From positions 124,001 through 188,000 of the forward strand of contig JAANOX010000055.1 in NCBI GenBank assembly GCA_020184695.1: a stretch of DNA of 64,000 nucleotides. Direction: 5' to 3'. The first letter of the stretch is position 1, and each line of letters opens with the position of its first letter. This document shows, in pieces, positions 1-64,000 of the stretch. The notes beneath the pieces are model-generated. The model searched no databases and was not told where the DNA came from. It saw only the letters and a list, made by a program, of their open reading frames with translations. Position numbers and translations under genes: made by a program. The stretch comes from Histomonas meleagridis 2922-C6/04-290x. Its lineage: Eukaryota > Protista > Parabasalia.

Positions 1-2636
1 ATTCAAATATTGTAAGTAACAGAAATAATTTTTATCTTCCACACAAACAAGAAGAAGAAAAGAAGGAATTGAATACATATTTTTATCAAAATGAATATGA
101 AATACTTTTCAATGGAATATCCAAAGAATTTTACTCATTTTTTCGAACAAGTTTTTCTAAGATTTTCAATTTTTCAAACGAAAGAGGATTTTTCACACGA
201 AATGGAATAAAATATAACATAAATAATGAAATTTTCAATTTATTCAAGACTTTTTTTCGAATAATTTTTAATTTTATGATAGTTTTTCAAGAGAATTTTG
301 AATTTTTCAACATTCTTTTTCTTTTCAACTTCATTAATAAAAGAGATAAATATTTTAACGAAAAAATTCGAAATAAAAATAATAACGAAAAAATAAATAC
401 ATTTTTATTTCTACTTTTTATTGGATATAGTCTTGAAATATATTATGAAGGTAATCAAAGTCTTATAATTGAAAGCGAAGAAGATTTTGAAGATTTCCAT
501 AAAGAAGAAGCGATATCTCTTTTTATCTATTGTGATATTTATGAAATTCCAGAATCAAGTTTTTCAAGATGTAATTTAGTTCAAAGTGTTTATATTGGTG
601 ATAATATTATAAGTATTGGTTATTCTTCATTTTACCAATGTTCTAATTTAACGAGTGTTTTTATATTGGTAATAAAAGTTAAATATATTAGAGATACAGC
701 ATTTTATTCATGTATTAACTTAAAAGAAATTAATATTCCGAACTCAGTTGAAACTATTGCGACATATGTATTTTATCGGTGTTCTAATTTAATAAGTATT
801 ATTTTAGGCGAAAGTGTTTCATCAATTGGGACGAGTGCATTTTCATCATGTACCAAATTAAAATATATTTATATTCCATCATCAGTTACAAAGATATCAA
901 AAGAAGTATTTTCATCATGTCAATCACTTGAAAATATTAATATTTCTAAAGATAATTCATATTTTTCTAATTATTATAATGATGGGGTTTTCTATGATAA
1001 ACATATTACAATAATTTATAAATATCCGTTAGGGAAACCAGACGAAACATATTCAATTCCGAACACAGTTTCCACTATTTCAAGTGATACATTTTCATAT
1101 TGTGATAGTTTAAAATATATTACAATTCCAACATCAGTTACAAATATTGGAGAATCAGCATTTTCATATTGTGATAATTTAGAATATGTTAAAATGAATT
1201 CGAATATTTCAGTTATTAATAAACGATTATTTTCAGAATGTTCCAAATTAAAAGAAATTTTATTACCAACAACGATCACATCGATTGGAGATTCTTCATT
1301 TTATCAATGTTCTAAATTATATGAAATTATCATTCCAAAATCAGTTCAAAATATTGGAGATTCTTCATTTTCAGGATGTAGTAATTTAAGTAATATTGAA
1401 ATTTTAGGGAATAATTTAACGAGTATTGGAGAATCAGCATTTTCATCATGTAGTAATTTGAAATATATAAATCTTCCTAATTCAGTTACTAATATTGGAA
1501 CGTCAGCATTTTCATCATGTTCTACATTAGAATATATTGAAATAAATTCAAATCTTTCTGAAATTTCCGATTCTTTATTTCGACTTTGTTTCAATTTAAT
1601 TAACATTACAATTCCAGAAACAGTTATAACGATTGGAAGATATTCATTTTCAAATTGTTATAGTTTAAAAGATATTACAATTCCAGAAACAGTTATAACT
1701 ATTGGAACATATTCATTTTCATATTGTGATGGTTTAAAATATATTACAATTCCAACATCAGTTACAAATATTGGAGAATCAGCATTTTCATATTGTGATA
1801 ATTTAGAACATATTAAAATGAATTCAAATATTTCAGTTATTAATAAACGATTATTTTCATGATGTTCCAAATTAAAAGAAATTTTATTACCAAAATCAGT
1901 TCGAAATATTGGAGATTCTTCATTTTCAGGATGTAGTAATTTAAGTAATATTGAAATTTTTAGGGAATAATTTAACGAGTATTGGAGAATCAGCATTTTT
2001 CATCATGTAGTAATTTGAAATATATAAATCTTCCTAATTCAGTTACTAATATTGGAGCGTTAGCATTTTCATTATGTTCTACATTAGAATGTATTGAAAT
2101 AAATTCAAATCTTTCTGAAATTTCCGATTCTTTATTTCGACTTTGTTTCAATTTAAATAATATCACTATTCCAGAAACAGTTATAACTATTGGAAGATAT
2201 TCATTTTTATCATGTCAAAATTTAATCAATATTAATATTCCGAACTCAGTTACGCAACTTCGTGAATACTCATTTTTATCATGTTCCAATCTTCACACTA
2301 TTACTCTTGGGACACAATTAACGAATATTGAAAATTATGCATTTTTCATCATGTAAGAAACTTGAATGTATTTATTTTTATGGTGAAAGAGAACCGATCA
2401 TCAGTTCTACAGCATTTTCAGGTGTTCCGCTGCGAATTGTTATGACGAGTGAAAGATATTGTAATTCTACGTTTGGTCCATTCAATGTTTCGAATGGTAT
2501 CATCATTGCAGAATGTCTTCCAACGACAGAAACATTTTCACAATCGAACACATTTACTAAATCGAACACATTTACTAAATCGAACACATTTTCGCCATTG
2601 AACACATTTACTAAATCGAACACATTTGCACAATCG
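1..2636 (+). repeat. Left arm of inverted duplication (pairs with 4625-7298)
   Basis: Base 1 onward is the reverse complement of 7298 downward. Identity ends at GCACAATCG (2636 vs 4625). The outer end lies beyond the window edge. Confidence 0.95.
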
Positions 2637-3104
2637 CTTCCGGATGGCGCAAGTTTTTTACTTACTGTTTCATATACTGAATTTATTTCATATACTCAAA
2701 CACTTTCTGTATCAAATTCTATTCTCCACACTCGTTCTTTTACGTTATTTGGTGCTTCACAAACGTATGTTATTACCGAAAACATTTATTATGAATATAC
2801 AATTATATATTACACAACATACTATAGTTATTACATGAGTTTCTTTACGATTGTGTATTCATATGATGCAATTAAAAATGGAATGTCAACAGGTGCACTC
2901 ATTGGTATAATATGTGGTTCCGTTGCATTTGTTTTCTTCGTCATTACAATTACGATTTTGCTGGTGAGAAGTAATAAGAAAAAAGAAAATTCTTCAAATA
3001 AATTGGAATTCAAAGATACTACAAACTCAGAAACTCCTTTGTTCGAAGAAGTGAATAATGAAATTGAGAGTTTGGCTAAAGAAGATGAAGACCAATGGAT
3101 ATGA
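393..3104 (+). pseudogene. BspA-like leucine-rich-repeat (LRR_5) type I membrane protein, copy A, interrupted
   Basis: ~23-aa repeats (xIPxSVTxIGxxAFxxCxxL) across ORFs 69-1862, 1982-2356 and 2328-3104, then an S/T stalk, a TM helix (ALIGIICGSVAFVFFVITITILLV) and an acidic tail. The signal-like segment NTFLFLLFIGYS follows ATA (393-395), not ATG. In-frame TGA at 1860-1862 plus homopolymer frameshifts. Confidence 0.85.
2532..2636 (+). repeat. 18-nt coding minisatellite (TFTKSN/TFSPLN/TFAQS units), 6 units
   Basis: Repeated ACATTT(A/T)C...CGAAC units; translation TFSQSN TFTKSN TFTKSN TFSPLN TFTKSN TFAQS. Confidence 0.9.
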
Positions 3105-4105
3105 TGAAAAATGATTATCATAAAACATGATTTCATGAAATTTTTATTATGAATATTAATATGCATATTATGTGAATTAGTTTTTAACGTTTTGAGATAT
3201 TTTAAAGTAAATAAAGGAAAAGTTTAAAATTTTATGAGAAGTTGATTTTTGTTTTAACTTTCTCAAACAAAAAATTAATAATATTTAATAGTAATTATTT
3301 TTTCTATCAAAGTCATAAAATGTTGTAATTGCTGGTAATGAATTCTGAAATTTACATTTGCTACTTTTGGCTGTATCCACTTTTTGAATAATATCACTTT
3401 TTTAAGGATAACTTTTTCTAAGTATAACCGCTTATATGATCAAACAAGAAACTTCAAAAACAGGAAAGAAAAGTTTTAAATTAAAACTTTAAAATCTAAT
3501 ATTGCTCACAACAAAATCATAAATAAAACTAATATTACACATTTATAAAAAATTTTTTTACATGATGATTTTATACATGTAATATAAATTAAATGCAGTA
3601 TACTAGATAAAAAACAAAGTTTCAAAATTTTGAAATTATTGATTTTTGTGACTTTGAAATTTGTTTAATTATGATACTCAAAATCATATAAAAATGAAAA
3701 ATTATAAATATCGTTTAAAACAAACCAAGAATATCAAAATATAACTTCAAAATCATGTGCTCTATTATTGATGTAATTAAATTGCATTAACACGTTCATG
3801 GCGTAGAGAGAAGAAACACCATTTAGAGAGCAAAAGTGAAATTCTTGCTAAAATATTTTAATACATAATAAAGCACAATACCTTCATGGAGAAAGCATCT
3901 AAAATGAGGAAGAAAAAATGAAACTTTCTTGTCAAAAGTGAAATTTATCCTTTTTCATTCAGATTATTATTTAATAATTTTAACCAACCTCTTCACACAA
4001 CATCAAGTAGCACCTTTTCACACTGAGTAATTAAGTGTTACTTGATAAAATTATATAAAAAAACATAATTAAACGTCGGCTTTTTATTCATTAGAATTGA
4101 TCTAA

Positions 4106-6906
4106 TTAAATTTGTTCAATAAAGTTATCTTCTTTAAAATCATTTGCAAATGGATCATCTTCGATATTTTTCATTTGCAGTTCAGATGTAAATGTTGTCA
4201 CTGTATCATTTTCTTTTTCTTCTTCAACGTTACTAGATTCAACATCATTTGTTTGCTTTTTATTTCGTAGTTTAATTAACAATATAATAAGCAAAACAAC
4301 AACAATGATTATAATTACAACAACGACGCAAACAACAATAATAATATTCGTATTATCATTGTTAACAAATTCATTTATATAAAAAACAGTGAAAATATCA
4401 GAATAAACACTATAATAAGTAGAATATATTACAATAGTATAATCATAATAAATGAATTCGGTTATAATATAAGTGAACATTGAATTAATAACAGAAAGAG
4501 AATATGAATTTGTTGGAAAAGTTGAGAAAACACTTAAAGTTTGCGTATAGGATAATGAATATGTCAAAATAAATGAATGAGTTATAGTTATCGCAGAATT
4601 TGATTTTGAATATGAAATGGTGTTCGATTGTGCAAATGTGTTCAATGGCGAAAATGTGTTCGATTTAGTAAATGTGTTCAATGGCGAAAATGTGTTCGAT
4701 TTAGTAAATGTGTTCGATTTAGTAAATGTGTTCGATTTAGTAAATGTGTTCGATTGTGAAAATGTTTCTGTCGTTGGAAGACATTCTGCAATGATGATAC
4801 CATTCGAAACATTGAATGGACCAAACGTAGAATTACAATATCTTTCACTCGTCATAACAATTCGCAGCGGAACACCTGAAAATGCTGTAGAACTGATGAT
4901 CGGTTCTCTTTCACCATAAAAATAAATACATTCAAGTTTCTTACATGATGAAAATGCATAATTTTCAATATTCGTTAATTGTGTCCCAAGAGTAATAGTG
5001 TGAAGATTGGAACATGATAAAAATGAGTATTCACGAAGTTGCGTAACTGAGTTCGGAATATTAATATTGATTAAATTTTGACATGATAAAAATGAATATC
5101 TTCCAATAGTTATAACTGTTTCTGGAATAGTGATATTATTTAAATTGAAACAAAGTCGAAATAAAGAATCGGAAATTTCAGAAAGATTTGAATTTATTTC
5201 AATACATTCTAATGTAGAACATAATGAAAATGCTAACGCTCCAATATTAGTAACTGAATTAGGAAGATTTATATATTTCAAATTACTACATGATGAAAAT
5301 GCTGATTCTCCAATACTCGTTAAATTATTCCCTAAAATTTCAATATTACTTAAATTACTACATCCTGAAAATGAAGAATCTCCAATATTTCGAACTGATT
5401 TTGGTAATAAAATTTCTTTTAATTTGGAACATCATGAAAATAATCGTTTATTAATAACTGAAATATTTGAATTCATTTTAATATGTTCTAAATTATCACA
5501 ATATGAAAATGCTGATTCTCCAATATTTGTAACTGATGTTGGAATTGTAATATATTTTTAAAACCATCACAATATGAAAATGAATATGTTCCAATAGTTA
5601 TAACTGTTTCTGGAATTGTAATATCTTTTTAAACTATAACAATTTGAAAATGAATATCTTCCAATCGTTATAACTGTTTCTGGAATTGTAATGTTAATTA
5701 AATTGAAACAAAGTCGAAATAAAGAATCGGAAATTTCAGAAAGATTTGAATTTATTTCAATATATTCTAATGTAGAACATGATGAAAATGCTGACGTTCC
5801 AATATTAGTAACTGAATTAGGAAGATTTATATATTTCAAATTACTACATGATGAAAATGCTGATTCTCCAATACTCGTTAAATTATTCCCTAAAATTTCA
5901 ATATTACTTAAATTACTACATCCTGAAAATGAAGAATCTCCAATATTTTGAACTGATTTTGGAATGATAATTTTCATATAATTTAGAACATTGATAAAAT
6001 GAAGAATCTCCAATCGATGTGATCGTTGTTGGTAATAAAATTTCTTTTTAATTTGGAACATTCTGAAAATAATCGTTTATTAATAACTGAAATATTCGAA
6101 TTCATTTTTAACATATTCTAAATTATCACAATATGAAAATGCTGATTCTCCAATATTTGTAACTGATGTTGGAATTGTAATATATTTTAAACTATCACAA
6201 TATGAAAATGTATCACTTGAAATAGTGGAAACTGTGTTCGGAATTGAATATGTTTCGTCTGGTTTCCCTAACGGATATTTATAAATTATTGTAATATGTT
6301 TATCATAGAAAACCCCATCATTATAATAATTAGAAAAATATGAATTATCTTTAGAAATATTAATATTTTCAAGTGATTGACATGATGAAAATACTTCTTT
6401 CAATATATTTGTAACTGAAGAAGGAATATAAAAATATTTTAAATTTGTACATGATGAAAATGCACTCGTCCCAATTGATGAAACACTTTCGCCTAAAATA
6501 ATACTTATTAAATTAGAACACCGATAAAATACATATGTCGCAATAGTTTCAACTGAGTTCGGAATATTAATTTCTTTTAAGTTAATACATGAATAAAATG
6601 CTGTATCTCTAATATATTTAACTTTATTACCAATAAAAACACTCGTTAAATTAGAACATTGGTAAAATGAAGAATAACCAATACTTATAATATTATCACC
6701 AATATAAACACTTTGAACTAAATTACATCTTGAAAAACTTGATTCTGGAATTTCATAAATATCACAATAGATAAAAAGAGAGATATCGCTTCTTCTTTAT
6801 GGAAATCTTCAAAATCTTCTTCGCTTTCAATTATAAGACTTTGATTACCTTCATAATATATTTCAAGACTATATCCAATAAAAAGTAGAAATAAAAATGT
6901 ATTTAT
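4106..6906 (-). pseudogene. BspA-like LRR type I membrane protein, copy B, interrupted
   Basis: Reverse-complement copy of the copy-A LRR region (ORFs 6080-6403, 5567-6061, 4106-5281) with a different stalk, TM (IIIVVCVVVVIIIIVVVLLIILLI) and tail (DDPFANDFKEDNFIEQI). Has the same ATA (6906-6904) and TGA (5434-5432) as copy A. Confidence 0.85.
4622..4765 (-). repeat. 18-nt coding minisatellite, 8 units
   Basis: TFSQSN TFTKSN x3 TFSPLN TFTKSN TFSPLN TFAQSN in ORF 4106-5281. Confidence 0.9.
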
Positions 6907-7298
6907 TTTTTCGTTATTATTTTTATTTCGAATTTTTTCGTTAAAATATTTATCTCTTTTATTAATGAAGTTGAAAAGAAAAAGAATGTTGAAAAATTCA
7001 AAATTCTCTTGAAAAACTATCATAAAATTAAAAATTATTCGAAAAAAAGTCTTGAATAAATTGAAAATTTCATTATTTATGTTATATTTTATTCCATTTC
7101 GTGTGAAAAATCCTCTTTCGTTTGAAAAATTGAAAATCTTAGAAAAACTTGTTCGAAAAAATGAGTAAAATTCTTTGGATATTCCATTGAAAAGTATTTC
7201 ATATTCATTTTGATAAAAATATGTATTCAATTCCTTCTTTTCTTCTTCTTGTTTGTGTGGAAGATAAAAATTATTTCTGTTACTTACAATATTTGAAT
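4625..7298 (-). repeat. Right arm of inverted duplication (pairs with 1-2636)
   Basis: Near-identical reverse complement of 1-2636, with small indels and one substitution patch. Confidence 0.95.
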
Positions 7299-8089
7299 TA
7301 TTTGATACAAAATTAATAAATAAATAGATGCCAGCTAAAAGGAACTTCATGTGTTAATAGGATTGGAAGGTCGAAATGCAATATAACACAGAAAAAAACT
7401 CGTTTTTTTGAGAAAACGCGACCGTTATGATCAGGGGAGGACCAGATTTTAGTATTACGGTTATGTTGTTGTTCTGTCGTTTGGCTGTTGAGATTTGAAT
7501 GTTTTTTGCTTCTTGGATTTATGAAATAACCGTGGAATGATATAGAAAAAGTTGTAAAAAGTTCATGGTGTATTACCAATGGTTTTATTCAAAATAAACG
7601 GTCACCAAAAACCATGGAGCACTCAATAAGCAAAATAAACCATAGAAATATAAAAATTGTGTACGAAGACTCTTCATGAAATTCCACTGGATTTTATTTT
7701 TATGGAAACCTTGGTGAGTAGGTATAAATTCTGTATTTTCATGGAAGTTATTTTTTTTCGAATTCACTGTTGGATGTAAATGTTTCAATTTCTAGATTTA
7801 TTTATTTTTTTTTTATTTTATTTTACAACTTTATTTGAAAGATCTAACAAATGATAGTAAAATATATCAAATTTTATCAAGGTGATATTAGAATATCACA
7901 AAAATAAAATCATGTGATCACATTCCATAAAATTTACAGTTTTAATACTGATATATTAATTTTATATTAAGTCATATCAATTCATGTTTCCAAGAGAGAA
8001 AAATCTCATTTTTGCAGTCTGGAAATATAAAATTTTCATTTATTCTTTTTGTAATAACTTCATTTAAACTTATTTCTTGATAACACTTT

Positions 8090-9949
8090 TTATTGATCAT
8101 TTGCGTTATGTATAATTTTTAGCATTTCATCAGTCAATTTCTTTGTTTCATTGAGTTTCTTATTCATCAAATCGTCATCATTCTTCGTAATTGCTTCTTC
8201 CAACTCGTCTATTTTTCCTTTAATTTTTGTCACCAAATCATTTGGTAACAATTTCTCATATTCCGTCATATTTCTATTTGCATTTATAATGAAGTTCTCC
8301 AAATCCATTTTCTTCTCAATCAGTAATCTATTTTGTGTATCTTCTTTCTCATGTATCTTTGCGTCTTCGATCATCTTCGATATTTGTTCAGTACTTAATC
8401 CATTATTTTGTTTGATTTCGATCTTTTCTTCTTTTCCACTTTGTTCATGTTTAGCTGATACGTGTAAAATAGAATTCGCATCGACTTCGAAGCTGACATT
8501 AATCTTCGGTATTCCGCGTGGAAGTGGTGGAATTCCGGACAACGTAAAGTCTCCGATTAACTTATTACCGGATACAAGTTCACGTTCGCCTTGATAAACT
8601 CGAATTCCGACTTTAGTTTGTCCATCGACTCCAGTCGAAAATGTTTCAGTCGTCTTTGTAGGAACAACAGTATTACGTGGGATTAATGGCGCAAAGATTC
8701 CGCCCATTGTTTCGATTCCTAATGATAACGGAGTTACGTCCAATAAAATTAATTGGTTCAAGTTCCCTTGTAATACTGAGCCTTGAATCGCTGCACCAAT
8801 TGCTACAACTTCGTCTGGATTAACTCCGGTGAATGGCTCCTTCCTAAAGAAATTACGGACAATGTTTAGGACTGATGGAGTACGCGTCATTCCGCCAACC
8901 ATTATGACTTCGTTGATTTGATCAGGTGTAAGTTGCGCATCTTTAAGACAGTTGGCACATGGTGTTATAGTGCGCTGTAATAAATGACGTGTCATGGTTT
9001 CATATTCAGTCCGTTTGAGACTCATCTTAAGATGTTTGGAGCCAGATGATGTGGAACAGATATATGGCAAATGGATTTCAGTTTCAAGCATAGTCGATAA
9101 TTCAACTTTGGCTTTTTCGGCAGCTTCGCGGATGCGCTGCATTGCAATTAAATCTTTACTAAGATCAATATGTTCGTTGGATTTAAAAGTTTTGATAATG
9201 TGTTGAATTATGACATCATCAAAATCTTCGCCGCCAAGAAAAGTATCCCCATTCGTGGCTTTGACTTCAAATATACCATCATCACTGATCTCTAAAATGG
9301 AAATATCAAAAGTTCCTCCGCCAAGATCAAATACTGCAACGGTTTGGCCGCGCTTTTTCTCAACACCATAGGCTAAAGCTGCAGCCGTTGGCTCATTGAT
9401 GATACGAGAAACTTTAAGACCGGCAATTTTGCCTGCATCTTTTGTGGCTTGACGTTGTGAATCATTAAAATAAGCTGGAACTGTAACTACAGCATTAGTA
9501 ACTTCTTTTCCAATATAACTTTCGGCAGTTTTCTTCATGGTTTGAAGTATAAAAGCACCAATTTGTGATGGTGAGTATAATTTTGATTTGGCATCTTGAA
9601 CCCAAACTTGATCATCCTTTTCAACAATGTTATATGGAACCATTTGTTTGGATTTGGTTACCATAGGATCATCATAACGTCGACCAATTATTCTTTTGGT
9701 AGCAAAAAATGTAGAATGTGGGTTAGTAATCATTTGACGCTTTGCCTGGTTTCCTACAATCATTTTTCCTTTTTCGTTAAAAGCAATAACAGAAGGGGTT
9801 GTTCTTGATCCATCAATTGCTGAAATAACTTTTGGTTTTCCGGCCTCAACAATAGCAACACATGAATTTGTTGTGCCAAGATCAATACCAACTATTGGGG
9901 AAGTTGCCTTGGAAAATAAATGTGAATGTTTTGATAAAGCTTTTATCAT
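8090..9949 (-). CDS. HSP70: Mitochondrial-type (hydrogenosomal) Hsp70/DnaK
   Basis: [38 protein letters not shown] and mt-type YSPSQI motifs; no C-terminal EEVD. Start placed at [13 protein letters not shown] (presequence-like); upstream ATGs exist. Confidence 0.93.
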
Positions 9950-10083
9950 TTTGTTCGAGTCACTTTTCATCGTCACTCTTATCGTTCATTTGATTATTGA
10001 GCGATAGAATTTTCTGAAAAATGGACTCAATCAATTTTATCGTTTATTCATGTGAACTTAACGTTCTAAATGTACGTTTTTAT

Positions 10084-12861
10084 ATGGATGAAATCCATCA
10101 AAGAGATATATCTAAAATATTAGAAGAACTTCAAGATAAAATTAGAGCTGTAAATGAAAGATATTCCGAAAATCCAAATGATGAGAATTTAGCTATTGAA
10201 ATTCAAAAATTAATTGAAAATACAGATCAAGACTTACGACTAAAAATGCATGCAATGGTAAAATGCGAGTTTTCTAAATCCAAAATTCTTCCGCTTAATT
10301 ATAATCCTCCACCAATATCTAACATTTCACATAAAACAATAAACCAACCTTCTTTACCACCTCTTAGCACATCACAATCTCCTATTCCTAGAATAGTTAC
10401 ACCAAAAACAGAAAAGCCACAAACAATTATACCAATCACAACACAAAAATTTTCACCTATTCCAAATGGTCATTTACGAACACGAAAAATCTTTTCAGAT
10501 ACACCACATTTACCAAGGCCTAATGCACATGATCCTCAAGCTCCATTACCAGAAATTCCATCCAATGCAATTGATAAGTATGGTATTCAAGAACTTAATG
10601 AATCAGGTTTATTACCCAATGAAAACATCCAAGAACATTTTACAGGTCTTTTTACAGTTAATCCATATCTCTCAGACCATACTAAAATTCCATTTACACC
10701 AATGAACACATTTAAATTAGATGAAACAAATGAAATAACATCAAAAGAAGAAAGTCGACAATTTAATGAAGAAGAAGAAACAATAAAAGAAGAAATTACA
10801 CAAAAAGAAGAAGAAGAAACACCAAAAACATTAACAATCGAATTAATTAATGGAATTCCAAACGAAACATCAAATGAATACCAAATATTTAAATTACATA
10901 ATGCGTATCAATGGGAATCGATTTCCATTATCTTTAAAATGTTACAAAAGTATTGTGAAACGAAAGGATATCAAACGCAACATGTGAACACCGAATATTT
11001 ACTTGATTTATTAAAACTTTCACCCGATGAAATATATGAAGAAAAACTATCGAAATGTTTAATCGATAAAAATGTTATTACTAAACGATTTAAATATATT
11101 AACAAAACAGAAAATAATTCTGCGATAATAATACAATCAGTTTTTCGAGGTTATAATATACGAAAACGAATTCGTGAATATAAGAAACAAATTAAATCGA
11201 TTGGAATCATTAAAAATTGGTTTAAAACTCTTCAACAAATTCATAAATATCACAAAAAATTACAAAAATATCGAATAAACAATGAAAACAAATATAATGA
11301 AATCCAAACAAATTATCATTTCAATGAAAATGTTGAAGAAATTAATGTACAAATACATTTAATTAAAAGTTATGATTCAATTGAATTAGGTCGAATTGAA
11401 GAATTAATAATTAATCCGAACATTATATTAATTATATATTCGAATAAACCAATATCAACAATCATTTCGAATTATTTAAAAGAACATATTAACGACCAAG
11501 AAAAACTTTACTTCTTTACATCACAGTATAAATTACCAAATTGTTTAACGATTGAAGATAATTTTGCTTCGAATATTAACATAATAAATAGAATTAAAAA
11601 TATAACAAAAGATTATAAAACAATTTTAATTCCAACAAAATCCACAAAGTCATTAATAGAAATTAGCGTTAAAATTAATGCATTTATATTAGCTCCTAAT
11701 CCGAATATAATAAAAAACTTTTTAAAACAAAACATTTTATTGAAATTTGGTTTAATTTGTTCAAATGATATTAAAGGAAAAGAAATGTTCTTTAAAACAT
11801 TAATAAAATTGATTTTAAATAACCCAAATGTATTAAAATGGTTAATACATTATAATAATAATAAGAATTTTTGTTGGATTAATATTAATGACATTAAAAT
11901 CTTACAAAAAATGAAACAAAATTTAAACATTTTAACAAAAAATGAAATTAATGATGAAAATTTCCAACAAATTATTACAAATAACATCAAAAAAGAATTT
12001 AATAATATAATAAATTATTATAATAATAAACAAATTAAAAATTTTAACTTTAATTTATATTCATATATAGAATTTGTTCCGAATGAAATTGTTTCTTCTC
12101 CTTCAATAATATTTTATAAAGATCCGAACAATAACAAAATTAAAGTTAAAAGTACATTTGAAAATATTTTTATTTCGGAATTTAAAAAATTTGCAATAAT
12201 TTATCCATCGTTTACTATAACACCGAAAACATTAAAAGAAAAATCATTTGATATAATTAATGAATGTAAAGATTTAATTGGTTATAATTTAATTGATTTT
12301 TGGTATATAAATAATAACAACGAATTGAAATTAATTCCAAAAAATATTAAAATTTGTAAATATAATAAATTACTTCCAAAATTACTCATAAAAAACATTT
12401 TTAATGATATAAAAAATAAATTTTTTTATATACAAAAAAAAGTAATTTTCCCTTTAAATGTAAATATTGATGGAATTTATGAAATTTTAAGAAATAATAA
12501 TATAAAAGTTAAAGAAAATGTTTTCGTGTTACCAAATTTGATTAATGATAATTGCGTTGGTTTAATTGTTGTGGAAAATAACCCAGAAAATCTTTTGGAT
12601 TTGGTTTTGAATGTTTTAAATGTTTTCGTTGAGAAATTGTTTGATTTGTCATTCGATAAATGTAATGTTTTGTTCGAGTATAAAAATGCTGTGCAATTTG
12701 TGAGGGATCAAATCACAAATAAAAATGATGAAAATTATTCAATAGTTTTAATGGAGAAAAGAAATATATCTTTTGATTGTGATATTCGACAAAATGTTAA
12801 ATATAAAGATATAAAATTAGATCCAAATTGGAAAAATAATGAAAATGTTGTTAATAAATAA
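10084..12861 (+). CDS. IQ-motif protein, IQCH-like
   Basis: Long ORF with IQ motif IIIQSVFRGYNIRKRI and a Pro-rich N-terminus. First plausible ATG at 10084, head-to-head with Hsp70. The IQCH assignment is recollection of the family, not a search result. Confidence 0.7.
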   Translation: MDEIHQRDISKILEELQDKIRAVNERYSENPNDENLAIEIQKLIENTDQDLRLKMHAMVKCEFSKSKILPLNYNPPPISNISHKTINQPSLPPLSTSQSPIPRIVTPKTEKPQTIIPITTQKFSPIPNGHLRTRKIFSDTPHLPRPNAHDPQAPLPEIPSNAIDKYGIQELNESGLLPNENIQEHFTGLFTVNPYLSDHTKIPFTPMNTFKLDETNEITSKEESRQFNEEEETIKEEITQKEEEETPKTLTIELINGIPNETSNEYQIFKLHNAYQWESISIIFKMLQKYCETKGYQTQHVNTEYLLDLLKLSPDEIYEEKLSKCLIDKNVITKRFKYINKTENNSAIIIQSVFRGYNIRKRIREYKKQIKSIGIIKNWFKTLQQIHKYHKKLQKYRINNENKYNEIQTNYHFNENVEEINVQIHLIKSYDSIELGRIEELIINPNIILIIYSNKPISTIISNYLKEHINDQEKLYFFTSQYKLPNCLTIEDNFASNINIINRIKNITKDYKTILIPTKSTKSLIEISVKINAFILAPNPNIIKNFLKQNILLKFGLICSNDIKGKEMFFKTLIKLILNNPNVLKWLIHYNNNKNFCWININDIKILQKMKQNLNILTKNEINDENFQQIITNNIKKEFNNIINYYNNKQIKNFNFNLYSYIEFVPNEIVSSPSIIFYKDPNNNKIKVKSTFENIFISEFKKFAIIYPSFTITPKTLKEKSFDIINECKDLIGYNLIDFWYINNNNELKLIPKNIKICKYNKLLPKLLIKNIFNDIKNKFFYIQKKVIFPLNVNIDGIYEILRNNNIKVKENVFVLPNLINDNCVGLIVVENNPENLLDLVLNVLNVFVEKLFDLSFDKCNVLFEYKNAVQFVRDQITNKNDENYSIVLMEKRNISFDCDIRQNVKYKDIKLDPNWKNNENVVNK

Positions 12862-13204
12862 AAATGTTATATAATATAATTTTGTTTAATAAATACTTTC
12901 GCATTGAAGTTTTCATTAAATAATAAGTATGTAGAAATTGGATTATTATTCTAATTATAGCTTCTAATTACTAATCTTTTTAAAGAAAAGTTTTCATTAA
13001 TTTTAATTTAAATTAGAAGTCGATTTTATTATATACTATTTCATTGTTAATTTAATTTTTTTATTATATATCGTGAAAATTGGTTCCTCTTATAAAAAAA
13101 ATAAAAAAGGTTTAAGTTAAAAATAATTTGGCATTTTAAATAAAATTTTTTTATTTAAAACTAGCTTTTAAAAAGGAAGTTGGTTTTTAAGAAAAAAATT
13201 TAAG

Positions 13205-14134
13205 ATGAATTTTGATTTTGAAGCTGCATTAAATTACTTATGTAATCAAACTAATTTTAGATATTGTCGTTTAAATGAGCAACTTGAAGATAATAGTTGC
13301 CCTATAATTCAAAAGAAAATTGGTGGATTTCTTGTTGCAGATATTACATTTTTGATATTTGGAAGTGTTGTAGGATTATTTCTCATATTTTTTATTGGAT
13401 TTCTCAAAGGAATTCCTGTACAATATAAGAAACAAAGAAAATCACGTGGTCTGCATTTATGGAGAGGGAATCTTGTATTTTGGGGATTGTCTATACTTTG
13501 CTGGGTTGCTTCAGTGTCAATATTTCCTTCAGATGGACCTATTCAGCATTATTTATTAATTGCCAGAGGCTGCTTGGTAAATACAGCGCAAACTTTACTT
13601 TTAATTATAACTCTTATTGATATCCAAGTTATACCAAATGAAAACCTCAGTGTTGATATTTTTGCATTTATTTTATCGCTTGGTATTGGATCTATTTTTG
13701 CTTTGAACATTTTAAAACCAAATATATTAATTATAGTATTATTAGGTTTTATTTATCCATTAGGTTGCACACTATTCTTTTTGTTAGGAATGATTCCTGT
13801 TGTTATTTTTAGAGGGTTATTCAAATGTTTCATTTACTTAATTTTAATAGGATTATGTTTAATTGGGACATTTTTAATTGAACTTTTCCTTAACAACTTA
13901 ATTTGTGAAAAAATAAATGGTGGGTTTACATCTCCTTCATTATCTGTACTCGTTTTTGCTTTCTATCGTGTGTTTCTTCAACTATACTTCTTCGAGTTGA
14001 AGAAGTCTGAGAAATATGATGGACTTCCAGTGCATCCAAAGAAAGTTGAAGATGTTTCTTCTTCAGAGATTAATAAACCGCTACCAATTGACCTAAGTGA
14101 TTACTCTTATAGTTATACACATTCTGAATCATAA
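13205..14134 (+). CDS. Multi-pass (~7 TM) membrane protein, possibly Chs7-like
   Basis: 309 aa, about seven hydrophobic segments, Cys-containing N-terminus, TAAA stop. Confidence 0.7.
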   Translation: MNFDFEAALNYLCNQTNFRYCRLNEQLEDNSCPIIQKKIGGFLVADITFLIFGSVVGLFLIFFIGFLKGIPVQYKKQRKSRGLHLWRGNLVFWGLSILCWVASVSIFPSDGPIQHYLLIARGCLVNTAQTLLLIITLIDIQVIPNENLSVDIFAFILSLGIGSIFALNILKPNILIIVLLGFIYPLGCTLFFLLGMIPVVIFRGLFKCFIYLILIGLCLIGTFLIELFLNNLICEKINGGFTSPSLSVLVFAFYRVFLQLYFFELKKSEKYDGLPVHPKKVEDVSSSEINKPLPIDLSDYSYSYTHSES

Positions 14135-14253
14135 AAAAAGAAGTTCAAAAAGCATTCAATGAGTAAAATTATTTTCCTAATATCTTTTTCTAAAAATTAG
14201 GAGTAATGTCTTGATTCTTATAAAAAAACAAATATTGAAATTAGTAAATTTCT

Positions 14254-14598
14254 TTAGAGAATCTTCAAAAGCTCGATTTCGAAGATAAGTGTTGAGCCTG
14301 GTGGGATAAGGCCAGGGAATCCACGGTTTCCATATGCATAATCAGCTGCAATTGTGAACTTAGAGAGCTCACCTACTTTCATTGTAGCAACACCAAGGCT
14401 CCAACCAGCAATGACACCACTTCCGATTGTAAATTCGAATGGTTTTCCGCGGTCTCTTGATGAATCAAACTTCTTCCCATTTGTTAATGTTCCGACATAG
14501 TGAACTTGAACCTTTTGTCCTCTTTGAGGAATTGGTCCAGATCCTTCGCGGATGATATCCTTTGTAACTTTTCCGTCTCCAGTAACTTGGATAGACAT
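14254..14598 (-). CDS. FKBP12: FKBP12-type peptidyl-prolyl isomerase
   Basis: VHYVGTLTNGKKFDSSRDRGKPFEFTIG, GVIAGW, AYGNRGFPGLIPPGSTLIFEIELLK. ATG at 14598. Confidence 0.95.
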   Translation of the reverse strand: MSIQVTGDGKVTKDIIREGSGPIPQRGQKVQVHYVGTLTNGKKFDSSRDRGKPFEFTIGSGVIAGWSLGVATMKVGELSKFTIAADYAYGNRGFPGLIPPGSTLIFEIELLKIL

Positions 14599-14717
14599 TG
14601 CAAAAGTGTTCAAATTTGAATGCTTTGAAATCAATTCAATTTTCAAAGTATTATCAAAAAGTGATCATCCAAACACAATTTCTGGATGCCCACAAGTGGG
14701 CATTTTTATTACTGTGT

Positions 14718-14722
14718 TCATT
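14718..14722 (+). promoter_or_regulatory. Trichomonad initiator (Inr)-like TCATT
   Basis: TCATT ends 8 nt upstream of ATG 14730, matching the TCAYW initiator of trichomonads. Confidence 0.5.
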
Positions 14723-14729
14723 TTCCATA

Positions 14730-16059
14730 ATGGATGATAAATACCAATTAGTTAATGAAATCGGGGTGGATCTCATGTAATAATTCAGAAAGTAACTAAC
14801 GCCAATGGAGAATATTTTGTAAGAAAAAATTTTTTTCGAAAAATTTGAGTCAAGATGAATTAAGTGCCATACAAAATGAACTCATTACTCTTATGAAATT
14901 GAACCATCCAAGCATTATTAAATTTATTGAATTTGATCAAAGCGGAGATTTTTTTAATATTATTATGGAATATGCTGATAAAGGTGATTTATCAGATAGG
15001 ATAAGGAATCTTGTTGAGTCAAATGCAAAAATGCCAGAAGATGAAGTTCTATTTTATTTTATTCAATTGTTATTTGGTATAAACTATATTCATTCCAACA
15101 AAGTTATTCATGGCGACATCAAACCGGCAAACATTTTTGTCTTGGATGATAACATAATTAAGATTGGTGATTTTGGTGCATCCAAAATCCTTCAAACTCT
15201 TAATGAAAAATGCGGATCATTTGTTGGAACTATGCAATATATTTCACCAGAAATTATAAGAAACATACAGTATGATTTTAAATCTGATATTTGGGCACTT
15301 GGGTGTGTTTTATATGAAATGTGCACGCTTAAACCAGCATTTCCTTATACAGGTTCACTTTCAATACATAAAAAACTTTTACTCAGTGGCAAATATAAAC
15401 CAATTTCAAATGAATATAGCAAAGAATTACGTGAACTTGTTTCAAGTATGTTATCTCTTAAGCCATCAAACCGCCCAACTACTTCTGAGATTTTTCGAAG
15501 TCCATTTATTCAAAGACGAATAAATTGCAAAATAATAAATTCGAATATCTATAAAAATCCACAAAAATTAAAAATCGTTTTGTTCGGTGATTCTGGTGTG
15601 GGCAAAACTTCGATTATATCACGATTTCTATATGATAAATTCGATGAAAATCATATTCCGACAACGTCAACATTTAGTGGCATTAAAAATATTACAGTAA
15701 ATGAAAAAACTTTTAATATATCAATTTTGGATATAACAAATGATGTTAATGTTCGCGTGGTGCAATGTATTGCGACTTCATTATTCATCATTGTTTATTC
15801 AGTTGATGATAAAAATAGTTTTAAGAATATAACTAAACATTTTAACGAAATTAGAAAAATAACCTTGTATCCTTTGATTGTTTTATGCGCAAATAAAAAT
15901 GACTTAGAAAATAAAGTGGTGACTGATGAAGAAGGAGAAACAAAAGCAAATGAAATGAAGGCGAAGTACTACACCATAAGTGCAAAAACTGGTAATAACG
16001 TGAAGCAGATGTTCGATGATATCGCTGAAAACATAGCTAACATGCATTTAAATGCATAG
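14730..16059 (+). CDS. NEK-family kinase fused to a C-terminal Rab/Ras-like GTPase domain
   Basis: Kinase motifs HGDIKPAN, DFG, GTMQYISPE, SDIWALGC, followed by GDSGVGKT, NKND and SAK. The N-terminus (MDDKYQLVNEIGxGSHVIIQKV..FVRK) is recovered from ATG 14730 by adding 1 nt at the G run 14763-14766 and 1 nt at the A/T run 14824-14836. Confidence 0.85.
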
Positions 16060-16876
16060 TTTTATGTTAAATAAAAGTTTTCTTTTAATAAAATTATATT
16101 GTCAATAAAGTCACTTAAGTTGTAACTTGGAATAGTTATAAATAAAACAAAAATATTTTTTTTTTCTTTATATTAAGTAGCAATGTAAATTCTGTTTTGT
16201 TAAAAAAGTAATGATTATTGCAAGGTCTTTTATAGGTGTTCATGAAAATACAGTACATCAGAAAAAAATGGACTTTAAAAAATCCTTTCTTTGGAGGAGT
16301 TACATGCGGGAAAGAGGAAAAAGGATTGAATTTTTTGATACATCTTTTTGGCAAAGCTTTAACACACATTAAAGACAAAAGTAATTGCGTTTTAACCATG
16401 CTTCATAAATAATATTTTAATTAAATTTGTTTTTTAATTTGTGTGGGTTTGGTTTCTAAAGCAAAAAATCATTTTTCAAACATGACAAAGCTGAATGGTT
16501 ATTAATATAGTTTATTGATTTTTTAGAAGCCTATTAATGTGCAGAATCTGCACTGTAGACGGATATTTTAAGTAACTCTAAGTTGTAGGCTTTACATACC
16601 ATCCAAGACAAAATTTGTTTTACATGAGCAAAATGATTTTGATGCCCTGCCAATTGAACATTTTGAGCAAAATAATAGAACAAAAATTTTCTATTAATTT
16701 TTTTGTTTCATATAAAAAAAAGTTAATTTTTCGCATTAAATTTTTACTTATACCAAGAAAAAACAAGCCTACACATATTTTTTAGCATTCACGAGTCGCG
16801 ATCGATTGTTTTTACAAAATGTTATGTTTCGATTACTTAGATATGAATTTTTTCTACATTATGTATGATATGTAGA

Positions 16877-17187
16877 TTATAAACTTAAAAATTCTTCAAT
16901 ATCAATTCCTTCTTGTTCAAGAAGTAATTTAACTGTTTCTGTATGGTTTTTATAACATGTTCTCATAAGTGCTGTATTAAATTATTTGAATAAGTTCCAA
17001 ACATTGTTTTGAAATTCATGATATTAAAAAAAATATTAAATAAAATATATAAATATTTTTAGTATTAATATCAATTCCTTTTTGTTCAAGAAGTAGTTTA
17101 ACTATTTCTATATGATTATTATCAGATGCAAACATAAGTGCTGCGTCAATAAATTTAAATAATATCCATATAAATTTAAATTTCCAT
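16877..17187 (-). other. Spacer-interrupted ankyrin-repeat array B (2 modules, 5' truncated)
   Basis: 17144-17055 AALMFASDNNHIEIVKLLLEQKGIDINTKN; 79-nt spacer; 16975-16877 TALMRTCYKNHTETVKLLLEQEGIDIEEFLSL*. Missed by the ORF track. Confidence 0.85.
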
Positions 17188-17375
17188 AAGTTCGCAACCT
17201 CAAAATATCACAGTACAAGCTCCTCTTAGCACACATAACAATAACACAAGTTTTATTCCAGATCTTGGGAAAAGATCTGGAAATGATCAAAATTATTTTT
17301 CAAGTTCGCAACCTCAAAATATCACAATACAAGCCTCTTAGCACACATAATAATGATAGAAGTTTTATTCCAGAT
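17188..17375 (+). repeat. Imperfect ~75-nt direct repeat, period 114 nt
   Basis: AAGTTCGCAACCTCAAAATATCAC...TTTTATTCCAGAT at 17188-17263 and 17302-17375; encodes SSQPQNIT..LSTHNN..SFIPD. Confidence 0.85.
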
Positions 17376-19116
17376 ATTAATAAATGCATCCTTTCTCAAC
17401 ATCCAAATCTTGCCCAATTTGTGAATCCAAATCCTGTTTCTAATTATGTTTCTTCTAATAAGGAGACAGAAAAAGAGCAAGAGAAGAGAACGGAAATGTT
17501 TGCCCTGCTAAATAGCTTTATAATAAATAATCCTCAGTGTGCAACCGATTTAATACGAGAGTTGATAAATGCATCGACTAACGAATCTACTCTTTCTACA
17601 AAACAGGTAATGATTTACATGGAAAAACTTACTGGAAAGACCTTCGCACAAATAAGAGAGAAGCATAAATTATGTGGTGATTAAGTGGTTGGACGAATAT
17701 TATTGAGAACAGCTTGTGGGAAATATTGGGACAAAAACTTAAAGGGAGGTGGGGAGCCAATCTATTCTGATTCGGATATGAAGAAGTTCATAGATATAGT
17801 TCATGAAAGAGAAAATGATATAAATTGTTTGTCAACATGTGAGGCAATGAAAATATCAACAACTCTCATAAAAGAGAGAGCTGAAAAAGCCAGAAAACTA
17901 TTGGAAATATGCAACTGCAAAAAAATATTTACGAGAGTGAGAGAAACACATTATGATGTAATTTGGTATCAAAAAATGGCTAAAGCAAGAAAATCTAAGT
18001 GTGGATCTTGCTGCTGAATTGGAAACTTTAAGAAGAATTGCTTGTGATTAAGTTGCAATAGAAGACTTTTTTTCCAAGCATTCTCACCTACTAAAGAGGG
18101 ATCCTGCATTAATTTTTAACATGGATGAAACTATGGTTTCATCAAAAGAGAAATATAAGGTATTGGTAACTCAAGGCAAAATCTCACTTACAGAATCATG
18201 TCCAGTATTTCCACACATCATCGCTTGTATATAGGTATCTGCAAGTGGATATGTATGAAACCATTGTTTTACCTAAAGGATAAAAAAATATTAAGTGGGC
18301 TTGAAGAATTCAAAGAACTTGGGCATTTTGCAACATCACCAACAGGTTGGTCCAACAAAAAACTATTTACTTACTGGGCATATACATTCTTAGCTGAAAT
18401 TCAAATTTATAGACTGCAGCTTAAACCAGAACTGAGAAAACAGAGGATTCTATTGCTGGTTGATGGACATTCAAGTAGGTCCGATTATAATGTTGCAAGA
18501 TAATTTGAGATGTTTGGGATTGATATATTAGTATTTCCTGGGCATACTTCTCATTTATTACAGCCTTTTGATGTTGCTATAGCTTCACCATTGAAGACAA
18601 TATATACGAAAAAGTTATTGCAATATGAGCTAAGTTTATTTGGTGGTACTGATAGAACTCAGAGGAATATCAAAGCTATAAGAATTATGATGATAAAATG
18701 TCTGGTATCTGCATTATCAGAAGCTGCTTCAATTGATAATATTCAAAGCGGGTTTAGAGCCTCAGGATTATATCCATTAAATCCAAAAATTTTTTTTATC
18801 TAGTCAATATGAAATGGAGACTTCCTCAAAAATCAAATTTCCTGAATTATATGACAAAATTCAAAATGGAAATTTGGTAAATAATCACCATTTGAATGGA
18901 AGCCTGGTAACCTTGAAATTTGTTTATGATGTAGAAAATAATAGGAGTTTGACGACCATTGACCCAGTTTATTTTCTAGAAAAAATGAAGTGTGATATCA
19001 AATTTTTCTATGCATATACTGAAAAAATGGGGGGAATTTTGACACCTGTTCCAGATCTGATCATAGAAAATACCAATGGAATCAAAAGAATCCACTTGGA
19101 CGAAAAATATTGCTAA
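17188..19116 (+). mobile_element. Decayed pogo/Fot-like (DDE_1, DD35D) transposase
   Basis: LIFNMDET (D at 18124), LLVDGHSSR and VFPGHTSHLLQPFD, with 35 residues between the last two Asp. Several in-frame stops (17682, 18015, 18501, 18801) and frameshifts. No TIRs identified. Confidence 0.8.
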
Positions 19117-20237
19117 ATGAACAATTAGCATAAAATATTCTATTGTTATATATGTTCAAAATGAATGAAACATTTTACATTAACAATGTTGAGTCTGTTG
19201 AATCTATTTAGTTCGATTATACAATTTTGTTGGTTTAAAAAATGATAAAATATAAGCTAATAATCTCATTTTGTAATAAGGAAGTAAAATTAGTCAAAAT
19301 ATGTTTATAATTTATTCTTTAAATTTACTCTAATGGTATTCAATATCTTTAATATTTTAGTCAGTAAATTCTAAATATTTGACGAGATATTTTTGTTTAA
19401 TTTTTTTCATTCAATTTTGAATAGCATTTTTTTCTATGGTTTACATCAATAAAGGTGAAGTGATAATAAATTTGAATTGTTTATATGACTCCATATGACC
19501 AAATAGTAATTCAAAAAACCGTGATGTATACAAATCCAATATACCTTATAGTGGACAATTCAATGACTACCGGTTCATTCCGCTCTCTGTAATACAATGT
19601 CACTTTTTCTCTCAGAAAATAAAATTGACAACAAGCTAGCAGGAACCCGTTTACTTATCGATATCCTTAACGAAAAACAATAAGAAATATGGTCGAGCTG
19701 TTACTGTTTATTTCTGGTATCATTGCTAAAACCTCAGGTCGAAATCAATTGATTGTAATTTTTTTAGACTAATATCATCTTTTTTATAAATATCATCTTC
19801 TGATTTTTCCACCCAGAAAACTGTCGTCTAACAGCGGTGAAAAACAAATATATATAAATAAAATGGATTTAAATGATAATCAAACCAGTAACAATTATAC
19901 AACCGAAGAAAAAGACCAGAAATCTTATTAAATACAATATGAATAAGAAAATCTATAAATTTGCGAAATTTAACTCAAATTTTTTGCGGAAACTTTATAA
20001 AGTACATCAGGAAAATATTTAAAAAAAATCGAACATATTATGGCTAAAAAACAAAATTATCAACAAAGTATACAATCAAAATGCTCTTTCTGCGACAAAC
20101 GTAGTTCATATGGCAAATAAGTTAACCAATGCACAATAAACCTGACGCAGATCTCAAAATAATTCATAAATAACTGTTCCGTATTTATTTGCGATTATGT
20201 ATTTTCTAATTTATATATTATCAAATCAAAATGAGTT

Positions 20238-21869
20238 TTATTCATCGTCATCGTCCTTCTTCTTTTCATCAGGTTTCAGTTTGATCAAATCATCGATTCT
20301 TAATATTGTAATTGCCGCTTCAGTTGCGAATTGTATTGACTTAACCTTTGACATTGCAGGCTCCAAAACTCCGTCCTTGAATCCGTCTCTAATTTTATTC
20401 TCTACCAAATCCAAAGCAGCGAAACATTTTTCGCCATTCTCTTGTGCCTTATAATGTGCTGCCCTTAACTTTGCCACGAGTTCGATTGAATCCAATGCGG
20501 CGTTGTTCGCCAATATCTTTGGTATGACAAGTAATGCCTCAGCGAATTTGAGCATTGCAATTTGTTCTTTTCCTTCATAGTTAGTTGCTGCCTTTGATAA
20601 GTATACTGAAAGTCCGGCTTCGACTGCGCCACCGCCTGATGTTACATGATGTGATTCGATGACTCTTTTGATGGCATTTAATGCATCTCTTAGTGTACGA
20701 TTGGCTTCGTCTAATGTGTATGTGTTAGGGCCACGTAATACAATTGAAGCAGAGTTCTCTGCAGCTGCTTCACGTACTACAATCATTTCATTGTCACCAA
20801 TTGGTACTTGTTCAACACACTTGCAGCGACCAAGCCATGCTGGATCAAATTTGGTGTTTCCTTCGGCATCAACAACTTCTTTAACAATTGTAGCGCCAGT
20901 TGCACGTGCAACCGCGGCAATTTCGCCTTCTGATACATGGCGAATACCAATGATGCCATGGCGAATCATGGGCTTTAGAGATGCCTCGTCAATTGTCTTT
21001 GATGTGATTATGACATTGGCGCCGGCAGAAATGATGGCATCAACAATCTTTCGGCATTGTTCAACTTCTTCATGTTGGATTTGGTTGAGCTTGGAGGCAT
21101 CCTTGAGACGGAATTGAACACCCATTGGAAGACGCGTGCGAGAAAGACTAAAATCAAGAACCGCAATCTTAACATCTTCAACTTTGCGTGGCATGGCTTC
21201 GGCTGAACGTGTGGCATTGATGGCTAAGCCATTGGCAATGAGAGATGACTCAGGAAGTGATTTACCAAGTGATTTGACAATGTTGATCTTGGAAACTGGA
21301 CATTTGTTAGTCTTTCCTTTGACACAAAGACAGGCATCAACAACAATGTTAGCAAAGAAATCAGCATATGCATGAAGAATCTTGGATGACATTGATGTTT
21401 TGGCAACATTGATAAGAATATCACGATCAAGACCTGTGTTGGCAACAGAAAGATTTTTCTTAAGATAAGCAACTGCCATACGGCCTGCACGACGATATCC
21501 TGCAATAACTGTATTTGGATGAACTTTTTGATCAATTAAATCTTGACCAAGACGAAGAAGTTCTGCAGCGAGAAGAACAACTGTTGTTGTTCCATCACCA
21601 ACTTCACGATCTTGGAGTTCAGAAAGTTGAATAAGAACTTTACCTGCTGGATGTTGAACATCAAGATTTTGAAGGATTGTTGCACCATCATTTGTGATTG
21701 TAACTTCACCCATATCATCAACAAGCATCTTATCAAGACCAATTGGACCAAGAGAAGATCGGACAACATTAGCAACTGCTATGGCAGCACGTGTATTTTG
21801 AACACGAACTGTTTCACCTGTTTGTCTTTCTCCATTGAGTTTAAGAGAACCTGGGGAAACTGGTATCAT
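20238..21869 (-). CDS. CCT1: Chaperonin CCT alpha subunit
   Basis: [56 protein letters not shown]; alpha-type N-terminus ([13 protein letters not shown]). Confidence 0.95.
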
Positions 21870-21890
21870 CCTTTAAAGTGGCCAAACACA

Positions 21891-21983
21891 AAAGTGACAA
21901 AACAAAACGTTCTCTTACCACAAAAGTGACGTTACTAAACGTTTCCTAACGCTAAAACGTACGTTTTTACGAACAAAAGTGAC
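21891..21983. promoter_or_regulatory. Three CAAAAGTGAC motifs in the CCT1/Nfu bidirectional promoter
   Basis: AAAGTGAC at 21891, 21923 and 21976 within a 164-bp head-to-head intergenic region. Confidence 0.6.
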
Positions 21984-22033
21984 AAAAGTTGGTTTTTTAT
22001 GAAAAAAGTGCTTTAGACCATTATTTTTATTAA

Positions 22034-22348
22034 ATGCTTTCTTTTGTAAGTAAATCAACTCCAAGCTTATTCTCACGGTTTTTTTGCAAGGAGGACATGA
22101 CTCAAAAACTATTCGAAAAAGTAGACAAAATTGTTGAAGAAAGAATCCGTCCTATGATTAAGATGGATGGAGGTGATATAACTTTAGAAGATATCCAGGA
22201 TGGAGTTATGGTGGTTTCTTTGACTGGTGCTTGCTCACATTGTCCATCTAAAAAAGGAACATTAAGAAATGGTGTTCTTGAATGTGTTCAAGAAGAAGTC
22301 CCTGAAATTGTTGGTATTAGAGAAAAACTAGATTTTGAAGATTTTTAA
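22034..22348 (+). CDS. NFU1: Nfu (NifU C-terminal domain) Fe-S carrier, likely hydrogenosomal
   Basis: IRPMIKMDGGDI, LTGACSHCPS (CxxC), LRNGV; presequence-like MLSFVSKSTPSLFSRFF. Confidence 0.9.
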   Translation: MLSFVSKSTPSLFSRFFCKEDMTQKLFEKVDKIVEERIRPMIKMDGGDITLEDIQDGVMVVSLTGACSHCPSKKGTLRNGVLECVQEEVPEIVGIREKLDFEDF

Positions 22349-22541
22349 AAATATAAATTAATTTTTGAAAAATATTTTTTTTGAAAATAGTATTCTGTAT
22401 TGATCAAACAGTTTGCCAAACACTTGTTGCTTTACAACATCCTACGAGCTTTAAATTTACTCGTGAAATGAGCTGTGTAATGCACCTCATTAAATCCGTT
22501 TTTAAATTTTGAATGATTTATACGAAAAATAACGTTCTCCA

Positions 22542-23684
22542 ATGGACAAAACTGATCAAGCCACAAAATTACCACACCATGGAAGAAAATGTAATTTTGT
22601 TTTTCCTCCAAAAGAAGACGGTAAGGCAGTGTATGAATATCAAAATACTTATTTTAAATATATAGGCGATTGGAAAAATGGAAAAAAAGAAGGATTTGGG
22701 AAATTCCAAATAGGGAAAGATAGTTACTACGAGGGCGAGTTTAAAAATGGTGAAATAACTGGCGTAGGAGATCGTTTTTTTGCAAATGGAAATCATTATC
22801 ATGGTGAATTCAAAGAAGGAGAATTTAATGGTCATGGAAAATTTATTGATGCTAAAACAGGAGAAGAGTATGAAGGAGAGTGGAAAAATAATCGAAGAAA
22901 TGGTGAAGGAGTATTAAAAATGCCTAATGGCACACAATACATTGGACATTTTAAAAACCATGCTCGTGATGGTGAAGGAAAGTGCACTTTTGTAGACGGG
23001 ACTCATTATGAAGGCCAATGGTCACATAATAAGATTGAAGGATTTGGAAAAATGTTATATCCAAATGGTGATACATATGAAGGTAACTTTGTAGATGGTA
23101 AAAAGCAAGGGCAAGGAAAGCAGACATGGGCTTCTAATGGGCTTTCATTTGAAGGTGAATGGACAAATGATCAATCTCAATATCAACCCACATCTTTTTC
23201 ACTTTCAGAACTCCCACCAATTACACCCGGGACAACTCTTGATAACATCATCATTACAATTGTTGGAGGCACTGGTGAAAGTGGAAGAGTTATAAAAGTT
23301 TCTATTGAAATTGGTCGCATTGATCCAAATTCACATCAAAAAAAGACGCCAAGAACAAAGAAAAATGAACCAGTCGAACACATTCCTGTTTATATGATTT
23401 TAGACAAAGAAACAGAGTCAACGTTTCTAACATTAACAATTCAAAATGGTTCTATAAAATTACCGCCAATCCCTGTTCCAACAGACGCAAAACAAAACAC
23501 ATATTCGTTAACGGTCACCGACTTGTCAAGTGAAAATCCGTTACCAGAACTTATCACAAATTTCCAATGGCAAGGAATTCAAAACTCAGCAACATCAGAA
23601 AAACCAGCAAATAGAGGGCGTGCAACCCGAAGAGGAGGTAAGGTTGGAGGTCGGTTAGCTGAGAAAAGAAATACACATAAATAA
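22542..23684 (+). CDS. MORN-repeat protein
   Basis: About eight YxGxWxxGxxxGxG repeats and a basic C-terminal tail. Confidence 0.9.
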   Translation: MDKTDQATKLPHHGRKCNFVFPPKEDGKAVYEYQNTYFKYIGDWKNGKKEGFGKFQIGKDSYYEGEFKNGEITGVGDRFFANGNHYHGEFKEGEFNGHGKFIDAKTGEEYEGEWKNNRRNGEGVLKMPNGTQYIGHFKNHARDGEGKCTFVDGTHYEGQWSHNKIEGFGKMLYPNGDTYEGNFVDGKKQGQGKQTWASNGLSFEGEWTNDQSQYQPTSFSLSELPPITPGTTLDNIIITIVGGTGESGRVIKVSIEIGRIDPNSHQKKTPRTKKNEPVEHIPVYMILDKETESTFLTLTIQNGSIKLPPIPVPTDAKQNTYSLTVTDLSSENPLPELITNFQWQGIQNSATSEKPANRGRATRRGGKVGGRLAEKRNTHK

Positions 23685-24103
23685 AATGTCTGTAATTTAC
23701 AAACAATTTACTTCAAGTTATTTCTTTGGTTTACAGTGGCCAAATAATATTATTTCTGAGGATTTGACATCAATGACAATTTATTATTTGAAATTTTTTG
23801 TTCTCCACATAATTTTGAACGTAACGTTACATTATTGTTTCAGAAAAGTCTGAAGGTTTATTATGACACTTTTTTGGATATTCGTGCAAGTTTTTACAAT
23901 TATATGATCGCTATAAAATGTATTAAGGAACTTAGGAGTGATGGAGAATGTCTAAAGAACAAATGATATTATTGTCACAACATATAATTCAATAAACGTT
24001 ACAGAAAACACCTTCGAAAAACAAATATTTCGTTTTCGAAAAACTAAAAAAAACTACCATTTAAATTCAATAGGGTATTCAATTTGTTTTAAAACAGGTA
24101 TCC

Positions 24104-27100
24104 ATGCTCAAGAAAATGCGTCTGATCAAGAAAGGAAGTTCAAAATCAAAAAACAAAAATGTAATACCTGAAGATCAGAGTAATTTAATCAAAGTTTTTT
24201 CTCAACATTTAGAAATATATGAATCTTTAGAAATTCTTTCTGAGAAAAAACAACTTTTAGAAAAACTAACATTTCATTTCGAAGTAACATTTATCGGCTT
24301 ACCGAACGATCAATTAAAATCTCCAACAATATCTCAAATACTTCAACATTATGTATCAATTTGTTCAAAAGACTTTAATTATTATTTGTCCAATGATCAG
24401 CTTTACCATAAAGTTCTTAGGTGTTTACTTTTTATTAATGATCAATTAGGGAATATTCCAAATTCGGAATCATTTTTTGAGATGTTTTCTTCTATAATTC
24501 AAACCAAAGATCCAGATGAACTTCTTAACAAAACGTCAACCTTTATTTTAGCTCTTTTTCATAACCAAAATTTCTGTCTTGAGTTTTTACAAAATGGCGG
24601 CTATTCAATTATATTAACGAATTTTTTTGCAGTCCCAACAACACAACAACTTCAACGATTTTTTTGCAAAGTATTATTTGATGAATTTATTTTAACTAAT
24701 GTAAAAATCACAGTTACTGATACACAAATTGGTTTTCTTTCACAAGCTGCAGGTTGGACATTAAATGAAGGCTTAAGTATTGAGCCAATAATTACATATA
24801 TTGAAAAGTTTTTATCATTATTTTGTCAAGTTGATGACACATTAATCACTCGGTTTAATTCCGAATTAGGATTTGTAAATTTAAATGATGCACTGTTATT
24901 ATTATCATCATCATTTGTCTATAATTTTTATATTGATTTAATATATAAAAGTAATTTTTCATCGATAGTTGTGTCGTCATTATATTTGTTATATATAAAT
25001 GATAGATGTTCTCAACAAACACGTTCATCATTACTTAACATTGTAAAAAGTATTATTCAAGATGAAAGAGGTATAAACTCAATACAAAGAATGTGTCCAA
25101 TCCAAAAATGGTTTTTACCTCCGCCATCACTTAATGCGAATGATTATGAACAATTATCATCAATATCAAAATATTTATTTGGTAAAAATGTATTTCAATT
25201 AGAAACATTATTTGAAGTAATTTCTCAAATATTAAAACAAGCTAAAGATAATCCAATACCTGTAAATAGTTTATTGGATTTAATTTTACCTTTATCTCCT
25301 TCTTTTTTAATTGAAAAAGATTTTTTCGAACTTTTAAATTTATATACTTCGATTAAAACTTTATCGACTTATTTAACTAATTATCCAACTTTAAGACAAA
25401 TTTATAAAAAAATATTTTCATCTAATGAAAGTGATAATTATCAAATTCCAATGCTTCAAAAGATTATTGACACATTTGAATTCATTACAAATAAAGATGC
25501 ATATGCTAATTTTTTACAAGAATTAATTGATTCGAATTTTACAGAAAAAATAATTTCGTTTTTTTTAAAATCAATTACTAATGAAACGTTTTTTAAAGTA
25601 TTAATTCTTGAGTTATTAAAACGTAAAGCAAATTATTCTTTTTTTGTGGACTTAAATATATTTACATATATTGATGAATATATAGAAAAAGGATTTTTAA
25701 CAGTAAATGATGTTATTCAATTTATAAGTGCTTTATGTTCTTCAGGTCCACATTTTGAAATAGATGAATGGATAAACTCTAAACCAATTGATCATATAAT
25801 TTTTAAAGATAAAGAACTGTGTAAAAAATGTTTTTATGGATTTAATAATGAAACAAATATAATATTTGTTCCATCATTTTTACCATTTATTAATGATTTC
25901 GATGTAACATTACCAATTAATCTTTATTTAACTGGTAAATATGGAATTCCTTCATGTCTAAAGTTTGGAATTCCAATTGAACAAATTCCACATTTTGCTT
26001 TAATCATTCAACGATATGTTGATGAAAATACATTAAATTATATCCTTGAAGAGAAAACTGAAATTTTACGTAATTTTAATTTATATAATCAACAACACTT
26101 TTCTGTTTATGAATTTTTACCGAATATTTTGCCTTCATATTTAATAGTACCATTTATACATACGATTTCATTTTATTTTAATGTACCACATCTTTCGAAT
26201 GTAATATTTCCATTTTTTAAAAATAAATTTATATCTTCTAAGTTTTATAAGAACCAATTAATAATTAAAGATAAAAAAGAACAACGAATTATTACATTTG
26301 AAGAAAATAAATGGAATATAATATGTTTGAAATTTAATACATTACAAAAACAAATTAAAAAAATCGAATTTTATTTTAATGATAAGTTCATTTGTAAATT
26401 TGATCCTTTAGATGATGATTCTGATTCTTTAGATTTCGTTTTCGGGAATAAAAATGAGCCTTTAAAAGGAGGATTTATATTATCATCAATAATATTTGGT
26501 TCAACATCTTCATTTACTGAAAAATTATTTAATTTTAAATCGAAATCTCAAAATCCTTTAATTGTAACATATAATTCATCATTTTTTGTACCAATGTATG
26601 GAATTTTTTTACATTTTACTAATCTAATTCAAGTTGAAAAGATATTTTTACGACTTGAAAAAACAAAATCATTTAAACAATTTGAAGATTTATATAATTT
26701 TTTAATTGAAGTTGATAATGTTAATTCATTAGAATCCGAATTATTTTGGAATCGATTATTTATGATAATTAAAAAACAAAATTTATTAATTGGTAAACAA
26801 TTTATAAATTTTGTATTTCATATTCCACGTAATTTTTATGATGAGAAAAAATTTTCAAAATATTATTCATATATATTATCTGACATTGAATTATTTTTTG
26901 TATATCCAAAAGAAGAAATTATTTCATTAATAACATTAATATCAAATGAAATTAAAGTTAATAATTTCATTGATATTTCTATGATTAATATTGAAGAACT
27001 TTATACATTATTAATTCATACATTTCAAACAGGTATTGATCCAACAATATCAAATAATTTATTACCAATTATATCTAAGTTTATATCAATTAATCCAACA

Positions 27101-30100
27101 AAAAAAAGTTTGCAATTTTTATTAAATTCTTCTTTGTCATTAGTTGAATGGGATAAAATACAAATCTTAGAAACACCACCAACTAATACTGAATTACATT
27201 CTAAATTACTTGATATATTTTTTTCAATCGCAGAACAAAATCCAAATTTAATATTATATACATATGATCAATTAATTGATTTTATATTATTATTTGATGA
27301 TGAACGTTCTTATTATTTCATTGAATTAATCGGATTTTATTCGAGTTTAAATCCAAAATATATAAAAGAATCGAAAGTTGCAAATTTTGCTTTTGCTAGA
27401 CATTCAAATTCATTAGAAGTATGGATTAAAGCATTTGCTATTTTATCAGGTAATACTTCATATTCAGTATTTCCGAATGAAATTACTATAATGAGACCTT
27501 CTTTTTTACCTGTTATTATTGAAATGATTTCTTCATTATTACGTAAAATTATTTTCGAATGTATACGAATTAACGCACCAATTCAACATTTCTTACATCA
27601 AATAATTTCTTTATTAAAGAAATTATCAGTTAAAGATCTCGAATATTTCTTACAACCGAATTGTATTATACCTTTAATAATATTATGTAATCTTGGAATT
27701 ATACCTAAATCTTCAAATGATAATAAATGGGATGAATTTATACCACAACAAATTAATAAAGAAGAACTTAAAAATTATTTATCATTATGTGATAAAGAAG
27801 AACCTTTTTACTCAATATCTATTCAAAATGATATAATATATAATAAAACTTCTAATAAATATTATAAAGAAATTCCTGAATTTCCGAATGATATTCCTGA
27901 ATTTATTGTAAATTCAGTTATAAATATTTCGGAAATTGCATTTTTTGTTGCTTCAATTATAATATTATGTGAACCACTTGAGTTTTTAAATATGTTACAA
28001 AATTGTATTGATATGTTCTTTAGGAATAATAATCATAAAATACATTTTTCACAACAATTAATTTTATCATTAATTATTAAACTTTCTGGAATGGAAAATT
28101 TGAATAATATTTATCATAAGAATTTGGTACAATATATATCAAAACATACTTCATTATTTGCTGATGATTATTTAGGGTTTTTATCTCTTTTCATTATATT
28201 AATGAAGAAACTTCAAGAAAAAAATCTTTTCGAAACATTTTTAAATGAACCAAATATATTAACTTCTTATCAACAAATTATAATTAATTCATTTATATAT
28301 GTTAATGAAAATAATGTTAGTCATTTATTTGAATTATTTTTATCTTCAAAAGAAGTAATATTTACACCAAAAATATTTAATTCAGATGATATTAAAAATG
28401 TTTTTATTAAATTTTTATTAAAATATGAAAATAATATTTCATCAATTGCAATATTAAAGAAAACATTTTTTGAAAATCAAGATTTTATATATAACCAAGA
28501 AAAAATTGATATTTTATGGAAACAAATTTTATTAAGAAATGATATTATAGAATCAGAAGATAAAGAACAAATAAAATTAATATTTGATTATGAGAAAAAT
28601 AAATATTTAACTTCATCAAAAGAATTTTTAGGCATATCAATTTATAGAGTTTTAAATTTATATATTCAAACTAATGTTCAAATATTTAATATCAATTGTA
28701 GAAACTTAAAATATGCGAAAAATATCTTTTTATTAAATAAGCTTTCATTAGCTTATAAACTTCAACAAAAATTTGATATTAAATCACGACATTTATCTCA
28801 TACAACTTTACCATTCCATCAATCACGTTCATTAATATCTTCACCTTTTCCTATAAATGCGCCAGATTTTGGTGTTAAAATGAATCCGAGTTATTTATCA
28901 TTAAAACCTACGATATTTTCACCACGAATAATTCAAATATCACAAAAAGGTCGATTAAATGTTGATCCAGAATGGTATCATTTAAACTTAACAGAAGAAA
29001 TGTATACATCACCATTTGAATATTCATTAATTATCAAACAAGAACCATCACAAATACTTTTATTATTTTCGAAAGTTTTTTCTGAATATGGACAAATCTT
29101 AAACATATATAATTGTTCATTTTTTTATTATTCACATTGTATCTCAAGTGTTTTAATTCTGACTGAAAAAGCATTTCATATAATTACAATAGCTAAATAT
29201 AATGATGGGAATATTATATTACTTGATAAACCTGATTGGCCTATTTCATTTTTACCATTTTCGGAATCAATTACATTAAATGAATGGAGCGATCCATCGA
29301 TATTTTGTGGGCATTTATTAGTTACTATTAAATTTAATAACATAATAAAAATTTCACAACATTTATATTTACATAAGAAATTAGGGATTTCTATTGATTC
29401 AATACCTAATCCTAATGTCATTATCATATTAGAAAAAATTAATGATCAAGAAACAGTTGAAAAATTCCTTAATAAACAATTAAATAACTCGAACAATATC
29501 CAAAAACAACTTTCTCCATATCCATTTTTATTTAATGAAACATTACAAAGTTCAACTGATAAATGGGTTAATAAAACAATAACAAATTATGAATATTTAT
29601 TAGTATTAAATTATTTCGGTGGTCGATCATTCACTGATTTAACACAATATTATATATTTCCTTGGGTAGTTTCTCCTGATTTTGAAACACGTGATTTAAC
29701 TAAACCAATGGGACAATTAGATCCTATTCGAGCAGAACATTATGAAATAACATATGAATTAACGAATTATTATTATGGATTTCATTATTCTATTCCAGGA
29801 ATTATATTTTATTTATTAATTAGATTGCCTCCTTATACATTCTTCCAATTAGAACTAAATGGTGGTTGGGATGATTCGAAACGAATATTTACATCTGTTC
29901 GAAATGCTTATTCTTCTGCTACTGGTAAAAATGAATCCGATTTAAAGGAATTAATCCCTGCAATGTATAGTGTAGCTGAAGCATATGAAAAATTCGATAA
30001 TATTATCGATGACGTAGTTTTGCCTGAATGGTCGAATAATTCTCCGAATTTTTATGTGGATATAATGAGATTAATGTTAAATAAAACTGAGTTATTAAAT

Positions 30101-31342
30101 GAATGGATCGATTTAATATTTGGTTATAAACAATCAGGTGAAAATGCTATAATTTCGAAAAATTTATTCATTCCAACTTCTTATCATACTTCAAGTGCTG
30201 AAAGTTTAGGTATGGATGATAAAACTTTCGAAGCACAAGTTAATAATTTCGGACAATGTCCAATACAATTATTTAATAAACCACATCAAAGAAGGAAAAA
30301 ACTTAAACTTATAAATGTTAATGATATCTTTAATTTAATGACTTCAACACAAACGATTATTAATGATAATAAAAAGAAAATTGCAATTTGTGATCATGGG
30401 ATTTATTTAATGCCTAATTTAAGTGTATCGATTCCACCATTATATAATTATTATATAACAATTGATTGTAATAATCAATTATTATTAATTAATGATAATC
30501 AAAATAATACTATTTATAATGATAGGAATTCACTTTTTATGTTCATTAATGATATTTCTATTTCTACAAATGGAATTTTTATTGCTTTATCATATTCTAT
30601 AGGTATTGTCGAAGTTCATCGAATTATTTATAAGAAAAAACCTGAAAGAAATTCGAAAGTTTCAGTGTTTTATGGTGTAAATGATCCGATTTTTGTTTGT
30701 TTATTTAGTAATGACTTTGTATGTGTAATTGTTTCTAAAGAAGGATATTTAATTGCTTGGAATTATATAACATCAACACGAATTTGGGATGTTAATATTG
30801 GTTATATACCAATTGGTATTTTATGTGATGATGAATCCGGAAATATAATAATATATTCATCAAAGAATTTGACTTTATATTCGATTAATGGTAAAAAATT
30901 AGCGGAAATCAATTTAAGAACTCATGAAATAACAAAAGTAAATATTTTGCCTTATTCAAAAGAATTTAATGGTAGAGTTATAATAGTAAGTAATACATTG
31001 GGCGCTTTATTGTTTTATGTTATGGATGAAAAAGTTTACAAATTAAAGAAAATAAATACAAAGGTTTTACATAAGGAAAAAATAGTCGATGTTTTCGTAG
31101 ACGCATTTAATCTAAAAATTGTTTCTATGGATAAAGAAAATGTTGTAATGGTAACAACATTAAATGACTGTTTGATTCCTTGCTGTTCTTTTTGTGATAA
31201 CGCGGAATCAACAAAATGCGCTAATTGCGGTGTGTCATTGTGTAATCAATGCGTAAGTACTGGAAATAATTTGTGCCCAAATTGTATGAATGCTTTGGAT
31301 AATAAGAATGTTGTTGTTAAAAATAGAAAAAAGATTTTTTAA
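24104..31342 (+). CDS. BEACH-domain protein (PH-BEACH-WD40) with C-terminal Cys cluster
   Basis: 2412 aa; TNYEYLLVLNYFGGRSFTDLTQYYIFPW, WIDLIFGYKQSG, NFGQCPIQLF; WD-like region; terminal CxxC pairs. Confidence 0.92.
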   Translation: MLKKMRLIKKGSSKSKNKNVIPEDQSNLIKVFSQHLEIYESLEILSEKKQLLEKLTFHFEVTFIGLPNDQLKSPTISQILQHYVSICSKDFNYYLSNDQLYHKVLRCLLFINDQLGNIPNSESFFEMFSSIIQTKDPDELLNKTSTFILALFHNQNFCLEFLQNGGYSIILTNFFAVPTTQQLQRFFCKVLFDEFILTNVKITVTDTQIGFLSQAAGWTLNEGLSIEPIITYIEKFLSLFCQVDDTLITRFNSELGFVNLNDALLLLSSSFVYNFYIDLIYKSNFSSIVVSSLYLLYINDRCSQQTRSSLLNIVKSIIQDERGINSIQRMCPIQKWFLPPPSLNANDYEQLSSISKYLFGKNVFQLETLFEVISQILKQAKDNPIPVNSLLDLILPLSPSFLIEKDFFELLNLYTSIKTLSTYLTNYPTLRQIYKKIFSSNESDNYQIPMLQKIIDTFEFITNKDAYANFLQELIDSNFTEKIISFFLKSITNETFFKVLILELLKRKANYSFFVDLNIFTYIDEYIEKGFLTVNDVIQFISALCSSGPHFEIDEWINSKPIDHIIFKDKELCKKCFYGFNNETNIIFVPSFLPFINDFDVTLPINLYLTGKYGIPSCLKFGIPIEQIPHFALIIQRYVDENTLNYILEEKTEILRNFNLYNQQHFSVYEFLPNILPSYLIVPFIHTISFYFNVPHLSNVIFPFFKNKFISSKFYKNQLIIKDKKEQRIITFEENKWNIICLKFNTLQKQIKKIEFYFNDKFICKFDPLDDDSDSLDFVFGNKNEPLKGGFILSSIIFGSTSSFTEKLFNFKSKSQNPLIVTYNSSFFVPMYGIFLHFTNLIQVEKIFLRLEKTKSFKQFEDLYNFLIEVDNVNSLESELFWNRLFMIIKKQNLLIGKQFINFVFHIPRNFYDEKKFSKYYSYILSDIELFFVYPKEEIISLITLISNEIKVNNFIDISMINIEELYTLLIHTFQTGIDPTISNNLLPIISKFISINPTKKSLQFLLNSSLSLVEWDKIQILETPPTNTELHSKLLDIFFSIAEQNPNLILYTYDQLIDFILLFDDERSYYFIELIGFYSSLNPKYIKESKVANFAFARHSNSLEVWIKAFAILSGNTSYSVFPNEITIMRPSFLPVIIEMISSLLRKIIFECIRINAPIQHFLHQIISLLKKLSVKDLEYFLQPNCIIPLIILCNLGIIPKSSNDNKWDEFIPQQINKEELKNYLSLCDKEEPFYSISIQNDIIYNKTSNKYYKEIPEFPNDIPEFIVNSVINISEIAFFVASIIILCEPLEFLNMLQNCIDMFFRNNNHKIHFSQQLILSLIIKLSGMENLNNIYHKNLVQYISKHTSLFADDYLGFLSLFIILMKKLQEKNLFETFLNEPNILTSYQQIIINSFIYVNENNVSHLFELFLSSKEVIFTPKIFNSDDIKNVFIKFLLKYENNISSIAILKKTFFENQDFIYNQEKIDILWKQILLRNDIIESEDKEQIKLIFDYEKNKYLTSSKEFLGISIYRVLNLYIQTNVQIFNINCRNLKYAKNIFLLNKLSLAYKLQQKFDIKSRHLSHTTLPFHQSRSLISSPFPINAPDFGVKMNPSYLSLKPTIFSPRIIQISQKGRLNVDPEWYHLNLTEEMYTSPFEYSLIIKQEPSQILLLFSKVFSEYGQILNIYNCSFFYYSHCISSVLILTEKAFHIITIAKYNDGNIILLDKPDWPISFLPFSESITLNEWSDPSIFCGHLLVTIKFNNIIKISQHLYLHKKLGISIDSIPNPNVIIILEKINDQETVEKFLNKQLNNSNNIQKQLSPYPFLFNETLQSSTDKWVNKTITNYEYLLVLNYFGGRSFTDLTQYYIFPWVVSPDFETRDLTKPMGQLDPIRAEHYEITYELTNYYYGFHYSIPGIIFYLLIRLPPYTFFQLELNGGWDDSKRIFTSVRNAYSSATGKNESDLKELIPAMYSVAEAYEKFDNIIDDVVLPEWSNNSPNFYVDIMRLMLNKTELLNEWIDLIFGYKQSGENAIISKNLFIPTSYHTSSAESLGMDDKTFEAQVNNFGQCPIQLFNKPHQRRKKLKLINVNDIFNLMTSTQTIINDNKKKIAICDHGIYLMPNLSVSIPPLYNYYITIDCNNQLLLINDNQNNTIYNDRNSLFMFINDISISTNGIFIALSYSIGIVEVHRIIYKKKPERNSKVSVFYGVNDPIFVCLFSNDFVCVIVSKEGYLIAWNYITSTRIWDVNIGYIPIGILCDDESGNIIIYSSKNLTLYSINGKKLAEINLRTHEITKVNILPYSKEFNGRVIIVSNTLGALLFYVMDEKVYKLKKINTKVLHKEKIVDVFVDAFNLKIVSMDKENVVMVTTLNDCLIPCCSFCDNAESTKCANCGVSLCNQCVSTGNNLCPNCMNALDNKNVVVKNRKKIF

Positions 31343-31707
31343 ATAAAATATCTATATATGGATATATCGATTTTTATAATTAAATATATAAATATTCATT
31401 TTAATGGAACAAAATATGTAGACAAGGTATATGACTATTTTGATTAAATTGTTTTGTTAATCTTAAAAATTAATGAAATTAAAATATTTTAAAGCATCTA
31501 GAAGAAATGAAGAGAAAAAAAGTAATTTAAAAATATAATTAACAAAATAGTTTATCCAATTTAAAAAACAATGTGTGATTAATGGGAGCAACGTGTCAAA
31601 AATTCGAAATTTAAAAACTTCAAGAAATAAATGAATTTGATGATGAAAATTGTAGGTTTTTGATTTTTTAATAATTAAATTATAAAATAAATAATTGTTT
31701 TCAGTTC

Positions 31708-31779
31708 TCTCCCGTAGTGTAATGGTTAGCACATGGGACTTTGAATCCCGGGACGGAGGTTCGATTCCTCCCGGGAGAA
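31708..31779 (+). tRNA. tRNA-Gln (anticodon TTG)
   Basis: Cloverleaf: acceptor TCTCCCG/CGGGAGA, D arm GTGT-AATGGTTA-GCAC, anticodon arm TGGGA-CTTTGAA-TCCCG, T arm GGAGG-TTCGATT-CCTCC. Confidence 0.95.
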
Positions 31780-31782
31780 CTA

Positions 31783-31788
31783 TTTTTT
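31783..31788 (+). terminator. Pol III terminator (T6)
   Basis: T run 4 nt after the tRNA 3' end. Confidence 0.7.
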
Positions 31789-31964
31789 CATATTTTGCTT
31801 ATGAGTTTTCATGAAGATTGATTCAATATTGATTATCATCAGAAAGTTGTGATGATGATTTGTCAGTTTTTGAGAGTCCTCGGTTGACTTTTGAATGAAA
31901 TAATCGTTTTTGGTATTGAAAGTGGTAGCCGTTTGTTTTTGCCGCGAAATTGTAGAAATTCAAC

Positions 31965-33632
31965 ATGAAAAAAAAATTTGTTCCAGATGTTTCTATTCCT
32001 CAAAAGCAGCAAATTGAACTATACATAAAATCTAATTCATGTCCTGAACTTCTTTATTGTACCAAAATAATTGTAGATTGTATCAATAATTCTAGTCCAG
32101 AAGAATTTAATTATCTTAACAGTGTTCTAATGGAATACATTCAAAAACTACTGCTTAACGAAAACGATCTTGTCAGTGATTCTATGCTTGATATGCTTCC
32201 TGATTTTGTAGATGAAATATTTAAGTATTTCCCCAAAGAAGCAGATATTATTTTATCACTTAAAATTCTGCCATTAGTTCATCTTTCTATTGGTAAAGAA
32301 AGTAAGCATTTTGCTGAGTCATATGCAGTTCTTATTTTTAAAATGTCACATTCTTCTTTTGTTGATTTTGAAGTTCCTTTTCTTCTCCAACTTTCCCATG
32401 ATCCAAATCCATTTTATCGCTCCACTATTGCCACTGTTATAGGCTTTCTTGTTGAATACATAAATCCAACATCATGGTGGAATGCACTTTTAGAGCTATT
32501 TAGTAATCTTTCATCTGATACTCATAATGAGATACGTGCAGATGTCCCTCCACTTGTTGCTTTGTACTGTCAAAAATCAACATCTCCACGAGAGAAATCG
32601 CAACTTTCTGGAAAGTTCTCACTTTTTTGTCGAGATCCAAGTTCACGAGTTCGATGTTCAGCAGCCGAAAACATTGTATCATTAACAGAAGGTCTTGATT
32701 CTGCATCAAAACTTTTTATTGTTCCAATTGTAAATCTTTTAATGAGTGATCCCTCAGATACAGTGCGGAAAACATTATCACAAAACCTTGGCCCACTTCT
32801 TTCTACTATAGGGGACAAAGCTAAACCATCCTTAGTTATTAAATATTGTACAGCGCTTAATTCGCCTGATGTTAATATTTCATATTCTGCAGCATTTTCT
32901 TTTGCAGCTGTAGCATTATCATTAGGTGTTTCACGTTTCCAAGAGTTAAAAGAATCTTTTGAACGTGCGATTAACTCAAGTGAATATCGAATTCGAAGAA
33001 CACTTTCATATAGTTTTTTTAAATTTGCGAATTTTTTTAGCCCATCAGAAGCATTAGAAATTGCAATAGGATTTTTAATGGATATTCCATCAGTTGCAAT
33101 TGGGATAATGTCAAGTCTTGGAGATATGATAGATTATTTTGATAAAAAGGAATCATTGTTCGAATTTATGGAACATCCAGCGTTATATGAAGACTGGAGA
33201 ATGAGATTAGAAATATCAAAGCAATTAAGAAAATGTAAAAAATATTTTCAGAAAGAAAAATTGATTAACGTCGCATTCCAATTATTAAAAGATCCTGTTT
33301 GGAAAGTTAGAAAAGATGCTTCGTTGTCTTATGCTATGTTAATGTCGAAAGATGATTTCCCGAAATTATTGGAATTAGTGAATGATAAAAATTATTTCGA
33401 AAGAGAAATTGCTGCGGATATAATTGCACAAAGTTGTAATGAATATTGGAATGACTTCATGAAATTGTTGGAAAAGTTATGTGATGATATTGTGCCTAAC
33501 GTGAGAACTGCTGCTGCGAGAGCTGTCGCAGAGTTTACAAAAAAAGTTGATAATAATGAGGAATTAAATCAACTCGTAAATAAACTTAAAAGCGATGAAG
33601 ATGAGGACGTTCGAAAGGCAATGTTGAATTGA
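31965..33632 (+). CDS. HEAT-repeat protein, PP2A-A/PP4R1 scaffold-like
   Basis: Repeated D...VR..A motifs (CRDPSSRVRCSAA, SDPSDTVRK, WRMRLEI, DDIVPNVRTAAA, DEDEDVR). Confidence 0.8.
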   Translation: MKKKFVPDVSIPQKQQIELYIKSNSCPELLYCTKIIVDCINNSSPEEFNYLNSVLMEYIQKLLLNENDLVSDSMLDMLPDFVDEIFKYFPKEADIILSLKILPLVHLSIGKESKHFAESYAVLIFKMSHSSFVDFEVPFLLQLSHDPNPFYRSTIATVIGFLVEYINPTSWWNALLELFSNLSSDTHNEIRADVPPLVALYCQKSTSPREKSQLSGKFSLFCRDPSSRVRCSAAENIVSLTEGLDSASKLFIVPIVNLLMSDPSDTVRKTLSQNLGPLLSTIGDKAKPSLVIKYCTALNSPDVNISYSAAFSFAAVALSLGVSRFQELKESFERAINSSEYRIRRTLSYSFFKFANFFSPSEALEIAIGFLMDIPSVAIGIMSSLGDMIDYFDKKESLFEFMEHPALYEDWRMRLEISKQLRKCKKYFQKEKLINVAFQLLKDPVWKVRKDASLSYAMLMSKDDFPKLLELVNDKNYFEREIAADIIAQSCNEYWNDFMKLLEKLCDDIVPNVRTAAARAVAEFTKKVDNNEELNQLVNKLKSDEDEDVRKAMLN

Positions 33633-34117
33633 GCGATTTGTTTTTGTGTTTTTGTTAGTAAAAATAAATATAAAAATCTGTATTTTTGAAAAAATTAATC
33701 AATATGCTCTTCTTGATCACAATTTTGATAGTGAATCATTTTATATTTAAGTTTATTTGAATTGTTTTAAATTCTCTCTTAATAGTGTTAACATGAACTA
33801 CATTTAAACACATTTTTGGAAAAATTGTGATTAACAATTGTGCTACTATTTTCAAAAATATGTCAATTTCATATAACCAATGGTACAAGTAAATACATAT
33901 TTTATCATAATTTTTCTAAAAACTTTAATTCATATAAATATAATCTAGTAAGAAGACATCTTATATGGAATATCATTGACATTAAACTTTCATTTTGTTT
34001 CTCACATAAAAATCTTAAACTTGAAAACATATGATTTAATATTAAATCATTTTATAAAAATTTCGATCAAAACATAATAAAAATATCATTTCGCAAAAAA
34101 TAATTTACAAATATTCA

Positions 34118-35983
34118 TTAAACAAACAATTTTTTACAATATTCCTGGTCCAAACATTTAGAACAAAACGCTTGATCATTCCTAATTATATTTAAAATCC
34201 CCACCGTAAACATTCCCCATTTATCCAGCACCGCTTTATTCCAAGAATTAATAATTTCGTTTTCAGAGAACACGAAATTTTCGATTGCCAAATAAGAAGA
34301 CAAAAGATTTTTTGGCTGAGCAACGAATACAGAATAAGCGAACAAAAGTTTCCAATCGTTTATATTTTGGCCACCCAAAATTTCCTTAAGGATCGAAACG
34401 AATTTTAATATTAATTTTAATCTTTTACCTAATCTCAAGTCATCTAATTTATTTAATAATAAAGAAGTCTCGAAAATATATTTAGTTCTATTTAAAAAAT
34501 TACAATTGTTTTGATATTTCGGCCATTCTATTTCCATCCATTGGTTTAACAACAAAGAAAATTTATTTTGCATTAATTTCATTTTCTTGGAAACATTAAA
34601 ATTAAAAGTATCCAAAGCTATAAACGAAAGTTGAAATGCAGATTTTGGACTAACTTTAACATAACCAAGAATTGTTGCAATCATATCTCTTAGTTTTGTA
34701 TATTTTTGATATGTTGCTTGATAATAAGGAAACATTATATAATAATATAAACTATTAAAGTGATTTTTTATTAATTTATTAAATTTCTTTTGATTATAAA
34801 ATTGTTCATATAAAAGAAGAATATTTTCAATATCTTTTACATGATTTAAATAATATTGAAGTATATATTCTTGATTTGTTTGACAATCGATTATTTGGCA
34901 ATTATCAAACAAATGAAATCCAATAAAATCATTAAATTTCTCATTAAGAAAATTTGGATAAACTTGAAATAAAATCGGAATAAAGTTATTACTAAATTTA
35001 ATATCATCGCCATAATAAGAAAATTGTATTTTACTTGAATTCTTTAATATTTTATATAATATAAATAAATCAGTGTCATTTATTAATAAAGGAATTCCAT
35101 ATGGAAAAGAATTTGATAAAAGAATTGGATTAAATTGTATATATTCATGTGATTTCATAATTATATTTAATATTTCTTCAAGTTGTGGTCGTTTTGAGGG
35201 TTGCTTTAATTCTTTTAAAAACGAATGATATATCTTAATAAGTTTAGTCGAGGTAAATGAAATATCAGATAAAGATTCATTTAATAAAGGGTTTATGAAA
35301 AAAGTGTCAACAAATGTCGAATGAAAATGAATCGAAACAGCGCAATAACTTGATAGAACTAATGAAAAATAATTTGATAAATATGGTAAAGAACTATAAA
35401 TACAATTCTTAGTGATATTAAATATTGAATCAAATGAGGTGCTTGATGTTATTTTTGATGAATTTTTTTGGATTTCATTCCAAAAAAATGAATTAAATCC
35501 ATGCGATGATGCAAAAAAAGATGAAAAAAGAAAATCTGTAAGTTTTGTATGTCCTAATAAACCAAACAAAGTTAAAAGAAAGTCACATGCAAGTTTACAA
35601 AATTGTTCACCTATTAAATATCCAAATATGGATGGAAATGTCGAAAACGAAAAAATAGCAATTTCAGAATCATTGAGATTTTTGAAATATTCTGCTACAG
35701 AATGAGCAAACATGATTGGTTGATTATAAATTTGTTCAAGCGAAGAATTAATTTTTTGTGTGAACATCAAAGGATATTGTAAATCAGCTGATTTTGGATT
35801 GGTGTAAAGCATTTTGTTTGTGTTAAGAAGAGAATCTGTATGTTTGGAAAAATGATTTGAGAATAATTCCATTAAATAAACTGATCGCGCCGATTCAAGA
35901 TTTTTTTGGTATATCTTATTTATCATTTTAAGTGCATTTTGATGAGATTTATTTATATTTTCCTCCCATACCTCTTTTTTCAT
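34118..35983 (-). CDS. Hypothetical helical protein, likely degenerate VPS9-type C-terminus
   Basis: 621 aa intact ORF. Shares FSTFP/FSTLP and overall layout with 43372-45519. Confidence 0.6.
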   Translation of the reverse strand: MKKEVWEENINKSHQNALKMINKIYQKNLESARSVYLMELFSNHFSKHTDSLLNTNKMLYTNPKSADLQYPLMFTQKINSSLEQIYNQPIMFAHSVAEYFKNLNDSEIAIFSFSTFPSIFGYLIGEQFCKLACDFLLTLFGLLGHTKLTDFLFSSFFASSHGFNSFFWNEIQKNSSKITSSTSFDSIFNITKNCIYSSLPYLSNYFSLVLSSYCAVSIHFHSTFVDTFFINPLLNESLSDISFTSTKLIKIYHSFLKELKQPSKRPQLEEILNIIMKSHEYIQFNPILLSNSFPYGIPLLINDTDLFILYKILKNSSKIQFSYYGDDIKFSNNFIPILFQVYPNFLNEKFNDFIGFHLFDNCQIIDCQTNQEYILQYYLNHVKDIENILLLYEQFYNQKKFNKLIKNHFNSLYYYIMFPYYQATYQKYTKLRDMIATILGYVKVSPKSAFQLSFIALDTFNFNVSKKMKLMQNKFSLLLNQWMEIEWPKYQNNCNFLNRTKYIFETSLLLNKLDDLRLGKRLKLILKFVSILKEILGGQNINDWKLLFAYSVFVAQPKNLLSSYLAIENFVFSENEIINSWNKAVLDKWGMFTVGILNIIRNDQAFCSKCLDQEYCKKLFV

Positions 35984-36071
35984 GTTATGAATATAAATAA
36001 AAAAAGAAGTATTCTGTCACTTTTTTGTAAGAAACACGTTTAAATATTTAACGTCTTTTGGCGCTTTAGAT

Positions 36072-37667
36072 ATGGAATATGTTTCAAGCTCATCTCAAGC
36101 TTCATATTTTTCATCTGAAACAGAATTCCAGAGTGCAAATGATCTTAGTACATCTGTTATTTCTAGGGTACAAGAAATAGAGAAATATCTTGAAGAAAAC
36201 AAAGAATTGCTAAAGACAGACGAATGTTTTCATGTTTTAAGTTCATTTTTTGATGTATTTAATATGCAGTTAAAAATCAATTTCGATCTTAAGGATAAGT
36301 TGATGAATAAATTTCAAAAATACCAACATGATCCAAAAGAAGTTAAAGAAACCCAAAATAAAATTAATGAATTTATACAAAAATTCAATACTGTTTCTAA
36401 GTCTACTCATAAAGATCTTAACTCAATCCGTGTTGAAATTGTTTCTGAATTAAAAAATTTTGCAAAATCAAAAGAAATAAAAAATGAGATTAAATCCCTT
36501 ATAAACGAAAACAACAAACTTCATGAAACCATTTGTAAGGAAAAAGAACAGTTGGATCATTTAGAAGGATCATATAAATCAGATGTTTCAAGAATCCAAA
36601 GAAAAATAAAAAACGCTAAAAATAAAATTCATAAACTTCAAAACTTAATGAATACTATTGAGCCAGATGTAAAATCAATGCAAGATGAAATAAAAACTAA
36701 AAAAGAAGCACGTGATCAATTCAAGAAAATTCTTCAACAACTACAATTTCTAATTGAACAAGAAAAGGAAAAATATGAAGAAATGCAAGAACAACAAACA
36801 AATGAAATAAATTTACTTAAAGAAAGACAAGAAAAACTTCTGATTAAGCGAAATAAACATCGTGATGAGGAAAAACCATTAATAAAAGCATTAAATGAAG
36901 CCCAAAATGAATTTAAAACAGTCGAACGAATGACAAAAAATGAAATTGCAATGTTAAATCGTGAAAAGGAAGAACTTCTTTTACGGATTCAAAATACAAT
37001 TTCAAAGACAAAAGAATATAAACAACAAAAAGAAATTCTTGAAAAAGAACTTAAAATAATTGAAAGCGATTTAACAAAAAGAAAAAACAACATAAATGAA
37101 CTACAACAAAATATCGAAGAAATTAAAGAAAACCTTGATGAAATTAATGAAGAAAAAGAAGAATATTTAACAGAAGCAGATGATATTTTTGAGCAGATAG
37201 AAATCCTTTCCGATGGCGTTCAACAATATCAAGAAGCCATTGAAGAAAAAAATAACGAAATAGAAAACATTCGAAAAACGAACAATTTGATTCAATCAAA
37301 AATTCGTGTTACCCAAAATAATATAAAAATTTTAGAAGAAGAAAATCAAAAATTACAAATTGAATATGATTTATTTATAGATAAACAAAATCAAAACAAA
37401 GTACATAATGAAAATATCCTGTCTAATTATGAAACATACAAATACACAATTGCATCTTTTAGAAAACTTCAGAAAAATTTCGGAATTCCAAAGGAAACAT
37501 CACCATACGAAACAGCTCAAACCATCATTCATGAAATAAAAAATAATGAAAGAAAAATAAAATCAAATAAAAAGCCAATGCCAAATTCATCTAAAGAAAT
37601 AGCACAAGATTTTCAATATTTAATCCATCAAATTGAAGATATGCGTTTACAACTTTCTTCTCTTTAG
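36072..37667 (+). CDS. Coiled-coil protein
   Basis: 531 aa, E/K/Q-rich heptads, no catalytic motif seen. Confidence 0.75.
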   Translation: MEYVSSSSQASYFSSETEFQSANDLSTSVISRVQEIEKYLEENKELLKTDECFHVLSSFFDVFNMQLKINFDLKDKLMNKFQKYQHDPKEVKETQNKINEFIQKFNTVSKSTHKDLNSIRVEIVSELKNFAKSKEIKNEIKSLINENNKLHETICKEKEQLDHLEGSYKSDVSRIQRKIKNAKNKIHKLQNLMNTIEPDVKSMQDEIKTKKEARDQFKKILQQLQFLIEQEKEKYEEMQEQQTNEINLLKERQEKLLIKRNKHRDEEKPLIKALNEAQNEFKTVERMTKNEIAMLNREKEELLLRIQNTISKTKEYKQQKEILEKELKIIESDLTKRKNNINELQQNIEEIKENLDEINEEKEEYLTEADDIFEQIEILSDGVQQYQEAIEEKNNEIENIRKTNNLIQSKIRVTQNNIKILEEENQKLQIEYDLFIDKQNQNKVHNENILSNYETYKYTIASFRKLQKNFGIPKETSPYETAQTIIHEIKNNERKIKSNKKPMPNSSKEIAQDFQYLIHQIEDMRLQLSSL

Positions 37668-37749
37668 TCAAATTCATTGTTATTAAAATATTTGTTATTT
37701 TTAAATTATTTTTTATTGTGCAATAATAAATATATTTGAGAGATATGCA

Positions 37750-38620
37750 TCAATTAAATGCATTTGATTTTATTGTCCTTATTCCCCTACCTAAAGTGAT
37801 CACTTAAATTTGTATAGCATTGGAATGCGGCATATTTAATTATAATTTGGAATTTTTTGGTTCATATTTACACCTTTAAGATTTATACATTCAAAAAAAT
37901 GCATAGGCACAAATCATCCCAATGGTTGATGGAAAAGTATATTGTTCATTTTCTTTTCCTGCAGGAAAATGTATTATTTTGTTAATATCTTTTTCATATA
38001 AAATTCCATCATTTTTGTAATTTGAGTAATTTAAATTTTTTTTCACTAACTTGAATAAATGTTAATATTTACATCCAAGAAATACGGTATTATCAATTTT
38101 TTTTAGTTAGTCTCCAATTATTATCTTTTTTAGACTTTCACAATTTCAGAATAGATGACTTCCAATTCTTGTGATTGAATTTGAGAGTTCAACTACTATC
38201 AAAGCTGTACATCCTGAAAAAACAAAGTCATCAATTAATTTTGCATTATTTCCATTTGAAGTTTTATTTGATGCAATCTGTAAATGCATTTTTTATTTCT
38301 ATTACAGAATTTGGAATTATTATTTCTTCAATTGATCTGCAATTATATAAAGAAGCTTTATCAATTATTCTATTTTATCACCAAGATCAACATATCTAAG
38401 AGATGAACATGAATAAAATATACCTTTCCCGATAGTTATTGTTGAAAAAAATATGACAAAAGTAATCAAAACGATGCAGACTGTAAAAGTATTATCTGTG
38501 ATTGTTTTGAAATTTCTTCCTAAATGTATAGTTTCCAAACTAAAACAGCCTTAAAATGTATTATCTTCTGTTGTTATTGTATGATCCCAAATTGTGATAT
38601 TATTTAATGAATGTTTAAAC
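37750..38620 (-). pseudogene. Degraded BspA-like LRR gene fragment
   Basis: Hand translation across stops and frameshifts: DNTF*GCFSLETIHLG, LYNCRSIEEIIIPNSVIEI, FVFSGCTALIVVELSNSITRIG, NDGILYEKDINKIIHFPAGKENEQYTFPST. The last segment is homologous to the NDGVFYDK..YPLGKPDETY insert of copies A/B. Ends approximate. Confidence 0.75.
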
Positions 38621-39149
38621 AAATCATAATTTATGTTATATTTTATCAAATATTTAAAATCATTTTATAAGCTATGTTTATACATTAAAAATTTTAATTC
38701 ATGCCCATATTTTTAAGCGAATTACGATACTCTGATTCATTACAAACAAATTTCTTCATGTCACAATATAATAAAAAAAGCTATTACATTGAATGTTCGT
38801 TAAGTACTTTACTATGTTTCCGTTGGATTTCTTCTTAATTTATAGAAAGATTAAATTCACTTTCTTTAAGAAGTAAATTAATCACAGTTTTATATGTCAA
38901 CAAACCTTTCTTATTCAAAACTACTAATGGAATTTCTAAATTTATTTTATAATATTAATAGAAAATGAAATTACTTATAATATAAATTACGCAGCGATTA
39001 AATATTATTCCACAGTAATTCATAGGGCATAGTGAAATTTGGAATTACAGTGATCCAGAGTTATGCGAAACCATGTTGAATTTGTTGTAGGAAACTCGAA
39101 TCTTGACATGTTGCTTAAATTTCAGTAGGTTTAGTTTCATTAACTGATA

Positions 39150-42100
39150 AATAGATACTTCAATAATTTTTAATTATTTTTATCATTAGAACAGAATTTT
39201 TATTACGTTTATTATTTACTTACGAAATTATTTATTTATTAATTTGTTTATTTGTTTGTTTCGACAACGATTTGCAAAAATTCACTTTTTGCTGTATTTT
39301 ATTATATTTATGAATTATTGAATTTAATTTGATTTGATTTAATTCCCCTTTTTGACTAAATCGCGATGTTGGGCGATCGCGTTGTGTTTGGCGTGATGAT
39401 GGACGCAATTGCACATTACTTCGCGATGGAGGTCGAAAATCTGTTTGCTGCGCATTCGGACGCATCCCGCGCGGCGTTGTTCCATAGTTTCCGCTGTCGT
39501 TGCCCAGCAGCCCTGCGCCGGGGCCGTAGCGACGCCCAACTTGAACTGACATACGACGCCCGCTGACAGAAACGGAACTTCGCTGCGGTCGAATAAATGC
39601 GCTCGAAATTTGCTGTTGTTGTTGTTGAATTTGTTGTTGTTGTGGCGTTGCATTCGCTGTTTGTTGTTGCGGCGATTGCGATGACGTTTGCGGAGATGAA
39701 AGCGATTCTTGAAGAGGATTATAGCGGCGATTGATTTGAACTGACATCCGGCGCATGCGCGGAGCAGAACTTTTCGGAAGTTGTCGTGCTACTGCATTAA
39801 CATTAGAATTAACATTAACATTAGCATTCGCATTAGTTGTGTTGTCTGAGATTTCGCGATGAACTGTACGAAGTGGCGTTTGGCGATTGCCAATGTTCGG
39901 AAATTCTTCGGGAGCATTATCGTTATCGTTGGAAACATTGTTGCGTCGAATCAGCGTCGAACGTGGCGAAAAGCTGCCGCCGCGCGGACTGAGGCGTTGC
40001 GCAGAAACTGGGCGAAATGCTGGAAAACTTTCAAGATTCGGATCGTCGCCGTTTTGCATATTAACTTCTGAATTAGTATTTAATGGACTTTCACTGTTAT
40101 TATTATTATTCGATGATTCTTCAACAAAATTGCTCTTGAAGCGTGGAAAACTCATTTTGCGACTTCCTGATTCAAATGAAAGACGCGGACGCGCCCCATT
40201 CGTCGGCTGTTCAGTTTCTTTGTTGCTGGGCTCTTCATTCATGTCAATGTCAAGCGGTGGTGGCGCTTTGCCACTGTAATCAGAAATAGTTTTGACACCG
40301 TCCTCACCAATGTAATTAATCGCTGCCATTCGATTCGGTGATAACTTTTCAATAGAAATAGTTGTCGATGAGACATTTTTGATGCTCACTGACTGACTCC
40401 GCTTCTTACGCGTCTTACGATCATGCGCAGCAGTCGATGATTGACGACGCGGACGTGCGGTGGGAGTAAGATCTTCTGAATTAGAACGCGTGCGAGATCC
40501 ATCCGTAGAAAGTGGCTGACGTGACCCAATCGATAATGGGGCAACTGGCGTTTTGGTTTAAGCGGAACATATGTGGCCTTGTGCGAAATGGTCGTGTGAC
40601 AGCAGTTTTTGATTTAAGACATTACTCCATTGATTTTTGTTCAAACATTTGTTCATCTTGTGAATTATTACGATTAATTGTAATACCTTCATTCCAATTA
40701 GATGATAAAAACGCAATGTATAAAACGTATTAAGTGGCTGTTTGCTGTGATATTCAATACCACCATAAACAATAATTTCTTGATTTGATAAAATACCTCC
40801 ACTCGCATATCGAATCGATGGTGGAAAATTACCAATGTCATCAAGATAATGAACTTGAAATGTATTCAAATCAATAATAAATGTAGGAGTTTCTGGAATA
40901 TCTGATTCACCACCAATAATAATCATCGCATTGTTAATTAAAAAAATGATAAATGCGATTTACGCCCAACTAATTTCTCGCGTTCACTGTTCTTTGGTTC
41001 ATTTAACATCTCTTTCTTCCATGTGTTACTTTCAAAGTCATATGACCAAATGTCTAAAATATATCCTTTGGCGCCTTTGCCTCCACAAAAATATACATTT
41101 TATGATTATAAACAACTGCACTGTGATCAAAACGTGATTCTGGTTTAACATTAGAATTGTTAGGAATAACTTCAAAACTTTTATTATTCGGATCTAAGAC
41201 AATTAATTCAGATGAAATACCATTTTGTTTAGATTTACCTCCAAAAAAATATAAAGTTTATCTTTATAATTAACACATGAATGACCATAACGATAAAATT
41301 GTGTACGAATAGAAAATTGATGCCATTTTTGCGTCTGAATGTTATATTGCATAATTTCTGGTGATTCTTTGTTACCAATAAGTCCTCCAATCAAATAAAA
41401 ACTTCCATTTAAATATGAAAATGTATGACGTCGTCGTCCCATAATTCCACTTTCCATGGTAGTCATCTCTGATAATGGATAATCACGTAAAAGTGTTTGA
41501 TGATATGTAGCAAAATCAGAAAATACTAATCGTTGTGATGTAGAAATTCCTCCATTAAATATAATCGATTCACCATTACTAACAGATGCATGTTGACAAA
41601 TAGATGGAATGGAATCAGTAATAGAATTAAGTGTCCAAATAATATATTTGTTCTTCTCATTCTTATTAGAATATTCTTCTAATAAATTTGTAATATGATC
41701 AGTAAATTGTGACTTCTCTTCAAATTTATTAAAAATTAATTCGATATTCAATACGTTCAAATCGATCTTTCTCGCGAATAATAGTTGGAACAATTAATGA
41801 ATGAAAATCTCCAACAATTGGTAAATAATGAAAAATAGAAATATCAGATAATAAAATTAATTTCGCATGTTTAACACGATCAACATAAACAAATATAATA
41901 TCATTACATAAACATAAATATGATGTAACTGTCTTCTTATTATCATATAAACTAATTTCAACATGCATAATAATTTGTCGATTAGGTTCCGCTAAGCGAA
42001 GTCGATATTTCTTTAATTTATCTTGAATCTTCTTCAATACTGATTGTTGACGAACATTATTAGTCGCAATATCTGCTTCTTTATTAATTTTGGTAAATAT

Positions 42101-43248
42101 TTCTTCTGCTATAGGTAATAATATAGAATCTGGATGTGTTTGTGGCGTAATTTTAATTAATTCTTTAATAAATAATAAATAACGTGGAAGCCGTTGAATT
42201 GGTGTAATTAAAAAAGATAAAATCTCACGGCCAGCTGTCATTTGTTGTGATTCAAATAATGTTGATGCAAACGTTCGATTTTTGTTTCTTGTTTTTCTAA
42301 CATTTCATTAATTAATGGATACATAGAAATATAATGAACTGATTTCTCTATTAAACTATAATTCTCTAAAAAAAAGACAGACGTTAATCCACTATATTCT
42401 TCTTTCTCAATAATAGTATATCGATCATAAAATTTGTTTTGATTATCTAAAATTTGTGGAATATCTTTAAATATATTATTATGTTCACTTTCTGTTAATA
42501 AATTTTTGTTCTTCATTTGTTTGGACCAAAAATCATTGATTTGTGTTAAATCATAAAGATATTGTTTCTCTGTTTCTAATATTTCATGAATAAGATTACT
42601 TCGATGTTGAATTTTATTTAACCCATTTTTTCATTAAATTCAACTTCTAAAAAAATTTCTGGATATTCATTAAAATCAAGTTTAAGATGTTCTTCTTTCT
42701 TTTGAACTTTGTTCTTAATAAATACTTGTTTAACATTACCTGAACCATTCAATTGTTCATCAATTCGTTCAATAAATGTTTGTATAGTTAGACTTGAAAG
42801 TTCTGTAACTTTAAATTCAATAATTATTTTAGGAATTTGATGTTTACTATTGTGTTTGATATTTAAATATAAATAAATGGTTTCAGGACTGATTTTATTC
42901 GACTGAAAAAGATAATAATCTGGGCGTCGATATTTACTAGGTTTTTTATCTAACGCTAATTTAGGATAAGTCTTCAATGGAACTTCATGACCTGGCATAG
43001 AAATCATAAAGTTTGGTGTAGATATAAAAAGTGGACTTTCGTTTTGTAAAAAGTCGTGATGTAATACGTCGGACTGATGCTGTCTTAATCTTGGATTCTT
43101 CAATGGTCTTATTAGGACCATTGTCTGTACAAATACAAACATATTTAGCTCCATCCATTTGAAGATAACCTAATGAACGAATAAATTTAATTCAATTTTT
43201 TTGAACATGTTGATCACAAATAAATATTTCAATTTTATTCTATCGTGA
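39150..43248 (-). repeat. Left arm of ~4.1-kb inverted duplication (pairs with 45780-49837)
   Basis: Reverse-complement identity from GTATCTATT (39150/49837) to TCACGATAG (43248/45780). Confidence 0.95.
39339..43158 (-). CDS. RhoGEF (DH-PH) + kelch-repeat protein with low-complexity tail, copy 1 (frameshifted in this consensus)
   Basis: DH motifs EILETEKQYL and TPIQRLPRYLL; kelch GG/HS repeats; R/S/N/Q-rich tail. Split over several ORFs by 1-nt indels. Confidence 0.8.
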
Positions 43249-43371
43249 TCTCAAACAAAAAGTTAAATATCGTGACGGTTTTTATAAAAAGTGAAATGTC
43301 ATATTCGAGTTTTCACAAGATAAAAAAAAATATAAATACAACAAATAAATTTTTTTTACAAACATATTCAA

Positions 43372-45519
43372 TTACATAAAAGGAACTTTATCTATTAGAT
43401 TTAACTCAGATAAATAATTAAACATACCTCTCAAACTTGACAAAGATAACTCATCAAAATCTCCAAGTGAAACATATTTTGTACTACAAAACGTTTCGAT
43501 ATATTCCAAACAAGAGTATGCGTGACTCAGGTTTGCATAGATGAACACAGCCGTAAACACTGGTGTAATTTGATCTGCGCCAATATCACCAGAAAGTTCA
43601 AACGACACAATATGAGAAATTTTATTTGAACATTGCATCAGATACTCGAACTTATCCAGTGGTGTGTTGTCTTCGTCCATTTTCTTCATAATACTTATCG
43701 CAGATTGAAGAAGTTTTGCATCATTTTCAAAAAACGCATGCATCCATGGCTCAAACAAACCATCGATAATTCTCTTTTTATTATCTTTTATAGCATTATA
43801 ACATTGCGAATCGATTTTTTTAGATTTTTGTGATTGAACAAGTTTCATTGGTATTTTTTCCATTATTAAATTATGTAAAACTCTTGGATTAATGAGAAAG
43901 TTCATTTTTTGCAACTTGAAAAAACTACTACACTTTCGATATATACCATTAAAAAATGTACCGAAATTTTCTGACGATGAATAATTCTCTTTTTGTATAT
44001 AAGTTAAAACATTTTTCTCGTTAATCCATTTTTTAATAATTGTATATTGGAACAAATCGTAAAAATTCGAAATGCTATCCAAAAATATAACATTTAAATT
44101 CTCAAATCGATTTAATTCTGAATTATATGAAGAAATTTTCGTGAGAAGTTCAATTCTATTTTTTTCTCTTTCGTGAAATTTCCTTTTAATTAAGTTAAGG
44201 CATGTTAGAAAGTCCCATTCTTTCCCAGAACGATTTTGCGCCTTTATAAGATTATCGATACGAATTTCCAAATATAATTTATTACTTTCATTTACAAGAT
44301 GAATTTGGTTCCGTAAAAGTTCAATGATTTGTGGATTTTCTTGTTCATTAGCAGAAGATGGAATTAATGGAATGTTTGCAAGTAAAGTCCGAAGTTCTAA
44401 TTCAATAACTTCTTCTTCTTCAACAGGACTTTGCGTAAATTCTTCTTTTTCATTTAACTCAACACTATATAATATAAATTTCTTTGACTTTTCCATGTAT
44501 GGTAATTTGACTTCTTGAAATGGACATTTTGGCCATGTTTGAAGTGCAATTTCGGAAAGTTTGCAGATAACTTTTAAGTCATTTTTGGAAAAAAATAACG
44601 TTTGAAAGATCGATTGAGAAATGGTCATTAACATTTCGGACGAGTTAAGCGCAGTGCCATTTTTCATGTTTAAGATTGATTGACAGAGACTTAATGAATT
44701 TTTCCCAATTGATGAAAGAAGAATTTCTAATGTATCCGTTTGAACATTAGAATTATATGGAATTATCGAATATAACTTTGGCGATGTAAATGTTGGAATA
44801 ATGAATGATGTGACAAGAAACTCAGAGGGATTCTTTGCGGCACTTAAAACTTGCTTTATAATTCGTGGACAATACTCAATGCATTTTTCCCAATTAGCTA
44901 TAAATTGCTCTTTAAAAGAATCAATTTGAGGGATTTCCAGTTGGCCTAAACTTGGCTCTATTTTGGAAGTAACTTTTTTGAGAAAAAGAATAAAGTCAGG
45001 TAAGACAAATAGGATTCGCGAAAAAAGTGCTGCCTTCTGTTCGTCAATCTGTATGCAATATTCAAGAAACTTACAAAATAGATCAGCAGAATTTTGGCAC
45101 CAAATTGTCTTGAAAAAACTAGGGAGCGTAGAAAATGTAAAAAAATCAATTAAATAAGGATCTAATTGTAAACATATGCTAGAAAATTCCTTGAGATGCT
45201 TCAAGCAATCATTGGTCATTTTAGAAAAGTCAGAATTGGAATCAAATTGACTTGTTTCAATTAATGGAGTTTTAATTTCATCTAATATACTAAGTGCTGA
45301 AAAAATTGCTTTGTTTGTTTGTTTGAAATTTTGGTTGCATGATTGGAAAAAGAAAAGAAAAGACAATTTTTGGTAATAAAGGTATCTGGAATAATTCTCG
45401 TTTAATTGGTGATACGCTGACGGTATTTGCTTGGAACCATATCTTTCGAAAATTGCCTCGCGTTTTATTAATTGTTGATATTTTTGTAATTCAAATATTG
45501 GTGTTTTGGTTGTATCCAT
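43372..45519 (-). CDS. VPS9-domain (Rab5 GEF-like) protein
   Basis: Intact 715 aa; C-terminal IGADQITPVFTAVFIYANLSHAYSCLEYIETF. Confidence 0.75.
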   Translation of the reverse strand: MDTTKTPIFELQKYQQLIKREAIFERYGSKQIPSAYHQLNENYSRYLYYQKLSFLFFFQSCNQNFKQTNKAIFSALSILDEIKTPLIETSQFDSNSDFSKMTNDCLKHLKEFSSICLQLDPYLIDFFTFSTLPSFFKTIWCQNSADLFCKFLEYCIQIDEQKAALFSRILFVLPDFILFLKKVTSKIEPSLGQLEIPQIDSFKEQFIANWEKCIEYCPRIIKQVLSAAKNPSEFLVTSFIIPTFTSPKLYSIIPYNSNVQTDTLEILLSSIGKNSLSLCQSILNMKNGTALNSSEMLMTISQSIFQTLFFSKNDLKVICKLSEIALQTWPKCPFQEVKLPYMEKSKKFILYSVELNEKEEFTQSPVEEEEVIELELRTLLANIPLIPSSANEQENPQIIELLRNQIHLVNESNKLYLEIRIDNLIKAQNRSGKEWDFLTCLNLIKRKFHEREKNRIELLTKISSYNSELNRFENLNVIFLDSISNFYDLFQYTIIKKWINEKNVLTYIQKENYSSSENFGTFFNGIYRKCSSFFKLQKMNFLINPRVLHNLIMEKIPMKLVQSQKSKKIDSQCYNAIKDNKKRIIDGLFEPWMHAFFENDAKLLQSAISIMKKMDEDNTPLDKFEYLMQCSNKISHIVSFELSGDIGADQITPVFTAVFIYANLSHAYSCLEYIETFCSTKYVSLGDFDELSLSSLRGMFNYLSELNLIDKVPFM

Positions 45520-45779
45520 TCCCTAAACGGATCAGTTTTTTGCACATATGTAAAACATTCAATTCATAACAAAAGTTATAACGGCCAATTCTACAGATGT
45601 AATCAGATTTTCAAAAAATAGAAGGTTTTGTTGAATTAATCGTAAGTTTTCCAATATCATAAATTGCTTATTGAAGATCTCAGATAAAATTTTTTATAAC
45701 TAACTCTCTGATAATAAACAAATAAACAAGTTTGAATAAAGTGATGTAAAAAACGATTTGACACTAAGTGAAAAAACAG

Positions 45780-48700
45780 TCACGATAGAATAAAATTGAA
45801 ATATTTATTTGTGATCAACATGTTCAAAAAAATTGAATTAAATTTATTCGTTCATTAGGTTATCTTCAAATGGATGGAGCTAAATATGTTTGTATTTGTA
45901 CAGACAATGGTCCTAATAAGACCATTGAAGAATCCAAGATTAAGACAGCATCAGTCCGACGTATTACATCACGACTTTTACAAAACGAAAGTCCACTTTT
46001 TATATCTACACCAAACTTTATGATTTCTATGCCAGGTCATGAAGTTCCATTGAAGACTTATCCTAAATTAGCGTTAGATAAAAAACCTAGTAAATATCGA
46101 CGCCCAGATTATTATCTTTTTCAGTCAGAATAAAATCAGTCCTGAAACCATTTTATTTATATTTAAATATCAAACACAATAGTAAACATCAAATTCCTAA
46201 AATAATTATTGAATTTAAAGTTACAGAACTTTCAAGTCTAACTATACAAACATTTATTGAACGAATTGATGAACAATTGAATGGTTCAGGTAATGTTAAA
46301 CAAGTATTTATTAAGAACAAAGTTCAAAAGAAAGAAGAACATCTTAAACTTGATTTTAATGAATATCCAGAAATTTTTTTAGAAGTTGAATTTAATGAAA
46401 ATGGGTTAAATAAAATTCAACATCGAAGTAATCTTATTCATGAAATATTAGAAACAGAGAAACAATATCTTTATGATTTAACACAAATCAATGATTTTTG
46501 GTCCAAACAAATGAAGAACAAAAATTTATTAACAGAAAGTGAACATAATAATATATTTAAAGATATTCCACAAATTTTTAGATAATCAAAACAAATTTTA
46601 TGATCGATATACTATTATTGAGAAAGAAGAATATAGTGGATTAACGTCTGTCTTTTTTTTAGAGAATTATAGTTTAATAGAGAAATCAGTTCATTATATT
46701 TCTATGTATCCATTAATTAATGAAATGTTAGAAAACAAGAAACAAAATCGAACGTTTGCATCAACATTATTTGAATTACAACAAATGACAGATGGCCGTG
46801 ATATTTTATCATTTTTAATTACACCAATTCAACGGCTTCCACGTTATTTATTATTTATTAAAGAATTAATTAAAATTACGCCACAAACACATCCAGATTC
46901 TATATTATTACCTATAGCAGAAGAAATATTTACCAAAATTAATAAAGAAGCAGATATTGCGACTAATAATGTTCGTCAACAATCAGTATTGAAGAAGATT
47001 CAAGATAAATTAAAGAAATATCGACTTCGCTTAGCGGAACCTAATCGACAAATTATTATGCATGTGAAGAAGACAGTTACATCATATTTATGTTTATGTA
47101 ATGATATTATATTTGTTTATGTTGATCGTGTTAAACATGCGAAATTAATTTTATTATCTGATATTTCTATTTTTCATTATTTACCAATTGTTGGAGATTT
47201 TCATTCATTAATTGTTCCAACTATTATTCGCGAGAAAGATCGATTTGAACGTATTGAATATCGAATTAATTTTAATAAATTTGAAGAGAAGTCACAATTT
47301 ACTGATCATATTACAAATTTATTAGAAGAATATTCTAATAAGAATGAGAAGAACAAATATATTATTTGGACACTTAATTCTATTACTGATTCCATTCCAT
47401 CTATTTGTCAACATGCATCTGTTAGTAATGGTGAATCGATTATATTTAATGGAGGAATTTCTACATCACAACGATTAGTATTTTCTGATTTTGCTACATA
47501 TCATCAAACACTTTTACGTGATTATCCATTATCAGAGATGACTACCATGGAAAGTGGAATTATGGGACGACGACGTCATACATTTTCATATTTAAATGGA
47601 AGTTTTTATTTGATTGGAGGACTTATTGGTAACAAAGAATCACCAGAAATTATGCAATATAACATTCAGACGCAAAAATGGCATCAATTTTCTATTCGTA
47701 CACAATTTTATCGTTATGGTCATTCATGTGTTAATTATAAAGATAAACTTTATATTTTTGGAGGTAAATCTAAACAAAATGGTATTTCATCTGAATTAAT
47801 TGTCTTAGATCCGAATAATAAAAGTTTTGAAGTTATTCCTAACAATTCTAATGTTAAACCAGAATCACGTTTTGATCACAGTGCAGTTGTTTATAATCAT
47901 AAAATGTATATTTTTGGAGGCAAAGGCGCCAAAGGATATATTTTAGACATTTGGTCATATGACTTTGAAAGTAACACATGGAAGAAAGAGATGTTAAATG
48001 AACCAAAGAACAGTGAACGCGAGAAATTAGTTGGGCGTAAATCGCATTTATCATTTTTAATTAACAATGCGATGATTATTATTGGTGGTGAATCAGATAT
48101 TCCAGAAACTCCTACATTTATTATTGATTTGAATACATTTCAAGTTCATTATCTTGATGACATTGGTAATTTTCCACCATCGATTCGATATGCGAGTGGA
48201 GGTATTTTATCAAATCAAGAAATTATTGTTTATGGTGGTATTGAATATCACAGCAAACAGCCACTTAATACGTTTTATACATTACGTTTATCATCTAATT
48301 GGAATGAAGGTATTACAATTAATCGTAATAATTCACAAGATGAACAAATGTTTGAACAAAATCAATGGAGTAATGTCTTAAATCAAAACTGCTGTCACAC
48401 GACCATTTCGCACAAGGCCACATATGTTCCGCTTAAATCCAAAACGCCAGTTGCCCCATTATCGATTGGGTCACGTCAGCCACTTTCTACGGATGGATCT
48501 CGCACGCGTTCTAATTCAGAAGATCTTACTCCCACCGCACGTCCGCGTCGTCAATCATCGACTGCTGCGCATGATCGTAAGACGCGTAAGAAGCGGAGTC
48601 AGTCAGTGAGCATCAAAAATGTCTCATCGACAACTATTTCTATTGAAAAGTTATCACCGAATCGAATGGCAGCGATTAATTACATTGGTGAGGACGGTGT

Positions 48701-49837
48701 CAAAACTATTTCTGATTACAGTGGCAAAGCGCCACCACCGCTTGACATTGACATGAATGAAAGAGCCCAGCAACAAAGAAACTGAACAGCCGACGAATGG
48801 GGCGCGTCCGCGTCTTTCATTTGAATCAGGAAGTCGCAAAATGAGTTTTCCACGCTTCAAGAGCAATTTTGTTGAAGAATCATCGAATAATAATAATAAC
48901 AGTGAAAGTCCATTAAATACTAATTCAGAAGTTAATATGCAAAACGGCGACGATCCGAATCTTGAAAGTTTTTCCAGCATTTCGCCCCGAGTTTCTGCGC
49001 AACGCCTCAGTCCGCGCGGCGGCAGCTTTTCGCCACGTTCGACGCTGATTCGACGCAACAATGTTTCCAACGATAACGATAATGCTCCCGAAGAATTTCC
49101 GAACATTGGCAATCGCCAAACGCCACTTCGTACAGTTCATCGCGAAATCTCAGACAACACAACTAATGCGAATGCTAATGTTAATGTTAATTCTAATGTT
49201 AATGCGGTAGCGACAACTTCCGAAAAAGTTCTGCTCCGCGCATGCGCCGGATGTCAGTTCAAATCAATCGCCGCTATAATCCTCTTCAAGAATCGCTTTC
49301 ATCTCCGCAAACGTCATCGCAATCGCCGCAACAACAAACAGCGAATGCAACGCCACAACAACAACAAATTCAACAACAACAACAGCAAATTTCGAGCGCA
49401 TTTATTCGACCGCAGCGAAGTTCCGTTTCTGTCAGCGGGCGTCGTATGTCAGTTCAAGTTGGGCGTCGCTACGGCCCCGGCGCAGGGCTGCTGGGCAACG
49501 ACAGCGGAAACTATGGAACAACGCCGCGCGGGATGCGTCCGAATGCGCAGCAAACAGATTTTCGACCTCCATCGCGAAGTAATGTGCAATTGCGTCCATC
49601 ATCACGCCAAACACAACGCGATCGCCCAACATCGCGATTTAGTCAAAAGGGGAATTAAATCAAATCAAATTAAATTCAATAATTCATAAATATAATAAAA
49701 TACAGCAAAAAGTGAATTTTTGCAAATCGTTGTCGAAACAAACAAATAAACAAATTAATAAATAAATAATTTCGTAAGTAAATAATAAACGTAATAAAAA
49801 TTCTGTTCTAATGATAAAAATTATTGAAGTATCTATT
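45780..49837 (+). repeat. Right arm of inverted duplication
   Basis: See left arm; differs by a few substitutions, a 21-nt in-frame deletion and 1-nt indels. Confidence 0.95.
45870..49658 (+). CDS. RhoGEF (DH-PH) + kelch-repeat protein, copy 2 (frameshifted in this consensus)
   Basis: ORFs 45870-46133, 46277-46585, 46539-48785, 48757-49689 and 49242-49658 join into ~1260 aa; terminal TAAA at 49656. Confidence 0.8.
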
Positions 49838-50036
49838 CCTCATAATAGTTAAATTTGAAAATGGTACAAACGATATGGTGAAAATTAGCATTAAAATTAA
49901 TAGAAGTCTTTAAAAAAAAATATAGTTTATGAAATATAAAAATTGATTTTAGAGCCACTGTAAAACAATGAAGGCTACAACACAGTTTTAACACCTTTTT
50001 ACAAAATTCGATACGTTTATTTCAAGTCTTGAAGCT

Positions 50037-51458
50037 TCATTCATCATCACCCAGGAGTTGGTAGGGGTTTTTCTTCCAGTCAGGAAAACATCTACTTACT
50101 ATATCATGATAAAAAATAAGTGGAACTAATTCGTCACTTCCTTCTTCATAAATTATTTTCTTCATGATCTCCATAGAATTTTTGGTTTGTATTTCTTTGT
50201 TAACTATGTGTGTAAACATATTAACAACACCTTTTCCTGTTACTGCACTTGTTTCAAAGTAAGGAATGTTAATATTATTTGCGAATTCTTTTACCTCTTC
50301 AGATGATATACACCTATCATTTAAGTCAACTTTATTTGCACACAAATAATGAAAATTAGCATTAGGTAGAAAATCATTACAATATTTGCCAATGTTTTCA
50401 AATCCTTTACGATTTTCGACAGAAAAAACATAAATTGTTGCATGAATTTTTGGTAATTTTTTTATTGAAGTTGAATCTGTGTCTGTATCGCATATATAAA
50501 TATGATATTCATACCTATTTTTTTGGTATACAAAAGTCTTTCGAAAATAATCAACATGACCATTCAGGTCATTTATTTTTAAATACTTTTTAACCAGTGA
50601 ACATTTACCAGAGGATTCACACCCAAAGATAAATATGTTAAAGTTTTGAACTTTAGATGGTTTTGGATTCTGAAGTATTGAAACAATTTCATCAATTGTT
50701 GGACGATTCTTTGGATTTAATGAAAGCATTTTCGAAATTAGATTTTTAATGGTATCACTATAATAATTTGAAATTGGTTTATATTTTCCCTTTGTAATTG
50801 ATTTACGAATTTCACTCAAATTTCCATGAAATGGAGGTTCAAGTGAACATAATTCATAAAGAACACATCCTAAAGACCAAATGTCTGTTTTATAATCATA
50901 TGATTTAAAATTAATAAGTTCTGGTGACATATAATTTTTCGTTCCTGAAAATGATGTACATCGTTGATGAATAGTTTCAAGAATTTTAATATCATCAAAA
51001 TCCCCAAGTTTAATAATATCTTGTTGCATTAAGAAAATGTTTTGAGGCTTTAAGTCACGATGAATAATATTATGATTATGAATATATTGAACAGCAAGTG
51101 CAATCTGCTCAAAATATAGTATAATTTTTTCTTCAGTAAAAGCTTTTTGATTAGTTCGATATTTCTTTATCATTTGAGATAAGTCTCCTCCATCTGCATA
51201 TTCTAAAACACAATATATATTTTTAGAAGTTTTAAAAATATCAATATATTTAATAATATTCGGATGAGAAATATTTTTCATGCTATTAAAGTTTTCTATA
51301 ATTCTTTCTTGAATTTGAGGGGAAAAGGTACATGCGTTGGAAATTTTTTTAATCACAAATCTTTTTCTTGATTCATCTTCCACGAGAATTACTTTCCATA
51401 TAGAACCTATTCCAAGTATTTTAATTTTTTTAAAATTTTCCATTGGGGATGATAACAT
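50037..51458 (-). CDS. NEK-family kinase fused to a degenerate Rab/Ras-like domain
   Basis: HRDLKPQN, DFD (for DFG), GTKNYMSPE, TDIWSLGC; then GCESSGKC, NKVD, ETSA. Confidence 0.85.
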   Translation of the reverse strand: MLSSPMENFKKIKILGIGSIWKVILVEDESRKRFVIKKISNACTFSPQIQERIIENFNSMKNISHPNIIKYIDIFKTSKNIYCVLEYADGGDLSQMIKKYRTNQKAFTEEKIILYFEQIALAVQYIHNHNIIHRDLKPQNIFLMQQDIIKLGDFDDIKILETIHQRCTSFSGTKNYMSPELINFKSYDYKTDIWSLGCVLYELCSLEPPFHGNLSEIRKSITKGKYKPISNYYSDTIKNLISKMLSLNPKNRPTIDEIVSILQNPKPSKVQNFNIFIFGCESSGKCSLVKKYLKINDLNGHVDYFRKTFVYQKNRYEYHIYICDTDTDSTSIKKLPKIHATIYVFSVENRKGFENIGKYCNDFLPNANFHYLCANKVDLNDRCISSEEVKEFANNINIPYFETSAVTGKGVVNMFTHIVNKEIQTKNSMEIMKKIIYEEGSDELVPLIFYHDIVSRCFPDWKKNPYQLLGDDE

Positions 51459-51592
51459 CTATAAATATGAATATTTTCGTTTTGATTTTTTTGAAAAATG
51501 CCCACTTTTAAAATTTTAACCGAAAATGTTTACTACTCAATTTTGGAACTTATTCTCATTTCGTAAAGTTAAAAAGAATTGATGAATACCAA

Positions 51593-51614
51593 ATATATAT
51601 ATATATATATATAT
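51593..51614. repeat. (AT)11 microsatellite
   Basis: Direct read. Confidence 0.9.
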
Positions 51615-51780
51615 AATATTAATGTTGTTCTGCTTTCACAAGGATAACCTTTTTTCAGCAGTCAGCTTAAAGATTTTGGTTTTTGAAATTTTTTCAAGAG
51701 ATTTCAAACCATTTCTATAAAATTGATTTTTATTATTTTATGAATAAAAACAAATATATACAATTTTATAAAATGATGTT

Positions 51781-53166
51781 CTAATCATCTAAATATAATC
51801 TCGAAAGTAGTTCTTCTACTTCTATTAAGAACTGTTTTTTACTATCCTTTCCAACGATTGATTCCCTAATTTCTGCCAACATTTCGATAAGTTCTTGTGT
51901 GTTAACATCACTAAACAACGGATTATCAGTCAGCGGTCCCTCAATCATCCGCAAGAGCAAAAACAAAGCATGCACAACTTTCGAAAATATTTTCGATTTG
52001 GAAACAACGAAATATTCGGTGATCTTGGCCATGAGCGAGTTCGCCACGAAGAAGTTCAAAATCGCTGGTTCCTGAATGTAACCCAAAATTCCGCACAAAA
52101 ACAATACGACTGTTTCTTTTGTTGAAAATGTTCCTACGTTAAAGAAACGTATTGCAATGTCACCAAATCCACGGCACAATACTTCTTGAATAACTTCAGG
52201 CCCAAGGGAAAACATATTAGTTAAAGATTCAAGAATCAAACCCATGCACTTTTCGTTAATGTTTTGAAAAATTGAAATTTTTTGAATGAAGCCGCGAACG
52301 AACAATTCTTGCGTCGATTCCGAAGTACCAGCTGAAACATTAATAAATACGCCAAGGATATGTTCTTTGTCAATTTGACGGACATTCGGTAATTTAGAAA
52401 GAAGAAAATCATCAACATTTTGCCCAAAGAAAAAAGTATAGACTCCATCAGTATATAAAGTTTCAAGTATGATTTTGAATAAATAAACAACTTTAGAAAA
52501 TACTTCATCGTTCGGGGAAAAAAGATACATTGGAATAATTGCACGAAATGTAAGTTCATTATATGTGGTATCATTGGTGATTAAGATAAATTGGGTTACA
52601 ATATTGATTAGTTGAAGAAGATGTGCAGGATTAATATCGGGTCTTTGAATAAGGGCTAAAATAGATTGGAAGTATTTTTCATTTTGAGATTTGTCATTGA
52701 GAATATCCATAATTTGATAACTAGAAACAAGGAAATTAGTAACAGCTCTTTCTTCATTTATTGTCATCGGTTGAAATAATTTTTGAGCTAAAAAAAGACC
52801 AGCTTCGCTATCAACAATTTCAATTCCTAAATTTACACGAGATTGAAGAATATACCCAACTAAAAGGAAGGCTTTTTCTGATATAATTGATCCGCTAGGA
52901 AATTTATTTGCTATTAAAATAAAGATTTCCAATTGTTGATGAAAAAAATTGACATTTCCAAAGGCTATTTCAAAAAGCCTATCTAAAGCTTTGGTTATGT
53001 CTTGTTCATTGCCGTTTTGAAGTACTAAACATAATTGTTTTATTTCTTGGTAAATTTTAGGTTTTTGTTTTATTGTAAAATTGTAGTTTAAAGATTCGCC
53101 ACGAGCTTCTTGGTGTTGCTTTGTCTTGAAAAAGGGATTTACTTTAGTATTCTCTATCATCTGCAC
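51781..53166 (-). CDS. ARM/helical-repeat protein (importin-alpha-like fold, uncharacterised)
   Basis: Helical repeats such as ILGVFINVSAGTSE, ILESLTNMFSLGPE, GTFSTKETVV. Start uncertain (GTG 53166 or ATG 53160). Confidence 0.6.
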   Translation of the reverse strand: MQMIENTKVNPFFKTKQHQEARGESLNYNFTIKQKPKIYQEIKQLCLVLQNGNEQDITKALDRLFEIAFGNVNFFHQQLEIFILIANKFPSGSIISEKAFLLVGYILQSRVNLGIEIVDSEAGLFLAQKLFQPMTINEERAVTNFLVSSYQIMDILNDKSQNEKYFQSILALIQRPDINPAHLLQLINIVTQFILITNDTTYNELTFRAIIPMYLFSPNDEVFSKVVYLFKIILETLYTDGVYTFFFGQNVDDFLLSKLPNVRQIDKEHILGVFINVSAGTSESTQELFVRGFIQKISIFQNINEKCMGLILESLTNMFSLGPEVIQEVLCRGFGDIAIRFFNVGTFSTKETVVLFLCGILGYIQEPAILNFFVANSLMAKITEYFVVSKSKIFSKVVHALFLLLRMIEGPLTDNPLFSDVNTQELIEMLAEIRESIVGKDSKKQFLIEVEELLSRLYLDD

Positions 53167-53694
53167 TTGTTTAAAAGCACTTCAATTTTTGAATATAAAT
53201 CCGATGATTTTTAATTCATTCGGTTCTATCGTTGGAGAATGGCTTTTCATTTCCTTCTAATACCTATTATTAATAATAGTTTTTAAAATAGAACATGATT
53301 CCTCAGCTATGTTTCATTTCAAATATGTTCTAAGCTTAATCTCTTTCTTCTCATGATTTTGAAAAGATTTTCACAGTAACTGTTAAAATATTGAATAACA
53401 AGAAATTACTGTCAAAAATGTCTTTCTTTGTTTGCGATAACTTTACAATCTTTTTATTGTATTTCCATCCCCTTGTTAACCACAATAAGTTTATAATTTT
53501 TGAGTTTTCATCAAAATTTAATTTTTGAAAATTATTATCAAATTTCTTATACAGGATATTTTTTTTTTTATTAATTAAGTATAGTAATTGCATAGGCCAT
53601 GTAAAGAGAAACTTATTTATATCAAAAAAAAAAGTTATTTAAAACAACTCAAACTAAAATTTATTGTGAATTTTATGAAGATTTACAACCATTT

Positions 53695-54739
53695 TTATTT
53701 TCGTTGTTTTGTATATTTATTTAACAGACGAGCAATTTCATCATTGGATGCAAGTGTAAATGCTGTGTTAAATAAATTAAATAATTTCCAAGTTCTAAAA
53801 GCAAAACCAATTTTATTTTAATAAATACTATATAAAACAAAGAAATATCTTGAGCATTAATATCATTTTCTTTATGCGTGAGAAGCAGTTTCACAATTTC
53901 TACATAACCCTTATAGGATGCAATCATAAGTGCTGTTTTAAATAATTAAAATAAATTCTAATCGAAAAGAATAAATTAAAAAACATTAAAGTAATCCTCA
54001 ACTTATATAAACGATTCCAAAATTTTAAAAATAAACAGTGAATTGTTAAATTAAATTTCAAACGATGAAAACAAATCACAAATTATTGAAACAAAAAACA
54101 AATTTATAAAACCAACAAAAAATAAATCATGTAAATGCTTTGCATATTGACTTCAATTCCTTTATGTTTAAGAAGGAATTGAACAATTTCAACGTAACCT
54201 TTTGAAGATGCGTAATATAGTGATGTTTTAATGAGTTGAAATAAAATCCGATTTAACAAATTAAATTTTAAATTTTGTAAATAAATGTTAAATAAGATAA
54301 ATAAAAATTATAATGATTAATGTCAATTCCTTCTTGTTCAAGAAGTAATTTAACAATTTCGATGTGACCTTTTTCATATGCAATCATAAGTGCTGTTTTA
54401 AATATTTTAAATGATTTCCAGATAATATTTTGAAATCCAAAATTTTTTAATTAATTTTCAAATATTACAAATAAATATCCTTAGTATTAGTATCAATTAC
54501 TTTTTGTTCAAGAAGTAATTTAACTATTGCTGTATTACCTTTTTCTGAAGAAGCAATAAGCGCTGTATAAAATTCTTAGTATAAAATCCAAATGAAATAA
54601 TGAAATATGAAATTATTTATATGAATTTTATATAAGAAAAATAACCTTTAGCATTAACATTAATTCCTTCTTGTTCAAGAATTAGTTTAACTATGTTTAT
54701 ATATCCTTTTTCAGATGCAAAAATAAGTGCTGTTTCAAA
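53695..54739 (-). other. Spacer-interrupted ankyrin-repeat array A (5 full modules + C-cap, 5' truncated)
   Basis: 90-nt modules at 54733-54644, 54566-54477, 54396-54307, 54226-54137 and 53936-53847; terminal module TAFTLASNDEIARLLNKYTKQRK* at 53766-53695 with TAAA. Spacers of 77, 80, 80, 200 and 80 nt. Confidence 0.9.
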
Positions 54740-54770
54740 TCAAACAAATAAATTTTATCTTCAGTATTAA

Positions 54771-57077
54771 CTCCTTTATATTCAACAAGTAATTACTGCA
54801 GATGAAGAATTTCAACAATGGGTACTTAGCACGCAATCGATTGATGAACTTCAATTATTAGATGATGATTTAAATGCTGAAGAAGATGAAGATGAAGATG
54901 AAAGTTATTATGAATCATTAAGTTATTCATTTTCTTGTGAATGTGATTTAATTAAATTAAATGATGTTTATAAAGGTAAATTCTATATTAATGATAAAGA
55001 ATTATTCTTTGAAGGTCGAACAGAAGAAAATAATGTTAAATCGATTCAAGTTTCATTAAAATCTTTATCAATGGTATTACATCGGAATTATTTACATTTG
55101 CCAAAAGCATTAGAATTCTTTTTGATTAAAAGGAAAAGTTATTTCATAGTATTCCCAAGTAATGAAAAAAGAAAAGAAGTATTACGATTTCTACAAAAGA
55201 AGAAATTAAATAATCTTAAAGTATTACAATTAAGCTCAAACATATCCACTATTTGGAATGAGCTTAAATTAACTGAAAAATGGCAAAATGGAATAATAAC
55301 AAATTATGAATATTTAATATATGTTAATTTATTTGCAGGTCGAAGTTTTAATGATTTAACACAATATCCAATATTCCCATGGATATTAAATGATTATACA
55401 AGTGAAACAATTGATATTAATGATCCAAAGAATTATCGTGACTTAAATAAACCAATTGGTGCAATTAATGAAACACGATTAAATAACTTAATTAAAATAT
55501 CAAATGAAGCATTTGAAGATCCTAAGAAATCATATTTATATCGTATACATTATTCTACTTCATATTTTGTATCATATTATTTATTACGTTTAGAACCATT
55601 TACTACAATTAATATCAAAATGCAAGATAATAAATTTGATAATTCACAACGAATATTTTCATCAATACAAAAGGTTTGGGAATGTGTATCATCACCAGTT
55701 GTTAATGACTTTCGAGAATTAATTCCAGAATTCTTTACTACACCCGAATTCTTAATTAATTCGAATGGATTCGATTTAGGTAAAGATATTAATGACAACA
55801 TAATTAATGATGTAATATTACCGAAATGGGCTAAAACGCCATATGAATTCATTGAAATACATAAGAACGCATTAGAATCAAATTATGTTAACAACAATTT
55901 AAATGGTTGGATCGATTTAATATTCGGATATAAACAACAAGGTAAAGCAGCCATCGAAGCAAATAATACTTTTCCGCCATTCTCTTATGCTTCGTGTATA
56001 ACTAAATCAGTATTAAATGACCCGGAAATGTTATCACAATGTCAACAAAACGCTTTTCATTTCGGTATTACACCAAAACAAATATTTACTTCGCCACATC
56101 CAAAGCGTCAAAACGTTGTACAAATTCATAACTTTTATAACTTACGAGAGAAAGTTAAACTTACGCAAATATTAAAGACACAATTCCGTAACATATTTAT
56201 GCGAAATGATCAAACGAATTTAATACTTATTAATATTAAAGGGTTATTAACAATGATCAATTATAACAACGCAAATAATACAACAAATAATAATAACAAT
56301 AATAACATCGAAGAAGATTTAACTCGTTATATCGGTAGTATTGAAGAGTTTAGTGAAAAGAAATTCTCTTGTTTAATGGGATCGAACATATTAATCGCTT
56401 CTTCGAACACTGATTCTTCTTTCCATTTGTTCCAAATCGAAAATAATTCGATAAAACATATCGAAATGAAAAACCAATTCTCATTAAACATCGCAGTATG
56501 TCAACCTGATAACTATCATTTGATTACTGCTTCAACAGATTCTTCAATCATTTTATGGCATTTGGGTGTGCCAACTTCAATTGTATATCGAATTTCACCA
56601 CATTCAGAACCGATAATTGACGTGAAAGCAAATTTGCAATTGAACATGATTGTAAGTTGTGATAAATCGAAAACTATTGTTGTTTCGGAATTGTCACAAG
56701 GAGCTTTCATTAGATCAATTTCAATACCTTCGAATATACTGAAAATTGAAATAAGTACAAACCCTTGCATACTAGTGGCGTACGAAGGTGTCAAAGATAA
56801 AACGTCTTTAATTTCGACATTTAATATAAACGGCAAAAAAGTGGCAACGGTGGAAATTATGGGTAAAAATTTGTCGTGGTGCGAAATGAAAATTAATAAC
56901 TTGAAATCTTTGTTGGCTGTCGGCGATCAACAAAATAAATTAAAGATATTCGAGTTGCCAACATTAAAATTAATCGCGGATATTGAAATGATGTCACAGA
57001 TTACAACGATGTGTTATAATACAAGAAATAATAAGTTGTACTGTGCATGTGAAAATAATATTGTTTATTCTCTTTAG
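54771..57077 (+). CDS. BEACH-domain protein (PH-BEACH-WD40), 5' truncated
   Basis: TNYEYLIYVNLFAGRSFNDLTQYPIFPW, DFRELIPEFF, WIDLIFGYKQQG. The frame stays open without ATG from 54771 (TAA at 54768) through an acidic stretch and the PH start to ATG 55071. Confidence 0.85.
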   Translation, partial: LLYIQQVITADEEFQQWVLSTQSIDELQLLDDDLNAEEDEDEDESYYESLSYSFSCECDLIKLNDVYKGKFYINDKELFFEGRTEENNVKSIQVSLKSLSMVLHRNYLHLPKALEFFLIKRKSYFIVFPSNEKRKEVLRFLQKKKLNNLKVLQLSSNISTIWNELKLTEKWQNGIITNYEYLIYVNLFAGRSFNDLTQYPIFPWILNDYTSETIDINDPKNYRDLNKPIGAINETRLNNLIKISNEAFEDPKKSYLYRIHYSTSYFVSYYLLRLEPFTTINIKMQDNKFDNSQRIFSSIQKVWECVSSPVVNDFRELIPEFFTTPEFLINSNGFDLGKDINDNIINDVILPKWAKTPYEFIEIHKNALESNYVNNNLNGWIDLIFGYKQQGKAAIEANNTFPPFSYASCITKSVLNDPEMLSQCQQNAFHFGITPKQIFTSPHPKRQNVVQIHNFYNLREKVKLTQILKTQFRNIFMRNDQTNLILINIKGLLTMINYNNANNTTNNNNNNNIEEDLTRYIGSIEEFSEKKFSCLMGSNILIASSNTDSSFHLFQIENNSIKHIEMKNQFSLNIAVCQPDNYHLITASTDSSIILWHLGVPTSIVYRISPHSEPIIDVKANLQLNMIVSCDKSKTIVVSELSQGAFIRSISIPSNILKIEISTNPCILVAYEGVKDKTSLISTFNINGKKVATVEIMGKNLSWCEMKINNLKSLLAVGDQQNKLKIFELPTLKLIADIEMMSQITTMCYNTRNNKLYCACENNIVYSL

Positions 57078-57235
57078 TTTTAGGTGAACAAATAAATCAG
57101 TGATCAATAATACATTTTTTTGAAAAATGTAATTTTCAAATATCAAATTGTACCTACGAAAATCTGTCGACGAATAAAACATTAAATTTAGATGTCATTT
57201 TGCTGTAATTAAATTTTATATCGTGTTGATTAAAA

Positions 57236-58386
57236 ATGGGGTGCGGCCAATCGAAGGTTGTACCAGAACAAATATCACCTTTACCACCTTGCAAAACATC
57301 AGTAAAAGATCATGCACAGCAAAACATACAGCCAAAGGAGGAAGAGCCAATAAAAAATGAGGAACCTAAAGAAATAACATCCAATACAAACAATGAAAAA
57401 CAGCCGATTCTAATCAAAGATAATGATATAGAAGCATTTGGATTGATTCTTTGTGGAACTGGAGAAACGGGTAAAACAACATATGCTCGTCAATTAAAGC
57501 TTAAATATGTTGGAATTGAGGATGATGAAAGAAAGAGCCTTATCCCAACCATAAAAGGAAATCTCGTTGAATCTATGCAACTTCTTCTTATTTGGTTAGA
57601 ACGTAATTCGATGGAAATCAGTCCAGATCTCGAACAAGCAGCACAAGATATTCTTGCATTAAATCCGTTTGCTTGCGATTTTACTCCTCAACTTGCTGAA
57701 TCTCTACAACAACTATGGCAAGATCCATCAATACAAACGGCATACAGACATAAAGATGAAACTATCATTCCAGACAACGTCGGTTACTTCTTTGACAAAA
57801 TTGATGATCTCCAAGATGAAGACTACGTTCCAAGTGATGATGATGTCCTTCGAGTTCGTGTCAGATCAATTGGAATTGATTCAATCACATTTGATCTCGA
57901 TGGAGCAATCATCCGTATATATATGACGTTGGTGGTCAAAAGAATGAACGCAGCAAATGGGAAAAAATCATGAGTGAAGTTGGCGGATGTATATATTTTG
58001 TATCATTGGCCGAATTCGACAAGCCAATGTTCGAAGACATCCAAATGGTTCGCATCAATGATTCGCTTGAAGTTTTCTCCCAAGTTGTCAAAAAAGAAGA
58101 GTTTAGAGAAGCACCAATTTTCCTCATCTGCAATAAGTTCGATGAATTCACAGAAAAGATAAGGGAAACGGATTGCTTCACTAAGGTGTTTCCTGAGTAT
58201 ATCGGAGATCCACACGACCCTGACAAATGTGCACAGTATATTGTCGATAAATTCTTGGAAAGGGCTAAACCACTTACCGAGTCAAGGCCAATTATTGTTT
58301 ACAGGCAAGTGTCATTAGATAGTCAGCAGGTGATTGATAACACACTCCAAATGTTCAAATATATCAGCCAAAATTACTACGAGTAA
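57236..58386 (+). CDS. Heterotrimeric G-protein alpha subunit (2-nt frameshift in this consensus)
   Basis: MGCGQS lipidation motif, GTGETGKTT, RVRSIGI, CNKFD. Removing one AT from ATATATAT (57917-57924) restores YDVGGQKNERSKW and joins the two ORFs. Confidence 0.92.
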
Positions 58387-58983
58387 AGTTTTCATTATTT
58401 TCACTTTTTTGAAGCTGACAAAGATATCCGGGGCGGGCGGTGATAAATTTGATGTTTGGCTCTGTACGGATTGTGTAACAAGTTATAAATGAATTCCATG
58501 TGATATTTGACAATAAATATTCTTTTATAAATTCATAGATATCACGAAAAGAGACAAAATGGTAAATATTAGCTTTGTTTTACTGCTTTGGGGACATTCA
58601 CAGACTGACCGTTTTTTTATATAACTTTTTGAACAACGTGGAATTAAATGCAATCTGATCGATTTGTTCCCATTTTTTTCAAAGGACTGAACGCTTTTTT
58701 TACAAAATATATTATCGATTGAAATCAAAAAAATATTTATATCCTATGAATTAAACAAGTTTCGACAAATTAAACATAATATATTATCAAAATACTCATA
58801 TTATTTCCATGTTTTGGAAAATATTAAAATATCCCTTACTAGCATCAGAATAACGCAAATTATAAAATTTATTGTTCACACCAACTGAACTTTACAACCA
58901 AAGACGCATTGAAATTTTCTAGCCCTCACAAGTAGCGCCGTCAAATTGAATGAAAATGATCACTGTGAGAACCATTTTGAAAA

Positions 58984-59529
58984 ATGGAACATCTAAGCAA
59001 CTACACACCTAACTTCATAAATACAAGCTATAAGAAAAAAAGGAAAACTTTTACCAATGAAGAAGATCAAGCTCTTATAAAACTTGTTCAAGAGTATGGA
59101 ACCAGAAATTGGAAATTCATATCCGATAAAATTAAAACTAGGAGTCCCAGACAATGCAGAGAAAGATGGAATTTCTATTTAAGCCCTAACGTGAACATTT
59201 CTCCTTGGACACCTGAAGAAGATCATATATTATTTGAGAAATATAATACGATGGGGCCAAAATGGTCATTGTTTTGCAAGTATTTTCATAATAGATCATT
59301 TAATAATATCAAAAATCGATGGAATACAATTATGCGAAAGATGAGAATATTGAGGTTGGATGCTAATTCAGTAGAAGACTTTTGCTTTTGTGGATGGTTA
59401 GTAACAAAATATTCCACAAGTTTCAAAGCAAAGGAAAATAAGGCAGATAAAGGATATGAAGACGAATCAAAGAATGATTGCATGCTTGACCCTTTGTATT
59501 TTTATCAAATAAGCAATTTGTTGAACTAG
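58984..59529 (+). CDS. R2R3 Myb transcription factor
   Basis: FTNEEDQAL..GTRNWKFIS..RSPRQCRERW..WTPEEDHIL..GPKWS..NNIKNRW. Confidence 0.92.
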   Translation: MEHLSNYTPNFINTSYKKKRKTFTNEEDQALIKLVQEYGTRNWKFISDKIKTRSPRQCRERWNFYLSPNVNISPWTPEEDHILFEKYNTMGPKWSLFCKYFHNRSFNNIKNRWNTIMRKMRILRLDANSVEDFCFCGWLVTKYSTSFKAKENKADKGYEDESKNDCMLDPLYFYQISNLLN

Positions 59530-60892
59530 CGAAAGATGCCTTTGGCTTGTGTATCGGTGACTTAATTAAATTCTATGTAAATGGAAAAACATGAAGAGCA
59601 TTGTTGGTTTGAGGTATTCTGAAAGTTATTTAACGACTTTTGTGCACAATTATCAACGGTTCTCTCAGAAAAATCAATTAATTTTGTATGCCGTCTGGAT
59701 AACCAAACTTGTTTGTCCGTTCCTCCATCTCAAATTTGATAGATACTGTTCATTTTTGTGTGACATTTTTCAACCGTCATTTTTTTGAATACACTTTGTG
59801 AAATAATTTATTCAATTCGAATTACCATGATCATTGAATTTTCAATATGTTGTGCAACATTTCAATGAGTGCACATAGATGAAAGTTAACTTAATTGTCT
59901 TCAACATTTATTTAAGCATATTGATGAAGTTAACAAGAGACATTTCCCCGCAACCTTGTGAATTACTTTCTTTTCGTTCAACCAGAAAAAAATGAAAATC
60001 GAAATTTTATTTCAATTTCTTTATTATTTTTTCATATTAAAGGTTACAAATGCTGAACTTATGGTTTCATATATCAAAAGTTCATTTGGCATAAAAATAT
60101 ATATTGATTATAAAAATTCTCAGCGGAGTTCAATTCTTTGTGATATAGAAATTTTTTAAAGAGATTTTATCGAAAATTTATCTTTTAATAATATATCGAA
60201 TATCAAATTGAAAATGTTAACAAGTAAAATCGTTTGAAGAAGAGATATAGGGTACTTGTTTTTCTATACATTCAATAACTCATGTACATCATTAGAACAT
60301 GCCTTGTTTAATGAGAGTGCATTCAAAAAAAAAATATTGTCTCAAAGAATTATATCGAGTATTTTTCTAATATGTTTTTCAATAATGAAGAAATGATGTC
60401 AACGGTTTGTCCCTACCTGAAAACTCTATATATTTGAATATGCATAAAAATTTCTGAATATTAATATTTTATTAAATTTCAATAAAATTTTGATTTTTCA
60501 CAATAAATCAATTTCCATTGAAAATAGGCTCTGTTTTGTTTTTTTTACATAATACATTTTGTGCAAAGTTTCTAGCAATTCTTTACTATTTAATTGCCGG
60601 TCAATTTCCCTATCAGCCATGCAATTCACATCAGCACGTGCAGCTGTGTCCTAAATATTTCTTGAATCATTATTTAGAAACTTAAAACTGATATTTTTGG
60701 AATTGCGATGTTTTGGATGTTACATACCCTAATTTTTCTCATTTTAATATCAAGAAATACTGAGATTTATCCAAGCGAATAGAAAATTTAACTGTTTGAT
60801 CGTTTCGGTTGCTTCGTAACAAAACAACTGTCATCTGACAACGATAAGTATTCAATTAACCCTTTATCGGGCGGTTTGTCAATTTGACATCA

Positions 60893-61318
60893 ATGCTTTC
60901 TTTGTTGCTGTGCTTCGTTGCCTCAAGCAAAAAATGCTTCAAGTTTTGCGAAAAATTTAACACTACATCATTAGAACATGCTTGCAAGGCAGGCTGTCTT
61001 GTACAAAGTAAGAAGCAAGTGAAATTTATAACAAAGCCAAAACAAACCATCAAACCTGAGAAAAATTGGGACTATGTTGTTATTAGGAATGATTGCGAGC
61101 GTTATTGCGGAAGACATTACGACAAAAAAAATGAGCATACTAGTGAATACTATAATTGCGAATATGGTTGCGGCTCATATAAACCTCGCTATGGAAGTTT
61201 ATCAGACTGCAAATCCTTGTGTCGTGCGCATACAACTAACCTTGGTTATCCTGAAGAACAATATGAAGCATGTGAGGTAGGATGCAGATACATGGATGGT
61301 AGTTCTTGGACTTACTAA
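60893..61318 (+). CDS. Small secreted Cys-rich protein with three CxxxC...CxxGC modules
   Basis: Signal-like MLSLLLCFVASS; modules CFKFC..CKAGC, CERYC..CEYGC, CKSLC..CEVGC; TAAA stop. Confidence 0.75.
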   Translation: MLSLLLCFVASSKKCFKFCEKFNTTSLEHACKAGCLVQSKKQVKFITKPKQTIKPEKNWDYVVIRNDCERYCGRHYDKKNEHTSEYYNCEYGCGSYKPRYGSLSDCKSLCRAHTTNLGYPEEQYEACEVGCRYMDGSSWTY

Positions 61319-61851
61319 AAGTAATTTGACAATAAGTAGATTTTTTCGAAAAACTCCAAAGAAGTGTGTTTTTTTCTCTTCATAAATTGATGTTAAAATT
61401 AGATGATTTTTCAAAAATTGTCTTGTGATTTTTTTAAATGGAATATGTTTTTATACACACATTAAGCGTTGCAGAATTGTTGTTGATTGGTTTGAAATCA
61501 ATTTTAACTTGTAAAATAATTATTTAAATTTTTCGACTTGAAATATAAATGACTTTTTACCTTGAAAGAAGAATAAATGCCCACCATTATTTCAATACAG
61601 TTTTATACATTTTTCAATTAAATTTTTATTTTTTATGAGAAATTACTTTTTTTTATTTTTAAAATGAATTTGCATACCCAAATGAATTCAAATCAAAAAT
61701 GGATATTCATTTCATTCAAATAATAAAAGTTTATAAACTCAAGATTTCCTGATTGAAAAGATTTGCATAAATCAAATTCTGGAATTTATTTATTTTCAAT
61801 AAAATATTTCATTAACATTGTATTTCCAGTTTTTACTAACTTTCGGATAAA

Positions 61852-62847
61852 TCAAGAACAAATTTCCATACCTTCATCTTCTAAAAAAAATAATATTTCT
61901 AAGTTATTGGACTGAATACATTTAATTCCTAAATCAGTTAAATTTATAAATTTTTTTCTCATTTCATAAAAATAATGAAAAATATCATTTCGATGATATT
62001 CAATTGCTGTCTCATTCACTAAATCAAAAAATGAATCATTTTGTTCACATAAATGAATAATTTCTAAATTTCCTCCTGCAATTGCATAACGAAATGTTTT
62101 GTAAAGCTTTGCATCATTTAATAACAAATATTTAAAACATTGAACTGATCCAAAATATGCTGAATAATTAATTAATGTTGGATTACTAAATAGTAACGAA
62201 GATTTTTCATAAATACATGGTTTAATTCTTTGATTAAAATTAAAATTTGCTTGTGATGCTATTTGTTGTAGTTTATCAACATCATCATTTCTAATAAATG
62301 TTGCAATTGCCATTGGATTAACTCCTTCTTTAATGTAACTTTTATGAAATTTCAAATCAAGTTGGTAAAGTGTATCAACATATTTTCCAAATTTTTTTAT
62401 ATCTTTATCAGAAATATTTAATATTTCTTCTTTTGTTTTATAATGTGAAAAATAAGGTTTTGTTAAGTTCTTTTGAAAATGTGCAATAATGAGTTTTTGT
62501 GCAATCATCTTTCCAATTAAATAATATGATTCTCTTGTTTTTAATTCAAGAAGAAGCTTACAGAAGCATGATATTATTTTTGGATTGTTTATATTTATTT
62601 CTTCTTCTGAGTTTTCGATTAACTTCAAATATGTAAGATATAAAATTGAGTTAGCCTGTCGAATTATAAATGCTGAATATATATATCTGCAGAGAAGAAG
62701 ATTGAATGAATAAGGAAAATTTTCTATTTCTGAAAACAAATCCATTGTTTCTTTAACAATAGGTTTAATGTTACTTTTATTTAATGAAAAAACATTTGCT
62801 TCTAATGATAGCATAAATTTTTTCCAATCAAATGTTTTTTGGTTCAT
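61852..62847 (-). CDS. DUF3447/ankyrin-associated protein, probably prematurely truncated
   Basis: IRNDDVDKLQ, PTLINYSAYFGSVQCFKYLLLN, YAIAGGNLEIIHLCEQ, AIEYHRNDIF. Confidence 0.8.
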   Translation of the reverse strand: MNQKTFDWKKFMLSLEANVFSLNKSNIKPIVKETMDLFSEIENFPYSFNLLLCRYIYSAFIIRQANSILYLTYLKLIENSEEEININNPKIISCFCKLLLELKTRESYYLIGKMIAQKLIIAHFQKNLTKPYFSHYKTKEEILNISDKDIKKFGKYVDTLYQLDLKFHKSYIKEGVNPMAIATFIRNDDVDKLQQIASQANFNFNQRIKPCIYEKSSLLFSNPTLINYSAYFGSVQCFKYLLLNDAKLYKTFRYAIAGGNLEIIHLCEQNDSFFDLVNETAIEYHRNDIFHYFYEMRKKFINLTDLGIKCIQSNNLEILFFLEDEGMEICS

Positions 62848-63291
62848 CCACTTACCTCACGTCTAGTATATATAAACCACCTGTAAAAATGAATTTAACC
62901 ACAGAAAATAACGTATTTTCCGTTAAATTTTGATATATACCATATAGTAGTCCTGTAAGAAGACGTCAAAACTTTCAGAAGAGTAAAATATTTTTCGACC
63001 CGTAAACTCAGTGTTGCAAAACAAACAAATATTTTTTTTAATTACAAATTTAACAAGGATTTAATTGATAATAGCCTTGTTACTGATAAGGATTTAAAAT
63101 CAATAAATGAAAAATAATATTTAACAAGACAAAAGCAAAAACAGAAAATATCGAAAAAGTTAATGAATAATTTAAACGAGTTGAAGAAATTCGAGTTGGT
63201 TTTGTTGATCTGTAAAACTACTTACAGTATTTATCGAAAGCCAAGAAGTAGCATAGAAGAAGATTCTGAATTCGAATTTTCTTTTGCACCT

Positions 63292-63759
63292 TTTTCAATG
63301 AAACTTTAAAATCTGTGATTAGTGATTAGTCAATCTGGATTATCATTATAATTATATATATTAAATTATACCAATGTTTAAACGAAGAAAAATCTTTGGT
63401 AAAACATCAAAACGTTTTATTCGATCACAATGTAAATTACGTACTGAGGATTCATTGTAACAAAAAAATTCAAATTGTAAAACAACAAAAACAATTATTA
63501 TCATTTATCACAAACATGAGAACTTGATTTTGTAAATTTTCAATGAAACTTTAAAATCTGTGATTAGTGATTAGTCAATCTGGATTATCATTATAATTAT
63601 ATATATTAAATTATACCAATGTTTAAACGAAGAAAATTCTTTGGTAAAACAAAACGTTTTATTCGATCACAATGTAAATTACGTACTGAGGATTCATTGT
63701 AACAAAAAAATTCAAATTGTAAAACAACAAAAACAATTATTATCATTTATCACAAACAT
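63292..63759. repeat. Tandem duplication, period 245 nt
   Basis: 63292-63517 vs 63537-63759; one substitution and one 3-nt deletion seen. Confidence 0.92.
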
Positions 63760-63788
63760 TTTCAATTCAGTTTACTTTCAAACATTGC

Positions 63789-64000
63789 TTAGAACTCATA
63801 GCCCAAGTTAGACAGCCTTATGATCACATGCTTCGAATAGGACCTCTTCACAAGCTCATCATAATTTTCATACACAACATTATAAATTGCAGATTGTTGA
63901 CTCTCAGAGCCGAACTCAATGATTCTTTGTATCACATAGTTACCAAATTGGTCGCCGACCATTTTCGCGATTCTTTCTTCTTCATATTCATCTTCGTGTC
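63789..64000 (-). CDS. Pumilio/PUF RNA-binding protein, 3' end (runs off window)
   Basis: From 63998: HEDEYEEERIAKMVGDQFGNYVIQRIIEFG...YSKHVIIRLSNLGYEF*. Not in the ORF track. Confidence 0.88.
   Translation of the reverse strand, partial: HEDEYEEERIAKMVGDQFGNYVIQRIIEFGSESQQSAIYNVVYENYDELVKRSYSKHVIIRLSNLGYEF

Follow-up and report, generated by a model that had tools for sequence, protein, structure and literature searches.

Ultrashort spliceosomal introns measure 15-16 nt in Stentor, 18-21 nt in the nucleomorph of Bigelowiella and 23-25 nt in Trichomonas (type B). They are very short, AT- or T-rich and nearly fixed in length, like the units of the Histomonas ankyrin genes described here, and they are precisely removed from the mRNA, as the units would be. 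A further common trait is conservation at the 5′ side and of an A located close to the 3′ end; in the Histomonas unit these are an octamer and an A three positions ahead of the U-rich 3′ end. However, ultrashort introns are of the GT-AG type, with a (A/T)CTAAC branch motif in those of trichomonads, whereas the Histomonas units lack CTAAC. The former are placed singly between normal exons, whereas the latter are arranged in tandem with exons of 3 nt. Animal and plant microexons (3-27 nt) can be, like the codons kept in Histomonas, as short as one codon, and they also add residues to the surface loops of proteins. They depend, on the other hand, on long canonical flanking introns and dedicated splicing enhancers and are not known to occur at the 20-nt pitch of the Histomonas codons.

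The non-canonical introns of euglenids and Amoebophrya are longer and solitary, and depend on pairing of their ends or on inverted or direct repeats. Like the Histomonas inserts, they interrupt nuclear protein-coding genes and have no GT-AG borders; the inserts, in contrast, have no shared fold and no flanking repeats. The bulge-helix-bulge introns of tRNA and archaeal genes, together with the HAC1/XBP1 mRNA, are examples of spliceosome-independent excision of short RNA segments (14-26 nt), mRNA included. Such endonuclease-ligase splicing requires a defined helix-bulge or stem-loop at both cut sites and comprises one event per RNA, whereas the Histomonas units are about 89% A+T and have no common structure. 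The internal eliminated sequences of ciliates are cut from the DNA, are bounded by TA and have at least 26 bp in Paramecium. They are short and AT-rich, interrupt coding sequences and are precisely removed, with a weak end consensus, as the Histomonas inserts seem to be, but the borders of the latter are not TA and the spacer sequence is retained in DNA runs. Finally, in translational bypassing (gene 60 of phage T4 and the mitochondrial byps of Magnusiomyces) the inserts remain in the mRNA. These inserts also break the frame within a coding sequence and are not represented in the protein; the Histomonas RNA contigs, unlike bypass mRNAs, do not contain the inserts.

The sizes cited for ultrashort introns are 15 nt in Stentor, 18 nt in Bigelowiella and 23 nt in Trichomonas, and a recent revision of the Trichomonas introns contains GT-AG introns only, of 23-196 nt (PMC12316389). 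The genome of Histomonas meleagridis (Palmieri et al.) has 43 Mb and 28% GC and is described as intron-poor, no gene having more than a single intron (PMC8529796). The genome paper (PMC8529796) makes no mention of ankyrin genes or inserts, and our literature search found no description of comparable inserts. The window analysed here is the whole stretch of 64,000 nt of contig JAANOX010000055.1. It fits the published description of the genome, with 20-40% GC and long uninterrupted ORFs, and its genes include those for BspA-type LRR, BEACH, G-alpha, kinase-Ras and RhoGEF-Kelch proteins. Positions 20241-21869 contain the gene for the CCT chaperonin, which is identical in assembly GCA_020186115.1, contig WSYJ01000125.1 (WSYJ00000000, Histomonas meleagridis, PMC8529796).

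The ankyrin array is placed on the minus strand. The original prediction of five 30-codon ankyrin modules and a C-terminal cap with a stop codon, within 53695-54739, was found to be correct. The lengths given for the spacers S1 to S5 (77, 80, 80, 200 and 80 nt), each of the form 3n+2, are also right, and therefore each module is in a +2 shift relative to the preceding one. The view of the spacers as single units of about 80 nt did not hold, as they have a sub-period of 20 nt, and an upstream module remnant and a further spacer of 20 nt (S0) had been missed. The features, in the direction of reading, are the following:

54778..54794, minus strand: candidate extra 17-nt insert AATTACTTGTTGAATAT, uncertain; the motif alone is frequent in AT-rich DNA
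54754..54792, minus strand: upstream ankyrin-module remnant, LLVEYKGVNTEDK, which reads KGVNTEDK without the candidate insert
54734..54753, minus strand: spacer S0, one unit of 20 nt, with insert ATTTATTTGTTTGATTT (54753-54737) and kept codon GAA (54736-54734)
54644..54733, minus strand: module M0, TALIFASEKGYINIVKLILEQEGINVNAK(G)
54567..54646, minus strand: spacer S1, four units if insert 1 begins at GGT (54646); kept codons AAA CAT GGA TAT (KHGY)
54477..54566, minus strand: module M1, TALIASSEKGNTAIVKLLLEQKVIDTNTKD
54397..54476, minus strand: spacer S2, four units; kept codons GAA TGG GGA AAA (EWGK)
54307..54396, minus strand: module M2, TALMIAYEKGHIEIVKLLLEQEGIDINHYN
54227..54306, minus strand: spacer S3, four units; kept codons AAC AAA GGA AAA (NKGK)
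54137..54226, minus strand: module M3, TSLYYASSKGYVEIVQFLLKHKGIEVNMQS
53937..54136, minus strand: spacer S4, 200 nt, ten units; kept codons reading FVVETWELRK
53847..53936, minus strand: module M4, TALMIASYKGYVEIVKLLLTHKENDINAQD
53767..53846, minus strand: spacer S5, four units; kept codons AGT TGG GGA AAC (SWGN)
53698-53766, minus strand: C-terminal cap M5, TAFTLASNDEIARLLNKYTKQRK, followed by the stop codon TAA (53697-53695)

S1 measures 80 nt when its first insert is taken to begin at GGT and 77 nt otherwise. TRF detects a period of 170 nt in the array, which had been likened to a nucleosome repeat and is merely the sum of a 90-nt module and an 80-nt spacer. No ATG was found upstream of M0 at this locus. 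The array adjoins the BEACH ORF, which is placed on the plus strand, is open from 54771 and itself lacks an N-terminus. Removal of the candidate insert 54794-54778, whose leave-one-out motif score of 6.8 is in the upper half, allows the upstream frame ...PLLKFFICS to run into KGVNTEDK.

Each spacer resolves into n × 20 nt, and the unit is formed by a 17-nt insert followed by one kept codon. The numbers of units from S0 to S5 are 1, 4, 4, 4, 10 and 4. The 27 inserts have the consensus ATTTATTTnnAnnATTT, in which the units begin with ATTTAT and finish with TTT; T3 is present in 27/27, A14 in 23/27 and T17 in 25/27. Their GC content is 11%, compared with 35% in the kept triplets (Fisher p = 4e-7), and these triplets are diverse and include no stop codon (0 in 27). 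The lag-20 autocorrelation of S4 is 0.56, a value matched by none of 5000 shuffles, and more peaks are seen at lags 40 and 60. When the kept triplet was placed in each of the 20 possible phases, only offset 17 yielded GC-rich, varied and stop-free codons. The kept triplets of S0 to S5 then read E; KHGY; EWGK; NKGK; FVVETWELRK; SWGN.

In all five four-unit spacers (the second locus, described below, is counted) GGA is the third codon, two before Thr, which is the place of the Gly of the ankyrin hairpin. The 'TGGA 24 nt before Thr' of the original prediction was thus well positioned, but it actually corresponds to the Gly codon GGA followed by an insert, one codon and then Thr. A scan of the window with a 17-nt matrix was too weak alone, as about 5 chance matches per kb per strand are expected. 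Since the motif is so frequent in AT-rich sequence, some further factor must restrict the reaction. In the other long ORFs of the window no frame-restoring inserts of 17 nt were seen, with no excess of this length compared with lengths of 14-23 nt, and a metagenome scan for the pattern Gly-insert-codon-Thr-Ala-Leu retrieved no match.

A second locus of the window has the same build:

16877..17187, minus strand: ATG, insert, GGA, insert, GAC, module, spacer, second module, stop

Its first module occupies 17144-17055. The spacer has 79 nt, one of its inserts being of 16 nt, and the kept codons AAT GAA GGA AAT read NEGN.

The modules themselves behave as coding sequence. The variation at codon position 2 is about half of that at positions 1 and 3, and in a neutral simulation, in which the consensus module received as many changes as were observed, only 1.3% of the runs left the six modules free of stops. 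The pN/pS between modules is about 0.65, which indicates only a mild constraint and is ordinary for repeats with varying surface residues. If the modules are under selection, then the spacers must be removed. The claim that they are removed, drawn from the conservation of the modules, is supported by the simulation and by RNA contigs without spacer sequence.

The ankyrin repeat has a period of 33-34 residues with a Gly-x-Thr-(Ala/Pro)-Leu hairpin, and this arrangement is obtained only after unit-wise removal of the inserts, which yields 30+4 residues with G-K/N/Y-T-A-L. Transcripts of paralogs, which are abundant and overlap the modules, show ...IN-AKD-NNGK-TAL and ...NYGR-TAL in the loose-end consensus of contigs. 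The same 30+4 period is present in uninterrupted metagenomic homologues with Pfam Ank domains, for example ...IDINIQD-DYGR-TALM. A set of 112 uninterrupted homologues, with identities up to about 60%, was used as a yardstick. Against it, 24 conceptual proteins were scored by phmmer, as the mean over the top 20 matches: those with the triplet at each of 20 offsets, with no loop, with the 2+2 codons of the original prediction, and with the first four or the last four codons of the spacer. Offset 17 was the best of the 24 loop models, with a mean of 75.0 bits (top 20) and a best match of 100.1 bits. The 2+2-codon model came next (mean 68.0 bits, best match 86.9) and is therefore inferior to one codon per unit, and the model without a loop reached a mean of 58.2 bits (top 20 of the 112 homologues).

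Ordinary introns are an inadequate description of the spacers, as had been anticipated. The intron options enumerated were GT-AG, GC-AG and AT-AC, both frame-restoring and without a stop. No unit ends in AG (0/27) and only 2/27 start with GT; AG is absent throughout S2 and S3, and no frame-restoring GT-AG intron is present in S2-S4. Only S1 permits a frame-restoring and stop-free GT-AG intron, GT...ACTAAG...CAG. A scan for ACTAACACACAG with up to 2 mismatches found no match in the locus; the reported lack of ACTAAC is thus correct, though S1 contains one ACTAAG, the sole resemblance. The termini of the units rule out the known trichomonad signals, and ordinary GT-AG/ACTAAC introns were rejected on the missing AG, the missing frame-restoring options and the missing 3′ motif. 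AT-AC introns were rejected as well: the pairs are those expected by chance in AT-rich DNA, and the removal of the whole S5 conflicts with the contig break points given below. The units also lack the U12-type features (5′ ATATCC, 3′ AC and the TCCTTAAC branch site).

The folding of four spacers with their flanks, which the original prediction had proposed, revealed no common structure (z-scores -0.07, -1.89, +0.26 and -3.77). The ends of a unit cannot pair together because both are T-rich in the consensus. No conserved helix-bulge or stem-loop of the bulge-helix-bulge or IRE1 type is present at the cut sites, and a search of the whole window against Rfam found one tRNA only and nothing in the spacers. 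Reverse-transcriptase jumps between units were considered and rejected, as they would remove multiples of 20 nt and not of 17.

The transcript evidence comes from four runs of one 2023 study (X1-X4), available as assembled contigs and not as reads, which were taken as RNA by guess. They fit RNA because the depth is zero across the intergenic segment 53252-53445 in all four and neighbouring genes differ strongly in depth. Assembled contigs lose rare forms. Contig 20 of run X3 has 254 nt and a depth of 25.7, and aligns in two blocks, 54269-54137 and 53939-53846. The first block has no mismatch and stops exactly at the final base of M3, whereas the second consists of AAA and M4; between them are 27 letters that are placed on neither flank. 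By count and by alignment ends, this contig fits nine plus one kept codons with 10 × 17 = 170 nt missing. The model predicts that the 27 letters after M3 would be TTTGTTGTGGAAACTTGGGAGTTAAGA, followed by AAA and M4. As 27 letters are fewer than the 31-letter word of the assembler, single reads must link M3 to M4. The idea of one intervening sequence of about 80 nt per repeat is not supported by this result, since 30 nt of S4 remain in the contig, as expected after ten 17-nt excisions and not after the loss of one intron. A contig of X2 over 54705-54945 has no mismatch either and lacks exactly 17 reference letters, a deficit that falls either in S0 or at 54794-54778.

The ends and branches of the contigs coincide with predicted insert borders at 54269, 53769/53770 and 53846. 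The X3 contig end at 54269 is the border between insert 2 of S3 and its codon. Position 53769/53770 is the border between the last S5 insert and its codon, and breaks occur there and at 53846 in 4/4 RNA runs. Three runs have an unspliced S5 contig of 136 nt (53740-53875), and its overlap of 30 nt with either side is that expected of an assembly bubble. Unspliced contigs coexist with the others at depths of 2.5-10.8; those of S4 are of low depth (3.6 in X1 and 2.5 in X4). The proportion of S4 words present is 1.00 in the DNA runs X6 and X7 (2021), 1.00 in X1, 0.82 in X4 and 0.00 in X3. S4 is thus real DNA, as the DNA runs have all its words, yet it is gone from the RNA assembly with the best expression (X3).

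The same X3 contig retains inserts 3 and 4 of S3. In leave-one-out motif scoring of 28 inserts these two have the second and third lowest scores, and insert 2 of S3 has the highest; the probability that the retained inserts are the second and third weakest of the 28 by chance is about 0.008. The retained inserts being weak motifs and the border insert the strongest, the motif appears to be tied to removal. The retention of the two inserts also implies that the transcripts of the array copy are often out of frame. The RNA contigs of three runs depart from the genome exactly at 54795 and continue for 700-1100 letters that could not be placed. This break could correspond to a further insert at 54794-54778 or to the edge of a duplicated segment. 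The array copy, with no ATG upstream of M0 and two weak inserts kept in RNA, may be a decaying member of the family.

Taken with the loop fit, these contigs make it probable that the inserts are removed at the RNA level, unit by unit, and the loops of single codons and 17-nt inserts point to a so far undescribed kind of intervening sequence. In the gene, the codons of the loop between ankyrin repeats would stand singly in a row, each behind an AT-rich sequence of 16-17 nt with the consensus AUUUAUUU-nn-A-nn-AUUU. These sequences would be cut from the transcript one unit per step and the ends joined, which would leave 1, 4 or 10 loop codons and restore the ankyrin period of 30+4 residues. The unit would be defined by its own motif, with AUUU at 1, 5 and 14 and nearly invariant T3, A14 and T17, and by its fixed length. 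The exon context, the terminal dinucleotides and RNA folding would have no apparent part in its recognition. The arrays may grow when the 20-nt unit is duplicated in tandem, with the gain of one loop residue, and also when the 170-nt repeat of module and spacer is duplicated. Peptides spanning the loops, such as VIDTNTKDEWGK and GIDINHYNNK, would be expected from the insert-free product. Several points weigh against this explanation: the transcript data are contigs, unspliced ones among them, the motif has a low information content, the other long ORFs of the window show no such inserts, and the array copy lacks an ATG upstream of M0 and is only mildly constrained.

Four other explanations have to be weighed against removal from the RNA. 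An improbable one sees in the array an ankyrin pseudogene in decay, with a 20-nt AT-rich tandem repeat that has spread over its loops, and regards the spacer-free RNA contigs as artefacts of assembly or library or as derived from paralogs. The missing start codon, the adjoining BEACH ORF without its N-terminus, the low expression, the two units kept in RNA, the pN/pS of 0.65 and the tandem repeat called by TRF all agree with a dead gene. However, the variation of the spacers is not that of a plain minisatellite, as it is concentrated in one GC-richer and stop-free triplet that matches the ankyrin loop. A dead gene leaves unexplained the presence of GGA and of Lys/Asn codons at the correct loop positions in every spacer, as well as the best homologue fit at offset 17. 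The deficits are of exactly 17 nt and 10 × 17 nt, in contigs that otherwise have 0 mismatches, unique parts of the spacers included. With k = 31 and 27 letters between the flanks, the linkage of M3 to M4 must lie within single reads.

Removal at the level of DNA would involve the transcription of insert-free copies or alleles, which programmed excision or gene conversion with cDNA as donor could produce. The contigs alone fit a deletion in RNA or in DNA alike, the samples differ (spacer words are present in X1 and X4, with none in X3), and the RNA strain carries fixed substitutions relative to the reference. On the other hand, all of the S4 words (100%) are carried by both DNA runs, X6 and X7, which are not DNA of the RNA-seq samples. 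Two S3 units are still present in the very contig that lacks all ten of S4, a state that resembles incomplete processing more than a clean allele. The inserts also have neither the TA borders nor the flanking repeats of ciliate eliminated sequences, and we know of no germline/soma separation in parabasalids. This origin of the insert-free contigs is considered quite unlikely.

It is very unlikely that each spacer is a single non-canonical intron of about 65-77 nt with an incidental 20-nt periodicity. The 3n+2 length and conserved ends of every spacer, the GT...ACTAAG...CAG of S1 and the S5 break points, which taken alone also fit a 77-nt removal leaving one codon, are compatible with it. However, the S4 RNA contig keeps 30 nt, with 27 of them contiguous with neither flank. 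The removal of the whole S5 as an AT-AC intron predicts breaks at 53767/53766, whereas four runs show them at 53770/53769. Such introns would also deprive the repeats of the hairpin Gly, and the corresponding model scores worse against the homologues. Translational recoding, one of the options of the original prediction, in which the mRNA would keep the spacers and the ribosomes hop across them, is hardly credible and also unnecessary: although unspliced contigs exist, the RNA itself is without the inserts (the main X3 contig lacks all ten of S4), 4-10 consecutive gaps per loop would make the hopping extremely inefficient, and the spacers share neither codons for take-off or landing nor structures.

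Under the preferred explanation, the unit-by-unit excision from RNA, more than one kind of reaction can be envisaged, and we know of no machinery for such an excision. The cutting may tentatively be attributed to a divergent reaction of the spliceosome type, with A14 as the branch point. An endonuclease-plus-ligase route that measures between two AUUU sites appears unlikely. The broader proposal of a dedicated non-spliceosomal system for excision and ligation, which would measure 17 nt between AUUU sites and generate diversity of loop length, is doubtful. In such a system the 20-nt unit would duplicate easily, and the loops of the ankyrin binding surface would thereby gain or lose single codons.

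If confirmed, the units would count among the shortest of all known intervening sequences. To our knowledge, they would also be the first that have neither canonical termini nor a structure that defines them, and the first case of single-codon exons at a fixed pitch of 20 nt. The finding would challenge the current view of the minimum features that an excision machinery needs in its substrate, and would provide a system for intron evolution in which the birth of units through duplication in tandem can be seen (1, 4 or 10 units). The published annotation permits at most one intron per gene (PMC8529796) and would therefore, if the explanation is true, have overlooked this whole class of ankyrin genes or called them wrongly. 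Should the machinery be other than the spliceosome, the excision would represent a new kind of RNA processing. A non-spliceosomal system, if true, would act as a generator of loop-length diversity in a large family of surface and effector-type proteins of this parasite.

The ankyrin array is surrounded by genes and repeated segments with irregularities of their own, as follows.

39300-43250 and 45780-49660: arms of a near-perfect inverted duplication (~3.9 kb, 98-100% identical)
46539-48785, + strand: RhoGEF-Kelch ORF
48757-49689, + strand: ORF after the RhoGEF-Kelch ORF
51781-53166, - strand: 461-aa ORF
54771-57077, + strand: PH-BEACH-WD40 ORF, N-terminal region absent
57236-58386, + strand: G-alpha gene, as two ORFs
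61852-62847, - strand: 331-aa ORF, with a degenerate C-terminal region that is ankyrin-like, of a different type

The PH-BEACH-WD40 ORF adjoins the array, and its earliest in-frame ATG falls within the PH domain. Contigs from three of the four sequencing runs (X1-X4, taken to be RNA and known as assembled contigs) diverge from the genome at 54795, leaving 700-1100 letters unplaced, and carry four fixed differences over the ORF (55709, 56273, 56534 and 56835). One possibility is that the ORF is a truncated copy of a full-length paralog; another is that it marks the border of a rearrangement. Over the 461-aa ORF the RNA contigs contain eight differences within 40 nt (52861-52898), and the match is lost at ~52942-52947 in X1, X3 and X4. 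One X2 contig ends its match at 52858, and another X2 contig has the same differences. A separate contig of low depth continues colinear with the genome.

The two ORFs of the G-alpha gene are divided by a +2 frame shift within a (TA)n run (~57916-57924), immediately 5' of the DVGGQ motif; either an indel of the assembly or a genuine frameshift could account for it. Between the BEACH and G-alpha genes, one X1 contig has 15 extra T after 57114. The RhoGEF-Kelch ORF and the next ORF overlap at 48757-48785 in different frames, in what looks like another single-indel break. The arms of the inverted duplication contain RhoGEF-Kelch gene copies and flank a centre of 2.5 kb with a VPS9-domain ORF; the duplication could be a true palindrome or a long-read foldback artefact.

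Within the array, S1, the spacer between modules M0 and M1, is the only spacer to combine a GT at the module end with ACTAAG and a CAG 12 nt beyond (54563-54645, -). This is an alternative of canonical look, the use of which would remove the loop and the Thr codon.

No 20-nt unit structure (17-nt insert plus one kept codon) was seen downstream of the 331-aa ORF. Directly upstream of the second ankyrin locus lies a direct repeat of ~75 nt with a period of ~113 nt (17190-17390; aagttcgcaacctcaaaatatcaca...ttttattccagat), which is not AT-rich. The locus itself starts (17145-17187, -) with ATG, an insert, GGA, a second insert and GAC, followed by the first module of the locus, and both inserts match the motif only to a moderate degree. 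If this arrangement is true, the start codon of the second locus too would be a one-codon exon.
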